This document shows, piece by piece, positions 1-64,000 of a stretch of 64,000 nucleotides of DNA. The notes beneath the pieces are model-generated. The model had not been told where the DNA came from. It made no database searches and saw only the letters and a program-made list of their open reading frames with translations. The position numbers were made by a program, and so were the translations under genes. Origin of the DNA: Oopsacas minuta (Eukaryota > Animalia > Porifera); the NCBI GenBank assembly GCA_024704765.1, contig JAKMXF010000338.1:154878-218877 (forward strand). The letters run 5' to 3'. Positions within the stretch are counted from its first letter, which is position 1. Each line of letters begins with the position of its first letter.

Positions 1-388
1 ATTAATTGTCAAAAGATAGAACATTACATTTACAAAATAATGTTAATATTAACCGTACATAATATGCATTGTTGACCAACAATTCGCTGGGAAAGAAAAT
101 TGTACAATAGGCCTAACTTGTACTGTATAGAACCTTATAATATAGTGCCAATCAATGCAAAATCCGAATTTCGTGAATTTTGATATCTTGAAATCCTGAC
201 GTGATAGACCAATTCTGATTTCAGATTTGGAATCAACATCCCAAAGTTAGTCTAGGTGATATATTTCCATTTGAGGAATAAATGTGATGTTGCCCAGTGT
301 TATCTTTGGGTTTTGAGAGAGAAACACGCCCTGTAATTAGTAAAAAAGGCCAGGACTATTAGAAAAAAGGTGTGATATTCCATCTTGA

Positions 389-619
389 ATGCCCCAGCTC
401 TCCACCAAAAAGGAAATTGTCCAAGCATTGGAAAGATGCGATTGGGAAATTCCTTTCTACACTCCTTATTCCCCTGATTTGGCCCCGTACGACTTTTCAT
501 CTTTTCTCATGGATGAAAGAATCGTTACGAGGAATTTAGTTCGAGACGAAGAGGAGATTATTGGAGCGATGAGAGACTCGACAAGGCGCCTGGACAAAGA
601 CGGCGTACAGAGGGGATAG
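389..619 (+). pseudogene. mariner transposase C-terminal fragment
   Basis: ORF contains WEIPFYTPYSPDLAPYDF, matching the mariner HPPYSPDLAPSDF motif; decayed. Confidence 0.75.
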
Positions 620-627
620 AAGCTCTG

Positions 628-1136
628 TTACACAGATGAGAAAAGTTTATTGAATTTAGGAGGAATCTGCTCATTGCGGTGTATATTTGATAAAATAAGA
701 ATGTTCTTAGTTTTTTTAGCCATGTAAGAGATTAATGTATTACATCCTTGTTGTGTGTATACGAATCTGGAAGAATGTATTGACACTCCCTTGGTATCTT
801 TCATTTCTTTTGGAATTTCTCTTCGATTCTTCCGCAATATCCCCATGTAATATGTTTTATATTTGGTAAGAAGTTGATCCGACAACATTTTTGAAGTAAA
901 GAAATTATCGCCTGCTACAGAATGTCCAGGACCTTAGCTCGAGCACAACATAAGAACATTATCATTTGGCTTATTAGTAATATAAGACTAGCTTCCTGTG
1001 TATGCCTCCATCGCACAAGGAAAATACGTTTAGCATCAGCAAGAATAAATATCTTAATGCCGTACTTGTCAGGCTTGGCTAGCATAAATTGCATTATTGG
1101 GCATCTCCCACGATAACCTGTTTTGTGCTCATCCAC
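628..1136 (-). pseudogene. piggyBac transposase internal fragment
   Basis: Two adjacent ORFs: MQFMLAKPDKYGIKIFILADAK and GILRKNRREIP...LISYMAKKTKNILILSNIH, typical piggyBac core motifs. Confidence 0.7.
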
Positions 1137-1445
1137 GGTTAAGCATTTACCCGGAGTGTAAGTTTGGAAAGAGTAATGTTTATAGAATAAAATACAAAAC
1201 GAATCGGAGCCCTAAATGAAATCATCATACCAAGAAAGGTAAATAATTCTTCTAGTGTGATAGTGTATAAGTACTTTTCTGTGGATTAGGAACTTGATTC
1301 AATGACAAAAATGATTCCAATTTGTTGTTCGTCTGAGATAAAATGTATGAGCATAATTCATGTGTGAAGAACAACTTGAAAAAATCTCAAATGAAGAAAT
1401 TGAATCATATATGTGCCGACAGTCAACGTATAAGGAGTCACAATG

Positions 1446-1596
1446 CACAGTGGCACACCCCCTGGTAATTGGTCAAAATTTCAATCCGTTATTTAGTAAC
1501 CATTTAAAGTTCATTGGAAAGAGAAATATCCAATTACTTGAAATGTCTAAATTCTTATGATCCATCATTTAGTTTAGGAACAAACTGGAATGTATA
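1446..1596 (+). mobile_element. 5' end fragment of family-1 RAG1-like/Transib transposon
   Basis: CACAGTGGCACACCCCCTGGTAATTGGTCAAAATTTCAATCCG... is nearly identical to the ends at 58685 and 10540 (reverse complement); homology stops at the N at 1597. Confidence 0.9.
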
Positions 1597-1597
1597 N

Positions 1598-1809
1598 TGA
1601 TTACATACATTAGGGCATAGGAATTTGCGGTTTGAAAATATATATTTCTATTATTAGAAACACATGACAAAGTTGTGCGTAGTTAGGATTCCTAACTGCT
1701 TCTAATGCTGCCAATGATATTTTCGTACCAATTGAACTGTGGAGAATTCGAAAAATGCATTGAAATATGTTTTTTTAATATGCCTATTTCCCCATATTGC
1801 CACACTGTG
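1598..1809. mobile_element. orphan transposon end terminating in the RSS-like heptamer (different Transib-like family)
   Basis: Ends ...CCCCATATTGCCACACTGTG (reverse complement CACAGTGTGGCAATATGGGG); no partner end or TSD found. Confidence 0.4.
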
Positions 1810-1849
1810 GGTTGAGTACTGATGGTTCAGAGAGAGAGTTTTAAGCCTC

Positions 1850-2380
1850 TAAGATCTTTGATTCGGTCTTAGTGAAGATGTCGTTCTAATTGAGAATCCG
1901 ATAGAGTGCAACCTTAATAGTAGTGCAGTTTCATCCAGATCATTGGTTAGTCATTTCCATCAAGTTATTATATGTCTGAGAATGACCCTGGAACTTTAAG
2001 GAATTGCTTGAATATATAACTTTCACTCGTAATGAGACATCATCAGGCTCATCCGATTGGGTTAGATGCTAGAATAGTTTTGCAGTTTCTTATCAAGCAT
2101 TGTCTTACCACATACCAGTAGTCGTTGTGCCATTAGTTAAACTTGTAACGAACGTTTTAGCATTTGAGACTCTCTTAGATGTTGGTGACCACTTAAATAC
2201 TCCTGCGTGCAAATGGGTAATTAGATCCAAAAACCAGCCAAACATCAGAAATATGTATGCAAAGGCGAACTGGGGATTTCTAAGTCAGATATTGGTCTGT
2301 GTGCAACGTTGAATTTGTTGTCAGAAGATAATGATAGAAACTCCTCTTCATGAACTTCATCAAATAGCACTTTGAGGTCT
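1850..2380 (-). pseudogene. RAG1-like/Transib transposase C-terminal fragment (family 3)
   Basis: Manual minus-strand translation gives LFDEVHEEEFLSLSSDNKFNVAHRPISDLEIPSSPLHTYF / FGWFLDLITHLHAGVFKWSPTSKRVSNAKTFVTSL / GTTTTG, colinear with family-1 VFDEVDEEVFLSLPTNQRFNLTHKPISEKDIISASPLHAYLRTFSWFLLLICHLQCGAIQKWSPTS; frameshifted and not in the ORF track. Confidence 0.8.
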
Positions 2381-2485
2381 GTGATGGATAGATTAAAGTC
2401 ATTTCAAAATTGCTGTGGAATCATATTTTTAACGACTATCCTGGGTTAATCAAGTATGCTGAGTCTGGATGTTGTAAACAACATA

Positions 2486-4690
2486 CAGTAAGGGGACAAA
2501 ACTATTCGAACTCACAAATATATTGTCAAAAATTGTATACTCTTTCCCGCTCCTATATATTGTGTAGTCTATATTCGTAGCTGCTATCTACTAATTTGCA
2601 TAGAATAACATATTTTTTTCAGGAATTTCAAAAGAAATTTCGATTTACACTTTTTGAAGGTGTTAATTATCAATAATTATCAGATAATTATTGATAATCA
2701 AATGTGGTAATTCAAACCCTATTGGAATCTATAATTTCTCACTTGATATTTGAATTCTACGTAGGCGAGTTACCCCATATTGAAATTTCCAATCGGATTG
2801 AACAATTTTTACCAGAGTTATAGATGAATTTCAATTTGTGCCATTTGTGCCACCTTTTGACCAAGGTGGCACAAGTGGCCGCAACCCAGAGGTTATTTTT
2901 GAATTCAAGGGTTAGCATAATCATATCATTCAAAAATATTACTTCGACTTATTCCTCCTAACCTTAGTTGATTTCCTTGTAGTGGCGCTTTTTCCTGCCA
3001 CTTGTGCCACTTCTTGAAAAAAGTGGCACCAGTGGGGCAAATTGATATTCTTCTATAACTTTGGTAAAAATTGTTCAATCCAATTGGAAATTTCAATATG
3101 GTGTAACTCGCCTACGTAGAATTCAAATATCAAGTCAGAAATTATAGATTCCCAATAGGGTTTGAATTACCACATATTTTTACTATCAATAATTATCTGA
3201 TAATTATTAATAATTAACACCTTCAAAAAGTGTGAATTGAAAATTTTTTTAAATTCGTGAAATACATATGTTATTCTATGCAAATATTACTAGATAGCAG
3301 CAACGAATATAGACTACACAATACAGGGTGCGCAAAAGTTCTATCCCATTGTTTGACAATCAATTATACAAAGCTATAGTGGAATAATTGAAACCTTATA
3401 GGCCCATAATCTATATTGATGTATGTTTACTGAAGTACTAAAGCATTCTCTCTATTACTAACAAATATTTCTAATTAGAGACATGGAAGCCAAAAGGTCA
3501 CAAATTTTAGAATTATTTCGTGCAGAGAAGTCCCCAGGCGAGATTTTGAAAATTCTTCAGAGCAAGAAAGTGGGTAGAAAGTTGATATATCGTACTATCC
3601 AGAGATACAAGGAGACTGGAAGCTTGAAAGACAGAGCTCGGAGTGGCCGTCAGCGTAATGTAAGGACACGAGAACTAAAGGCGAAGATGAAGAAAAGAAT
3701 GGTCCGAAATCCCCGGCGTTCCATGCGGAAAATGTCTCGTGACTTTGGAATAAGCTCTAGATCTATTGGACGCGTAGTGCACGATGACCTAGGGTTAAAG
3801 TCTCTCAATTGCAGGAAAATTCACATGCTTACAAAGGCCAGTAGAGAAAAGCGGCTGCAAAGAAGTCGATGTCTGTTATCGCGTGCCAGCCAATCAGTCG
3901 TGAACAAAATATTGTTCTCTGATGAGAAATTGTTCACGATTCAAGAGGTTTCCAACCCTCAGAATGATCGTATCACCTCAAGCAGCGTCCAAGACATCCC
4001 AGAACAACTTCGATTCATACCGAGAAGCCAAAAGCCAGCTTCGGTCATGGTATGGGGGGGAATCTCCACAAACTCCCGGACTAATCTTATTTTTGTTCCG
4101 TCTGGTGTGAAAATCAATTCTAAAACCTATCGTGAACTCATTCTGGATGCTAAAGTGAAGGGTTTAGGTTGTAAGAACTTTGGAAATACGAGTTGGACCT
4201 TCCAGCTCATACGGCTAACGCTACCCAACAGTGGTTCCGAGATCAAAAAATAGACTTCATTTCTAAAGAGCAATGGCCACCCTCCAATCCGGACTTGAAT
4301 CCTATGGACTATTCTGTTTGGTCCATCTTGGAGCAGAAGGTATGCGCAAGTTCTCACGCAAATATTAGCCCTTTCAAGGCTTGCTTGCAGCGAGAATGGC
4401 TGAAAATACCTCAGGATTACTTCCGGCGCGCCGTATACCAATTTTGGACTAGACTCCAAGCTGTGGTAAGTAAGAAAGGTGGCTATATTGAACAATAATA
4501 TCTTATTTTAAATTCAACATAAGTAATAAATTATCCAGCAAAGAATTAGCTAGATCTGTTAATGGGTTTATGAGATATTTCAAATTAGGTTTGGGACAGA
4601 ACTTTTGCGCACCCTGTATATGGGAGCGGGAAAGAGTATACAATTTATGACAATATATTTGTGTGTTTGAATACTTTTGTCCCCTGACTG
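2486..4690. mobile_element. foldback-type MITE with ~350-bp TIRs and Tc1-like termini, interrupted by a maT element
   Basis: TA|CAGTAAGGGGACAAAA ... TTTTGTCCCCTGACTG|TA with long inverted arms; uninterrupted sister copy at 49159-50072. Confidence 0.8.
3324..4616 (+). mobile_element. Tc1/mariner maT-type (DD37D) element, frameshifted transposase
   Basis: TIR CAGGGTGCGCAAAAGTTCT at both ends, TA TSD; ORFs 3483-4253 and 4193-4498 with HTH, LFSDEK and WPPSNPDLNPMDYSVW. Confidence 0.92.
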
Positions 4691-5233
4691 TATATATTAT
4701 TCAATTCCAATCATTCTTGTCTATTGAATAACACGAGGCTCAATGTGCTCTACTCCAAGCTCAACATTTTCCTGTTACACTCATCCCAGGTGTAAATTGG
4801 ATCTCCGTTTTTATATTCTAGGTTCTTTAGCTGTATCTGTACGGAGCTCACTTAACAACATAGGAATTGTGATACTGAATTACATCAACATGTTGACTGC
4901 CAAATACGAGATATCTCGTTTCTGATGATGCACCTGGATTGCCAGCTACCAGATATATCGTAATTCGATTATTTTTTCTTTTTCCCTACACACTCAGGTA
5001 CATCTATATATACGTTGTCACTATTTTCAGCTAAGTATTCAATCATTTATGATCCACCTACTAGGATCTTTCCCAAATAATTTGTTAGCAATAATATTAG
5101 CATGTAAATATTACAAGAATATCTTCGTGAAAGAGATCAAATTTGAATGAGTAATCTGGAACATATTTAGATTAAGAAGTCCTGAAATTCGCTGCTACTA
5201 ACTATTAATAGATATTTTCATTAATCCAGGTTA

Positions 5234-7122
5234 TTACAATGTGTGGAATAAGCGAAAACATGGGTCAACACATAACGCAGGCTGTTCTTCGCATGAATCA
5301 CAACAATATCTTGATTCTCGTTTAATCCTATTTTGCTTACATACTCTACAAGGTTTAGTTGGAAATTTCTTCTTGACTCTAGGAGAGATAGACCGAGGGA
5401 AATGTGACTCTTTGGAAGATAAGATCTTTGTTCTTGAATTTGAAGCAACCTCACCAACCAGATGCCTGACTATACATTCCCGAAAATCTAACAACCGCAT
5501 CTTATTCGACTGTCTCCTTTCAGGCATAGAGAACATATAGTGAGCATTAAAAATAAACATCTCGATCATATTTAGTGCAATTTTCTTATACCACCTAATC
5601 GTTTTTCTTAAACTACTATGATATGACAGCATTTGATCTGATCGATCAATACCTGACATTCCTTTATTATAACCTCTGACAGTTAGTGGCTTTTGTCTAC
5701 GGACTGCGTATTTGTTCTGGACACATACCATTTGAAACCTATGTAAGTTACTGATAGTTAGTACATCACGCTTATCCTTCCATTTGCAAACAATCATACC
5801 TTCACGGCCGCTCCATTCAGGTTCTCCACGTTTTAACTTACTCTGTATTACAGTCTGAGGGTTCCCTTTGCGATCAGGCCACAGAGTACCACAAATGTAT
5901 ATAGAACGTTCTGACATAATCTTTGTAAGAGTGAGAGAATTATAATAATTATCCGTGAATACACACCATCCCTTATCTAGATAATCTCGCATTAAATGTA
6001 AACAATAGCTCCGGTTTGGCCCATCATGTTCATCAAAGAAACTCTCTCCACTATATATTGCCACTCTGAGCACAATCCCATCAAATTCACATAATTGAAA
6101 AATTTTATGCCATATTGATGGCGTTTCTTTTAATATATTGTCGAAATACCAAGCGACCTCTCTAAAGGACCATTGATTCATCTAGCGAAAGGTTCCTTCC
6201 AGGGGTGTATATTCTACTCATTGTATTATTCAAGTGGTCTAGATATGGTTTGATCTTTGTGAGTCTGGATTCTTGTGGTTCCTTATTGAAACAAAGTGCC
6301 ATTAGCGTAATAATAATTGAAATCTGTTTCTACTCATCACATTTCCCCATAAAGAACTATTGTATAAAACATCTCTACTCCAATAATCAGCAATTTTAGG
6401 GAAAACAAGAGGACCCATGGGGATCTACAAACCAATGAACATTTGTATTTCAGTTCGATCAGTTTGCTTCCAGTTATTGAAACGAGAATTACTGCGTAGT
6501 TTTCTAGAGTTCAATAAAAATTGCTCCGCATGTCTATTAGTTTCCTGTACATCATATCACAAAACTGGTCAGTTAGAAAGAGATCGAAGAAAATCCACGA
6601 GTAACATTTTATGGAATTGATACATTTATCCCTGGTTTTGGGGAAACTTGAATGTAATGGGAATAGAACCTTTCTTCGACCAAGTAGTAGGACTTGGAGG
6701 AGAACCATTAGCGATTAGAGATGTACTTGTAACATTTAAAAGTGTGGGAATTGTATTCGATGATAAATCATTGAAACCGTCAGAATTTGATGATGGAGCT
6801 TCAAATCTTACCAGTTTCGGATTTGGCAAAGTTCCTTACGTTAAACATCTCTTCCGACGGGAACCAGAGGTTATGTTATTCATAATGTAATGAGAACTGT
6901 GATCAACATAAGACAAAGGTTGAATAATTGGTTTCATTCGTTTGGGGTTAGAGGATATATGAGAAAATTTCTTTTACCAAGAGAATATTGATCAGCATGA
7001 ATAATATGATCACATATTTCATGGGAATATTCAGTTTCCATAGCATCTGAATCAGAAAATTCTAGATTACCTCTAGACATAAAATCTAACTCTTGTGAAC
7101 TGGAACTAGAATCAATATCCAT
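5234..7122 (-). pseudogene. piggyBac transposase (PGBD4-like), disrupted; C-terminal 315 aa open
   Basis: FTDNYYNS, YNKGMSGIDRSDQ, RWYKK and C-terminal Cys-rich domain PCRVC...CDSCEEQPALCVDPCFRLFH; upstream frames contain NLSLDESM; acidic N-terminus at 6934-7122. Confidence 0.88.
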
Positions 7123-7211
7123 CTAATCAGAACTAGAATAACCTCAAGAATATGAAAAAATATACAGTAAGCCAATAGATCAGGGTATTGTTTTGACGAA
7201 AATGATCCCCC

Positions 7212-10200
7212 CACAGTGGCACGAAATGGCTAAAACCTGGAGGTAGGTATTAGGGTACTAGATAACGTATGAAACTATATTATTGACATATGGGGAATCG
7301 TATCCAAGGAATCGATTGACGTAACTAGATTTTTTCTAAGTCTTTGGGTGTGAAAGTAATGACGTCATTGCCATATTCAAAAATATTTTGATTTTTTTAG
7401 CAATTTTAATTAAACCAATTTGTGAGTTATAGGTTCAGAAATTGAATGTTTTATGTTTTGATATTATTAACACTATTTAATGTACATTTTTATAAACTTA
7501 TGAGACCACATTTCTTGTTGAAATGACCTACCGCTCATTGAACTGCAAACTATAACGTATTTATAATTAGAGACTTCACCAAAATATCTTGACAGCTCTT
7601 TAACTCAGATAGATCTGGCTCCGAATCGTTTTTGGTAATATTACGAAATGATGCTAATATTGGATCACTTTGAGAGATAAGCCTGACGAACACATCTTTA
7701 ACGTTGTCTTCAAAGCTAAACTTTCTTGAGAGTCTCTCACGATATCGCCTGACCAATTTATTGCAAGATTCAAGGCCTTCTTCAGACAAATCTTCTAAGC
7801 CAAACCCATCGTTATGATCTGCAATTATTTGTGGTGCATGTGCTAGAAGTTTATGTAAAGTTGGGGTTACATATGCCCATGAAAAATTGGTTAAAATGGA
7901 TTCGTAAGTCTCTCGGCATACATTATCAAGGCCTTCAGTATCCACTTTCCTGTTGTTATTATACAATCTCAGGATAGCACTCAAATTATTAAAGATTGTA
8001 GTGACAACCAGATGTGTCTCTTGAGGAACAACCGTCAATACCCAATAGAGAAAATCTTGCACAGTATCATCGCTACGTGTGAAGCATCTCCGAACAACAT
8101 TTCCGGTTGTGGTGGTTCCTCCTTGGACTGATGGTGTGTCAATGGATATACTAAGTTTTTCTTCAATAAGGCTAGTAATAAATTTATTGGCCCCAAGAAT
8201 TATTGGCGAAGTTGGTGACCATTTTTGAATAGCACCACACTGTAAATGGCAAATCAATAATAGGAACCAACTAAATGTTCTCAAATATGCATGTAGAGGA
8301 GAAGCTGATATGATATCTTTTTCTGAGATCGGTTTGTGTGTTAAATTGAATCTTTGATTTGTTGGCAAAGACAAAAATACTTCCTCATCAACCTCATCAA
8401 ATACATCACGTGCATCACGGATAGTCCTATTTATGGGAAAGCCATTTTGAACTATGCTAATATCGTGTATCTGTTGGAACGTTGCAGTACACATTTGACA
8501 ATTAGCACCACCAGCACCGCTTAAGATTTTTGCCATCTTTGTATCGAAATGAGATCTAATGATCTTGACCTCTGCATTTCCGTTGTGTAAACACAAACCA
8601 CTCTCTTCGATAGTTGAAGTTTCGTTATTTATTAATGAATCCATCAAAAACTTGACACTCTCTTCATTTTCTGGTAGGGCTAAGAGGGCAACTGGTCGAG
8701 TGCAAAATGGCGAATTCGGATGATGAGGTTTCCATAGGATATGATCATTTGCATTTATGATTGAGTTAACCTTGAAACTAAATAAAATGAAGGTTTTAGT
8801 CGAGAGGTCAGGGTTAGATATAGCTTGCTGGTAAACTCGATGACACCCAGATCCATCTAAGCCATCGGATACTCGAACTTTCAGCGGATAGACAAGGTTA
8901 TCAGGACTTAAGTTAGATACAATTCGTTCAACTGTATGGGTGAGTAGTCTGGTGTAAGAAATACCTACTCCACATGGAAATTCTCTATGAATTATACGCA
9001 CCTCATCCAGCAAATTAATTTGAGCCCGATGTTTAGCTACACTATTGTAGCCTGGTAACTTGAGATCTTCAGATAGTAACGTACGCCGAAGTTCTAAATA
9101 CTTTGTTTTACCGATCTCAAGCGAATCGAAAAGAAAGGCAGATTTATCAAGTGATAATTGTGGGTAGATAGGAGATGAGTTTCCCTTCTCGAGTATCTCT
9201 TTACAAACATTGGCACTATTCATGTCCTGCTCCTCATTGCAACAAAGTAGTAAGAGATAAGTTGCAAGAGTCTTTGGCGTTACATGCTCGTTTTCAGCGA
9301 CTGATTCGAGGTGAGACTTAAGAGAAGAGAGCCGATTTCTCAAACATTTGGTCGTTAAGTAAGCGAGCGATTTCTTTTTTGAAAGATTAAAGTCTCCTTC
9401 AAAGTTAATGGTTAATGAAGAAGAGGCACTTAACTAGGCTTCTTTGGCAGAGGACAGAAGCACATAGAATTCCAAGTATCAAGGTCCGAATATTTATGAA
9501 AAGAGGCTCTCTCTTTTTGAATATCATTGAACTTCAGACGAAAGAAATTTTGCTGATCTCGATCAAAACCATGAGTTGAAATAAATTGGTCTGCGATTGA
9601 ACGGGTGCTAAGTAATTTATGCTCACAATAAAACTGAAAAGCTTGAAGCTTGTTCATTTTCTAGATAATTAATATATTATTTATTAACAAATTGTAAATA
9701 CAGGGCAAAAGTAAGATTATATATATATGCATGTTTGTTTTATAAGCTTATACAAAACATTCTGAAATCTAAGAATTAAGGAACTTTTGACGAAACGTTT
9801 TCTCACAGTAGAAGAGTGTTGATTTTTTAATGGAATCTTTGTAAAAATACGTGATGGGAACATTTATTTATATTAATTACAAGCTGAATTTTGTAAACAC
9901 AAGCATAAAAATGTAAATAACTTCACGTTTTGATTACATCGCTAAGCAACCATAATATTTATATAAATTTTGAAAAGAGAATTTTTAAAAATATTAGATA
10001 AATTCAAAAGTTCATCTGATTGAAACTATATTTGCGCGAATTTTCGGGAACCTGGAAATTGTTGTATTTTATAGAGAATTAAAAATGCTGTCTTATAAAA
10101 CTCATGAGACAACTTGACAGAACGCGACAGATGAAGTTATGAGACTTCGAAGTTGAGTGACGACAGAAATCCAACAGAAAAATTTATCAAAATATTTGAG

Positions 10201-10540
10201 CTATTTTAAGGATTTATTATTTGAACTCCGCTTATATAATCACTATAATAAGAGAGTAGTCGAAAATGCAATGGAATGAAGTCTTTGGAATGTATTAGTT
10301 GCTTAGATACTGGAATTTAAGTTCATTAATGTAAATGAATATCTGTGGTTTTCAAGAATAATTTCTGAGCAAGAAATTGTAATGCTTATATACATTCCAG
10401 TTGTTCCTAAACTAAATGATGGATCATAACAATTTTAGACATTTCAAGTAATTGGATATTTCATTTTTCCAATGAACTTTAAATGGTTACTAAATATCGG
10501 ATTGAAATTTTGACCAATTTCCAGGGGGTGTGCCACTGTG
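7212..10540 (-). mobile_element. RAG1-like/Transib transposon, family 1 copy 1 (3329 bp, full length)
   Basis: Both ends begin CACAGTGGCAC; 5-bp TSD CCCCC at 7207-7211 and 10541-10545; single transposase gene; inserted upstream of the piggyBac ORF. Confidence 0.95.
7550..9657 (-). CDS. RAG1L: RAG1-core-like (Transib) DDE transposase, ~702 aa, with one 1-nt frameshift near 9435
   Basis: NBD-like KKSLADLTTKCLRNRLSSLK; SDGLDGSG (D600 equivalent); HFDTKM (D708); NCQMC and LHKLLAH (ZnC2H2); SPLHAY; LSEEGLESCNKLVRRYRERLSRK (E962). Copy 2 shows the 75-aa and 597-aa ORFs are one frame. Confidence 0.9.
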
Positions 10541-11529
10541 CCCCCTATTGTGCAATAAATTTGTGTTATATCATTGTGATATGAAATCATATAATGCTAT
10601 TCATTATAATCGTGATACGCCACAATCGGTGATGTTTCTATTGAATGAATAATACACAAATATTAAATGTTTAGGAATTATTTTTTGTTATTTTTGTAAG
10701 AAAGTAAATGATATTATTCACGCGGCCTATAAAGTTAGTTTCTTTATCTTTAATTTTTCTGGAATTAGTAAGATGGTAGTATATATGTGAGAATGACAAT
10801 GTCCTCCGATAGCTCCTTGAGAACTGAGTTAGGCATGTGAATAAGATTCAAATCCAAATAAGTAGAAAAAATATCATATACAGTTATAAACTAAATTATA
10901 AAATATATTCAATAACATCCATCTTACAAAAATAAGAGTTCGTAGCAAGCCTGCCCAGTCTTATAAGCGAAACGAGCAATCAAAAGTTTTCTTGAGTACT
11001 TTAGTTAGTAGAATTTCATACCAATAAGAGAATAAATATACACTGTATACACCATATGAGAATACAATTTTTTGGAATATACACTGTACAAGAATATATT
11101 TTCTGATATTTCTGTTTGGAACTACAGTCTCAAAATTATTACTTGAGAATATATTGTAGCATATTATGGATACGTTTTCACAGCCTCACGAGGTGGTAGA
11201 GACAATCTATTAGTTCCATAAAGGGAGATTATTGAATGTGTATCATATAAGGACAAGTAAACCCGCAAATGCATAGAATAATTATTCATGGATAATATTG
11301 GATATCTATACTCAGCGAATACATAAAGTTAGTTATGGATTCCCATGGAAGCAATTAAAATGATAATTAAGAGGATTATAATGAGAGCAATTATACCATA
11401 TAATATTACATTAGGTTTCATACCGTTAGATATATATTCATCAATAAAAGGCAATAAATATTCACCAGGTGTAAGGATCTAAAGATCTAAAAACGATATA
11501 AAAATACTGATTTCAGATTTCAGGATCTC

Positions 11530-11975
11530 ATGGGCAAATTACCCAGGGGACGAAATTTCAAGAGATTCCATGAATTTTGTTACGAACGTAAAGTCCGGCA
11601 GTATTCGGTTAATTTAGTTCGAAACCCTTTTGTGCAAAAAGTGGAAGATTGTATTACTGATGATCAGGATGATGCCCAAGAGGAATTTATAAATTTGATT
11701 AATGACTCGGGAGCAAAGGCTCTATTTTCAACGATGAGTGTTCCCTGTTACACACCTATCCATTGGTATCACAAATCGCAATTAAGGCGCTACTACCATT
11801 TCCTTCTACCTACTTAAGTGAAACAGGTTTCTCCAGTCTACTAACAATTAAAACGAAAAATCGAAATAGATTGGATGTTGAACATGATTTAAGATGCTGT
11901 CTTTCTAAAACCGAGCCAAGGATTTCTCAACTTGTTGAAAAAAAAACAGTTTCAACTCTCACATTAGGCATATAA
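11530..11975 (+). pseudogene. hAT transposase C-terminal (dimerisation domain) fragment
   Basis: IAIKALLPFPSTYLSETGFSSLLTIKTKNRNRLDVEHDLR motif. Confidence 0.8.
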
Positions 11976-12436
11976 ATGAAAATTTTTCTTTTAAAAGAAC
12001 TTTATACAAAAAATATATTTAGTGGTAAAGTTGGCACGTTCCTGAGTAACAGTAGTGAGTATGGAAATTATATATTAGCCAAAACCTTAAAAACCTGACA
12101 AAATTATATGATTATTGACAAAAGATTCATGCAATTGTGCTTTATATCCCGAGTGTCAATGCCCTTGAAATTCATCAAAATCAGATACCTGTTGACAATG
12201 AGTCAATCCGAATTTTAACAAAGTCTAGAGTGAAGTTAATTTGTCTCTGATATATACATAAACCATCCAGTAAAAGATAACACTTTCTACCTATTCCTAG
12301 TCGAGAAAAGTCTTTTGGTACCAATGGCTTAGTGTATCATAAATTTTGATTCAATGCTTCGAAATTCGCGAAAGAAATTATGAAGAACGTATAACAGTGT
12401 AAAGTCGATTACTAGGACCATTTGTTTATCCTAAAG

Positions 12437-14852
12437 CAGCGGTCGGCAACCTCCGGCCCGCGGGCCTAATCTGGCCCGTGAGGCGAATTCATCCGGCCCG
12501 CGGCGCTCCTTAGCATCCCTGTTGTGAACTCCAATTTGTTCATCAATTGGAAGCAAAAATTCTAAAATATTATTTTCCTAAGATAATCCTTGATGGTGAA
12601 TGCATGGTTCAATACATGGTTCAATGAATAGTGGTGATTGTGCATGCGCAATGTATTTCTTTAGCACCTTACAAGTTACAACCTGTCAATAATATAATTG
12701 AATAAATATGATTATCACGTCTTTTCAAGGCTGTTCTTTGTTCACTTATCATTGTTAGTAAATAGTCCTTGATTTCAAAAGCATTTTAGTAAGTATTTTT
12801 TCAATTTTTCATTAACTTCACTTATCTTTAAGTTTAGCATTTGTCGAGTGATTTTGTTGTTCAGATTTATTTACGTATGGCATCAAATAAGAGAAGAAAA
12901 GTAGATCGGGAAAATTGAACATTCACGGAAAGTTGGACTGAACAATACTTTTTGTATTATGTTTGGAGATAAGCCTTTATGCTTACTATGTAATGCAACT
13001 GTGGCTGCTGTAAAAGAGTGTAATCTAAAGCGACATTACACAACAAAGCACTCGGAGAAATTTGATTCAATTATTGGAGAAGAGCGAAAAGTAAAGATTA
13101 ATTCTCTACGAGGATCCCTGTGTAAACAACAAGATATTTTCACAAAGCAATATACCGAATCCGCAAACAGGACTTGTGCAAGTTTCGCTATCAGTGAAAT
13201 CATTGGCAGAAAAATGAAACCGTTTACTGATGGAGAATTTGTGAAAGAATGTCTTCAACTGCGGTTGACTTTGTTGCCTTGAGAAAAAAAGCCTGTTCGC
13301 TAACATCAGTCTTTCTGGAACGAACTGTCACACGTAGAATTGAAGATTTATCTGCTGACGTCAAACAATCATTAAAAGAACTTACGCGCCAATTTGAATT
13401 TTTCGCCATTGCTTTGGATGAGAGTACTGATCTCAAGGATACTGCTCAAGTTGCTGTTTTTATAAGAGGAATTAATGCGCACTTTGATATCACTGAAGAG
13501 TTTGCAAGCTTGGTTCCACTTAGGGATACTACAACTGGTCTAAATATTTTTAATGAAGTTAAAAGTGTTATAGATGACTTTGGTCCAAAATTAGATGATC
13601 TTTGTGGAGTGACAACAGATGGTGCCCCAGCAATGACCGGTACCGTGAACGGAGCTGTTTCATTAATTGAAAAAGAGATGAGGAATGTTGGAATCGAGCG
13701 AAATTTAGTACGGACACACTGCCTAATTCATCTTGAAGCCCTATGTGCAAAATGTTTGAGGATGCAAGAAGTCATGCGAGTGGTTGTTAAGACTGTGAAC
13801 TTTGTATGCTCAAGGGGGTTGAATCATCGTCAATTTCAAAAACTGATGGAAGAGATAGATTCTCAATACGGTGATTTATTATATTATTGCGAAGTTCGCT
13901 GGTTAAGCAGAGGTGCTATGCTAGAGAGAGTGTATCAGCTGAGAAATGAATTGACGACATTCGTTAGAGAAAAGGGTTTGGAAATTCCTGAGTTTAGTGA
14001 TTCAAAATGGTTGTCAGATTTTGCTTTTCTTGTGGATATTACCAATCACTTGAACCGTTAAATTTGAAACTACAGGGAAAGAACCAGTTAGCTAACGTCC
14101 TTTATGAACATGTATGTGCATTTCAAGCTAAGTTGCGATTGTGGGAGTTTCAATTGAATCAGCAGAATTGTGCACATTTTCCTAGTCTTAATGTAAATCA
14201 GCCAATTGATGTAACTTACTATTCTACTTTTATATCTGATCTAAGCGTACAATTTGATATCCGGTTTGCTGACGTAGAGAAGTATCAAAGGGAGTTCAGT
14301 TATTTCGCTAGTCCATTTGGTGTCAATTATATTGAGGCCCCAGAAGAGATGCAATTGGAGCTAATCGAGCTTCAAAATTCTGTTGAGCTTAAGTCGAGGT
14401 ACCGGGATCTTTCTTTTGTGGAATTCTATCAGAAGTACTTGACAAATGGCAAATTTCCAGTACTGAGGAAGCATCCCAAGACAACTGCAGTACTTTTTGG
14501 TAGTACTTATGTTTGCGAGTAACTTTTCTCAAGAATGAAATATGCAAAAAAACAAGTTAAGAACGAAATTAAAGAACGACCATGTGGAAAATGTAATGCG
14601 ATTATCAACTTCTACAATATTACCTGATGTAATAAGACTGTCAAAGGACGGACAGCATCAAAAATCGCATTAATAATTCACTTATTCTAGTTTTCTTCCA
14701 TTATTAAAGACAATTCTAACATATTTATTTATAATTACCAATTCGACAATTGATAAATTTCGAATAAGATCAGAGAATGGTGATCGCTTGGCCCGCGCAA
14801 TGCACTGAAAGACTCAATCTGGCCCGCAGGCTCAAAAGGTTGCCGCCCCCTG
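12437..14852 (+). mobile_element. hAT (Buster/SPIN/Charlie-like) transposon with disrupted transposase
   Basis: TIRs CAGCGGTCGGCAAC / GTTGCCGCCCCCTG, GGCCCG subterminal motifs, partial 8-bp TSD (TCCTAAAG/CTGTAAAG); BED-like CLLC..LKRHY, ALDESTD, TTDGAPAM, HCLIH, VRWLSRG, FGSTYVCE. Confidence 0.9.
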
Positions 14853-15991
14853 CTGTAAAGGATGATTAGTAAAAGGCTTAGCAGAAAATCTAATATTTGG
14901 TAAAACTAAATGTGTTATTTACACAGGTAGCTGAAAAACATTGGCACAAAAAATGAGATCCTTGAGATTTTTTCACTTTCTTGTGCAGAATTTTATGAGG
15001 AATCTGAATATCCACTCCAAAAACTTTTCCTTACATTAAATTATTTTGCAGATTATACAAACATTTAGGAAATCACAAAAATTCTGGCTATTATAATTTT
15101 AATATAACCCAATTTTTAATATATTATCGTGATTCTTCGCTGATATATTTCTTTCTAGAATTCAATTGAATTACAAGTTACCTAAGAGAATTGATGTTTT
15201 TAACGAATTCCTATCCAAAATGTCATTAGCATGGCCACAAACTGAAAAGTCTTACCAGAAATTCATATTAACGAGATAGTTTAAATAAATTAGTTAAATT
15301 ACGCTATGCAAAAAATATATCTAAAATGCCGCCCCCCGCCCCTATTTCGCAGAAAAAAATGGATGAGAATCAAGTAATTTATTTTACATGGCCTAAGTGA
15401 ACACATCTTTTTCATTATATTTCTTCAATATTTATACAAAATATTGTACAAACTGTGATCTACGAATGTGTCGTATAATATAATTATCCTTAACTTATTC
15501 TAGATTCATAGACATTTTATTGAACATCCATTTGAGTTTTTTATTCTGGATTAGTTACACGTCCTACTTTCAGCTTTGTCAACCGATAGAAGATTAAATA
15601 GTTAACTAATCCAGTTGGAGACGTAACGAGTCTTGTAGAGTCAGAACAATTATATATCTAATTAATCTGTGTGTGAAAGACCCCAGGGCTGATTTTGGCA
15701 TATATGGGTATTTTCGGCATGGCTCTGACAAGTTTGAGACTTGGACGAAGATTCACACCTAGGACGAAATTATGACGTCATTTTCACCTATACTAGTAGT
15801 AGTAAATCCAATAATCGATTTGGACAATGCTGTGGTCATCTTTCCTACTAATTTCTGAAAGAAAAGACTTTATCTTATCTCAATTAGTAATTTATTATGG
15901 AACTCAGTAATCTGAACTGTAAATACCGCGCCTGTCACTTAGTTTTTACATTTTAATTTCCCATAATCGATATTTAGTCTACGGATTACTG

Positions 15992-16702
15992 ATGGCTGGT
16001 CCCAATCCAAACTGGGAATCCACCCTTACTCAACTCCTAGCAAATGTTACCGCATGTATAAACTTATTTCATGAACTTGAAAGTGAAAAAACATGGGGGC
16101 GATAATATATCTGATTAGGTTGTTGGAGATAATAGTGAAATTCGACCAAAAGCGTATTGGATTTTACGAAAAATTTCAGAACAGTTTTGGGAACGCTTCT
16201 TTCAACCTACACAACATTATTGAGAGAGGTTGAATTGGGCAAAAAGTTGGAGCTTGGATATCAAGGAATATCTCAGCACTATAAATTAGACTACTTCCAA
16301 GACAAAGCTGACGAATCAATTGCTAAACAGTTCGAAGAATTATTTGTATCAGTTCCTGTTTTGAAATCTCCTGAGGAGCGGACTTGGAAAATGAAATCGG
16401 GAGGTATTGGAGTTCTGGGTTCTTTGGGGGTTACTATGATTGGAGCATTAGGATTAGAATTACAAATGCCTGTAGTCATTGGTAGTGCGGCAGTGATTGC
16501 ACATTACTACCTTCACTCAAAAGGGAGGAAAAGAGGGCTAGGATATCAGCATATAAAGTCACTATACGACTCTCTTAAAGATTCATTATTAATTTCCAAA
16601 TTGGAGGTTCTTTCTTTCAAGTTGGAAAACCTGTCCCACAGTAGGCTACTAGGGTACATTAGGCCCAAATTCCTACCTTCAATTTATACCATTTTGAATT
16701 AG
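15992..16702 (+). pseudogene. unidentified decayed coding sequence with a Gly-rich hydrophobic segment
   Basis: 181-aa open frame (16157-16702) with GGIGVLGSLGVTMIGALG...SAAVIAHYY, preceded by protein-like short frames; no family recognised. Confidence 0.3.
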
Positions 16703-17138
16703 GAATTAGATTCTAGATATATCCAACAAGCGATATGTAAAGTATCAGATGAAACAGTTAAGTATTTCTATTTTTGTGGTCAATCAAATGTAGGACTTCA
16801 TTGCTGTATTCTATGTTTATCCAAACATTATATAAATCAATGAAGCTATTTCAGTAATCTTTTGAATTTCTGATGCATATTGTTCATTTACATGCCTTCC
16901 AAGCAGAGTGCGCTGAATTTGAATCTATCATTGAATTTCTTCAAGAGCGAAAAGATTAATCAGATATTACGGATACAATACTGAGAAAATTTTGTAGAAA
17001 TTCCTCTCGGCCATAAGCCATCTTGTTGGCAGCAAAATTTGTTTCCATTAGTTTCCACCCTCAATTTTTAGTATGTTTCTAGTCAAGTAATATAAACAAT
17101 ATATTCAAAGTACAAATGCCGCTTCATTGCGCAACATA

Positions 17139-18470
17139 CAGGGTGTTAAGAAATTGATGTCACCTTTTTGAAATTAAATAGAGCCATAAATTAACTATTT
17201 GAATCGTGTTTTAGTTTCCAATTCTTATTCTACGTATTTGAAATAATAGAATTCCTGTAAATTCCGAAAATTATAGACACTAAAAATACTCTCTTGTTCA
17301 ATTTTTCTTACTTTTCATATACAAGAAATAATCATGGTCAAAGAAGCTACTCTAGCTGTCCGTACACGTGCAGTTTGCATGATAGAAGCTGGGATTTTTA
17401 TTAATAAAGTGGCCAAGGTTGTAGGAATATCTGTCCGTACCATTCGGCGCTGGTTGCTGAGGTCCAAGTCTGGTGAACCTCTACAGAACAGGAGGGGCTG
17501 TGGAAGGAAAACGTCCGTCACGATGGTACCGAAAGTGGTCATTGCCAAGACAATCGGTAAAAAAATGAAATCCACACGAGTTATCTCCCAGAATCTCAAA
17601 TCTAAAGGGTTTTCTATCTCCCACGTGACAGTACACTCGTATTTACGCAAAAATCTGAAAGTTCGACCATACAAACCCCAGGTTCAACCCAAATTGACGG
17701 AAAAACAGAGGACAGCTCGGATAAAATTCTGTAATGAAAGGAAGAATTGGTCAATTGATAGCTGGCGAGGGTTTTATTCTCGGACGAGTCCTCCTTTGAG
17801 GTATTCCACACTCCAAATAAGCAAAACGACCGAGTTTGGGCGAAATCTAGTTCCAATGTTCCTCCTACCGAAAAGGTCAAATTTCCTAGAAAAATCATGG
17901 TCTGGGGTGTGATGTCATACCGAGCCCTCTCACATCACATTATCCCCAAAGGACAAACTGTGACATCAGAATATTATGTGGAAGTTATATTGAAACAGTC
18001 TCTAATACCCAGCATGCTTCGAACGAGAGATTCAGGGACTATTCTGGAGAGAAAATTGTTGCTAGAAAGGTCCAAAGCAATTTTTCAACAAGATGGGGCA
18101 CCAGCACATACCTCCAAAAGAAGTCAGGAATGGCTAAAAAACAATATGCCAGGGTTTTGGACCAAGGACATATGGCCTCTAAACTCACCAGACTTAAATC
18201 CTATTGAGAACCTCTGGGCTATTTTGCAAACCAAACTGGATTCAATGGAGCGAGCAACCAACCTAAAATGTTAGAAAAGCAGCTGATTTTGGCCTGGAAG
18301 GAAATCTCACCGGAGACACTAGAGAAACTCATAGCAGGGATGCCCTCTCGCATTAATAAATGTTTAAAATTAAATGGAGATTACATAGGAAAGTAAATAG
18401 CACACCTTTCTAGTTCGCATTATTGAAATATGCATGGTATAAAATGGGACATCAATTTCTTAACACCCTG
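17139..18470 (+). mobile_element. Tc1-like TRT (DD37E) element, frameshifted
   Basis: TIR CAGGGTGTTAAGAAATTGATGTC, TA TSD; QQDGAPAH...NSPDLNPIE with 37 residues between D and E. Confidence 0.92.
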
Positions 18471-18573
18471 TATTAAATAATGTCAAATTCCATTCTCACA
18501 TCTACTTTGCTATGGTACTATGTAATGTAATTACATGGTAATTTACACCAATATAACGTAATAATTACTTATA

Positions 18574-19876
18574 CAGGGTGGCTTTTAAGTTTTGTCCCAT
18601 GATTTATAAGAACCATTTTCTATGCTGAGTCCCTGCTATTAGATATATCTTATTAGTTTACCTTATTATACTGTATATACATAAATATGCAGTTTCAGAG
18701 TACAATCGTATAGAAATTTCAATTTTATCAGTGATGGAACGTGAGAGGTCGGCAATAGTAGAATTATTTACAAAAGGACATCCTTCAAGGGAAATTTTGA
18801 AGATCCTGAAACTCCCTCTAAACAAAAGGAAATTTGTGCACCACACTATTAGGCGATACAAGGATACTGGAAGAGTTGAAGATAGGGCGAGATCAGGCCG
18901 CCCGTGCTCAGTAATCACCCCCAGCTTAGGGAAAGCCATCGCCCAGCGAATTCGCCGAAATCCTAGATGTTCCATAAGGAAAATGGATCTGATCTGAAAG
19001 TATCAAGATGTGCAATGACTAAAATTGTGAAAAGGGATTTAGGGATAAGTTCATTCAAGCGTAAGAAGGTATACTTCCTTGATCAATTGGTAAAGGAAAA
19101 AAGGGCTGCAAGATGCAAAGGTGCGTTGGGCCGGTACGCTGTTGAAAATCTAGAAAAAATATTATTTTCAGATGAGAAAATATTCACTATCCAGGAAGCA
19201 ACCAATATACAAAATGATCGTATACTTGCATTATCTCCTTCCAAAGTCGACGAGAAGTCCAGATATGTTAGCCGAATACAGAACCCTAAGTCATTGATGG
19301 TTTGGGCAGGGGTATCAAAAATCGGCAGAACATCATTGGTTTTTGTACCACAAGGGGTAAAATCAATTCAATTAATTATCGAGAAATGGTTTTGGAGCCA
19401 GTATTGAAGAATATAGGCCGAGACATGTTCGGAGGTACTTCATTTGTTTCCCAGCAAGACGGGGCGCCAGCATACACTTCTAGTGTTACCCAGTCATGGT
19501 TACATGACAATTTTCCTGGTTTTATAACCAAGGAAGAATGGCTTCCTTACAGTCCTGACCTGAATCCCATGGATTATTCTGTGTGGTCAATTCTCTAGAC
19601 GAAAGCTTGTGTTAACCCTCACACAAGTATCAAGTCACTGAAGAGGAAAATTTGCCAAGAGTGGAACAAATTCCCCAAAAAACTCTCCGTGTTGCTATTG
19701 AGGCCTTGCCAGGTAGAATTACACGTGTAATACAAAACGAGGGAGGCTATATTGAATAAATATCGCGAAATATGTTTGTCTCTGAATCATAAATTATAAC
19801 AATAAATATCATTACCAAGCTATATATATTGATAAATATTAGCTTTTGCATGTGACAGAACTTAAAAGCCACCCTG
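18574..19876 (+). mobile_element. maT-type (DD37D) element, frameshifted
   Basis: TIR CAGGGTGGCTTTTAAGTT, TA TSD; ILFSDEK, QQDGAPAY...YSPDLNPMDYSVW. Confidence 0.92.
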
Positions 19877-19954
19877 TATATACTGCATATTACGAAGTAG
19901 CATACAAGTTCATTAATTTGATAACCTAATAAACCTCTAATTATCAATTTAAAG

Positions 19955-22435
19955 ATGGCTGAAGCAACAATAGTATCTGAAAGCCCGAAAACACCTCATG
20001 ACTTGGCTATCATATTGAAGGTTCACGACTATGATATCAATCAAGCAGCAGATGAGGTGGTGCGTATACTAAATCTCGAGGAAGACAAGAGACATTCTAC
20101 GTACTCTCTAATATCTAAAGTGTCATTGATTTCAGAAAGAGTAAGAAATCTATTGAGAGCTTAGATGGTGAGTGGTGGAGTGCAAATATTCCATGGATCC
20201 CTGTTGAACCTAAGAGCACACAATCATCCCTTTCTGTTTCAGGCTGTGATGTAGAAAGCGGTGTTATATTGGTTCCAAATGTAGAGAGGAGAAAATCAAT
20301 TGATGACATTCAAGTTCGTTCAAAAAAGATAAGGCTTGATCAGACTGGGATACTTCCATCATCCAGTTAGCACAACTTGAAAATATTTCAGTTATTCGCT
20401 ACGTTGCTCTCCTCTTGTATATTGTAGCTGTAGAACAAACCGCAAATATCGCTTGAAAATCTATAACGAAGGATCAATATCAACCCTCAGTAACATAGTT
20501 TCACCAGAAAATCACATTCTTAGCATATCAACTTAAGCTGGGAAAGGAAAATGGAGAGATCTTAAATATTATCTCCAATCAGAAGGCCTCGTTTTGGCAA
20601 CTTGGGAAAATATTTGTGAAATTAGAAATCAATTGTTCCAAAATTCGACTGGTATCCAGATGTTTCCAAACCTATAGAGTCTATATATCTTACTCATCAC
20701 ATGGAATTTCTCTTTTTGACCGGTTGTTAAAAGAATTTGTGCTAAATTTTCCTGCACCACACTTCTATCCATTAACACCCAAAATCAAGAATGGATTGGA
20801 TGGTTCTGGATCTCATTCCTCTCCTGGGTTATTGTCAGACTTAAATATAGATCGATCAAATTATATTGTCTTCATGGTTTCACCCCTTCAGGTAATAGAT
20901 CGATTTGGGAATGTTCTGTGGTAAAATAGGCATCCTAACTCCTGTTTTTCCAACCAACCAGTAGCACTTATTTGCCAAAGGGAGACTATTGACACTGTGA
21001 TAGAATTGACCAAGTTACTAAACCCTGAAATTGTTCCACTAAATGAGAATGGTTTTGATCAGCTAAATGGCTATGTTAAAGTAGAAGTCAAAGCTTCAAT
21101 GTTTGACGGAAAAATGTTAGCAACAATGACAGGTAAAGGAGGAGCGCCATGTATTGCCTGCAAAGCAACCCGAAGTGATATCGATAGTATTACGAAAGTT
21201 GTTTGCGGGTTTCCTTTAGATTGTTCGATAGAGGATATCTAAGAGACAATCCATCAGTTAACTTCTGATGGAAAAGTGCTGATGAGCTACAATACAAAGC
21301 AATGGTGTGGGATTACACACGAACCTGCAGGTGGCATTGATGTATTTCCTGCAGCACCTTTACATTCTTACCTGAGGATTTTAGATTGGTTTTCGAACCT
21401 CATCTACCGAATTGCAACAGGAAAGTCCAAGTGGACTGAAGATCAAATGGTGCGAGACTATCGAGGTTTAGTATGCAAGCGTATCCATGAGCTTACGAAC
21501 TTATCATTCGACCTATCAGGAGGAAGTGGGAACACAAGCACTGGTAACATGGCAAGAACTTTTTTTTCATATAAAAAATCGTGTTTAGGATCGCTTTATC
21601 GTTTGACCAAATGTTCATAGAGATGCTCTGACAGAGATTCACAGAATCTATCTGCATTACTCAGAGTTGCTAATAGTAATGAGGTTGTCTATGTAGACAG
21701 ATTTCGTGCATTAAGTCAAGAAACCTATATACTAATCTTACAAACCTTTCCCTGGGTTTCTATAGCAATACACTCCACAAATTCTTGGCTCATGCGCATC
21801 AATTTATTGAGAGAAATGACAGGGTAGGATTATGTAGTCTTTCTGAAGAAGGGTTAGAACAAGGACATGTTGATCAGAGAGTTCTCAATACATTTGAGCA
21901 GGAAATCAGATTTTCTAAGTGGGTTAAGTGATGTTGCAATGGTGCTCTAGATCTATGGTAGTCCAATTCTGAATGAAAAATTCAGAAGGATCATTATTTG
22001 TTCCACCTGTGGTCAAGTAGGCCATCAAAAGAATTGTGTAACAAACAGGCAAGGTGAAAACGTTACAAATAATATTGATAATGAAGATTCTCTCCTTCAA
22101 AATTCCATAGATGAACTCTTCTTGCATTTAACATTAATTCATCAATAAGATATTCGTACGTTAGTTATTATTCAGTTACCATAGCCATTGTATATTTATA
22201 TTCTATTTCTTCTAATAAAAACTCAGTTTAGTGAATATCTAGATTTCTGTATTACTGTATATGGTAATTACGATTACGTCATATATTGAAAACCTGATGT
22301 GATACAACAAAATTGAAATCAACAAAAGAACCGCAGCCGACTTACTATACAGTAATAATGTATTTTATAAGCCTATCTCTAAAATAGAACGCGTAAAACC
22401 CTAATACTAGTAATTCGCAATAATAGCCCACTGTG
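19955..22435 (+). mobile_element. RAG1-like/Transib transposon family 2 (decayed ORF plus intact 3' end)
   Basis: RRKSIDDIQVRSKKIRL (NBD-like), KNGLDGSGSH, SMFDGKM, APCIACK, APLHSYLRILDWF, TLHKFLAH, LSEEGLE, C-terminal CSTCGQVGHQKNC; ends ...TAGCCCACTGTG at 22435; 5' end not found. Confidence 0.85.
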
Positions 22436-23585
22436 CTGCAAAGAAGCCGATTCGCAGCTAGATCAATACAAACTCACGTTTGATCACACCTCAAAAAGCA
22501 ATAAGTTCTAATAAAATCTCGCTAACAAATTCATTGACAAACTATACAGTGTATTCTTATAGCTAAACCCCCTACCAACTATAAAGCATATTTTTGAGCT
22601 AGACCACTACAAACTATGATAAATTTCTAAGATCTATTTTTGGGAACATTTCTTTAATTAGATTTCTTTACTTAGACAAAGACTAGATGGCTTGCTGTGA
22701 GAATTTTACTGATGAAATTGGAAAAGGAGCCATCATACAGCCCACACCAATATATCGATTAGTATCTATTATTGTATTCACCTGTTTAATGACCTGGAAA
22801 TAGAACGAACACTAACAGAAAAGTTGTTTGACTACTTCGCAGGTGAGAGAAATCTAATCGACATAGAAAATCTGCCTAGAAATTTTGAAATATTGAAGAA
22901 AGAGGTAGAGATAGGAATACAACTCTATGTGAAGTTATCCTGTAAGATGAATTTCTTGAATGCCAATCCAAACTTTCAAGGTTTTAAACAACTATCAATA
23001 AGAAATTCTGACAAAACCACTCCCCGTTGGGGATTCAACAAGAATTGGGATCTGATTTCGATGAGCTACTAGCTATAGTTGCAGATATCAAAGTGCCGGA
23101 AAAAGATACAAGACAAAGATGGTTCAATTATATTAGTATCATGATCGTAAAATGCTCTTCAATACTGCAAGGATACTCTATCAAACTCTAAATCAAGAGT
23201 TAATACTACCTGTATTAAATATTAGTTAAACAAGGAAATGTTTGTGAATATGTCAAATTGACTATACATTATCGTTATCTAAATACTCTCGCTAGTAAAT
23301 ATACATAATTGTATGGAAGCTCTCATAGCGACCATTGAAATTATATTTTTTGTTTTTATATGACGACAACATATATTCCTTCCAGTTCATTGCATTATAT
23401 GTGCGAATAGTGAAATCATTCCTTATGGTCATATTCGGAATCAATTAACAAATCAAATTAGGTGCGAATTGTCGGTATTCCCTAAAAATAGCCATTTTTG
23501 CTAAAAATTTCGAATTCCCTTCAAATTAGCATTCTCGGCAAATAATTCTCCTATATAATGTATATTTATTATATATTTGTATTAT

Positions 23586-23660
23586 GAGTCCGCTGGCCTA
23601 GTGGAAAGAACAACTTCCCCCAAGAACCAGGTCATGGGTTCGAATCCTTAGGTAGAACTC
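23586..23660 (+). pseudogene. tRNA-like sequence (tRNA pseudogene or SINE head)
   Basis: A-box TGGCCTAGTGG, B-box GGTTCGAATCC, partial acceptor stem GAGT..ACTC; anticodon arm does not fold. Confidence 0.45.
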
Positions 23661-23696
23661 ACTCTTTTGATCAGAATTTTATCAGCTGATTTATTT

Positions 23697-25717
23697 ATAC
23701 CCCTTCTTGATTGGAGATTATCACACCTTTAAAATGATTTTTTATTGTTTGCTATCTGTCAAAAGTAAAGTGGTGTCCTAAGATAGGGCATAGCTGAACT
23801 GATGGTCCTAGCGGGACGAAACACCAATATTATATGTATCTATTCAAAAAAAGATATTATATGAATCTTTAACTTCAATTATCTCAAAACGATGTTTTTC
23901 GCCATAAAGTCTAATGTTTTTTGAGGAAAGACTGATTCTTATGCTCTGAAAATTTGGGGAAGCATTATACAATCTTTTGCCTGAAATCTAGACCACATTT
24001 GGAATGAATTAACGAATAATTCCAATGATATCCCACCCTAAGTCCTGCGGACTTCGGTCTTTAGTCTATTTTTCCCTAACCCCACATAAAGCGTTTATAT
24101 CTTCTTAATGAGAAGGTACTCGTGCTAATTGTGGTCCAGAAATTAGAACAACATATTGTTAGCATATATAACAATTTATAGGTCTTAGGCAATAGTCCTT
24201 CTTCAAAAAATATTAAGTGATACGAGGGCCAGTCCAAAAGTTTGTCGTACACAAAAAACAATAACAAATTTAATCAAACTTTCACAGTTTCCCAAAGTAA
24301 CGACCACAACAATATATGCAAAGTTGCATACGATGAAACCAACTATCAAAACAACTATGCCATTTTTCCTCTGGCTGGCTCCAAAGGGCCTCTTCAAATG
24401 CCAGACGAGCCTCTTCAGGACTCTCAAACCTTATTCCACGGATCTTTTCCTTGATTGTTGGGAACAAGAAAAATCGCATGGAGCTATGTCTGGAATGTAA
24501 GGTGGATGCGATACCAACTGGACCGAATTTTCAGCCGGGAAGTCCAATATTTTGGCTATTGTGTGTGCATATGCATTATCGTGGTGAAGGAGAAGTCCTT
24601 TGATCGGGTCTTAGGGCGACGAGAACTCCAAGCTTCGTAAGCCTTGGACAGGCAATTGTTAATGTACCAATCAGTATTGTCGATACGACGATCCTCGAGA
24701 GGAATTATTGTAACTTGGTCAGTCTTACAGAAAAAAGCAACCACCATCTTCTTCCCAACGCTGCGACCCCGGCGAACTTTAACAGGGGGATCTTCGCCAG
24801 AAAACACCCAGATTGAAGATTGCCGCTTTGTTTCCTGATCGTACTGATAGATCCATGTCTCATCACATGTTAGTATGTCGTTAACTCGTTTAGACTCTCC
24901 TCCTTTAAATTTCTTGAGCATAAACTTGCACTATTCTACCCTTGCCTCTATTTGTATTTCGGGGAGATTATGAGGGATCCATCGGTCCGCAAGCCTTCTG
25001 ACACCAAGATAATCATGTAGGATAGTTTTGATGGCGGTTTTCCCGATCTTTAGGGTCTCGGGAAACTGCTCATAGTTAATGCGGCTATCCTCCCTGATTA
25101 ATGTCTCGGCAGCAGCAATAGTCTCTGGAGTGACGACGGTTGAAGGTCACCAGGCCTAGCCTCATCTTGTAATGACGTTCTCTCCCTCCTGAAATCTAGA
25201 TATCAACGCTCCACTGTCCGCTTAGATGGAACTTGATCTTGGAAAGCTTCCACCAAGTTATCATGACTCTGCTCCACTGATATCTTACGCATAAAGTCAC
25301 AAAACATCATGGCTCTAAAATCCCTTCTTTCCACTTCCATTCAGTATAATAAAATCTGTATATAGGCTATTGATAAAATAGCGTTACTCAGGACATAAGT
25401 GTTGAATATAGCTCAAATTAATAGTAGAGTCATTATATATATCTAAGTATATAGTGTTATATTTATTTGATTGAAGACAAAATAGAACCTTTGTACGACC
25501 AAACTTTTGGACTGACCCTCGTATGTCCCGAACTTTAATGTTACGCCTATGGGATGACTTTTGACCTCTTTTCATTCCCAATTCGTAATACACACTGGAT
25601 ACATCGGGGTTCATGATTATTATCTCTTAGTTTAGCTAGTACGACGAACTGGAAAACATTAAATCAGTCGAATGGCCTATACTTTGAAAATAGCCCATGC
25701 CGTAATACAAAGGTCGC
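23697..25717. repeat. unclassified dispersed repeat, copy A (interrupted by a mariner)
   Basis: Reverse-complement homology to 38950-39678, which shows the empty TA site (AAAATATGTCCCG). Confidence 0.7.
24223..25521 (-). mobile_element. mariner element, decayed
   Basis: TIR CGAGGGCCAGTCCAAAAGTTTG / CAAACTTTTGGACTGACCCTCG, TA TSD; ILTCDETWIYQYD, FFLFPTIKEKIRGIRF. Confidence 0.9.
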
Positions 25718-26082
25718 GGCGAGTCTCTTTAACCGGATATGAATTATGTTCGCTTAATTTAGATTTTTATCCCAATTTTACGATTTTATAATTATTCAGA
25801 ATCATTGTAAAATGGTTTGTTCTAAAACTAGGAATTTGAATATTATCTACATCCATAACAATACAACACCAATACGATTACCAATTACTAAACTAAGATT
25901 ATTAACATTGCTCACCTGCCTCAGGTTCCTTTGGCTATTCCACCTTGTATAATTCCCACAAGATTGACCACACAGTTGGATATTCAAACGTTTTGCATGG
26001 GTTGCAGTAATAAGCACATGCACTATTATTTAACATAAATCAAAATCAAATTTTCCACACGGTTTCTAAATATGGCCATCAG

Positions 26083-26730
26083 GGGCCTTATTGACTAAAA
26101 TTCCTTGGTCAAATTCTTAGAATTTTGCTTAACTTCAAGTTAAATCCTTAGAATCAGTCTAAGAATTCGAACAATTCTAAGAAAAATATTTAGTGAGGTA
26201 AAGAGGACACTTAGCTTGTCATTTATTCTACTTTTCTATGAAAGTATAATCAATACGCATTTATTTACAAAGAAGATTGTTTATCGGTAAGACAATATGT
26301 TTGATTATCATATCTACATGTTGCAATACCCGCAGCATAGAACTATAGTCGGATTACATACCAAATATATTTAGATGCTATTTCTTGACGTCACTCTGAA
26401 TTGTATTATGACATCAATGAATGTATTTATGTGATTAAATTATCTCTAATATATTTTGAAACATAATAGTGTTGTATCTAAACTAAGGTAAATAAAGTCA
26501 ATGTCTTTTCAGTGACCTCCTGCAAAAATATACGCAATCTATGCAATTTTATCCATTTACATATATTATCATATTTAGTGATAACTATAAATAATAATAA
26601 AATGTTAATTAATTATGATAATATCTTAACAATCGTTCGCATTATGACCACTGAAAAATCGAAAACTCGTTCAAAGAATTTCACTCAGGATGAGATAATG
26701 TCACTCATGGATCTCATTCATCCCAAGTTT
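26083..26730 (+). mobile_element. PIF/Harbinger left end and start of a Myb/SANT-like gene
   Basis: CAG|GGGCCTTATTGACTAA terminus with CTTAG/CTAAG subterminal repeats; MTTEKSKTRSKNFTQDEIMSLMDLI resembles the Harbinger Myb/SANT start. Confidence 0.55.
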
Positions 26731-27294
26731 CGTCACCTGCTACTTTCTCAAATAACCTTCTGGAGTCAGCTCGATCAAACTCAGAGAGCAATTTAGCAGC
26801 GCATTGGACCCTCTTTGCTTTCTGGGCCTGAGTTAGTAAATGCGGCACCCATCGAGCACATATCTTTCGGAATTTCATATTATCATGTACAATAGCTTGA
26901 ACAGTTCCCGTTGAGATCCCGACCGCATCAGCTATCTCCACAAGCTTGATATGTGGGTCTTCTTCAAATAACGCGGATACCTCAAGGATATTTTTGTCAC
27001 TGGCGCTGGAAACTGGTCTCCTATTCTTGCCCCATCTTCAATGGTTACTATACCTCCACGAAAGCGTCTAGCCCAATCAACAACAGTGAAATATGGAAGT
27101 GCTGTAACCTTATAAACTTCCTCTAAATCTTTGTGGACATCTGTTGGTGAAACCTTGAGCAGTGTTCTGATCTTCACAAATGCTCTCTGCTCAATTTCGA
27201 AATCTGTACTTTTGAAGCCATTTAAAATGTTACTATAAAAACTATCAAAGTGTAAATAGGTACGTACAATATTGGAACGGGAAATCAGAATCAA
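26714..27294 (-). pseudogene. mariner transposase N-terminal fragment
   Basis: EQRAFVKIRTLL..SPTDVH HTH, KICARWVPHLLT, AGDETW. Confidence 0.8.
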
Positions 27295-28109
27295 AAACGC
27301 TTTGCATTATTGAATTCAAAATGGATGGATTGTTATTAGAAAATTCAGTTTGATCTGGGTCGAAATATCCCGATCTACAAAATTTGGAATAAAGAATACT
27401 TATGGGACCCCCGTAGTAAATTCTATGGTGCGAAAATTGATAGTTAATTAAAATGATTTGTATAGTTTAGTAGCACAATTTCTATTTTGCGAAATTTGAA
27501 ATCGGTATATTCTTTTGAATAGTTGTTGCAATGTATGGACTTGCTTGGTCTGCACACTGGTTTATGGGCATGCTATAATATAATGTTCTCTTCTGGTTCT
27601 TTACTAAATACGAAATTAAACATAATGAATATGTTGCAGTGGATTAATTACCATTATTATATCATTGTTATCAACATTGTAATTGTTCACCATCCTTTGA
27701 AAAAGTATTTGAGTTGCTAGCATCTAGAAATGAAGGAATATCAATAATAAATATAAAATAATATGACATAATTTGTGATAATATTACAATGTATGCTGAA
27801 GAAAATACTATTAAACACATAAATACTCAAGCACAAGGAAAGATATACTTATCTTCTTGAATACTGCTGTATTATACAATGATTTTGATTCCAAGGTTCG
27901 TCATTATATTACCAATAATGTATTATATGTAAATTCTATATGGAAACATTGTGGGTCTCAAGTTCGAAACACGGACTATATCCTTAATTCCATTGGTGAC
28001 AAATGATGATCCTAAATTCTATAAAAGTACTTTACATATCCATCCGCGCTCTGAGTATATCCCAGTTAACTTGAGAAAATCAGATAACTCGTACACATTT
28101 GTTGCATTT

Positions 28110-30310
28110 ATGATCACCATCAGTGCCTTACCAAATTGTTTCTTAATATTCGTTCCGTTCATCTCAAACCAAACGACAACATCTATTTCCTTTCTCACGA
28201 TGGTTATCATTATGGAATTATCCAATCTATCCATTCTTCTCCTTTTATCGGGAGATATTGAATTGAACCCTGGTCCTACCGGAGGAGAAGAGTTCATGAA
28301 AATTCTCGACGAGAAGAAACGGGCTGATTCAGCCATTAATACATTCTCACCTGAAGAAGTAGAGCAAAGAATCTACACCCTGATATCACAGAAACCTACA
28401 GAAAAAACATGCAAGACAAAAGTGACAAAGGGTTCAGAATAAATTTAAACTTGTTTCATATCAAAGTGTTGAAACCCTATACCTTCGTGAAGCAAACAGA
28501 CACAATGCCAAAAGAGTATTGGTGAGTAATGAAATGTACGAATTCTTAGAAGAATTTCACGTAAAATCACGAACATTCAGGAAGGACAAAATTGTATAAG
28601 AGAGTTACTCAATATTACTTTGGAGTTACTGAAGAACTGTGTGATTTTTATGTCAAAATGTGTCCAACTTGCCATCTAAAAAGTGGAAAGAAATCCACAA
28701 AGTCTGTAGTTACCAAGCCAATCGTATCAAGAAATTACCTGAGCAGAGCTCAAATTGATCTCATAGATTTCAGAGGTATGAATCTGGTGAAAACAGGTCA
28801 CCAGATGGAGTCACACCCTATAAACACCTTTTTGTCTATATTGACCATTTTACCAAAACAATAAACTTGGTCACATTTGTTAAAAAACAACAGAAAATGT
28901 TCGTGATATTTTAATTGAAATATTCTGCGATCAAGGCCCACCTCTAATATTACATTCTGATAATGGAGGGGAATTCTCAAATCGCCTTCTATTCGAAACT
29001 TTGCGAGATACTTGGCCCTCTATAAAAATTGTGCATGGCAAACCCAGGCATCCTGAGTGTTAGGGGACAGTAGAGCGTGTGAATAGAGAAGTTAAAGACG
29101 GATTATTTGCCATGATGCATGATAATAATGATCAATGCTGGGTAAAGTATTTAAAGTCGGTAAATTTAACTACAACACAAGTTACCATACAACCATTCGA
29201 ATGACGCCATTTGAAGCTGTGTATGGCAGACCTCCATTCTTCTGACTCGCCACTCTTAATGTTCCTAAAGAACATTAGGTGTGATTAATAACAAAAACGA
29301 TTTGAAAAACTTTCAACAAACCTCTGTTGCTGATCCAATATCAGCATTTGTTGATGAACTATCTCAACCATCTAACTTGTTTGATAACGAAGTGCCTACA
29401 TATACAGAAGAGTATCTTAATGAACCACAATCTCCATATATATCTAAGTTCCCGCCTATTTCCGACGATTATGAATTCTCAATATTGGATACAGTTCCAC
29501 CTGGCACAATTATCGATGGTATAGAATATAACAGTAATTTTGAAACCCTAACATCAAGTATTCCAGTAATTCTGGAGGATCAAATTAGAGCTCTTGAGTC
29601 AGGTAATTTAGTTTCTGAGAAAGAGTTTCCCATGGACGTCTATCTAGTAGTTCACCAATAGTTTCAAATATAAATCCAGTCAATTCAACTAACTTACTCT
29701 ATGCTGTATGTGAGAATGAAACAAATGGAGGACACTCTTGGCCTGAGTAATGTCGTTTCGTCCACGTACCTTGCGGAATTCAACAAGGGGAAGAGGGATT
29801 TGGGTGCTCAGTGTGGTGTCAAGGTTGTTTTCTCAAAGAAAGGAGTACAAATACCTATCATTTACGAAAAGGAATAAAAAGAAATATAGAAACATTTCAT
29901 GATCGTATGCTAAAGTCAAGTGGGAAAAAATTCAAACCAGCTGAAATCTGTGATACTGTGCTTATACCCATTTCCCGACCTGATAAGATGAGTTCGATTT
30001 GGCCACGCAATCTTATGGGTCATATTATCGACGCACAGGATTCTGTTTATACTGTAGCTACATCACATGGCACTATTTCCTCTGGCTATGCAAGGAATCA
30101 GTTAATGTTTGTCCATCCAGAATCCGTGCAAATGAGTCTTGCCATACTTCTATAGTCAGTGAAAAGGAAGCAATGCAAAGTGCTTCTCTGGGCCTCAGTG
30201 GTTCAGCATGTAGATGTAAGCACTGAGAACACTAAGGTGCCCTTGCAAGAAATCAGGTAGAAGTTGCAACACTAAATGCCATAAGGGTCACACTTGTTTT
30301 AACAAGTTCG
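28110..30310 (+). mobile_element. Ginger2/TDD-type (KRBA2/SCAND3-like) integrase gene, decayed
   Basis: HHCC region (SGRTKLY...CPTC), RAQIDLIDFR, LHSDNGGEFS, GKPRHPEC.GTVERVNRE, YHTTIRMTPFEAVYGR, C-terminal CRCK..CPCKKSGRSCNTKCH; termini not identified. Confidence 0.8.
28200..28277 (+). other. 2A-like (StopGo) ribosomal skipping motif
   Basis: MVIIMELSNLSILLLLSGDIELNPGP matches D(V/I)ExNPG-P with an upstream hydrophobic helix; in frame with the start of the integrase. Confidence 0.8.
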
Positions 30311-30603
30311 CATAACATGCTACTAGTAGAGAGAATAGTCATTACGTATAACACAAGTCATCACTTAATATTTATTAGAACTTTTAAATTGTCATATAAG
30401 TAGTTTATAATAAGAATACAATAAAGATTTCTTGCTCAGTCTCAAAAGTATTTTAAATTGAATAATACAGACACTTCGCTACACGAGTAGTCGAGTAGAT
30501 TATAAATAATTTGGTGTGTTGGACAATTTGGAATTACTATGTAGTAATGGGGCGAAGTTAACAGTTGTAACGTAACTAGATACGAACAAGAGTCTAGTTC
30601 ATA

Positions 30604-31140
30604 CTAGGGCGTTCAATAAGTCTTGCGTGTGATATCATAGAATATGATACAAACACTATACACACTAATTCACTATATTATTTATTCACAGAAATCCCCC
30701 CTGCAGATACACAAAGTTTTAAACTTTCCACCCACTTGTAAACACATTTCTGTGCTCTTCTTCAGGGGATGGATTTGAACTACTTGTACAGGCCCGTTCC
30801 GAGTGGTCGTAATGTGTTAAAATCTTTGCCTTGAAGGTAGATTTTAAGCTTGGGGAATAGCCAAAAATCACACGGAGATAGGTCTGGTGAGTATGGTGGA
30901 TGGGGAAATAATTCTAACACTTCTACATCAAAGAAATATTTGGTAAGCTTAGCTGTTTGGGAACTGGCGTTATCAATTCCAATCTTCATTCCTCAAGTTC
31001 CGGTTTTGGGGCGGTACTTTTCTATATTTTTTACCAAATTTGGAAGCACTTGCTCGGAAAAGAAAGTAGCAGTAACAGCCTTGCCACTCTCACAAGGTAA
31101 TTGCCAGACAATTCTATGACTACTGAAGAAGATTGACTTG
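30604..31140 (-). mobile_element. mariner 3' fragment with one TIR
   Basis: PHPPYSPDLSPCDFWLFPKLK..LQGKDF; terminus CTAGGGCGTTCAATAAG. Confidence 0.75.
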
Positions 31141-31337
31141 AAAATCTCAAATTTAGATGCTCAATAACTCCATCTATGTAGGGAATCCCAATTTTTTGTC
31201 TGTTTTAGTTACAGGTACTTTCACTTGTAAGATTCGAAGAAGTACTCATAGTTACACAAGATTCATCATATGATATACTGAGAATTCCTTTAGACGAATT
31301 TCTTGGTTTAGAACAAAGGATAGACCTTATTACTAGG

Positions 31338-32800
31338 ATGGAGAATGGTGAACCGCAAACAAGCGTCTGCAAAAGACTAAATATCTCAAAGTCGACGGTG
31401 AATTCAATATGGAAAAATAGGGAAACTCTCAAACGTAGCTATGACTCGTCTGAAATCAGTGTTGACTGTAAGCGGATCCGATCATCGAATTTCACTCAAG
31501 TGGATACAGCTTTACTAGAATGGTTTAAGCAGGCAAGAAATTGTAATATTCCTATAACCGGCAAAATACTGATGGAAAAGTCCCAGTTCTTTGCTACTGC
31601 CATGAATGTTTCAACTTTTAAAGCCACTACAGGTTTCATCGATAGGTGGAAGAGAAGACATTCTATAGGGATGAAACAAATTTCTGGTGAAGAGAATCAG
31701 TTTCAGAGGAGAGCATTCGTCCTTGGTTGGATATCACTCTGCCAGAATTGCTCTTGAAATATACACCAGAAAATATCTACAACGTAGATGAAACTGCGCT
31801 ATTTTACAAGTTACGGCCAGAGAGGACGTTGACTTTCAAAGGAGAAAAGTGTAGTGGTAGTAAGAAACAGAAGGACCGTCTTACAGTGCTTGTTGGGGCC
31901 AGTATGGCTGGTGAAAAGCTTCCACTTCTAGTCATTGGAAAATCTAAGTCACCAAGGTGTTTTGCGGGTATTAGATCGTTACCTTTAGGCTATATTTCTA
32001 ATGCGAAAGCTTGGATGACGGGAAATTTCTTCCAGCAATGGCTGGAAAAGTGGAATAGAAAAATTGTATCCACGAAACGTTCTGTCCTACTCATAATAGA
32101 CAATTGTCCCGCGCACCCTCGTAATCTTGAGCTTTCTAACATTTCTATCAAATTTCTGCCACCAAACACCACTGCAAAGTTACAGCCTTGTCATTAAGGC
32201 ATTATACAATCCCTGAAAGTTCATTATCGACACCAATTAGTGAAGAAGCTACTTTCATCGATGGATGCTAAGGAAGAATTGAAAATAACAGTTCTTGATG
32301 CTATGCAGTGGCTGAAGGTTTCATGGGACAAAGTAACAGCCACGACCATTCAAAATTGCTTTCATCATTGTAGCTTTAGTCTTGGATCAAATACTGCAGA
32401 AATATCAATTGTCTCAGATGAAGGGCCTGAAAGTATTACATATGAGGAATTGAAGAGCCGTGAAATTAATGTTGAAGGTTCATTTGAAGAATATGCTATT
32501 ATTGACAATGACGTCCCTATTTGTGGCATTCTTACAGATAATGAAATTACAGCAATGCTTCAGGGTGACGTTACTGAAGAACCATGTGTAATAGAATATG
32601 ATGTGGATGATAATACTATTGTGTGCCCAAGCGTGTCAGAATATCATGATGCTCTGAAGATTGTTAAGCGCTACGTGACCTGTAATTCCAAAAGCTGTCT
32701 TCTCAATGCTATTAACGAGATGGAAGAACTAATCTATACTTGTAGTGTGAAGCAAAGTTCACTTTCCGATTTTTACACTAGCCAAAAAAAAATAAAATAA
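31338..32800 (+). pseudogene. pogo/Tigger (CENP-B-like, TIGD4/6-like) transposase, frameshifted
   Basis: psq HTH plus CENP-B HTH; NIYNVDETALFY, KDRLTVL, SNAKAWMT, LLIIDNCPAH, FLPPNTTAKLQP. Confidence 0.9.
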
Positions 32801-33466
32801 ATAAAAACTGAAGAGTTTGTTTACAAGAATCATTCTATCACTATTTAAAGACTACTAGCTCTATGAATGCTTGAATTTGATTGGCTGTTCGTTCGAGAAT
32901 AAAGTGTCTCGTTTGAGTACTAGTGCTCACAATATTGTTTCTATGGAATAAAGAAACAGCAAATAATGGACAAATTATGAATGTGTGTTTACGATAACTA
33001 ACTAATATCCAAAGATTCTTTGTAGACAAACAATTTTGAACAGAACTAAAATTGTAGAAAACATTCATTGTCACCCATTCCCCAAAGGAAATGTCACAAA
33101 TCATAAATACCATTGGAGATTGATAAAAGGAAGTCGCGATCAAAAGGGAATACAGCAAGGAGATAGATATACAGTTTCGTAACAGGGGAATTTCTATGCA
33201 CTATGTGAGAGACAATGGGGTGAGACAATACGATGAGCCATAGGATACTATGCAACGTGAATACTCACATAATGGGATCAAACAATATAATAAGTAATTG
33301 GTTACTATATGACGTCAATATTCACATAGGAACAACGCTTGGATCAAACTTGGTTGATTTTAGTTTCTGAGAGACCACCGCGCTTTAGTTCAAACACTTT
33401 TGGGTTGAATTCTAAAGGAAATTCTCTAAGTGAGGCTTGTGCTAGACTACCACTATTTTTTTTCCA

Positions 33467-34126
33467 CTAAACTGTGATTGTGGAAAAGTTAGCATGCGTA
33501 ATTGCCCATCCTTCAACACAATCTTCGATACGAATATTGTAAGGACAGTTAGTTCTCTGAGTAGCGGTCATATGTACATCATTGTGTAACCTCATTTTTC
33601 TTGATTTGTAACAAGATAACATTCTTTGTTTCCCCTTCCTCGATGTTTGTCTGTAGTTAGAGGTCCAAACAAGATTGATTCGCCCCCGAGGAGTTGTAAA
33701 GTCACTAGCCCATGTATTTAATTCCATTTTTGCTGTTGCATGTGAGTCCCACGGTCCTTTAGGCATATCATCAGATAATCCAACAGATCTGATCCGCCTT
33801 AAATCAACAATTGTTCGACGAAGGCCAAATAATGTTGTTATTCTGTCAGATCTGGCATAATCCTCAACTGAGGTGTGACTTTGTAAACCTTCAGTCTCCT
33901 CAGCGAAAACATTTTCTGTATTTTCACCAATAAATTGAGGAAATTTAGATATACAAGTTTCATCATCATCATCATATACATAATAATCGAATGATATAAT
34001 CGCATCCTTTTGGTTATCGTCAGGTACTGAGGGTGAGGTCCTTTGAAAATCAAGTGTATAAATTTGGGCAGTAATAACAGCAAAATAATCTTCATCGTTA
34101 TAATAAATTGGCTCTGCCATATACAA
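33467..34126 (-). CDS. FAR1/WRKY-GCM1-like zinc-finger fragment (MULE-related N-terminus), truncated
   Basis: 219-aa ORF with an acidic N-terminus and ...LSC..SRK...TQRTNCPYNIRI...WAITHANF resembling the FAR1 DNA-binding domain. Confidence 0.45.
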   Translation of the reverse strand: MYMAEPIYYNDEDYFAVITAQIYTLDFQRTSPSVPDDNQKDAIISFDYYVYDDDDETCISKFPQFIGENTENVFAEETEGLQSHTSVEDYARSDRITTLFGLRRTIVDLRRIRSVGLSDDMPKGPWDSHATAKMELNTWASDFTTPRGRINLVWTSNYRQTSRKGKQRMLSCYKSRKMRLHNDVHMTATQRTNCPYNIRIEDCVEGWAITHANFSTITV

Positions 34127-35659
34127 TCCGTATACAAATAACAGTATTTTGCAAAAAGGAAAATGAAATGTATGTTAAGAATTTTGAGCGGTAATAATTA
34201 ACTTTCAATGTTGCAGAAATAAAAGAACAGAAGTGCAAAATATATACTTAACTTTCGAGTAATAATACTATTTTCAACTGTTGTAATGTAGTAGATTTAA
34301 GCTTTGATGTGACGCCTTTTGTTGTGTTTCCACGTATGCTGTGTATCTGTAAATAATAAAGTATTCATGTGTGTCTGTATTATGCATTTGCTGGTGAGCT
34401 GTTAGATATGTAGAAATGTAGAAAATAAATTGTAGATATGTAGAATATGAAGGGATTGGGTTGTAGGTAGGATGTAGAAATTGAGTTGTAGGAATGTAGA
34501 AAATTGAGCTGTAGGAATTTCTTTGTTGTTTGATTTGGTTATGTTTTGTTATTGTAGCATTTGTTGTTAAATTTGTTGTTAGACTTGACTGACTGACTCA
34601 GGGTAAAGCCTCAGGGTGAAGATGGTATAAGAGACTAAAGAGCTGAGGAGTAGAGGTGAAGGTGAGAGGTGAAGATTTGAAGGTACAAAGGTCTGAGTAA
34701 TGTTGTATTTGTTTTATATTTGCACAATGTTGTTGTAGTTGCAGCTTTTGTAGTGTGCTGTGATGTTTGTTATTTGTTGTTGTAGTTTGTTTGTTGATAG
34801 ACCTTGATGTTGGACTTGGTGTAAAAGACTAAAGAGCTGAAGGCTGTGGAAGTTGTTTATTGAAAAATGGTCTATTGAAGTTGAAGAGTGAGTGATGTAA
34901 TCCTTGTTAATCTTCTTCAGTTTTCTTCTCTAGTAAACTTCCTTGGTATCCTGGCAATTATATGGTGTACTGTACATGCTGGGATAGAGTGTTAGTACTT
35001 GCCATCTGATTGCGCCGCCCAGTTGCCTCTTCACTAGGTTGTGTTTCTCCGCGTATTTAAGGGTAGCCGAGTCGTTATTCGCGGTGCTCAGCATTACGTG
35101 TAGGCTGTTTGGTTCGCGGTTCTCGTCTTTACCGTAGTGCAATAGATAGAGCATACGCAGTCGGGTACAGGGGATCACTGGTACTGCCAAGTGTGCTGAG
35201 ACCAGGGTGTCATAGGAGTTGAACATGATGCACGTTTGTGTTGGGCAGTGGGTGTAATTGTTCTGGTGAGTACTTTTCGGACACTGATAGCATTGTAGCC
35301 CTTTTAGCGGTGCAAGAGGAATGTTGGGAATAAGATGGTAAGCTGTGATCTAAAGAGGTTGTAGTTGTGCTTTGGATGGGCGCGTTTGGCTATAGGTGTA
35401 CTTCAGGATTGGCTTGTACTCGAATGGTTCCCTGTCGGATGTTGTTAAGAAGTAGCAAATGTTCACCAGTTTCCTATGACCTCCTTCAGGTTATGTCCCT
35501 GCCTTCCTGGTGATGGCAAGTATCGATGTACTTGCACTAGTTCATTTCTAGTTTGTTTGGTCAGAGACTGATTAGTTATTGTTTAGGATTATATCTGTTA
35601 GTATATTTTTGTGTTTTTGTTTGATTAGCTTGTTGGATTATTCTCATTTGTGTGTATGG

Positions 35660-36150
35660 CAGGGTGGACCATGGGTCACCATTGGTGACCCATGACCCAT
35701 CTGACCCATCGTATCCGAGACTCATGACCCATTGACCCATTGACCCAGGACCCATCCGACCCATTGACCCATCAACTGACCCATTGACTCATTATGTGAC
35801 TCAATTTCTAAAAATCTAATCAGATAGTAGTAACAACACACACGAAACTCAGTCTATACTAGTAACAACCATAATTAAATGATGCTAATCAATTAAACTA
35901 TTATTGTTAGTATAAGACTAAATGGTATACGACTAAATGGACATAATAAACCATGGATAATCTGTTGGCATGTCTTAAGTATTTTTTGAAAATATCGCAA
36001 TAATTATGAGTGATTTGCAAACTGAATAATCCATAAAAATTCCACATGGGTCATGGGTCACGGAGCCGTGACCCATGACCCATGTGACCCATCGATTTAC
36101 GTGACCCATCTGACCCATGACCCATGACCATCGACCCATGGTCCACTCTG
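35660..36150. mobile_element. non-autonomous hAT MITE (491 bp)
   Basis: TIR CAGGGTGGACCATGGGTC / GACCCATGGTCCACTCTG; perfect 8-bp TSD GTGTATGG; many GACCCAT subterminal repeats. Confidence 0.92.
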
Positions 36151-36162
36151 GTGTATGGATTT

Positions 36163-36822
36163 AGTGAACGATCTCGGAGGAAGTCAAGTCTGTTTTGAAG
36201 TAGATTTGAGTGTTCTGAAGGATTGATTTTTATGGGATAGTAGCTGAGAAGTGACTGAAATGGGTGGCTGAGTGGATTAAAGGAAGATGAGTAGTTGATG
36301 GAGGCAGTTCAGTTTTCCTTTTATTTCTATTCATTCTGGAATCTGAGGGGGGCTCAGAATTTTAGGAAAATAAGGAAAGGAGCGATAGTGTCTTCCTAGT
36401 ATTATAGAACACACATTCAGGACAAGTTCAAGTAACTCAATGACAAGCAAATGAAGTCAATTATTGAAATGACAAGCGTACTTGATGGAGGCAGAGGCAG
36501 TGGCAGTTTTGCTTACATTAGTTAATCAGTGAACGATCTCTTAGGAAGTCAAGTCTGTTTTGAAGTAGATTTTAGTGTTCTGAAGGATTGATTTTTATTG
36601 GATAGTAGCTGAGAAGTGACTGAAATGGCTGGCTGAGTGGATTTAAGGAAGTTGAGTAGTTGATGGAGGCAGTTCAGTTTTCCTTTTATTTCTATTCATT
36701 CTGGGAATCTGAGGGGGCTCAGAATTTTAGGAAAATAAGGAAAGCAGCGACAATATCTTGCTAGTATTATAGAACACACATTCAGGACAAGTTCAAGTAA
36801 CTAAATGACAAGGAAATGAATG
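36163..36822 (+). repeat. tandem duplication, ~365-bp period, two copies
   Basis: AGTGAACGATCTC...GTCAAGTCTGTTTTGAAG... starts at both 36163 and 36528. Confidence 0.85.
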
Positions 36823-37109
36823 AAATGAGAAGTAACGTCAGGGGCACAAATGAGTCAAGGAGATGTAATGTAGATATGTAAACCTTTTGCACAGTTGTGA
36901 TTATAAGGTAACATGGAAATTGTAGTTTTGAAACATCTAAGTAGGGTATTGGTCTTTGTAGTTTTGAAACATATAAGTAGGATGTTGGTCTTTGTAGTTG
37001 GGATATTTATTTGTGAAATGTATCAAGTATCGCATTTGAATTGGGAGCTAGTTGTTGCATTATGAAAACTATAAATTGGTGGCGGTTATTGATATTCCAA
37101 AGCAAGAAT

Positions 37110-38145
37110 ATGGACAAAGGTCGCAAAGTAAATTGGACAAAGGAGGTGGAGTATACACTCATTGAGGCAATCCAGGATGCTGGAGGTATATTGAGAAGTA
37201 CTGCTGGTCAGTGCGCGGAGATAAACAAAAAAAACGAGGCTTTGGAACAATGTTACGAGGAAAATCACTTCCAACCATGGCAACAACCGAGATGTAAACG
37301 ATGTAAAAAAGAAGTGGAACAATCTAAAAGGTTCCGCAAAAGCCAGTGTGGATTCCATTCGAAGGGAAGCAAGGAGGACAGGAGGAGGGCCAAATGAAGT
37401 TGGTGAAGTGGAGGATGAAGATTTCCGGATCCTTAGCTCCGATAGGGAAATATCCACATATGTGAAGGAGAGAGTATCACAGATGTTCTCAAGTACGCCA
37501 GCGTTCTCTGGAATATGTGATAGTGTTGATATGTTCTAAGCCCCAACAACATTGCCTTCACACACTGAGATTAGCGAAAGCAGAGAAGTAACACCAGTGT
37601 TTGAGGGACCAGAAGTTACTGTAGTTAACAGTCGTCCAGAGGGAAGGCGTCGCCGTAAGAGGAGCATCGAACAGTCAACAAAGGTCTCTGATTTACTTCC
37701 TCTGCAACGAGAAGTGCTCCTTAAACAAATAGAAGTATTCTCGGCTCAACTACAGCTGATTGAAGAGCAGAGGGAGTATTATCGTCACAAAAAGCAGAGA
37801 CTTTTAGAAAAAGATCTACAGCAGCACCTTTAGATATACGATTTAGTCATATTGTACCATCATAGAAAATCATAATTTATAGTGTAAGTATGAATTAATC
37901 AAAGAAAACGAGTGACTGAAGTGATTACATCAATGTTATCGATAAATATAATATGTTTGGGAACTTAAAATAGAGCTTGAATAACTTAAGCAACCTCGGT
38001 AGGTTACTTAACTTTTGTACTTAAGTACATACTTAAGTATGAGCTTAAATCTTAGTGAATACCAATCTTAGTAAAAACGGTTTAAGTATATACTTAGTAT
38101 TTAATTACTAAGTACATACTTAAGGATGCTTAGTGAATACGGCCC
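37110..38145 (+). mobile_element. PIF/Harbinger Myb/SANT-like gene (frameshifted) and right terminus
   Basis: MDKGRKVNWTKEVEYTLIE..., VKKKWNNLK, RRTGGGP, C-terminal coiled coil; terminus TAGTGAATACGGCCC|CAG with CTTAAG subterminal repeats. Confidence 0.75.
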
Positions 38146-38389
38146 CAGAATCCCCCTATCACATCTCGTTTTACTCCAATGTCATTTTAATCCCAGTCGC
38201 TTTTTTCCAGTTCACTTCCCTAGAATACATGAATATTTTTGATACAAGTGTGAATTTTATCTTTTGAAATAAACAGATGCGTGCTTTATTGCTTTTTTTA
38301 ATTAGTCCCTTTAACTCCATTCTTTTCTACCTAATTTGTTTATTTTTATTTTTGTTATTTACAGATTCATTGTACTATAGTATACTAAT

Positions 38390-38947
38390 TTGATATTTTA
38401 TTATCATATGGCTTATCGGAAAAGGTGCAGTAATGATCCAGACGTCTTTTGTTATATTTGTGGTAGTTTCATGACTTCTGAACAAACTACGACAATAACA
38501 GGATTTGTTAAAAAAGAATATTTAGGATATTTTGGAGTGATATTAGGTGATCAAGACAAAACTTGGGCTCCACATACAGTGTTCCGATCTAGTGTAGAAA
38601 ATTTGAGGCAATGGACAAAAGGAATCAGAAAGAGTTTAAGTTTTGGAATTCCGATGATATGGAGAGAGCCACAAAATCACATTAGCGATTGTTACTCTTG
38701 TAATGCGAATATTTACGGAATCAATGCTAAAACCATATCATTGATCAAGTATCCAATTTTACATTCAGCAATACGACCCGTTCCCCATTCTATTGATGTA
38801 CCTGTTCCAAAATTTACCAATTTGCATGATATCTCTGAAATTGATGATTGTGAAACTAGTGATTCGTTAATTAGAGAAGATGAGGATTATATTCCGTGTG
38901 TATTATCTCGTTCCAATTCACCACAGGTATTTAATCAGCCTGAATAA
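38390..38947 (+). pseudogene. Chapaev3-like (CMC) transposase N-terminal fragment
   Basis: CSNDPDVFCYICG, YFGVILGDQDKTWAPH, FGIPMIWREPQNHISDCY, SAIRPVPH are characteristic of this family; truncated. Confidence 0.65.
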
Positions 38948-38949
38948 AC

Positions 38950-39678
38950 GAGTCTTGCAGCGAACTTTGTATTACGATATGGGCTATTTTCTAAACTGTA
39001 TGCTATTCACTTCCTTTATGTATTCCAGTTCGTTCGACTAGCCATACTAGGAGATACTAATCATAAACCCCGATATATCTAGTGTGTATTACGAATTGGG
39101 CATGAAAAAGTGGGAAAGGTCCTCCCATAGACGTAACATTAAAGTTTCGGGACATATTTTCTAATGTTTTTTGAAGAAGGACCATTGCCTAAGACCTATA
39201 AATTGTTATACATGCTTACCATATGTAGTTCTAATTTCTGGACCACAATTAGTCCCGAGTACCGCTCCAATAAGAATATATTAACAGTTGAAGGGGGTTT
39301 GGTAAAAATAGGCTAAGAACCGAGTCTGCAGGACTTAGGATGGGATATCTTTAAAATTATTCGTTCATTCATTCCAAATGTGGTCCAGATTTTAGAAACA
39401 TTGTATACATGCTTCCCCAAAATTTTCAGAGCTTAAAAATTAGTCTTTCTTCAAAAAACAATAGACTATATGGCGAATAACATAGTTTTGAGATAATTGA
39501 AGTTAAAGATTCATATAATATATTTTGTAAATATATACATATTACTATGGTATTTCGTCCCGCTAGGACTCATCCTTTAAGCTATGCCTTGTCTTAAGAC
39601 AACACCTTCTTTTAACTGTAGACAAACAATAAAAAATAAGTCAAAGGTATGATAATTCCAACTCAAGACTGGGGTACA
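38950..39678. repeat. unclassified dispersed repeat, copy B (inverted relative to 23697-25717)
   Basis: Direct sequence comparison with copy A. Confidence 0.7.
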
Positions 39679-39691
39679 GCATGGAGATTAT

Positions 39692-40586
39692 CATGTGATC
39701 AATCAAGCCCACTGTCCAGTTCTGTACATCACTGATAGGAAGGTCAAAAGGAGCAAATAAATATTGTATAATACTAAGTATAGTAAGTGTAAAAGATATT
39801 ATTAGAGCTAAAAATACATTCACTATTGCATCTAAGTAAAGCTATAACATGGTGTTTATACCACCCAAGTAGTAGAAATTACGTATATACGAGTATGCAC
39901 ATACTCTGTTATGCATATTCTCTAAGAAAGTATCATATAAAATGTACCGTATATAGCAATAGCATAACGAGTAATGTCATAAATTCAAGAACTCAAAAAT
40001 TTTATTTCTATCGCTCAGCACTCTCAGAATCAGGAGGCCTTAATCAAGATTCTCGGAGACGTGAAAAGGGAGAAACATGAACGTGAGCAGGTCGCTCGCC
40101 TCTTTGCATAATGGAAACGCTTTGCAAGGGGGCGACGATCGCGACGTTAAATGCGGCCCATTCCACGTGCTAAGAGGGTCAAGGCCAATGATCTACGTAT
40201 ACAGTGGGCATTATTTTGGTGGAGTTCTTCCGCCCAATGTCAATATGATGCGTATGCATTGCGAACTTTCGTGAGGAAAGTGACCGACGCAGGTTCTGAG
40301 ATGCTTCGTAGCGAGCTGGCTTTTTTTAAAGCCGGCAGGAAATGATGAATCTGATTCTGCGTCATTTTTACACAAAAGAGGAAACGCATGAATTAATTAT
40401 AACTTAGGATCAAATATCTAATTTTTGAAAAAATGGCTATTTTAGGAGAAGATGTCGTCACAAATTGTTTTATAACTCACACTAGAATACTCGGATTTGA
40501 AAAATTTCAATGTAGGAATGATAACAATACATGTGAGTATGTTTCCAAATAATAAACTCAATTAAACAAATTTGCGGTAAGACACT
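39692..40586 (+). repeat. left arm of a ~0.9-kb inverted repeat; TTAA-flanked (Kolobok-like) end at 40586
   Basis: Near-identical reverse complement of 46885-47796; ends ...GCGGTAAGACACT|TTAA. Confidence 0.9.
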
Positions 40587-40739
40587 TTAAGAAATGGTTA
40601 AAAAGAGTTGAAGAACACAAACTATCAATATTATTACGATAACCAATTTGAAAATGTACTTACGAACATTCTAACATGGAATAAGATTTTCCCAATTTCC
40701 AGTTGATCGACTGTAGATCTTGTACAATAAACTTCTACT

Positions 40740-40845
40740 TCATTTTCTGGAAGGGCTAAGAAGGCAACTGATCGAGTGCAAAATGGCGAATTCGGATGAT
40801 GAGCTTTCAATAGGATATGATCATCTGAATTTATGATTGCGTTAC
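40740..40845 (-). repeat. ~105-bp internal fragment of the family-1 RAG1-like gene
   Basis: TCATTTTCTGGAAGGGCTAAGAAGGCAACTGATCGAGTGCAAAATGGCGAATTCGGATGATGAG closely matches ~8665-8770. Confidence 0.85.
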
Positions 40846-40862
40846 TGGAATTATTGCGAACC

Positions 40863-41964
40863 TTATAATTGCTTAGTAGATGCTAATATTTCAATATATG
40901 GACTATAACTTGATGCTGATATCCTTAAATCTTCCTTGAAGTCAAGTTGCCTGCGGTGTTTTGACTTAAGAAAATTTGCTGAAGAAAACGTTTGCTCACA
41001 AAAAAATGTTGTTGGAGATGGAAGCACAAGCAATCTTTCAGATGTTTTGAAAAGATTTGATGCTATCCCCTTCACTAAAAACCAGAATTTCGTTTTGTTA
41101 CCACATTAATATTTAGCTTTTGCCTCCTCATTCGCCTGGAACAATAACAACTCATCTACTAGGATGTCGTCTAAGTCCAGCATATCTTCCAGAGACATAT
41201 CCATCGGGGTTAGCAGGTATTTAGGGATTGATGGAACGTCCGAAAAGTGATTGGAAAATCAGTAACTAGATTCATCAAATGTTCCTCGACAAGCGAAATA
41301 AATTTATCTTCAAGATGTGGTGAGAGACAAAGAATTGCTTCTACATGTGGGAACATGTTCCATTGGTTGTTCAGTATGCTTAAACGAAAAAGTTTCAACT
41401 TATTTTGACATGTGGTCACATTTCTAATGCCGCTTGGAGAAAAATGCCGTCTCCCTGCAACCTAAGAATACTCAGGTTATAGTGAGAGAAGATTTCAGTA
41501 AGATAAGCTTATTCAGTTTGAAATAGATCGATGAAAACTCTTCTATCTCTAAGAAATGTTTCTGACTAGAAATCCACATAACTGATCATAAATGGAATGT
41601 CCTCGTTCAAGAGCTTTTCCTTGCTAAGCCAGCGAAATTCAGTGTGGAAAAGAATGACGTCGTGTTATGCTTCCGAATCTTTGCATAGTTTTGTTAGTAT
41701 AAGTTCGTTCAAAGGACTTGATCTGACAAAGTTCACAACTTTGATGACAAGGTTCAGTGTTTCATGTAGTTTAGGGTGGAGATTTTTAGCAGCTAACACA
41801 TGTTTATGAATCACACAATGGATAAAACTGCACGGCAGTACTTCCCTTTTACAACATCCCCGGAATCCAGTATCTCTACCAGTCATATTTCGAGCTCTAT
41901 CTGTACTAACACTACCAACTTGGTTTAGACTGATCTGAAGCAAATGTCTGCTTATATTTTCCAT
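40863..41964 (-). pseudogene. hAT transposase fragments
   Basis: VSTDRARNMTG, FIHCVIHKHVLAAK, LPSPTTFFCEQTFS. Confidence 0.8.
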
Positions 41965-42268
41965 ATGCGATCTGAAGCACGAATTGATAAACCATATTCT
42001 GTTAGGGGTTACTCACCATTTTATCAGGAATACTTTTCCTACAAATCAGAAAAGTTATGAACTTTATAATCTGTTGCAAGCAGATTTGAAATAGCACTTA
42101 ATGCCCATTATAGATAAGCGACACTTTGAAAACAGAATAAACAAATAACAATTCTATTGAAATATTGGAACTAACATTAGCTTATACTATTATTGTATTA
42201 GTAATTGTATCTGTGTTGGGCAGATAATAATACCATAATTACACGCAAGTGCATTAGTAAAGGAAATA

Positions 42269-43607
42269 CAGTCTGTTACATTATTATTCGGAATTTTAAT
42301 ATACTTTGAAAGTATACCATAACTTAATAGAATCATTGTGTATTTGAAAGTGAATGCATATTTTGAATTGTATAATAGTACATACGTAATTCGATTGTTT
42401 TATTTTGTTCAATTAATCAACTTCTCGAACATTTCTCTCTTCTGTAATATTAGTTGTGACGTCACTTCCGTATTATTCATAAGTTTACCATTTATCTTCT
42501 CTTGTCTTAAGTATTAGCTATTTCAGATGGCTCAATTGGATAAGAGAAATACTATGAAGTTATTACTAGAAGCTAACAGCCATAGCTCAAAAGAAATTGC
42601 TCAAATTGCTCATGTAAGCTTGTCTACTGTATATTATGTAAAGGCCAAACTAGCAAAAGGAATTGATATCTCCCATCAAAAAGGAGCTGGAAGGCCATGC
42701 TCATTGAGAAATAGGATTAAACAATCGATTAGCCAACAAATAAGACAAAAACCATACTTATCACTAAGAACATTGGCAAGTAGAGCCCCTATACCTGTAT
42801 CCTACCAGACTGTACGCCGAGCCTTAGTCGATTCCAAATATTCTAAGAAATATCCCACAAAAGTACCTATGCTGAGTGAAACAAATCGATTGTATCGTGT
42901 CCAATGGGCAAAGAAGTTTAAATACCCCAAAAAGCAATGGGCCAAGACTGTTTTTGCTGATGAAATCTCGATTTGGCTGTCCAGGGGTCGAATGAAGATG
43001 TGGACAAAATCCGATCAGAAAAGATTTGTCCCCACCACTAAGCATACTCCAAAAATAAATGTTTGGGCGGCATTCTCTTCCATTGGGACTTTCCCTTTGT
43101 GCATATTTACAACTAATATGGACAGTTCATTATTCATAGACATACTTCAAGGTCATCTCCTAACTCAGGCTGAAGTTTTCCATGGAAATGATTGGCAACT
43201 CGTAATGGATAACGATCCTAAGCATACAGCGACAAAGGTTAAGAATTGGTTGAGTACTATGTTACCAAAAGTACTTCCGTGGCCATCACAAAGCCCCGAT
43301 CTCAATCCTATTGAAAATCTGTTCGCGTGGGTTAAGCAAGAATTAACTAAACAAGGCCCAAAGACAATTTCAGAGCTGAAGAAAATGCTGGAAATTACCT
43401 GGAGCAGGCTAGATTCTAATTTTCTAGAGCCATATTGGTCTTCAATGCCACGTAGGTGTCAAATGGTCATTGACTCAAGGGGTCTACCAATTAAATATTG
43501 ATTATGCACCTCTTGAGAATATTTTAGTCAATTTTAGTATTGTGTAAGAGTAAATCCGATCGTATGATAAACTGATCCTTGATTCCAAATAATTATGTAA
43601 CAGACTG
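42269..43607 (+). mobile_element. Tc1 (DD34E) element, full length
   Basis: TIR CAGTCTGTTACAT at both ends, TA TSD, uninterrupted ORF. Confidence 0.93.
42527..43501 (+). CDS. Tc1 transposase, 324 aa, intact DD34E
   Basis: HTH, VFADE, VMDNDPKH...SPDLNPIE with 34 residues between D and E. Confidence 0.92.
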   Translation: MAQLDKRNTMKLLLEANSHSSKEIAQIAHVSLSTVYYVKAKLAKGIDISHQKGAGRPCSLRNRIKQSISQQIRQKPYLSLRTLASRAPIPVSYQTVRRALVDSKYSKKYPTKVPMLSETNRLYRVQWAKKFKYPKKQWAKTVFADEISIWLSRGRMKMWTKSDQKRFVPTTKHTPKINVWAAFSSIGTFPLCIFTTNMDSSLFIDILQGHLLTQAEVFHGNDWQLVMDNDPKHTATKVKNWLSTMLPKVLPWPSQSPDLNPIENLFAWVKQELTKQGPKTISELKKMLEITWSRLDSNFLEPYWSSMPRRCQMVIDSRGLPIKY

Positions 43608-43830
43608 TAGGTTAATAGAAGTGTTACTATATTGAAAATATATCCAATATTGTATATTTGCACATTCCTGAAGAAATACTATTAACTTCTAATCGGCAGA
43701 AGATAAATTGAATCACTTTTTAGTACTTGTTGGGTTTGTTACCATATGTCTAATAATTGTCTAATTAGTATGCTCCACTAGTGTAATAATTCGATCGTAA
43801 TGTAACAATTGCAACTTCCGTTGCCTAATA

Positions 43831-45158
43831 CAGTCTGATACGAAATTATTTACAATTATAAATTAGCCATAATCCAATTTAACATTGATTACTAAAGAGA
43901 TTGACGATACATTTCTTGTAAGGACGTGATAGATATTTCCTAAACAATAATGTCACTAATAGTTAATCTTATTCCCACCAGAGGCAATTACCAGATCACA
44001 CCTTTTATTCATAGAACTTTTGAACTTGGAAAGAAAATCAGCTTGAAACGTTTCCCACTGAGAATATATCCTACTCTCCACTTCCTCAATTGTCTTTGGA
44101 GCGTGGACCATTATTCTGTGCTCCAGTACACCCCATAAATTCTCAATAGGTTGAGATCCGGGTTATTGGAAGGCCAGTCTATGCGTCTAACACGGTGTCT
44201 CTTTGAAAGCATATGAAAACTTGATGTATGGATACTCTAATTATCCTCTTGCAATTTCCAGCCATTGGGGAATAATGTATCTGCAGTCTGAAACAGAACT
44301 TCATTTAAAACATTACAATAATGTTCTGAATTAAAGTTATGCTTGAATACCTTCACTGGGGTGGCACCTCGAGCAGAAATTCCTCCCCAAATGTGTACTT
44401 AGGGACTAGGCCGTGGAATGTTGAGGGTTGGTCGTTCACCTCTTGTCCACATTCGAATTCTACCCTGATTTAGCCAGATAGAACATTCATCCGTGAAAAT
44501 TATCTGGTGCCAGTGAATATTCCTGTGTTTCTTGGCCCAATCGACACGTATTCTCTCATTCTGGGGAGTGATTCCTGGCCCTCTGATCGAAACTTTCTTA
44601 GAAAGTCTCATACTCTTTATTGTCCTCCGTATCGACTCTCTAGATATATCTAAACCCTGAGTGACCTGGAATTCACTTGCTATCTTTCTTACGGATACTC
44701 GTGGACTTTTTCGGAGCTTGGCTGCAAGAGATATCTTGATATTTTTGGACATTTTATTGGTCTACCAGCTCCTTTTCGATGCTTAAAATTTTTGGAATCT
44801 GACACTGTAGCTTTGACATTACAGACGGTCTTCAAAGAAACTCCACATCGCTTTGATATTAACTTTATAGTAGTTGTCCTCATTTTTAACAACTCCGAAA
44901 CTTCTTGTCGTTTGGCTTGTTGCATTTATTTCGAAGAATTCTAGTTCACCACAGAATAGGAACAAATGCTCAGTAATCACCAAGGATGACGCGCGAAAAT
45001 CAAAGTAATGTGGTAAAAAATCAAAAAATTTGAAATAACAAAAATATGTACTAAATTGTTCATGTAAAGTGATCGAGATATATCAATTTCGTTCATTTGC
45101 AATATTACGGGTTCTTAAGAAACAATCAGAAAATTGTAAATAATTTCGTGTCAGACTG
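43831..45158 (-). mobile_element. Tc1-like element, decayed
   Basis: TIR CAGTCTGATACGAAATTATTTACAATT / AATTGTAAATAATTTCGTGTCAGACTG; KGAGRP, WHQIIFTDEC. Confidence 0.85.
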
Positions 45159-46884
45159 TTACAGCTATTGCCGGGCTGTTTCTATTCCTGTCGTATTGCC
45201 TCGTGATCCCTGTGGAAGCGCAGGAGGAATTTCAGATCATACATATTTACAGATACTTTTGACACAAACGAGCTGGAGAACTAATTCAACGAAAGGATTA
45301 CTACTTGCAGACAGTTTACACGCAAACGGACCGAAACAATAAAACATGGAAAGTCCCACTACAACAATTCAACTTGTGCTTTTCACATCAGCCCAGACCC
45401 AGGAACAACCATGACACTATCTAATCCCGTTACTATATCGCTAGCGTATAGATACAAGGGTCCCTAAACAGCAAACACATTTGCATCAGGATAACACCAT
45501 GAATACAAAGTTGGATCCGGTCATTTGCAGCTAGAAAATAGGCGAATAAACGTATTAATTATGAAGGTGGCGCATGCTCCTTTTTTTGTTGCTTCTAGGG
45601 TTTCTGAAGCCAGTGCAATAAAATGACAAGCAAGAGAGCCAGTTCTACTTAGTTTGAATATATCAATTTGCAATATTTCTAAGCAACAAGTGAATCCTAG
45701 GTAGGATATCTTTGAAATGTACTTGACGATTATTTAGCAACATTAATGGTGCATGACACCTACTGTTAGGATAGCTGAATGTGGTCCAAGTGGTTTTTTG
45801 GGCTAGATGGCGCCAAGACCTACGGTTTTCCTTTTTTAAGCCAAGCGATGGGAGTCATTTCAGATATAGGATGTACGGTGTTCGAGATAGATGGTGTGAA
45901 CAGGTTTTCGGCCCTTTTGGAACAGGCACACCAGGTTTGAATTGACAGTTTTGAATAGTAATAACTACAAATTTCGCAAACTAATAAATCCATAAAAGAC
46001 TCAATCAACTGATACAAGCGTTGATATAACCGCAAGACTGATCACATCTGTATTCCTATGGTAGTTTGTATAGAATTCATCAGTTATATTTCAGTATAGT
46101 GGTTAATAAAATTTTCTCCATATCATTTGGCTGATTCAGGAGAATTTCGTACTTCGTCAGTTCCCATCCGAATTTTGAGTTCGAAAGCTCTATCAGCTTC
46201 TCTCAACGAGTTCTTCAACAGTGAGTATAACGATTTTTGACCATTCAAAAAGGTTGGGGAGAGTGTTAGTTTCTATAGTTGTATCTACATTTCTATGAAA
46301 TATTATATGCCACTGATTCACTATGTGAAGATACTCCAATATGGTATCATTCATTCCAAATTATTACCTTGGTTGAATATATTTCGTATGGGTATGAAAC
46401 GTCATGATATTCAAATTTTATGCACTACATTATTTTTTCGCTGTAATAGTGAAGCATGTAGTCTGAGGAATGTACCCTGAAAATTTGGAAAAAATTGATA
46501 AAAAAATTTGTTATTTTGGAAAAATTACAAGGTGTTAATGTCGCAGAATATTTAAACTACATGAAATTTCTAGAATATACGATATTTTTGGTTACTTAAT
46601 TATCCATTTATAGGCGGTGAGACCCTGAATTTTTTATATACCAAAAATTACATTTCATCCCTTATATATATTCATAATAACAATATCAAATGTAATATTA
46701 TATACAGTACACTCCCGTTTACGTGACACCTCGGGGATTTGGCCAAGGTTTAGGAGTAAGAGGGAATAATCGCCTCTCCCTATGACACATCACTATTGCC
46801 AAGGTCTAAACGAACAAACATAGTAACTTACAAGTCTAAGCTGAGTAATAAGTCTGCTCGAAAAATACAGTGGAAGCAGCTTAA

Positions 46885-47796
46885 GGTGTCTTGCCGCAAA
46901 TTTGGTCATTTTTTAGGCATATTTGTTTAATTGAGTTTATTGTTTGGAAACATACTCACATGTATTGTTATCATTCCTACATTGAAATTTTTCAAATCCG
47001 AGCATTATTGTGTGAGTTATAAAACAATTTGTGTCGACATCTTCTAAAATAGCCATTTTTTCAAAAATTATATATTTGATCCTAAGTTATTGTTAATTCA
47101 TGCGTTTACTCTTTTGTGTAAAAATGACGCAGAATCAGATTCATCATTTCCTGCGGGCTTTAAAAAAAGCCAGCTCGCTACGAAGCATCTCAGAACCTGC
47201 GTCGGTCACTTTCCTCACGAAAGTTCGCAATGCATACGCATCATATTGACATTGGGCGGAAGAACTCCACCAAAATAATGCCCACTGTATACGTAGATCA
47301 TTGGCCTTGACCCTCTTAGCACGTGGAATGGGCCGCATTTAACGTCGCGATCGTCGCCCCCTTGCAAAGCGTTTCCATTATGCAAAGAGGCGAGCGACCT
47401 GCTCACGTTCATGTTTCTCCCTTTTCACGTCTCCGAGAATCTTGATTAAGGCCTCCTGATTCTGAGAGTGCTGAGCGATAGAAATAAAATTTTTGAGTTC
47501 TTGAATTTATGACATTACTCGTTATGCTATTGCTATATACGATACATTTTATATGATACTTTCTTAGAGAATATGCATAACAGAGTATGTGCATACTCGT
47601 ATATACGTAATTTCTACTACTTGGGTGGTATAAACACCATGTTATAGCTTTACTTAGATGCAATAGTGAATGTATTTTTAGCTCAAATAATATCTTTTAC
47701 ACTTACAATACTTAGTATTATACAATATTTTTTTGCTCCTTTTGACCTTTCTATCAGAGATGTACAGAACTGGACAGTGGGCTGATTGATCACATG
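46885..47796 (-). repeat. right arm of the ~0.9-kb inverted repeat
   Basis: TTAA|GGTGTCTTGCCGCAAATTTGG start; near-identical to the reverse complement of 39692-40586. Confidence 0.9.
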
Positions 47797-47799
47797 TCA

Positions 47800-48813
47800 T
47801 GTTTGTTGCATGTAGAGTGTATTATGTTGCCCCCAACACAACTAGTGTAATCCAACCTTGCGAATGTGGTATTATTATGAATCTCAGGACATTTACCAAA
47901 AGAGTGTTATGGCGTATGTTTTAGATCTGCTCGCGGATGGGAAATTGACCGGAGAAAAAATGTCTTAGGCGATTGATGTCAAACAAGCTATAGTATGGAT
48001 TGCACTTGCATGGAGACAAGTGAAGTCACAGACTATTGTTAATTGCTTCCCAAAGGCATTTGGAACACTTTCATTCGCTAGCACCGAAATCACTTCTGAA
48101 GTCAATTCCAATATTGAAGATTGTGAGCTTCCGCTGCCCCCCAGAAGTACTTGATGATGATTTTTCTAACTATGTCAATGTTGTTTCAGATGAGCTGACT
48201 ATGGGAGAATTGACAATAGATGATGCTATAGAAATAGTATCTGTCAACAACAAGGGTGATGATAATTATCTTGAGATCATTGGAAGTGACACTGAAGATG
48301 AATCTGATATTCCTGTTCCCTCTACGTCAGAAATGAAAAAAATGATTCAGAAGATGAGAACATTCATATCTCACCACAACCTCGATTTCCAAGGTACAAT
48401 TCTCTCAAAATTTGAAGATGGGGTACTCATTGTAGAAACTGAATTGATAAAGCAAACAACACTGAATATGTTTTATAGGAAGTAGAACGTTACTTATTTA
48501 CTTGCACTTTGACATTTGTTTTCATCGTATTCCTCTTCAATACTCTTTTTGGTATTGTTTACTATTGTCCTAAATCGAAGTTAAATCATCTCACACACGG
48601 AATGTAAATTTAACTTATAAAATTGATACGGTTATAGTGATATCGTTTTATTGGATATAGTGATGTACAGATATAGTGACAATATGGATATAGTGACAAT
48701 AGTTATAGTGATAATGGATATAGTGATATATGGATTTAGTGATATATGGATATAGTGATAATTTAGACAAAAATTATGTGTCCCACCATTATCACTATAT
48801 CCATTATATACTG
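47800..48813 (+). mobile_element. pogo/Tigger 3' fragment with right TIR
   Basis: LPPNTTSVIQPCECGII, TIVNCF, KQTTLNMFY; GGATATAGTGA subterminal repeats; ends ...CCATTATATACTG|TA. Confidence 0.7.
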
Positions 48814-48819
48814 TACTAA

Positions 48820-49158
48820 GCACAATTTGATGAATACATTCATCAATTCTCCCCAATATCACGTCAACGTTGTGAAGCGATCTGGTCAGGTAAATGAACA
48901 ACAATTACATGATACTATAGATACCGTCTCCGTACCAAATGGGTGGGGCACAGATGTTGAATTAACCATGCTCGGTGCTATCGCTGGAGTTGATATATTT
49001 GTAGCTGATTGTGTAAATAGAAATACTTTAACCATTTGTCTAAATCACCTATTAGGCACTCTTATGAATTGTAATCTGATTTTTGAAGGACAAAAATTGT
49101 GTATATTATATCACAATCTTAGCGAAATAGTAGACAATGAACATTTTGAAACAATATA
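48820..49158 (+). pseudogene. OTU-like cysteine protease domain fragment
   Basis: NGWGTDVELTMLGAIAGVDIFV resembles the OTU WG..EL.A motif; cut by the adjacent MITE. Confidence 0.45.
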
Positions 49159-50072
49159 CAGTCAGAGGACAAAAATATTCGAACATACAAATGTATTGAC
49201 ATAAATTGTACTCTTTCCTGCTCCTATATATTGTATTATCTATATTCGAGGCTGCTATCTAATAATTTGTGTAGAATAATATATGTTCTTCAAGAATTCA
49301 AAAAAATATTTCAATTTACGACTTTTTGAAGGTGTTAATTATTAATAATCATTGAATAATTATTGATAATCAAAATATGTGGTAACTCAAAACCTATTAA
49401 TAATCTATAATTTCTGACTTGATATTTGAATTCTACGTAGGTGAGTTACCCCAGGTTGAAATTTCCAATCGGATTGAACAATCTTGACCAAAGTTATAAA
49501 AGAATTTCAATTTGTCCTACTTGTGCCACTTTTTTCAAAAAGTGGCACAGGTGGCAGGAAAAAGCGCCACTTCAAGGAAATCGACAAGGGTGGAGGAATA
49601 AGTCGAAGTAACATTTTCGAAAGATATGACTATGTTAACCCTTGAATTACAAAATAACCTCTTGGGAGCGGCCACTTGTGCCACCTTGGGCAAAACTTGA
49701 CACAAATGGCACAAATTGAAATTCATCTATAGCTCTGTTAAAAATTGTTTAATCCGATTGGAAATTTCAATCTGGGGTAACTCGCCTACGTAGAATTCAA
49801 ATATCAAGTCAAGTCAGAATTTATGGATTATTAATAGGCTTTGAATTACCACATATTTTGAATATCAATAATTATCTAATAATTATTCACAATTGACACC
49901 TTCAAGTGTAAATTGAAAATATTTTTTTGAAATTCTTGAAAAACATATGTTATCCTATACAATTTACTAGATAGCAGCTACGAATATAGACTACACAATA
50001 TATAGGAGCGGGAAAGAGTGTACAATTTATGACAATATATTTGTGTGTTCGAATACTTTTGTCCCCAGGCTG
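49159..50072. mobile_element. foldback-type MITE, uninterrupted copy (914 bp)
   Basis: TA|CAGTCAGAGGACAAAA ... TTTTGTCCCCAGGCTG|TA; homologous to 2486-4690 with the core inverted. Confidence 0.85.
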
Positions 50073-50376
50073 TACTTTTAGCATTTTTACCTGATTCCAC
50101 AAACACAATACTATAAATTCCTTTTACACTCATAGGACAACATCCGACAAAATTGTGGAGTTCACTAAAATACACAATAAAAGAATACCTAAACCTAGTT
50201 GAATTATTCTCAAAAATGAATTTTAAAAACTGCTATTTTTATTGGTTGCGCTTTTCACTTGGATTAGTCATTACACATGCTGAGGATTTTCATACGGTGT
50301 CATAGGGAGAATGGGGGCGCTGCTTTAGTTCGAATTTTGAGGTTGTCATTAGCCAGCATTTTACATATTGTAAAAA

Positions 50377-50776
50377 CTGGGCTGGGGTTGGTTAACCGAT
50401 TGAGAAGGCGTTTAAAACCGTTTCGATAACAGCAGTTAACCGGTTAACCATCGTATTTATTCTTCACATAACCAGTAATGTTTTATGGCTAAAATTGTTA
50501 CTATCAATGCATAGCCATTATATGTACAATCGTTATGCGATGTTATCATTTGAAACTATTGAAATTTTGAGAACACTGATCTAAAATCTAACATCTCATA
50601 AATGCAAAACTCACAAAATTCGTGTATAATAATTTTCGTATCTCTCAAACGCTTAGGAACAGTAAACACTTTGGTTGAAATGACACTTTTCGGTCAGCCG
50701 AATATATTTTATGCTAGCAGTTAACTGGTATATAGTGACGGTTAATCGGTTATCTGGCTAACCGAATCCAGCTCTG
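50377..50776. mobile_element. probable hAT-type MITE
   Basis: Imperfect TIRs (CTGGGCTGGGGTTGGTTAACC / GGCTAACCGAATCCAGCTCTG), GGTTAAC subterminal motifs, partial 8-bp TSD. Confidence 0.45.
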
Positions 50777-51873
50777 GTAACAAGTTTGAATCAATATAAT
50801 GTATAATTTGAACTATTGAATTGAGGTTTGTAATCAAATATTGGTTTATAATACATGATACTGAGAAAACAGATGAAAATACTAGTAAGACATAATATAT
50901 GGTTAGGCAGTGAAGATTTGGAATCAATCTTATATGACCGAATCCAGTTAGACAAGGTTGTCCTAACTCTTCAATCCTTTCGCTAAAACAAAAACAGCAT
51001 ACAGCATGTCTACAAGGAATGAAAAGGCATGTGGTTGTACGGGTTAAGGAGATCGCCCCTCAAAAAATGAACTTCACCTTTGAACTTAACTAATGTTGGA
51101 TTTGGATAGGATACTAGTATTGCTCAAATTAAGTCAATGGGACCGTCATCGTACAATGAATATATTTTGAGATTTACCATGTTGAAGCATGAAAAGTGTA
51201 TTAATCCATAGTATGGTTACCCAGAGATAACTACACTACAATAATATGGAAGTTGTTTTGACTGGTTTACAATGTTTACAATGTCTATGACTCTTGCATA
51301 GCGAAGAGTTTTTGTTCGATTTCTTTATCAAAAAAATTCTTTGTGACTTAGAATCTATGACGTCATAAATCCATGACAATTTGTGTTCAAATTTCATAAA
51401 ACTTTTTCACTGATTAAAAAACTTACAAATCGGCTTCAAGTGCTTGGTGAGATGAGGATTTGGAGTCTTTTTTACTACACAAGTCCAGTTCAAATATTTC
51501 TATATTTTTACTCATGCCTGGGCAACCGAGTCTCTTTTTTTCAAATTTCACTCAATTTTTGTTCGTTTTACACTGTATTTATATGTCAACATGGTTACTT
51601 TGATGCATTAGTCGTAAAATGTCAAAATATCCCAATAAATGAGGAAGCACACTATCTCCCAGTCTCTTAGATGGTACTTTTTACCCAAGTATTTTGAAGG
51701 TAAATCTCATTTTTAAGGATTATCTGATATTTTTCAGAAATTTTTGACAATATACATTCAATGATTTCCTCGTAATAAACTGCATCAGTATATTAATTTT
51801 TCATATTACGTATAAAATAGTTGTATAAAACTATTGTTATGTTCAAATATATTGTTAGTACATAATAAAAAGT

Positions 51874-52550
51874 TCAATTTTCGCAGAATTTGTCGGGCCT
51901 TCTCAATTTGGATTTGGCCCTGAGTCCACCATGGTTCTCAAATGTTTGAGTGTCCACGTTTCTTCTCTCAACTCCTACTGTCTGGATCTCAGTGGAAACA
52001 CTAGTCTGGGATCCTAACAACTTGGAAGACAACGTAGTTGTCTCCAGATTAGTACTCCTCTGGTTCTCTTCTAATTTCTTCAATGTATCCAAGATCTCAT
52101 ACTGGCTGAAATTCATTTGATCTTGTCTCTCCTTCATTTTCCATTGATTCACAGCTAGTTGGTCCATTTTATCGACAACATCTTCTACAGCTTGCTGAGT
52201 TAAACGACTACTGGATACCATACTATGATACATAGCCTCCATCCTTGGTATCACCCCGATTATCTGCTTATAATCGTCTGACTGTAAGCCTCCTAAATCA
52301 TTCGAGTATGACTGTACTGTAATGGTATTACACAAAGTGTAATCAGCTGAACAGTATTCTCAGTCGCGCTACAATTGGGCAGCTCTTCATCAATACAGAT
52401 CGTTTTTGTAGTCACTGTTAAACAATCAGCAATGCCATCATCTTGTTTTTGTGGAGGGTTCTCGTTATTGGGATGTTCAATTGTAAACAAACAGGGTAAG
52501 AAACGTTTCGCCATTGTGAGCAGAGCCTTCAGTAAGTATTTATCAAACAT
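51874..52550 (-). CDS. second gene of the Kolobok-like element, coiled-coil protein (two overlapping frames)
   Basis: 85-aa and 153-aa ORFs overlap with a 1-nt frame change; heptad-like QQAVEDVVDKMDQL...ILDTLKKLEENQR. Confidence 0.4.
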
Positions 52551-52711
52551 AAATAACTAACACATTAGTCGAACTGTGAGAGAAATTCAAACATAATTGT
52601 GTACAAATTATGATACATATTACTATCTCAGATATATACATATAAAATGAAGATAGGTCAGGATAAACTAAGGACAATTTCTGGACAAACTACAATATCC
52701 ATCAACATTCG

Positions 52712-55273
52712 TCAACACTTGTCACATCTCCACTCGTCTTCTTCGTAATCGTCATTCTCATCCAAACCCACACAAATATAATGATACCAGGCACTACATG
52801 GATCACACATTATCCATTTTAACAATTCACTATGAACAAATATGTTTAGTTCATCTATTATCCCATCTTCCTCCCCCCTCCCACAAATTCCACACTTTTC
52901 AACATCTGTCTGGGATGTTGGAACTACGGGAACCTCTGATATTATTTCGGAAGGTATAGGCTCGTCCACCGCTTCATCCTCAGGATTTTCAATATTAGAA
53001 AAACTAAATTTCCCACTTTCATACCCCTTACCAAATTGCCGAATACTTTGAGTACGTTTTCGCTGGCGCTTCAGACGGGTAGCAAATCGCTTATGTTGCG
53101 TTTCTTTTAATTTACCACTGGCCTCAACACGGTTCTTATCTAAATTAGATTGCAGTTCAATGATACCAGGATGAATTGTAACTCCCAACCTTTCCAAAAT
53201 CCCTAAAACTGCCCTATATCCTTCATTATACCGAATCACGGCTAGAGCACTCCCTAATTTCATTACAGATAAGCCAATCGCATCTGTCTTCCGCACCATT
53301 GAAAATAAAATATTATGAGCAGCCTCATTGTTATTACTGGTATGCGCATGCGCAATTTTATTTACAAAGAATTCTGTATCATAGCGGTATTTTGAAAAAA
53401 CAGCTTGTACCAACTCTACAGAGTCTGGACTCAAACATTTTGGGTGCTTAGGTGGGGTTTTGCCATGTGAAATGGAATTTTGATAGAGGCACCATGACCC
53501 CACCCCCTTAGGACAAAATTTGTGATTTGTTTCGGAATTAAATTCATTAGCCCCGAGATGTAAAGGGATAGCCCGAATTGATTGTAATATCAAATCGGGA
53601 TTACCCAAACTTTGTCTAACAGCAAGTAGATAAAAAGATGTTATTCGGGAACACATTTCATTCGTAAGAAATCGGATATCAGTAGAGTGACTCTTTACCT
53701 GAGGAACCTTTTTGGATTTTGAATCGATGTAAATAGCTTCCTCAGGACTTTCCCCCCATGGGCCCCGTGAAACATTTTTCCGCACTAATTGACCCTTGAA
53801 TTGGGTGTGGACAAGTCTTTTTGCTTTCTGTGAATCCATCCCTTCCTTTTCAAGATATTTCAACTCAAATTTCTTGCTCGCTCGGGCCTGTTTTAGCTTA
53901 TCCTTTTGGTGTTCTATCAAATGGCCCTTCATGCACTTCCCTACATGAGCTAGGCACTCATATCTCTGGATGATATGTAGAGGAATAGTGCTTGCGTAGG
54001 GATTATGCTCGGTGACCTTGGCAAATGTTTTTGCGTCCCCATCGCAAACAAGACCATCAAAAATAATGCCCCGTTCAAGTGCATGACTTATAATAGTAGG
54101 TGCTAGTTCGCTCTCAAGTGACACGGAAGCGTATTCACTAAACTTGGCGGGGCAGGTGAGCCTGTGGGAATCGACCAATTCGTCATATTCCAATTTCTCT
54201 ATCTTATTTTGCTCTAACTGGTTGGCATATTGAGTGCATTTTGGACAGCTATTACAGGCCACATCATAAGCAAGAATTTTGCCTAAACTCATGGATATCA
54301 CAGAGCCAAAACAATATCGAGAATGACCACCAGCTCCTCTGTTTGATCTTTTCTGGTACGCGCCATCGAAGGAACCAATTTCATGAACTAACCCCAGTTG
54401 ATCCTGGCCAAATTTTAAAACTAAATCACTTGAGGCTCGCTTCATTGAATCATCAGCAATCGACTCCGCCACAATTAACAGATCTTTTTGCTTGTCAGCA
54501 AAAGGCCTAGGCGGGAGTCCAATGCCTATCATAGAGTGATAAATATCCAGCCCATATTTTCCCACTCCGATGAGGCGACCAGCCAGGATGGTTTGGTAAA
54601 CAGCATCATTCCGTTTCGTTACTAATCGATCATCAATTGAAATCCTTGAAGAAAATTTACCAGATATAGTCCAAAAATCCCTGCCTGAACCACAAAAATC
54701 ACAACGTAGGGTAAGACAATATGCAAAACAGCTACGAATACCTTTGTTCCAAATAGACATATTACCGCTACGACATGCAGCACAAAGAGTACAATCAAAT
54801 AACGAATTCAAAACAGAACTATCAATTACTAAATTTGACCTTAGCTTTGATACCTTCACTTCTTCTTCCTTCATGGAATGGTCTCTCACAGTAATATCAA
54901 AGGTAGGCAAACACGCCTTCTTCTGGAAATTAGTACCTAACTTTTCGGCTGCACTAGATGAAATACCAGGTAGTTCTAATGACAATTGCCCCTCAAATGA
55001 TTTTTCACACCTTGATACCTGGGTGGATTTGAAAATATCCTTTTTTTGAGTGGGCTTAGTAAATTGAATACTTGCTCTCTTCGGAACTTTTGACTTGCGC
55101 ATACCAAAAGCCCTCCTATATTTTCGTTTACGGGGCACGGAGGGTGTATCAACACCTGAGGTTGTAAGCCTAACCTCTTCCACTATTTGGGAGAGACCCA
55201 TACATGGAAACTTACCTGTACTTGAACTGCTTCTGCAATCTTCTTCATCTGGAAAATAAACTGGATCGGACAT
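52712..55273 (-). CDS. 853-aa DDE transposase (Kolobok/Mutator-like type) with C-terminal PHD finger
   Basis: CxxC pairs; GSFDGAYQKR (D), LVCDGDAKTF (D), ECLAH, NNNEAAHN (E); C4HC3 PHD finger CGIC...WIMCDPCSAWYHYICVG...WRCDKC. Confidence 0.85.
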   Translation of the reverse strand: MSDPVYFPDEEDCRSSSSTGKFPCMGLSQIVEEVRLTTSGVDTPSVPRKRKYRRAFGMRKSKVPKRASIQFTKPTQKKDIFKSTQVSRCEKSFEGQLSLELPGISSSAAEKLGTNFQKKACLPTFDITVRDHSMKEEEVKVSKLRSNLVIDSSVLNSLFDCTLCAACRSGNMSIWNKGIRSCFAYCLTLRCDFCGSGRDFWTISGKFSSRISIDDRLVTKRNDAVYQTILAGRLIGVGKYGLDIYHSMIGIGLPPRPFADKQKDLLIVAESIADDSMKRASSDLVLKFGQDQLGLVHEIGSFDGAYQKRSNRGAGGHSRYCFGSVISMSLGKILAYDVACNSCPKCTQYANQLEQNKIEKLEYDELVDSHRLTCPAKFSEYASVSLESELAPTIISHALERGIIFDGLVCDGDAKTFAKVTEHNPYASTIPLHIIQRYECLAHVGKCMKGHLIEHQKDKLKQARASKKFELKYLEKEGMDSQKAKRLVHTQFKGQLVRKNVSRGPWGESPEEAIYIDSKSKKVPQVKSHSTDIRFLTNEMCSRITSFYLLAVRQSLGNPDLILQSIRAIPLHLGANEFNSETNHKFCPKGVGSWCLYQNSISHGKTPPKHPKCLSPDSVELVQAVFSKYRYDTEFFVNKIAHAHTSNNNEAAHNILFSMVRKTDAIGLSVMKLGSALAVIRYNEGYRAVLGILERLGVTIHPGIIELQSNLDKNRVEASGKLKETQHKRFATRLKRQRKRTQSIRQFGKGYESGKFSFSNIENPEDEAVDEPIPSEIISEVPVVPTSQTDVEKCGICGRGEEDGIIDELNIFVHSELLKWIMCDPCSAWYHYICVGLDENDDYEEDEWRCDKC

Positions 55274-56173
55274 TTGTAGAAATAGAAATAGAGATAGGTA
55301 GATGTGTATTCAAAAGAAATATAGTGAAGCTACTCATAAAACGTAATATTAGTAAAATGTGCTTGTGAAATAATAGCAAAAATTGCAAAAAAACAAATTT
55401 ATGAAGTACAAAAGGACTGTGTTGAACTTGAACTCAGATCCTCGAAAAGAGTTATTACTATTGTATTTAAATTTACATTCAGTTTTTCATCCAAAAATGA
55501 ATAGAAAATTAAAAATATACTGAATTATAATAATTGACAAAATTTCGCAAAAATTGAAAATGTGATCTAACTTCATCTTGTGATAAGTCAATTAAAACTA
55601 GTGATCATTTGTTTATACTGGATTTTTAGACCCTTTGGACACTTCAGTATATATTTATCCAAAAACATCACTTTTGAACGATCTCGAAAATTTTCGAAAA
55701 TTTTGAGGGGCGATCACCTTAAGAGGCACACAGCAAATATACTTTCTGTATTATTACTTATCTGATGCTCTTCTTTGGGCTGCTAAGAATCCTTCGAGAT
55801 TAAAGCTTCAGTGGCTTCGAAGTTATCATAGTTTTTCCTATTGCTTGTAGAAACTCTCATGGTGAATACAGTCAATCAATTAATCTTCTTTGAATAAACT
55901 TCTTTGTTCATCATTTTTATGTGTTTCGTTTTCTTAGCCTACTTATTTCTTTTCCTTATCGTAAACGCCCAATTTCATTATCCGTATCCAGTATTATTTA
56001 GCGTTTTCATGAAACTCAATACCGGGGATGGCCAGTATATAATAGACTTGAGTATGGAATTTATACCCATTTCCCCAAATTTCCACATTGTCTATTTCTG
56101 GTCAGGAATGTAACGGAAAAACGTAGTTATAGACAAAAATGTTTACCATGTCAAGGAACCAGACTAGCCTTAG

Positions 56174-56272
56174 GGTGATTGCTCCTCAAATTTTAGGGAA
56201 ATTTTCGAAATAGTTCAAAAGTGAGGTTTTTGCATTAACATATACTGAAGTGTCCAAAGGGTGTAAAAATCG
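56174..56272 (+). repeat. diverged extra copy of the Kolobok-like element end (~100 bp)
   Basis: GGTGATTGCTCCTCAAATTTT...CTGAAGTGTCCAAAGGG is the reverse complement of ~55620-55718. Confidence 0.8.
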
Positions 56273-56331
56273 AGGTTAACCCAGCGGTAGCTATGTTGTT
56301 CCATTAGGAACCCCTGTCACGAAATTATGCC

Positions 56332-56665
56332 CAGACCCCATAGCCAACCGTAGTCTTCATATTGGGGTCTACAGAGACCCTATAGCCAACTATAATCTTC
56401 TAATTGGGGTCTACAGAGAACCCATAGCCAACAGTAATCTTCATATTGGGGTATACAGAGACCCCATAGCCTACTATAATTTTCTAATAGGGGTCTACAG
56501 AGATCCCATAGCCAACAGTAGTCTTCTAATTGGGGTATACAGAGACCCCATAGACAACTGTAATCTTCTCATTGTGGTCTACAGAGACCCCATAGACAAC
56601 TGTAATCTTCTCATTGTGGTCTACAGAGACCCCATAGCCAACTGTAGTCTTCTAATTGTGGTCCA
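56332..56665. repeat. 42-bp tandem repeat, 8 units
   Basis: Consensus CAGAGACCCCATAGCCAACTGTAATCTTCTAATTGGGGTCTA. Confidence 0.93.
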
Positions 56666-59415
56666 TAGGCGCACCCCTGAGACAATCTTTTGAGGTGGGA
56701 AGACCGATGTTCTTCTTATTACATTTTCTGCCTGATCATTTGGCTACAGAGAGATCTTCACATCAATTTTGGCTAATATGATCTTCTATGACTATTCTGA
56801 CCAAGCTTGAACAGCCAAGACCGAATGTTGCCCAAATGTAGACTTAGGTGTGGTCATGATGCACAATTATATACAAATCGGCCATACGCCGTGCATATTT
56901 GTGGCTCATTGTATAGTTGCTAATTGGCTTATTAAATTTCTTAAAGGTGCCAACAGCGGGGGCCTTCGGAATTGTCGCGGATCTCCCCCTCTCATCGGCG
57001 TAAGAAGAATTCGGAAACAATTAGGCATAAATATTCCTGGTACATTTTGTATTATTTGGTCCCGTATCGCCATACAACTTGAGATATAATAAAATATTGC
57101 GTTGTACCACTTTTGAAATGGATGTGCCGCACTTGAAAATAATGTAGTTATCAAAATGCCTCAGATATTGTTTGCTAGTGTGGGGAGCTAAGCCCTCCAA
57201 ATAGTGTTGCTAAACTGTGAATTGTTCAAAGCCGGACACACCAACTTGTATATTCCGAAATATCAGTATAAATTTCCCTTTTAAAGAAGTTATTTGTTGC
57301 CTCCTTTATGTCAAAAGGTACTGAATTTTGAGCCCATTATAACGAAGTCCGTTCATTACAACTCCAGTTGAACCTTTTACGAACTTGGCCTTAAGTTTCT
57401 AATAGTAATTAACAAACAATGTGCATTTAACGTAAATCTGAGAGTCATTTAATTATCTTGTTAACTATCAACCGCAAGTTGTAAGATTTGGTATTATCAA
57501 CCGTAGTTTTCAGGCCTATCAGATTGTATCATTAATTTGTCGTATATATACAGTATGTCCCGAAAGTCTCTTCCTATAGTAATTTTAGATATAATAGACT
57601 AACAAAACTTGATTAATTGAATTCAAATATTCTGAACTCGATTTATTGAATATTCAAACAATTGTGAATACATTAGATCAAGTGATATAGGCTTATCAAC
57701 TACAGAGACTTCTTTAGCAGCATTTATTTGATCTCGAATATTCCTTCTCAAAATAATGTCCGAATCGTTACATTCCTCTCAGAATTTATTTCGTGCAACG
57801 GCTATTGGAATGTTAGAGGCCGGAGTTACGCAGAAACAGTTGTCCCAAGCCCTTGGAAGGACCACACAGACCATCAGCAATTGGTGGAAATGAAATAAAT
57901 TGGACCAGAGTCTCAGCGATAAACCGAGGTCAGGAAGGCCTTTATCGCTCACAAGGACAGCGAAAATAGTTATTTCCAAATCTGTTGGTAAGAGGCACCA
58001 ATCTACACGAAAATTGGCAAAGAGACTAAACGTTCGTGGACACCCGATTTCCAAATCAGCGGTGCATCGCTATTTGAGAGAAAATCTTGGTCTTAAGAGC
58101 TACAAACGGCCACATCAGCCAAAATTGGCCGATAAACAGAAAGATCATCGCCTAAATTTCTGTAAACAAAGGCTATTTTGGTCGGCTGAGCAATGGAGCA
58201 ATGTTATTTTCTCCGATGAAGCTCCGTTTTATCTATTTCAGCCTTCCAACCCACAAACCGATTGCGTCTGGAGTTCCGATGCCAAAAATGTCCCGCGGTC
58301 CTCACTATTAAGTTTTCTTCTCATCTTGTGGTTTGGGGGGCTATGTCGGCGCGTGCTGTATCAGAATTACACATTCTGCCACCCAAATTCACTGTAAATG
58401 CCAAGTACTATGTTGATGAGATACTAACTTGACCTTGTCAAGATTCGTTTGCTCGCAAAAGATATACTGGTACAATTCTACGGCGAAGACTTTGCCAAAA
58501 CATGTCCAATTCTGTTTTCCAACAGGATGGAGCTCCCGCTCATACATCAAAATTAAGTCAGCAGTGGTGCCAACTGAATCTTCCAAACTACTGGGCGAAA
58601 GAAGTGTGGCCAGGCAACTCTCCTGATTTATCTCCAATTAAGAACTTGTGGGCGTATGTGAAAAATGAACTTTCTGAGCTACCACACAGTGGCACACCCC
58701 CTGGAAATTGGTCAAAATTTCAATCCGATATTTAGTTACCATTTAAAGTTCATTGGAAAGAGAAATATCCAATTACTTGAAATGTCTAAAATTGTTATGA
58801 TCCAACATATAGTTTAGGAACAACTGGAATGTATATAAGCATTACAATTTCTTGCTCAGAAATTATTCTTGAAAACCACAGATATTCATTTATATCAATG
58901 AACTTAAATTCCAGCATCTAAGCAACTAATACATTCCAAAGCCTTCATTCCATTGCATTTTCGACTACTCTCTTATTATAGTGATTATATAAGCGGAGTT
59001 CAAATAATAAATCCTTAAAATAGCTCAAATATTTTGATAAATTTTTCTGTTGGATTTCTGTCGTCACTCAACTTCGAAGTCTCATAACTTCATCTGTCGC
59101 GTTCTGTCAAGTTGTCTCATGAGTTTTATAAGACAGCATTTTTAATTCTCTATAAAATACAACAATTTCCAGGTTCCCGAAAATTCGCGCAAATATAGTT
59201 TCAATCACATGAACTTTTGAATTTATCTAATATTTTGAATAATTCTCTTTTCAAAATTTATATAAATATTATGGTTGCTTAGCGATATAATCAAAGCGTG
59301 AAGTAATTTACATTTTTATGCTTGTGTTTACAAAATTCAGCTTGTAATTAATATAAATAAATGTTACCATCACGTATTTTTACAAAGATTCCATTAAAAA
59401 ATCAACACTCTTCTA

Positions 59416-60720
59416 CAGGGTTGGGCATAAGTTCTGCCACATTTTTAAATAACTATATTTTCCGATTGATATATTGTATTATGTTGAAATTCGGTATGTA
59501 CTACTAAATATAGTATATAGATTCGCAGATACGTTAATTATTCGATGTATCCTCCTTTTCTTTCAATTACAGCCTTTAGTCTCTTAGGGAAGGCCTCTAC
59601 AGCGGCACGGAGTATTTCTTGGGGTATTCTCTCCCATTCTCGACACAAAGACTTTTTCAGAGAGTCTATATTAGTGTGAGACTTCAAACATGCCCTCGTT
59701 TCCAAAATGGACCAGATAGAATAATCCATTGGATTTAAATCGGGGCTGTATGGTGGCCATTCTTCCTTTTGGATAAAATCTGGATTATTGCTTCGAAGCC
59801 AGGCCTGAGTGGCATTCGATGTGTGGGCTGGAGCACCATCTTGTTGGAACACGAAAGGTTTCCCAGAAAACATAGTTTTAGAGAGATCTTGTATTACAGG
59901 TTCTAAAATAAGCTCACGGTAGGTTCGGGTGTCGATTTTTACGCCAGCAGGCACGAATATGAGTGGTGTCCGGCCAATTGATGATATTCTCGCCCAAACC
60001 ATGACTGAATGTGGCTTTTGTATACGGCTGACATATCGAAGTTCTTCTGGGATAGAAGAAATTGAGGATGAGATAATGCGATCATTTTGAGGGTTCGTTG
60101 CTTCCTCAATGGTGAATAATTTCTCATCTGAGAACAGGAATGAATTGAGACCATGGATCGCGTGCCTCTTAAGAAGTCCCTTGCTTCTCGATGCTCTTTT
60201 TGCCTTCACTAGGGTCATGGACTCTCTTTCTCTTGAAAGAGCGCATATGCAAGTCATTTTTAACAACTCGTCCGATTGATCTACGTGAAACTCTTAGTTC
60301 TTTGGCCATTTTGCTCATTGACCGGCGGGGATTTCGGCGAATTCGTTGACGTACTACTTTTTTAAGCCTTTGTGTCGTTACAGACCGTGGACGGCCAGAT
60401 CTTGGTTTATCAGTAATCCCGCCAGTCACTTCATATCGCTCAATAGTTCGAGTAATGAACTTCCTTCTGCTATTAGGGAATTTCAGAAGATTGAAGATTT
60501 CTGAAGGATTATTTCCTGCTTGAAATAATTCAATGATTTTCGACCTCTCTTGCTCCATGACCAATTATCGCTTCAAAAGGCTAAGATAATATAAAATTTC
60601 AGGGAAAGAGTGAAAAATATATATTATAACAAAGTTTGAGCTAAATGACAGATACAAATAACTAATGGAATAATTTTTGGCTGGATTATAATATTGTGGC
60701 AGAACTTATGCCCAACCCTG
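59416..60720 (-). mobile_element. maT-type (DD37D) element inserted in the RAG1-like 5' non-coding region
   Basis: TIR CAGGGTTGGGCATAAGTTCTGCCAC, TA TSD; empty site TTCTACTGTG present in copy 1; FLFSDEK, QQDGAPAH...SPDLNPMD. Confidence 0.95.
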
Positions 60721-60873
60721 TACTGTGAAAAAACGTTTCGTCAAAAGTTCCTTAATTCTTAGATTTCAGAATGTATTTTATAAGCTTATAAAACAAACAT
60801 GCATATATATATAATCTTACTTTTGCCCTGTGTTTACAATTTGTTAATAAATAATATATTAATTATCTAGAAA

Positions 60874-62980
60874 ATGAACAAGCTTCAAGCTTTTCAGTTT
60901 TATTGTGAGCATAAATTACTTAGCACCCGTTCAATCGCAGACCAATTTATTTCAACTCATGGTTTTGATCGAGATCAGCGAAATTTCTTTTGTCTGAAGT
61001 TCAATGATATTCAAAAAGAGAGAGCCTCCTTTCATAAATATTCGGACCTTGATACTTGGAATTCCATGTGCTTCTGTCCTCTACCATAGAAACCTAGGTT
61101 AAGTGCCTCTTCTTCATTAACCATTAACTTTGAAGGAGACTTTAATCTTTCAAAAAAGAAATCGCTCGCTGACTTAACGACCAAATGTTTGAGAAATCGG
61201 CTCTCTTCTCTTAAGTCTCACCTCGAATCAGTCGCTGAAAACGAGCATGTAACGCCAAAGACTCTTGCAACTTATCTCTTATTACTTTGTTGCAATGAGG
61301 AGTAGGACATGAATAGTGCCAATGTTTGTAAAGAGATACTCGAGAAGGGAAACTCATCTCCTATCTACCCACAATTATCACTTGATAAATCTGCCTTTCT
61401 TTTCGATTCGCTTGAGATCGGTAAAACAAAGTATTTAGAACTTCGGCGTACGTTACTATCTGAAGATCTCAAGTTACCAGGCTACAATAGTGTAGCTAAA
61501 CATCGGGCTCAAATTATTTTGCTGGATGAGGTGCGTATAATTCATAGAGAATTTCCATGTGGAGTAGGTATTACTTACACCAGACTACTCACGCATATAG
61601 TTGAACGAATTATATCTAACTTAAGTCCTGATAACCTTGTCTATCCGCTGAAAGTTCGAGTATCCGATGGCTTAGATGGATCTGGGTGTCATCGAGTTTA
61701 CCAGCAAGCTATATCTAACCCTGACCTCTCGACTAAAACCTTCATTTTATTTGGTTTCAAAGTTAACTCAATCATAAATGCAAATGATCGTATCCTATGG
61801 AAACCTCATCATCCGAATTCGCCATTTTGCACTCGACCAGTTGCCCTCTTAGCCCTACCAGAAAATGAAGAGAGTGTCAAGTTTTTGATGGACTCATTAA
61901 TAAATAACGAAACTTCAACTATCGAAGAGAGTGGTTTGTGTTTACACAACGGAAATGCAGAGGTCAAGATCATTAGATCTCATTTCGATACAAAGATGGC
62001 AAAAATCTTAAGCGGTGCTGGTGGTGCTAATTGTCAAATATGTACTGCAACGTTCCAACAGATACACGATATTAGCATAGTTCAAAATGGCTTTCCCATA
62101 AATAGGACTATCCGTGATGCACGTGATGTATTTGATGAGGTTGATGAGGAAGTATTTTTGTCTTTACCAACAAATCAAAGATTCAATTTAACACACAAAC
62201 CGATCTCAGAAAAAGACATCATCTCAGCTTCTCCTCTACATGCATATTTGAGAACATTTAGTTGGTTCCTATTATTGATTTGCCATTTACAGTGTGGTGC
62301 TATCCAAAAATGGTCACCAACTTCGCCAATAATCTTGGGGCCAAGAAATTTACTACTAGCCTTATTGAAGAAAAACTTAGTATATCAATTGACACACCAT
62401 CAGTCCAAGGAGGAACCACCACAACCGGAAATGTTGTTCGGAGATGCTTCACACGTAGCGATGATACTGTGCAAGATTTTCTCTATTGGGTGTTGACTGT
62501 TGTTCCTCAAGAGACACATCAAGTTGTCACTACAATCTTTAATAATTTGAGTGCTATCCTGAGATTGTATAATAGCAACAGGAAAGTGGATACTGAAGGC
62601 CTTGATAATGTATGCCGAGAGACTTACGAATCCATTTTAACCAATTTTCATGGGGACATGTAACCCCAACTTTACATAAACTTCTAGCCCATGCACCACA
62701 AATAATTGCAGATCATAACGATTGGTTTGGCTTAGAAGCTTTGTCTGAAGAAGGCCTTGAATCTTGCAATAAATTGGTCAGGCGATACCGTGAGAGACTC
62801 TCAAGAAAATTTAGCTTTGAAGACAACGTTAAAGATGTGTTCGTCAGGCTTATCTCTCAAAGTGATCCAATATTAGCATCATCTCTTAATATTACCAAAA
62901 ACGATTCGGAGCCAGATCTATCTGAGTTAAAGAGCTGTCAAGATATTTTGGTGAATTCTCTAATTACAAATACGTTATAG
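60874..62980 (+). pseudogene. RAG1L: RAG1-core-like transposase, copy 2 (two nonsense codons, two 1-nt deletions)
   Basis: TAG at 61087 and 61303, frameshifts near 62334 and 62650 relative to copy 1; same catalytic motifs. Confidence 0.9.
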
Positions 62981-63689
62981 TTTGTAGTTCAATGAACGGT
63001 AGGTCATTTTAACAAGAAATTTCGTTTCATAAGTTGATAAAAATGTACACTAAATAGTGTTAATAATGTCAAAGCATAAAACATTCACTTTCTGAACATA
63101 TAGCTCACAAATTGGCTTAACTAAAATCGACAAAAAAATCAAAATATTTTTGAATGTGACAATGACGTCATTACTTTCACACTCAAAGACTTAGAAAAAT
63201 CTAGTTACGTCAATCGATTCCTTGGGTACGATTCCCCATATGTCAATCATATAGTTTAATACGTTATCTAGTACCCTAATACCTACTTCCAGGTTTTAGC
63301 CATTTCGTGCCACTGTGTACCAGCTGCTTCAAATTTAGACCTGCTGAAAAATCAACTCACAAATGTGTGGGCTGACATCAGCCCTGACCTACTCAAGAGG
63401 TTGATTGATGGAATGCCAGCTAGGATGAGAAAGTGCGTAGATTTGATTGGCGATAATATTGGAAAATAATGAAACCTATATTCCATTTCGTATGGGTGCT
63501 ATGAATAATTTTCTGATAGGAAAATACTTTCGGGACATACTGTATATAGGTTTGACTACCTTTATGTAAGAGCTTTGCGATTGTTATCAACAATATCATT
63601 AAAGTATATTACCTTTCTATTACATTGGTAGCTAACAGTTAAACAGATCCCTGGGAAGTCACCAGAAACTTGACAAGTTTATGTGCCCA

Positions 63690-63960
63690 AACACTTTGAA
63701 GAGGGCGATATTCGAGAGTATGGTTATGTTTGAGATTTGGGCATAAGCAAATGGAAGGGATCGTAACGAGTGGGCGCATCGGCTTCCGACCCTGTTGACA
63801 CGAGAAGCGTTTGCAGTTTTTATGGACTTGGAAGAAGGCGAAACGAAAAGTTATGTAATATCAAAGCAAAATTGATCGAGTCATTTGGGCCCAGTGGAGG
63901 CCAATTCGGTGCTATGCAGAATTATTGGAAGAGACGACTTAGACTTGGTGGATCACTGCA
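63690..63960 (+). pseudogene. LTR-retrotransposon gag-like fragment
   Basis: FEEGDIRE..., NEWAHRLPTLLTREAFAVFMDLEE, KAKLIESFGP resemble a Gypsy gag N-terminus. Confidence 0.45.
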
Positions 63961-64000
63961 TATGTACACATACAGCTCAGGGCCGTAACTAGGGGGCGCT

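What the first reader, a model, noticed from the sequence alone, without database searches (positions are those of the whole stretch)
28110..28442. 2A-like StopGo peptide fused in frame upstream of a Ginger2/KRBA2-type DNA-transposon integrase
Seen: ...MELSNLSILLLLSGDIELNPG|PTGGEEFMKILDEKK...; the motif (28254-28277) matches D(V/I)ExNPGP with the usual Leu-rich helix, and the sequence after the Pro is the integrase N-terminus leading into the HHCC and DDE regions. Established: 2A sequences cause ribosomal skipping and are known from RNA viruses, non-LTR retrotransposons and some invertebrate genes, where they can double as signal peptides. Inference: translational recoding used by a cut-and-paste integrase element, a context I do not know to be described. 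It could release a Pro-initiated integrase or partition product between secretory and nuclear fates.
Basis: partly seen in the sequence, partly recalled or inferred. Interest (0 to 1): 0.78.

Follow-up and report, generated by a model that had tools for sequence, protein, structure and literature searches.

The report
Sponge jumping gene with viral skip signal
A broken copy of a cut-and-paste jumping gene in a glass sponge encodes its DNA-inserting enzyme behind a short front protein and a virus-style "skip" peptide, an arrangement kept in related sponges and, as far as I could find, not described for this class of jumping gene.

Summary
The motif is real. Window 28254-28277 encodes D-I-E-L-N-P-G-P, preceded by a Leu-rich stretch. 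It lies inside a Ginger2-type DNA transposon (window 27524-30607) of the glass sponge Oopsacas minuta.

This window copy is a pseudogene. The 2A frame stops at 28440, and the integrase continues in eight pieces across all three frames. The 3' end of the element is missing.

The family's ORF starts at an ATG at 27879. It encodes a leader of about 125 residues with a hydrophobic N-terminus, then 2A, then the integrase.

Sibling copies L011 and L015 keep 2A and the integrase N-terminus in one frame. A related 2A-bearing integrase family occurs in three other assemblies, one of them shown to be from a related sponge.

Across lineages the motif codons differ mostly synonymously, while the flanking codons differ mostly non-synonymously. 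The Pro after NPG aligns with the start Met of sister elements that lack 2A.

StopGo activity is inferred, not shown. The window's exact 20-mer is listed in a 2026 preprint's library, but its assay class could not be read.

None of the texts I searched describes 2A in a DNA transposon. The scan had already noted this on other copies in the same genome (s1-230919, s1-290541).

The parts
27524..30607 (+). 3'-truncated, decayed copy of a Ginger2-type TIR DNA transposon. Full copies are about 4.05 kb.
   Evidence: Homology to other genomic copies runs 27524/27548 to about 30607. The window copy lacks the last ~800 bp and the 3' TIR. Full copy L002 is 4,050 bp with a TAAA TSD.
27524..27610 (+). 5' terminal inverted repeat, with terminus TGTTGCAA (TGTTGCAG in other copies)
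   Evidence: Termini found. 27548-27610 matches the opposite end of other copies in inverted orientation. The TIR is 143 bp at 95.8% identity in L002.
27879..28274 (+). Leader ORF from the family's ATG to the Gly of NPG. It has a hydrophobic N-terminus, is interrupted here by a stop at 27930-27932, and carries compensating frameshifts.
   Evidence: ATG to Pro is 399 nt (mod 3 = 0) with 1 stop in the window, and 402 nt with 1 stop in L004. Kyte-Doolittle 15-residue maximum is 2.2-2.4 at the leader N-termini.
28218..28277 (+). 2A/StopGo-like 20-mer; core D-I-E-L-N-P-G-P at 28254-28277; predicted skipped bond between Gly 28272-28274 and Pro 28275-28277
   Evidence: Sequence read directly. Conserved in L002, L003, L004 and L006, and as D-I-D-Q-N-P-G-P in the older subfamily L013. 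The same 60-nt/20-mer is listed in Table S3 of bioRxiv 10.64898/2026.06.17.732966.
28275..28442 (+). Integrase N-terminal region still in frame with 2A, ending at a stop (28440-28442) caused by a frameshift in this copy
   Evidence: Aligns with the N-termini of P0015, P0002 and P0011. L011 and L015 read through this point.
28426..29275 (+). Integrase pseudogene: HHCC zinc-finger region and DDE catalytic core, split over three frames
   Evidence: tblastn pieces 28426-28887 (frame 3), 28571-28786 (frame 1), 28884-29201 (frame 2) and 29144-29275 (frame 1) against P0002. Pfam rve and rve_3 on the sibling ORF from L002.
29679..30306 (+). Integrase C-terminal half: SCAND3-type zinc finger, SH3-like segment and Cys-rich tail, in three frames
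   Evidence: tblastn pieces 29679-30104, 30092-30223 and 30226-30306. Pfam PF23663 Znf_SCAND3, E = 4.4e-07, on the L002 ORF.

Best explanation
The window holds a dead, 3'-truncated copy of a Ginger2-type cut-and-paste transposon of Oopsacas minuta.

In the family's working form, one ORF starts at an ATG about 350 nt inside the 5' TIR. It encodes a fast-evolving leader of about 125 residues with a signal-peptide-like hydrophobic N-terminus. A Leu-rich helix and the 2A core S-G-D-I-E-L-N-P-G-P follow. After that comes a complete integrase with an HHCC finger, a DDE core, a SCAND3-type finger and a Cys-rich tail.

Inferred mechanism:
- The ribosome skips the Gly-Pro bond (StopGo) and releases the leader ending in NPG.
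- Translation continues from Pro, giving an integrase of the same extent as the Met-initiated integrase of sister elements that lack 2A.
- The free integrase can then go to the nucleus.
- Any unskipped product keeps a hydrophobic leader and would probably be diverted or reduced, so the module also limits the integrase dose.

Shown here: element type, anatomy, in-frame arrangement in sibling copies, and amino-acid-level conservation of the motif across lineages. Inferred: skipping itself, the targeting consequences and any dose control.
For: Element type:
- Termini are TGTTGCAG.
- The TIR is 143 bp, and 4-bp TSDs are TAAA in L002 and TTAA in L008.
- Pfam gives rve plus Znf_SCAND3 on the sibling ORF.
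- P0069, which begins with what I read as a SCAN-type N-terminal domain (not scanned against Pfam), is among the top hits.

Family feature:
- The motif is present in 5 of 12 copies examined. It has decayed by 1-3 changes in six others and is D-I-D-Q-N-P-G-P in the older subfamily copy L013.
- 2A and the integrase N-terminus form one open frame in L011 (223 codons, through the zinc finger) and in L015.

Other genomes:
- P0015 (ERZ25072740) occurs as two copies 99.55% identical, with 298-bp TIRs and the same TGTTGCAG terminus.
- P0031 (ERZ25766962) has an ATG-initiated 117-codon leader, then S-G-D-I-E-S-N-P-G-P, then the integrase.
- P0033 (ERZ25069837) carries a decayed motif.
- An XAP5 gene next to P0015's locus is 83% identical to the O. 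minuta gene, so that assembly is from a related sponge.

Selection on the motif:
- In the 10 motif codons, lineage pairs differ at 4-5 codons synonymously and 1-3 non-synonymously.
- In the 14 codons upstream, between-assembly pairs differ at 1-4 codons synonymously and 10-11 non-synonymously; the two O. minuta subfamilies differ at 0 and 4.
- Nucleotide similarity between the 2A families begins just before the S-G-D core.

Junction and leader:
- The start Met of the 2A-less relatives P0011, P0165 and P0002 aligns with the residues right after NPG.
- Leader frames stay open for 117-126 codons, although the stop-codon fraction per codon is 0.056-0.061. The chance of that is 3e-4 to 1e-3.
- The motif has 6 Leu at positions -19 to -10. 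This is the pattern the 2026 preprint links to its skipping and reduced-abundance classes.
Against: - No functional data exist. No fully intact copy from ATG to the integrase stop was found in any genome examined.
- The young copies L028 and L029 have the ATG in a different frame from 2A; the two frames meet at a C7 run. They also share a frameshift near the C-terminus.
- The leader shows no third-codon-position excess of substitutions between O. minuta subfamilies. It has no detectable sequence conservation between lineages, so its coding status rests on frame openness alone.
- In the preprint's assay, Leu-rich peptides with the same core fall in both skipping and non-skipping/reduced classes.
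- The tree leaves a trichotomy, so a single origin of the module is not proven.
Confidence: 0.6

Rival explanations
1. The motif is kept by selection but works mainly as a translational brake or a hydrophobic targeting/anchor segment. It would cause ribosome stalling, reduced protein abundance or ER diversion, with little true Gly-Pro skipping. Most integrase would then be made as a leader fusion or from a downstream start.
For: The 2026 preprint reports that poly-Leu eukaryotic 2A-likes (3-6 Leu at positions -19 to -10) are enriched for reduced protein abundance. It also reports that most retrotransposon-associated 2A-likes fall in reduction classes. Similar Leu-rich peptides with a D-I/V-E-L-N-P-G-P core are classed both ways in its Table S6. 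The leader N-termini are strongly hydrophobic.
Against: All residues of the canonical core, including the final Pro, are conserved across lineages. The changes are synonymous or fall at positions the motif allows (I/V, x), apart from E to D in the older copy L013. This fits the requirements of skipping better than those of a generic hydrophobic segment. The junction sits exactly at the native integrase N-terminus.
Confidence: 0.22
2. The leader and 2A are a neutral relic. The module was picked up once from a 2A-bearing retrotransposon or host gene and carried along without function. The integrase is translated independently, for example from an internal start or after splicing.
For: The leader evolves fast and shows no codon-position signature. 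The same genome holds other 2A-like motifs in unrelated repeats that could have been donors. Sister Ginger2 elements do well without it; L046 encodes an intact 713-residue ORF.
Against: The motif codons show mostly synonymous change while the flanks are replaced. No in-frame Met lies between 2A and the zinc finger at a conserved position in the 2A-bearing lineages. Leader frames stay open far longer than chance allows. Leader DNA is not found outside this family in the genome.
Confidence: 0.13
3. The juxtaposition is an accident of this locus: a LINE or other fragment carrying 2A happened to land upstream of an integrase pseudogene.
For: The window is a nest of transposon fragments, with mariner-like and pogo-like ORFs on both sides. 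The window copy itself is broken.
Against: The same leader-2A-integrase order lies inside the TIRs in more than 10 copies on different contigs. It also occurs in three other assemblies. The Pfam scans of the window 2A ORF, two adjoining window fragments and the L002 sibling ORF gave no reverse-transcriptase or endonuclease match.
Confidence: 0.02

Closest known systems
N-terminal 2A-like sequences of APE-type non-LTR retrotransposons (Ingi/L1Tc, CR1, L2, Rex1, Crack; Odon et al. 2013, PMC3708506)
   Same: A canonical D(V/I)ExNPGP motif with a Leu-rich upstream helix. It sits in the N-terminal region of a transposable element's enzyme ORF, in marine invertebrates, and follows a short upstream polypeptide.
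   Different: Those are class I elements, where the downstream protein is an endonuclease/reverse transcriptase. Here the element is a class II TIR transposon and the downstream protein is a DDE integrase. The paper's text does not mention integrase, DNA transposons or sponges.
2A-like dual signal sequences of sea-urchin NOD-like receptors (Roulston et al. 2016, PMC4981915)
   Same: A hydrophobic N-terminal segment plus 2A in front of a protein that works outside the secretory pathway. Skipped product goes to the cytoplasm and unskipped product to the exocytic pathway.
   Different: There the 2A peptide itself is the N-terminal signal. Here 2A lies about 115-140 residues downstream of a separate hydrophobic N-terminus, and the cargo is a transposon enzyme. 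Targeting was not tested here.
Ginger2/Tdd DNA transposons and their domesticated relatives SCAND3 and KRBA2 (Bao et al. 2010, PMC2836005; Llorens et al. 2012, PMC3575427)
   Same: TGTNR termini, TIRs of 50-180 bp, 4-bp AT-rich TSDs, an HHCC plus DDE integrase-type transposase and a SCAND3-type zinc finger.
   Different: Described Ginger2 elements start the transposase with its own Met. Neither paper's text hits mention a leader or recoding signal. Among the 150 best representatives of 25,758 homologues, only the three from this sponge clade carry NPGP.
Catalogue of 4,218 non-viral 2A-like peptides (bioRxiv 10.64898/2026.06.17.732966)
   Same: Its Table S3 contains the window's exact 60-nt coding sequence and 20-mer. 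The source is probably the 110-residue hypothetical protein annotated on window 28110-28439.
   Different: The preprint discusses ORF1p/ORF2p retrotransposon proteins, one Ty3-like RT, RapGEF, ankyrin-like and death-domain proteins. Its main text contains no occurrence of 'integrase', 'transposase' or 'transposon'. The annotated 110-residue protein stops before the integrase domains, so the context was not visible from it.

Membership tests
2A / StopGo recoding peptide | C-terminal core motif D(V/I)ExNPG followed by P | tested here: met
   D-I-E-L-N-P-G-P at 28254-28277. D-V-E-S-N-P-G-P in P0015 and D-I-E-S-N-P-G-P in P0031.
2A / StopGo recoding peptide | Upstream ~10-residue hydrophobic, Leu-rich, helix-prone tract at about positions -19 to -10 | tested here: met
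   6 Leu at positions -19 to -10 in the window 20-mer. Hydrophobic tracts occupy the same place in P0015 and P0031. The criterion is taken from the preprint. Helicity itself was not computed.
2A / StopGo recoding peptide | Lies inside one ORF, in frame with a downstream protein | tested here: met
   Met in sibling copies L011 and L015 and in P0015 and P0031. Not met over the full length in the window copy, which is frameshifted.
2A / StopGo recoding peptide | Demonstrated skipping of the Gly-Pro bond | not testable with these tools
   The exact 20-mer is in the library of a high-throughput assay. The stored copy of the results table is cut before its row.
Ginger2 DNA transposon | Terminal inverted repeats of about 50-180 bp with TGTNR termini | tested here: met
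   TGTTG termini. TIR of 143 bp at 95.8% identity in L002. TIR of 298 bp in the related element L028, which is longer than the published metazoan range.
Ginger2 DNA transposon | 4-bp target site duplication, AT-rich target | tested here: met
   TAAA in L002 and TTAA in L008; 3 of 4 bases match in L009; TAAA in L046; TACC in L045. L003 and L006 show no matching TSD.
Ginger2 DNA transposon | Transposase with an H2C2 zinc finger and DDE core, and no reverse transcriptase in the element | tested here: met
   Invariant H, H and C columns plus a nearly invariant second C in alignment A1. Pfam rve, rve_3 and Znf_SCAND3, with no RT match, on the 478-residue sibling ORF from L002 and three window fragments. 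One ORF fills the ~4-kb element.
Ginger2 DNA transposon | Phylogenetic placement with reference Ginger2 transposases rather than Ginger1, Gypsy or Polinton | tested here: inconclusive
   No Repbase references were available. Indirect support: the SCAND3-specific Pfam finger, and a 1,325-residue top hit, P0069 (34% identity), with what I read as a SCAN-type N-terminal domain. GPY/F and YPYY motifs were not specifically scanned.

The most novel reading that the evidence does not exclude
A clade of Ginger2 cut-and-paste transposons in glass sponges expresses its integrase by StopGo recoding. One ORF yields a small signal-bearing leader protein sent to the secretory pathway and a Pro-initiated nuclear integrase. 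Skipping efficiency sets how much active integrase a cell gets. This would be the first natural use of 2A recoding by a class II (DNA) transposon. It would also show that the leader-2A cassette can move between unrelated mobile-element classes.
Probability: 0.45. Interest if true: 0.7.

Novelty: new variant of a known kind. Interest (0 to 1): 0.6.

Why it matters
2A/StopGo recoding is known from RNA viruses, non-LTR retrotransposons and some invertebrate host genes. If the inference holds, this finding extends it to a DNA transposon whose enzyme must reach the nucleus.

The finding also offers a natural comparison. Sister elements with and without the module occur in one assembly: P0033 (L045) carries it and P0002 (L046) lacks it. 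That pairing could show what an N-terminal leader plus skip signal buys a mobile element, whether dose control, dual targeting or an extra protein.

It also illustrates an annotation trap. The public 110-residue 'hypothetical protein' from this locus put the peptide into a 2A catalogue without its integrase context.

Tried and rejected
- **MELSN start.** It depends on a one-base deletion unique to the window copy.
- **LINE-fragment chimera.** Rejected by the copy comparison and the leader-only genome search.
- **General Ginger2 feature.** Only 3 of the best 150 representative homologues carry NPGP, and all 3 belong to the sponge clade. An N-terminal word search found only P0015, P0031 and P0032.
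- **Junction pattern elsewhere.** A degenerate pattern for motif plus junction gave 0 hits in JGI metagenome contigs and 0 in IMG/VR. These collections hold little sponge DNA, so the blank says little.
- **Codon-position test of the leader.** Inconclusive.
- **Reading the peptide's assay class.** Failed, because the stored Table S6 is cut just before its row. The Cell Reports 2025 paper has no supplements held.
- **Second 2A-bearing repeat.** Pfam gave no match. The Atlas search gave only a weak MULE lead.
- **Tool limits.** The look-up of encoding contigs closed, so P0150's contig was not fetched. I redid that step by reference and left out the peptide-coordinate look-up.
Full report
**What is at the coordinates**

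Window 28254-28277 reads GAT ATT GAA TTG AAC CCT GGT CCT, which is D-I-E-L-N-P-G-P. It is preceded by L-S-I-L-L-L-L-S-G. The ORF listed for 27951-28442 ends at a TAA at 28440-28442.

The window is AT-rich (about 36% G+C) and full of eukaryotic transposon fragments. A 100%-identical public protein names the organism as the glass sponge Oopsacas minuta. The assembly has 61.5 Mb in 365 contigs.

A degenerate DNA pattern for D(V/I)ExNPGP hits this genome 9 times, against 0 for the reversed-pattern control. Five of the hits are copies of the element studied here. The motif is therefore not a chance match.

**The element**

The region 28100-30300 has about 9 long relatives in the genome at 87-94% identity, plus older ones at 75-83%.

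- Homology among copies runs from window 27524/27548 to about 30607.
- The 5' end reads TGTTGCAG in most copies and TGTTGCAA in the window.
- The first ~60-140 bp recur inverted at the far end of full copies. In L002 the TIR is 143 bp at 95.8% identity and the element is 4,050 bp.
- L002 is flanked by TAAA/TAAA and L008 by TTAA/TTAA. L009 matches at 3 of 4 bases. L003 and L006 show no matching duplication.
- The window copy lacks the last ~800 bp and the 3' TIR.

The protein of a sibling copy (L002, a 478-codon open frame) matches Pfam rve, rve_3 and the SCAND3-type zinc finger PF23663. Homologues run into the tens of thousands (25,758 at E <= 0.001). One top hit, P0069 (1,325 residues), begins with what I read as a SCAN-type N-terminal domain; I did not scan it against Pfam.

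These features match the published definition of Ginger2: TGTNR termini, 50-180-bp TIRs, 4-bp AT-rich TSDs and an H2C2 plus DDE transposase (PMC2836005). SCAND3 and KRBA2 derive from that clade (PMC3575427). I could not place the protein on a tree with Repbase references.

**State of the window copy**

tblastn with the intact relative P0002 finds the integrase in eight pieces spread over all three frames between 28326 and 30306. This copy is therefore a pseudogene. Only 55 codons after the Pro remain in frame with 2A.

**Is 2A part of the family's ORF?**

Yes.

- The canonical motif is intact in the window copy, L002, L003, L004 and L006.
- It has decayed by one to three changes in L005, L007, L009, L011, L015 and L017. 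This is what neutral decay of dead copies would give.
- It reads D-I-D-Q-N-P-G-P in the older subfamily copy L013.
- In L011 one open frame of 223 codons runs from upstream of the (decayed) motif through the integrase N-terminus and the C-x2-C of the zinc finger. L015 likewise reads through the point where the window copy stops.

**Where the ORF starts**

No other copy has an in-frame Met within tens of codons of the motif.

All long copies share an ATG at the position of window 27879. From it to the Pro is 399 nt in the window, with one stop at 27930-27932 and compensating shifts. In L004 the distance is 402 nt with a single stop.

The family therefore encodes a leader of about 125 residues before 2A. 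The leader's N-terminus is strongly hydrophobic, with a Kyte-Doolittle 15-residue maximum of 2.2.

**Relatives in other genomes**

A word search with the L002 ORF found P0015, which carries S-G-D-V-E-S-N-P-G-P ahead of a homologous integrase.

- Its two loci (L028, L029; ENA ERZ25072740) are 99.55% identical over 3.57 kb. They have 298-bp TIRs and the same TGTTGCAG terminus.
- A neighbouring XAP5 gene is 83% identical in protein to the O. minuta gene, so the host is a related sponge.
- P0031 (ERZ25766962, L044) has an ATG, a 117-codon leader that begins with a run of Phe and Leu, then S-G-D-I-E-S-N-P-G-P and the integrase, all in one frame.
- P0033 (ERZ25069837, L045) carries a decayed motif inside an element with TIRs and a TACC duplication.

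The 'M' of P0015 is a GTG chosen by a prokaryotic gene caller. In L028 the 2A frame is open for 126 codons without an ATG. An ATG that opens a hydrophobic peptide lies in another frame, and the two frames meet at a C7 run. I cannot tell whether that offset is a mutation, a homopolymer assembly error or slippage.

**Evidence for selection on the motif**

I laid out the codons of four lineages side by side: O. minuta young, O. minuta old, ERZ25072740 and ERZ25766962.

| Region | Synonymous codon differences per pair | Non-synonymous codon differences per pair |
|---|---|---|
| 10 motif codons (S-G-D-x-E-x-N-P-G-P) | 4-5 | 1-3 |
| 14 codons upstream, between-assembly pairs | 1-4 | 10-11 |
| 14 codons upstream, the two O. 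minuta subfamilies | 0 | 4 |

The non-synonymous changes in the motif fall at I/V, at the free x position, or are E to D in the old copy.

Nucleotide similarity between the three ENA families is limited to the TIR tips and to the stretch from just before S-G-D onward. The leader between them is not alignable.

Even so, leader frames stay open for 117-126 codons, where the stop fraction is 0.056-0.061 per codon. The chance of that is 3e-4 to 1e-3. A codon-position test on the leader within O. minuta was inconclusive.

**The junction**

In alignment A1 the start Met of the 2A-less relatives aligns with the residues immediately after NPG in the 2A-bearing proteins: M-S-R-x-E/Q-F in P0011, P0165 and P0002 against P-T-R/G-x-D/E-E-F.

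P0002 comes from an apparently intact element (L046). It has a 713-codon ORF, TIRs and a TAAA duplication, and it sits in the same assembly as P0033. The leader plus 2A is therefore an add-on placed exactly in front of a complete integrase.

A tree of the N-terminal 250 columns puts three groups in one clade with 96/96 support, as an unresolved trichotomy:

- the O. minuta family with P0073;
- the P0015/P0031/P0033 family;
- the 2A-less P0165/P0002/P0011 group.

This is compatible with one gain, with or without a loss, and does not exclude two gains.

Among the 150 best representative homologues, only P0015, P0031 and P0150 carry NPGP. The module is thus a peculiarity of this sponge clade and not of Ginger2 in general.

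**Mechanism**

What is shown is the anatomy and its conservation. What follows from established knowledge of 2A (PMC3708506, PMC4981915) is this:

- A motif of this form can make the ribosome release the upstream chain after Gly and resume at Pro.
- An upstream hydrophobic signal then sends only the unskipped product to the exocytic pathway, and the skipped downstream product stays cytoplasmic.

Applied here, StopGo would give a leader ending in NPG and a Pro-initiated integrase of native extent. I rate actual skipping at roughly 0.6-0.7.

The 2026 preprint links 3-6 Leu at positions -19 to -10 with skipping and, often, reduced protein abundance. The window peptide has six. A dose-limiting role is therefore plausible, and it is the main rival or complement to simple separation.

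**What is already public**

The window's exact 60-nt coding sequence and 20-mer appear in Table S3 of that preprint. This is probably because the ORF 28110-28439 is a 110-residue protein in NCBI/UniRef.

The stored results table stops alphabetically just before this peptide, so I could not read its assay class.

That preprint's main text contains no occurrence of 'integrase', 'transposase' or 'transposon'. The same holds for Cell Reports 2025 and PNAS 2026, and Odon 2013 contains no occurrence of 'integrase' or 'DNA transposon'. A search for '2A-like' together with 'transposase' returned only vector papers and unrelated uses. Within this library the context is undescribed.

Earlier notes of this scan (s1-230919, with a follow-up, and s1-290541) report the same arrangement on other copies in this genome. 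My analysis agrees with them.

**Limits**

- No fully intact copy was found. Activity, transcript structure and targeting are untested.
- The look-up of encoding contigs closed.
I replaced it by a reference-based run and left out the peptide-coordinate look-up.

**Verdict**

- Novelty: a new variant of a known kind, namely 2A in a class II transposon.
- Interest: 0.6.

Noticed in passing
G000:C308:317978-318000, C332:1186739-1186761, C332:1254635-1254657 (loci L040, L041, L043): A second, unrelated repeat family (about 3.3 kb shared, 88-91% identity) carries C-G-D-V-E-V-N-P-G-P after a hydrophobic stretch, and a stop follows four codons later. Its leader contains a W-R-x-x-I-G-x-F-like motif. 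That motif resembles the leaders of Halichondria and Elysia 2A proteins shown in the preprint's Table S7. Pfam gave no match, and the Atlas search gave only a weak MULE lead.
   Followed up: partly
G000:C323:194122-194144 (- strand; L042): A single further canonical motif, F-G-D-I-E-I-N-P-G-P, follows a long hydrophobic stretch. Its context was not identified.
   Followed up: no
L046:2472-6064 (ENA ERZ25069837): An apparently intact 2A-less sister Ginger2 element. It has a 713-codon ORF starting at an ATG, TIRs with a TGTTGCAG terminus and a TAAA target duplication. It is a natural comparison partner for the 2A-bearing family in the same assembly.
   Followed up: partly
L028:6165-6244 (identical in L029): A predicted 80-nt phase-0 intron (GTAAGT ... 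TTTAG) in the linker of the 2A-bearing integrase. The next frame is open for 104 codons and matches P0002 residues 405-434. The prokaryotic gene call for P0015 ends inside this intron.
   Followed up: partly
L028:4700-4800: The ATG opening a signal-like peptide and the 2A frame are offset by one base and meet at a C7 homopolymer run; a second C7 run lies 27 nt downstream. L028 and L029 showed no differences in this stretch. Whether this is a mutation, an assembly error or slippage is open.
   Followed up: partly
window 28110-28439: This ORF is a 110-residue protein in NCBI/UniRef. It is a gene model made from a transposon pseudogene fragment, and it is probably how the peptide entered the 2A-like catalogue without its integrase context.
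   Followed up: yes
window 26714-27294 (-), 30780-30989 (-), 31338-32800 (+): Mariner-like ORF fragments lie on both sides of the Ginger2 copy. Downstream is what looks like a pogo/Tigger-type transposase in three ORFs (read by eye, not scanned). The Ginger2 copy ends abruptly at about 30607 in this transposon nest.
   Followed up: no
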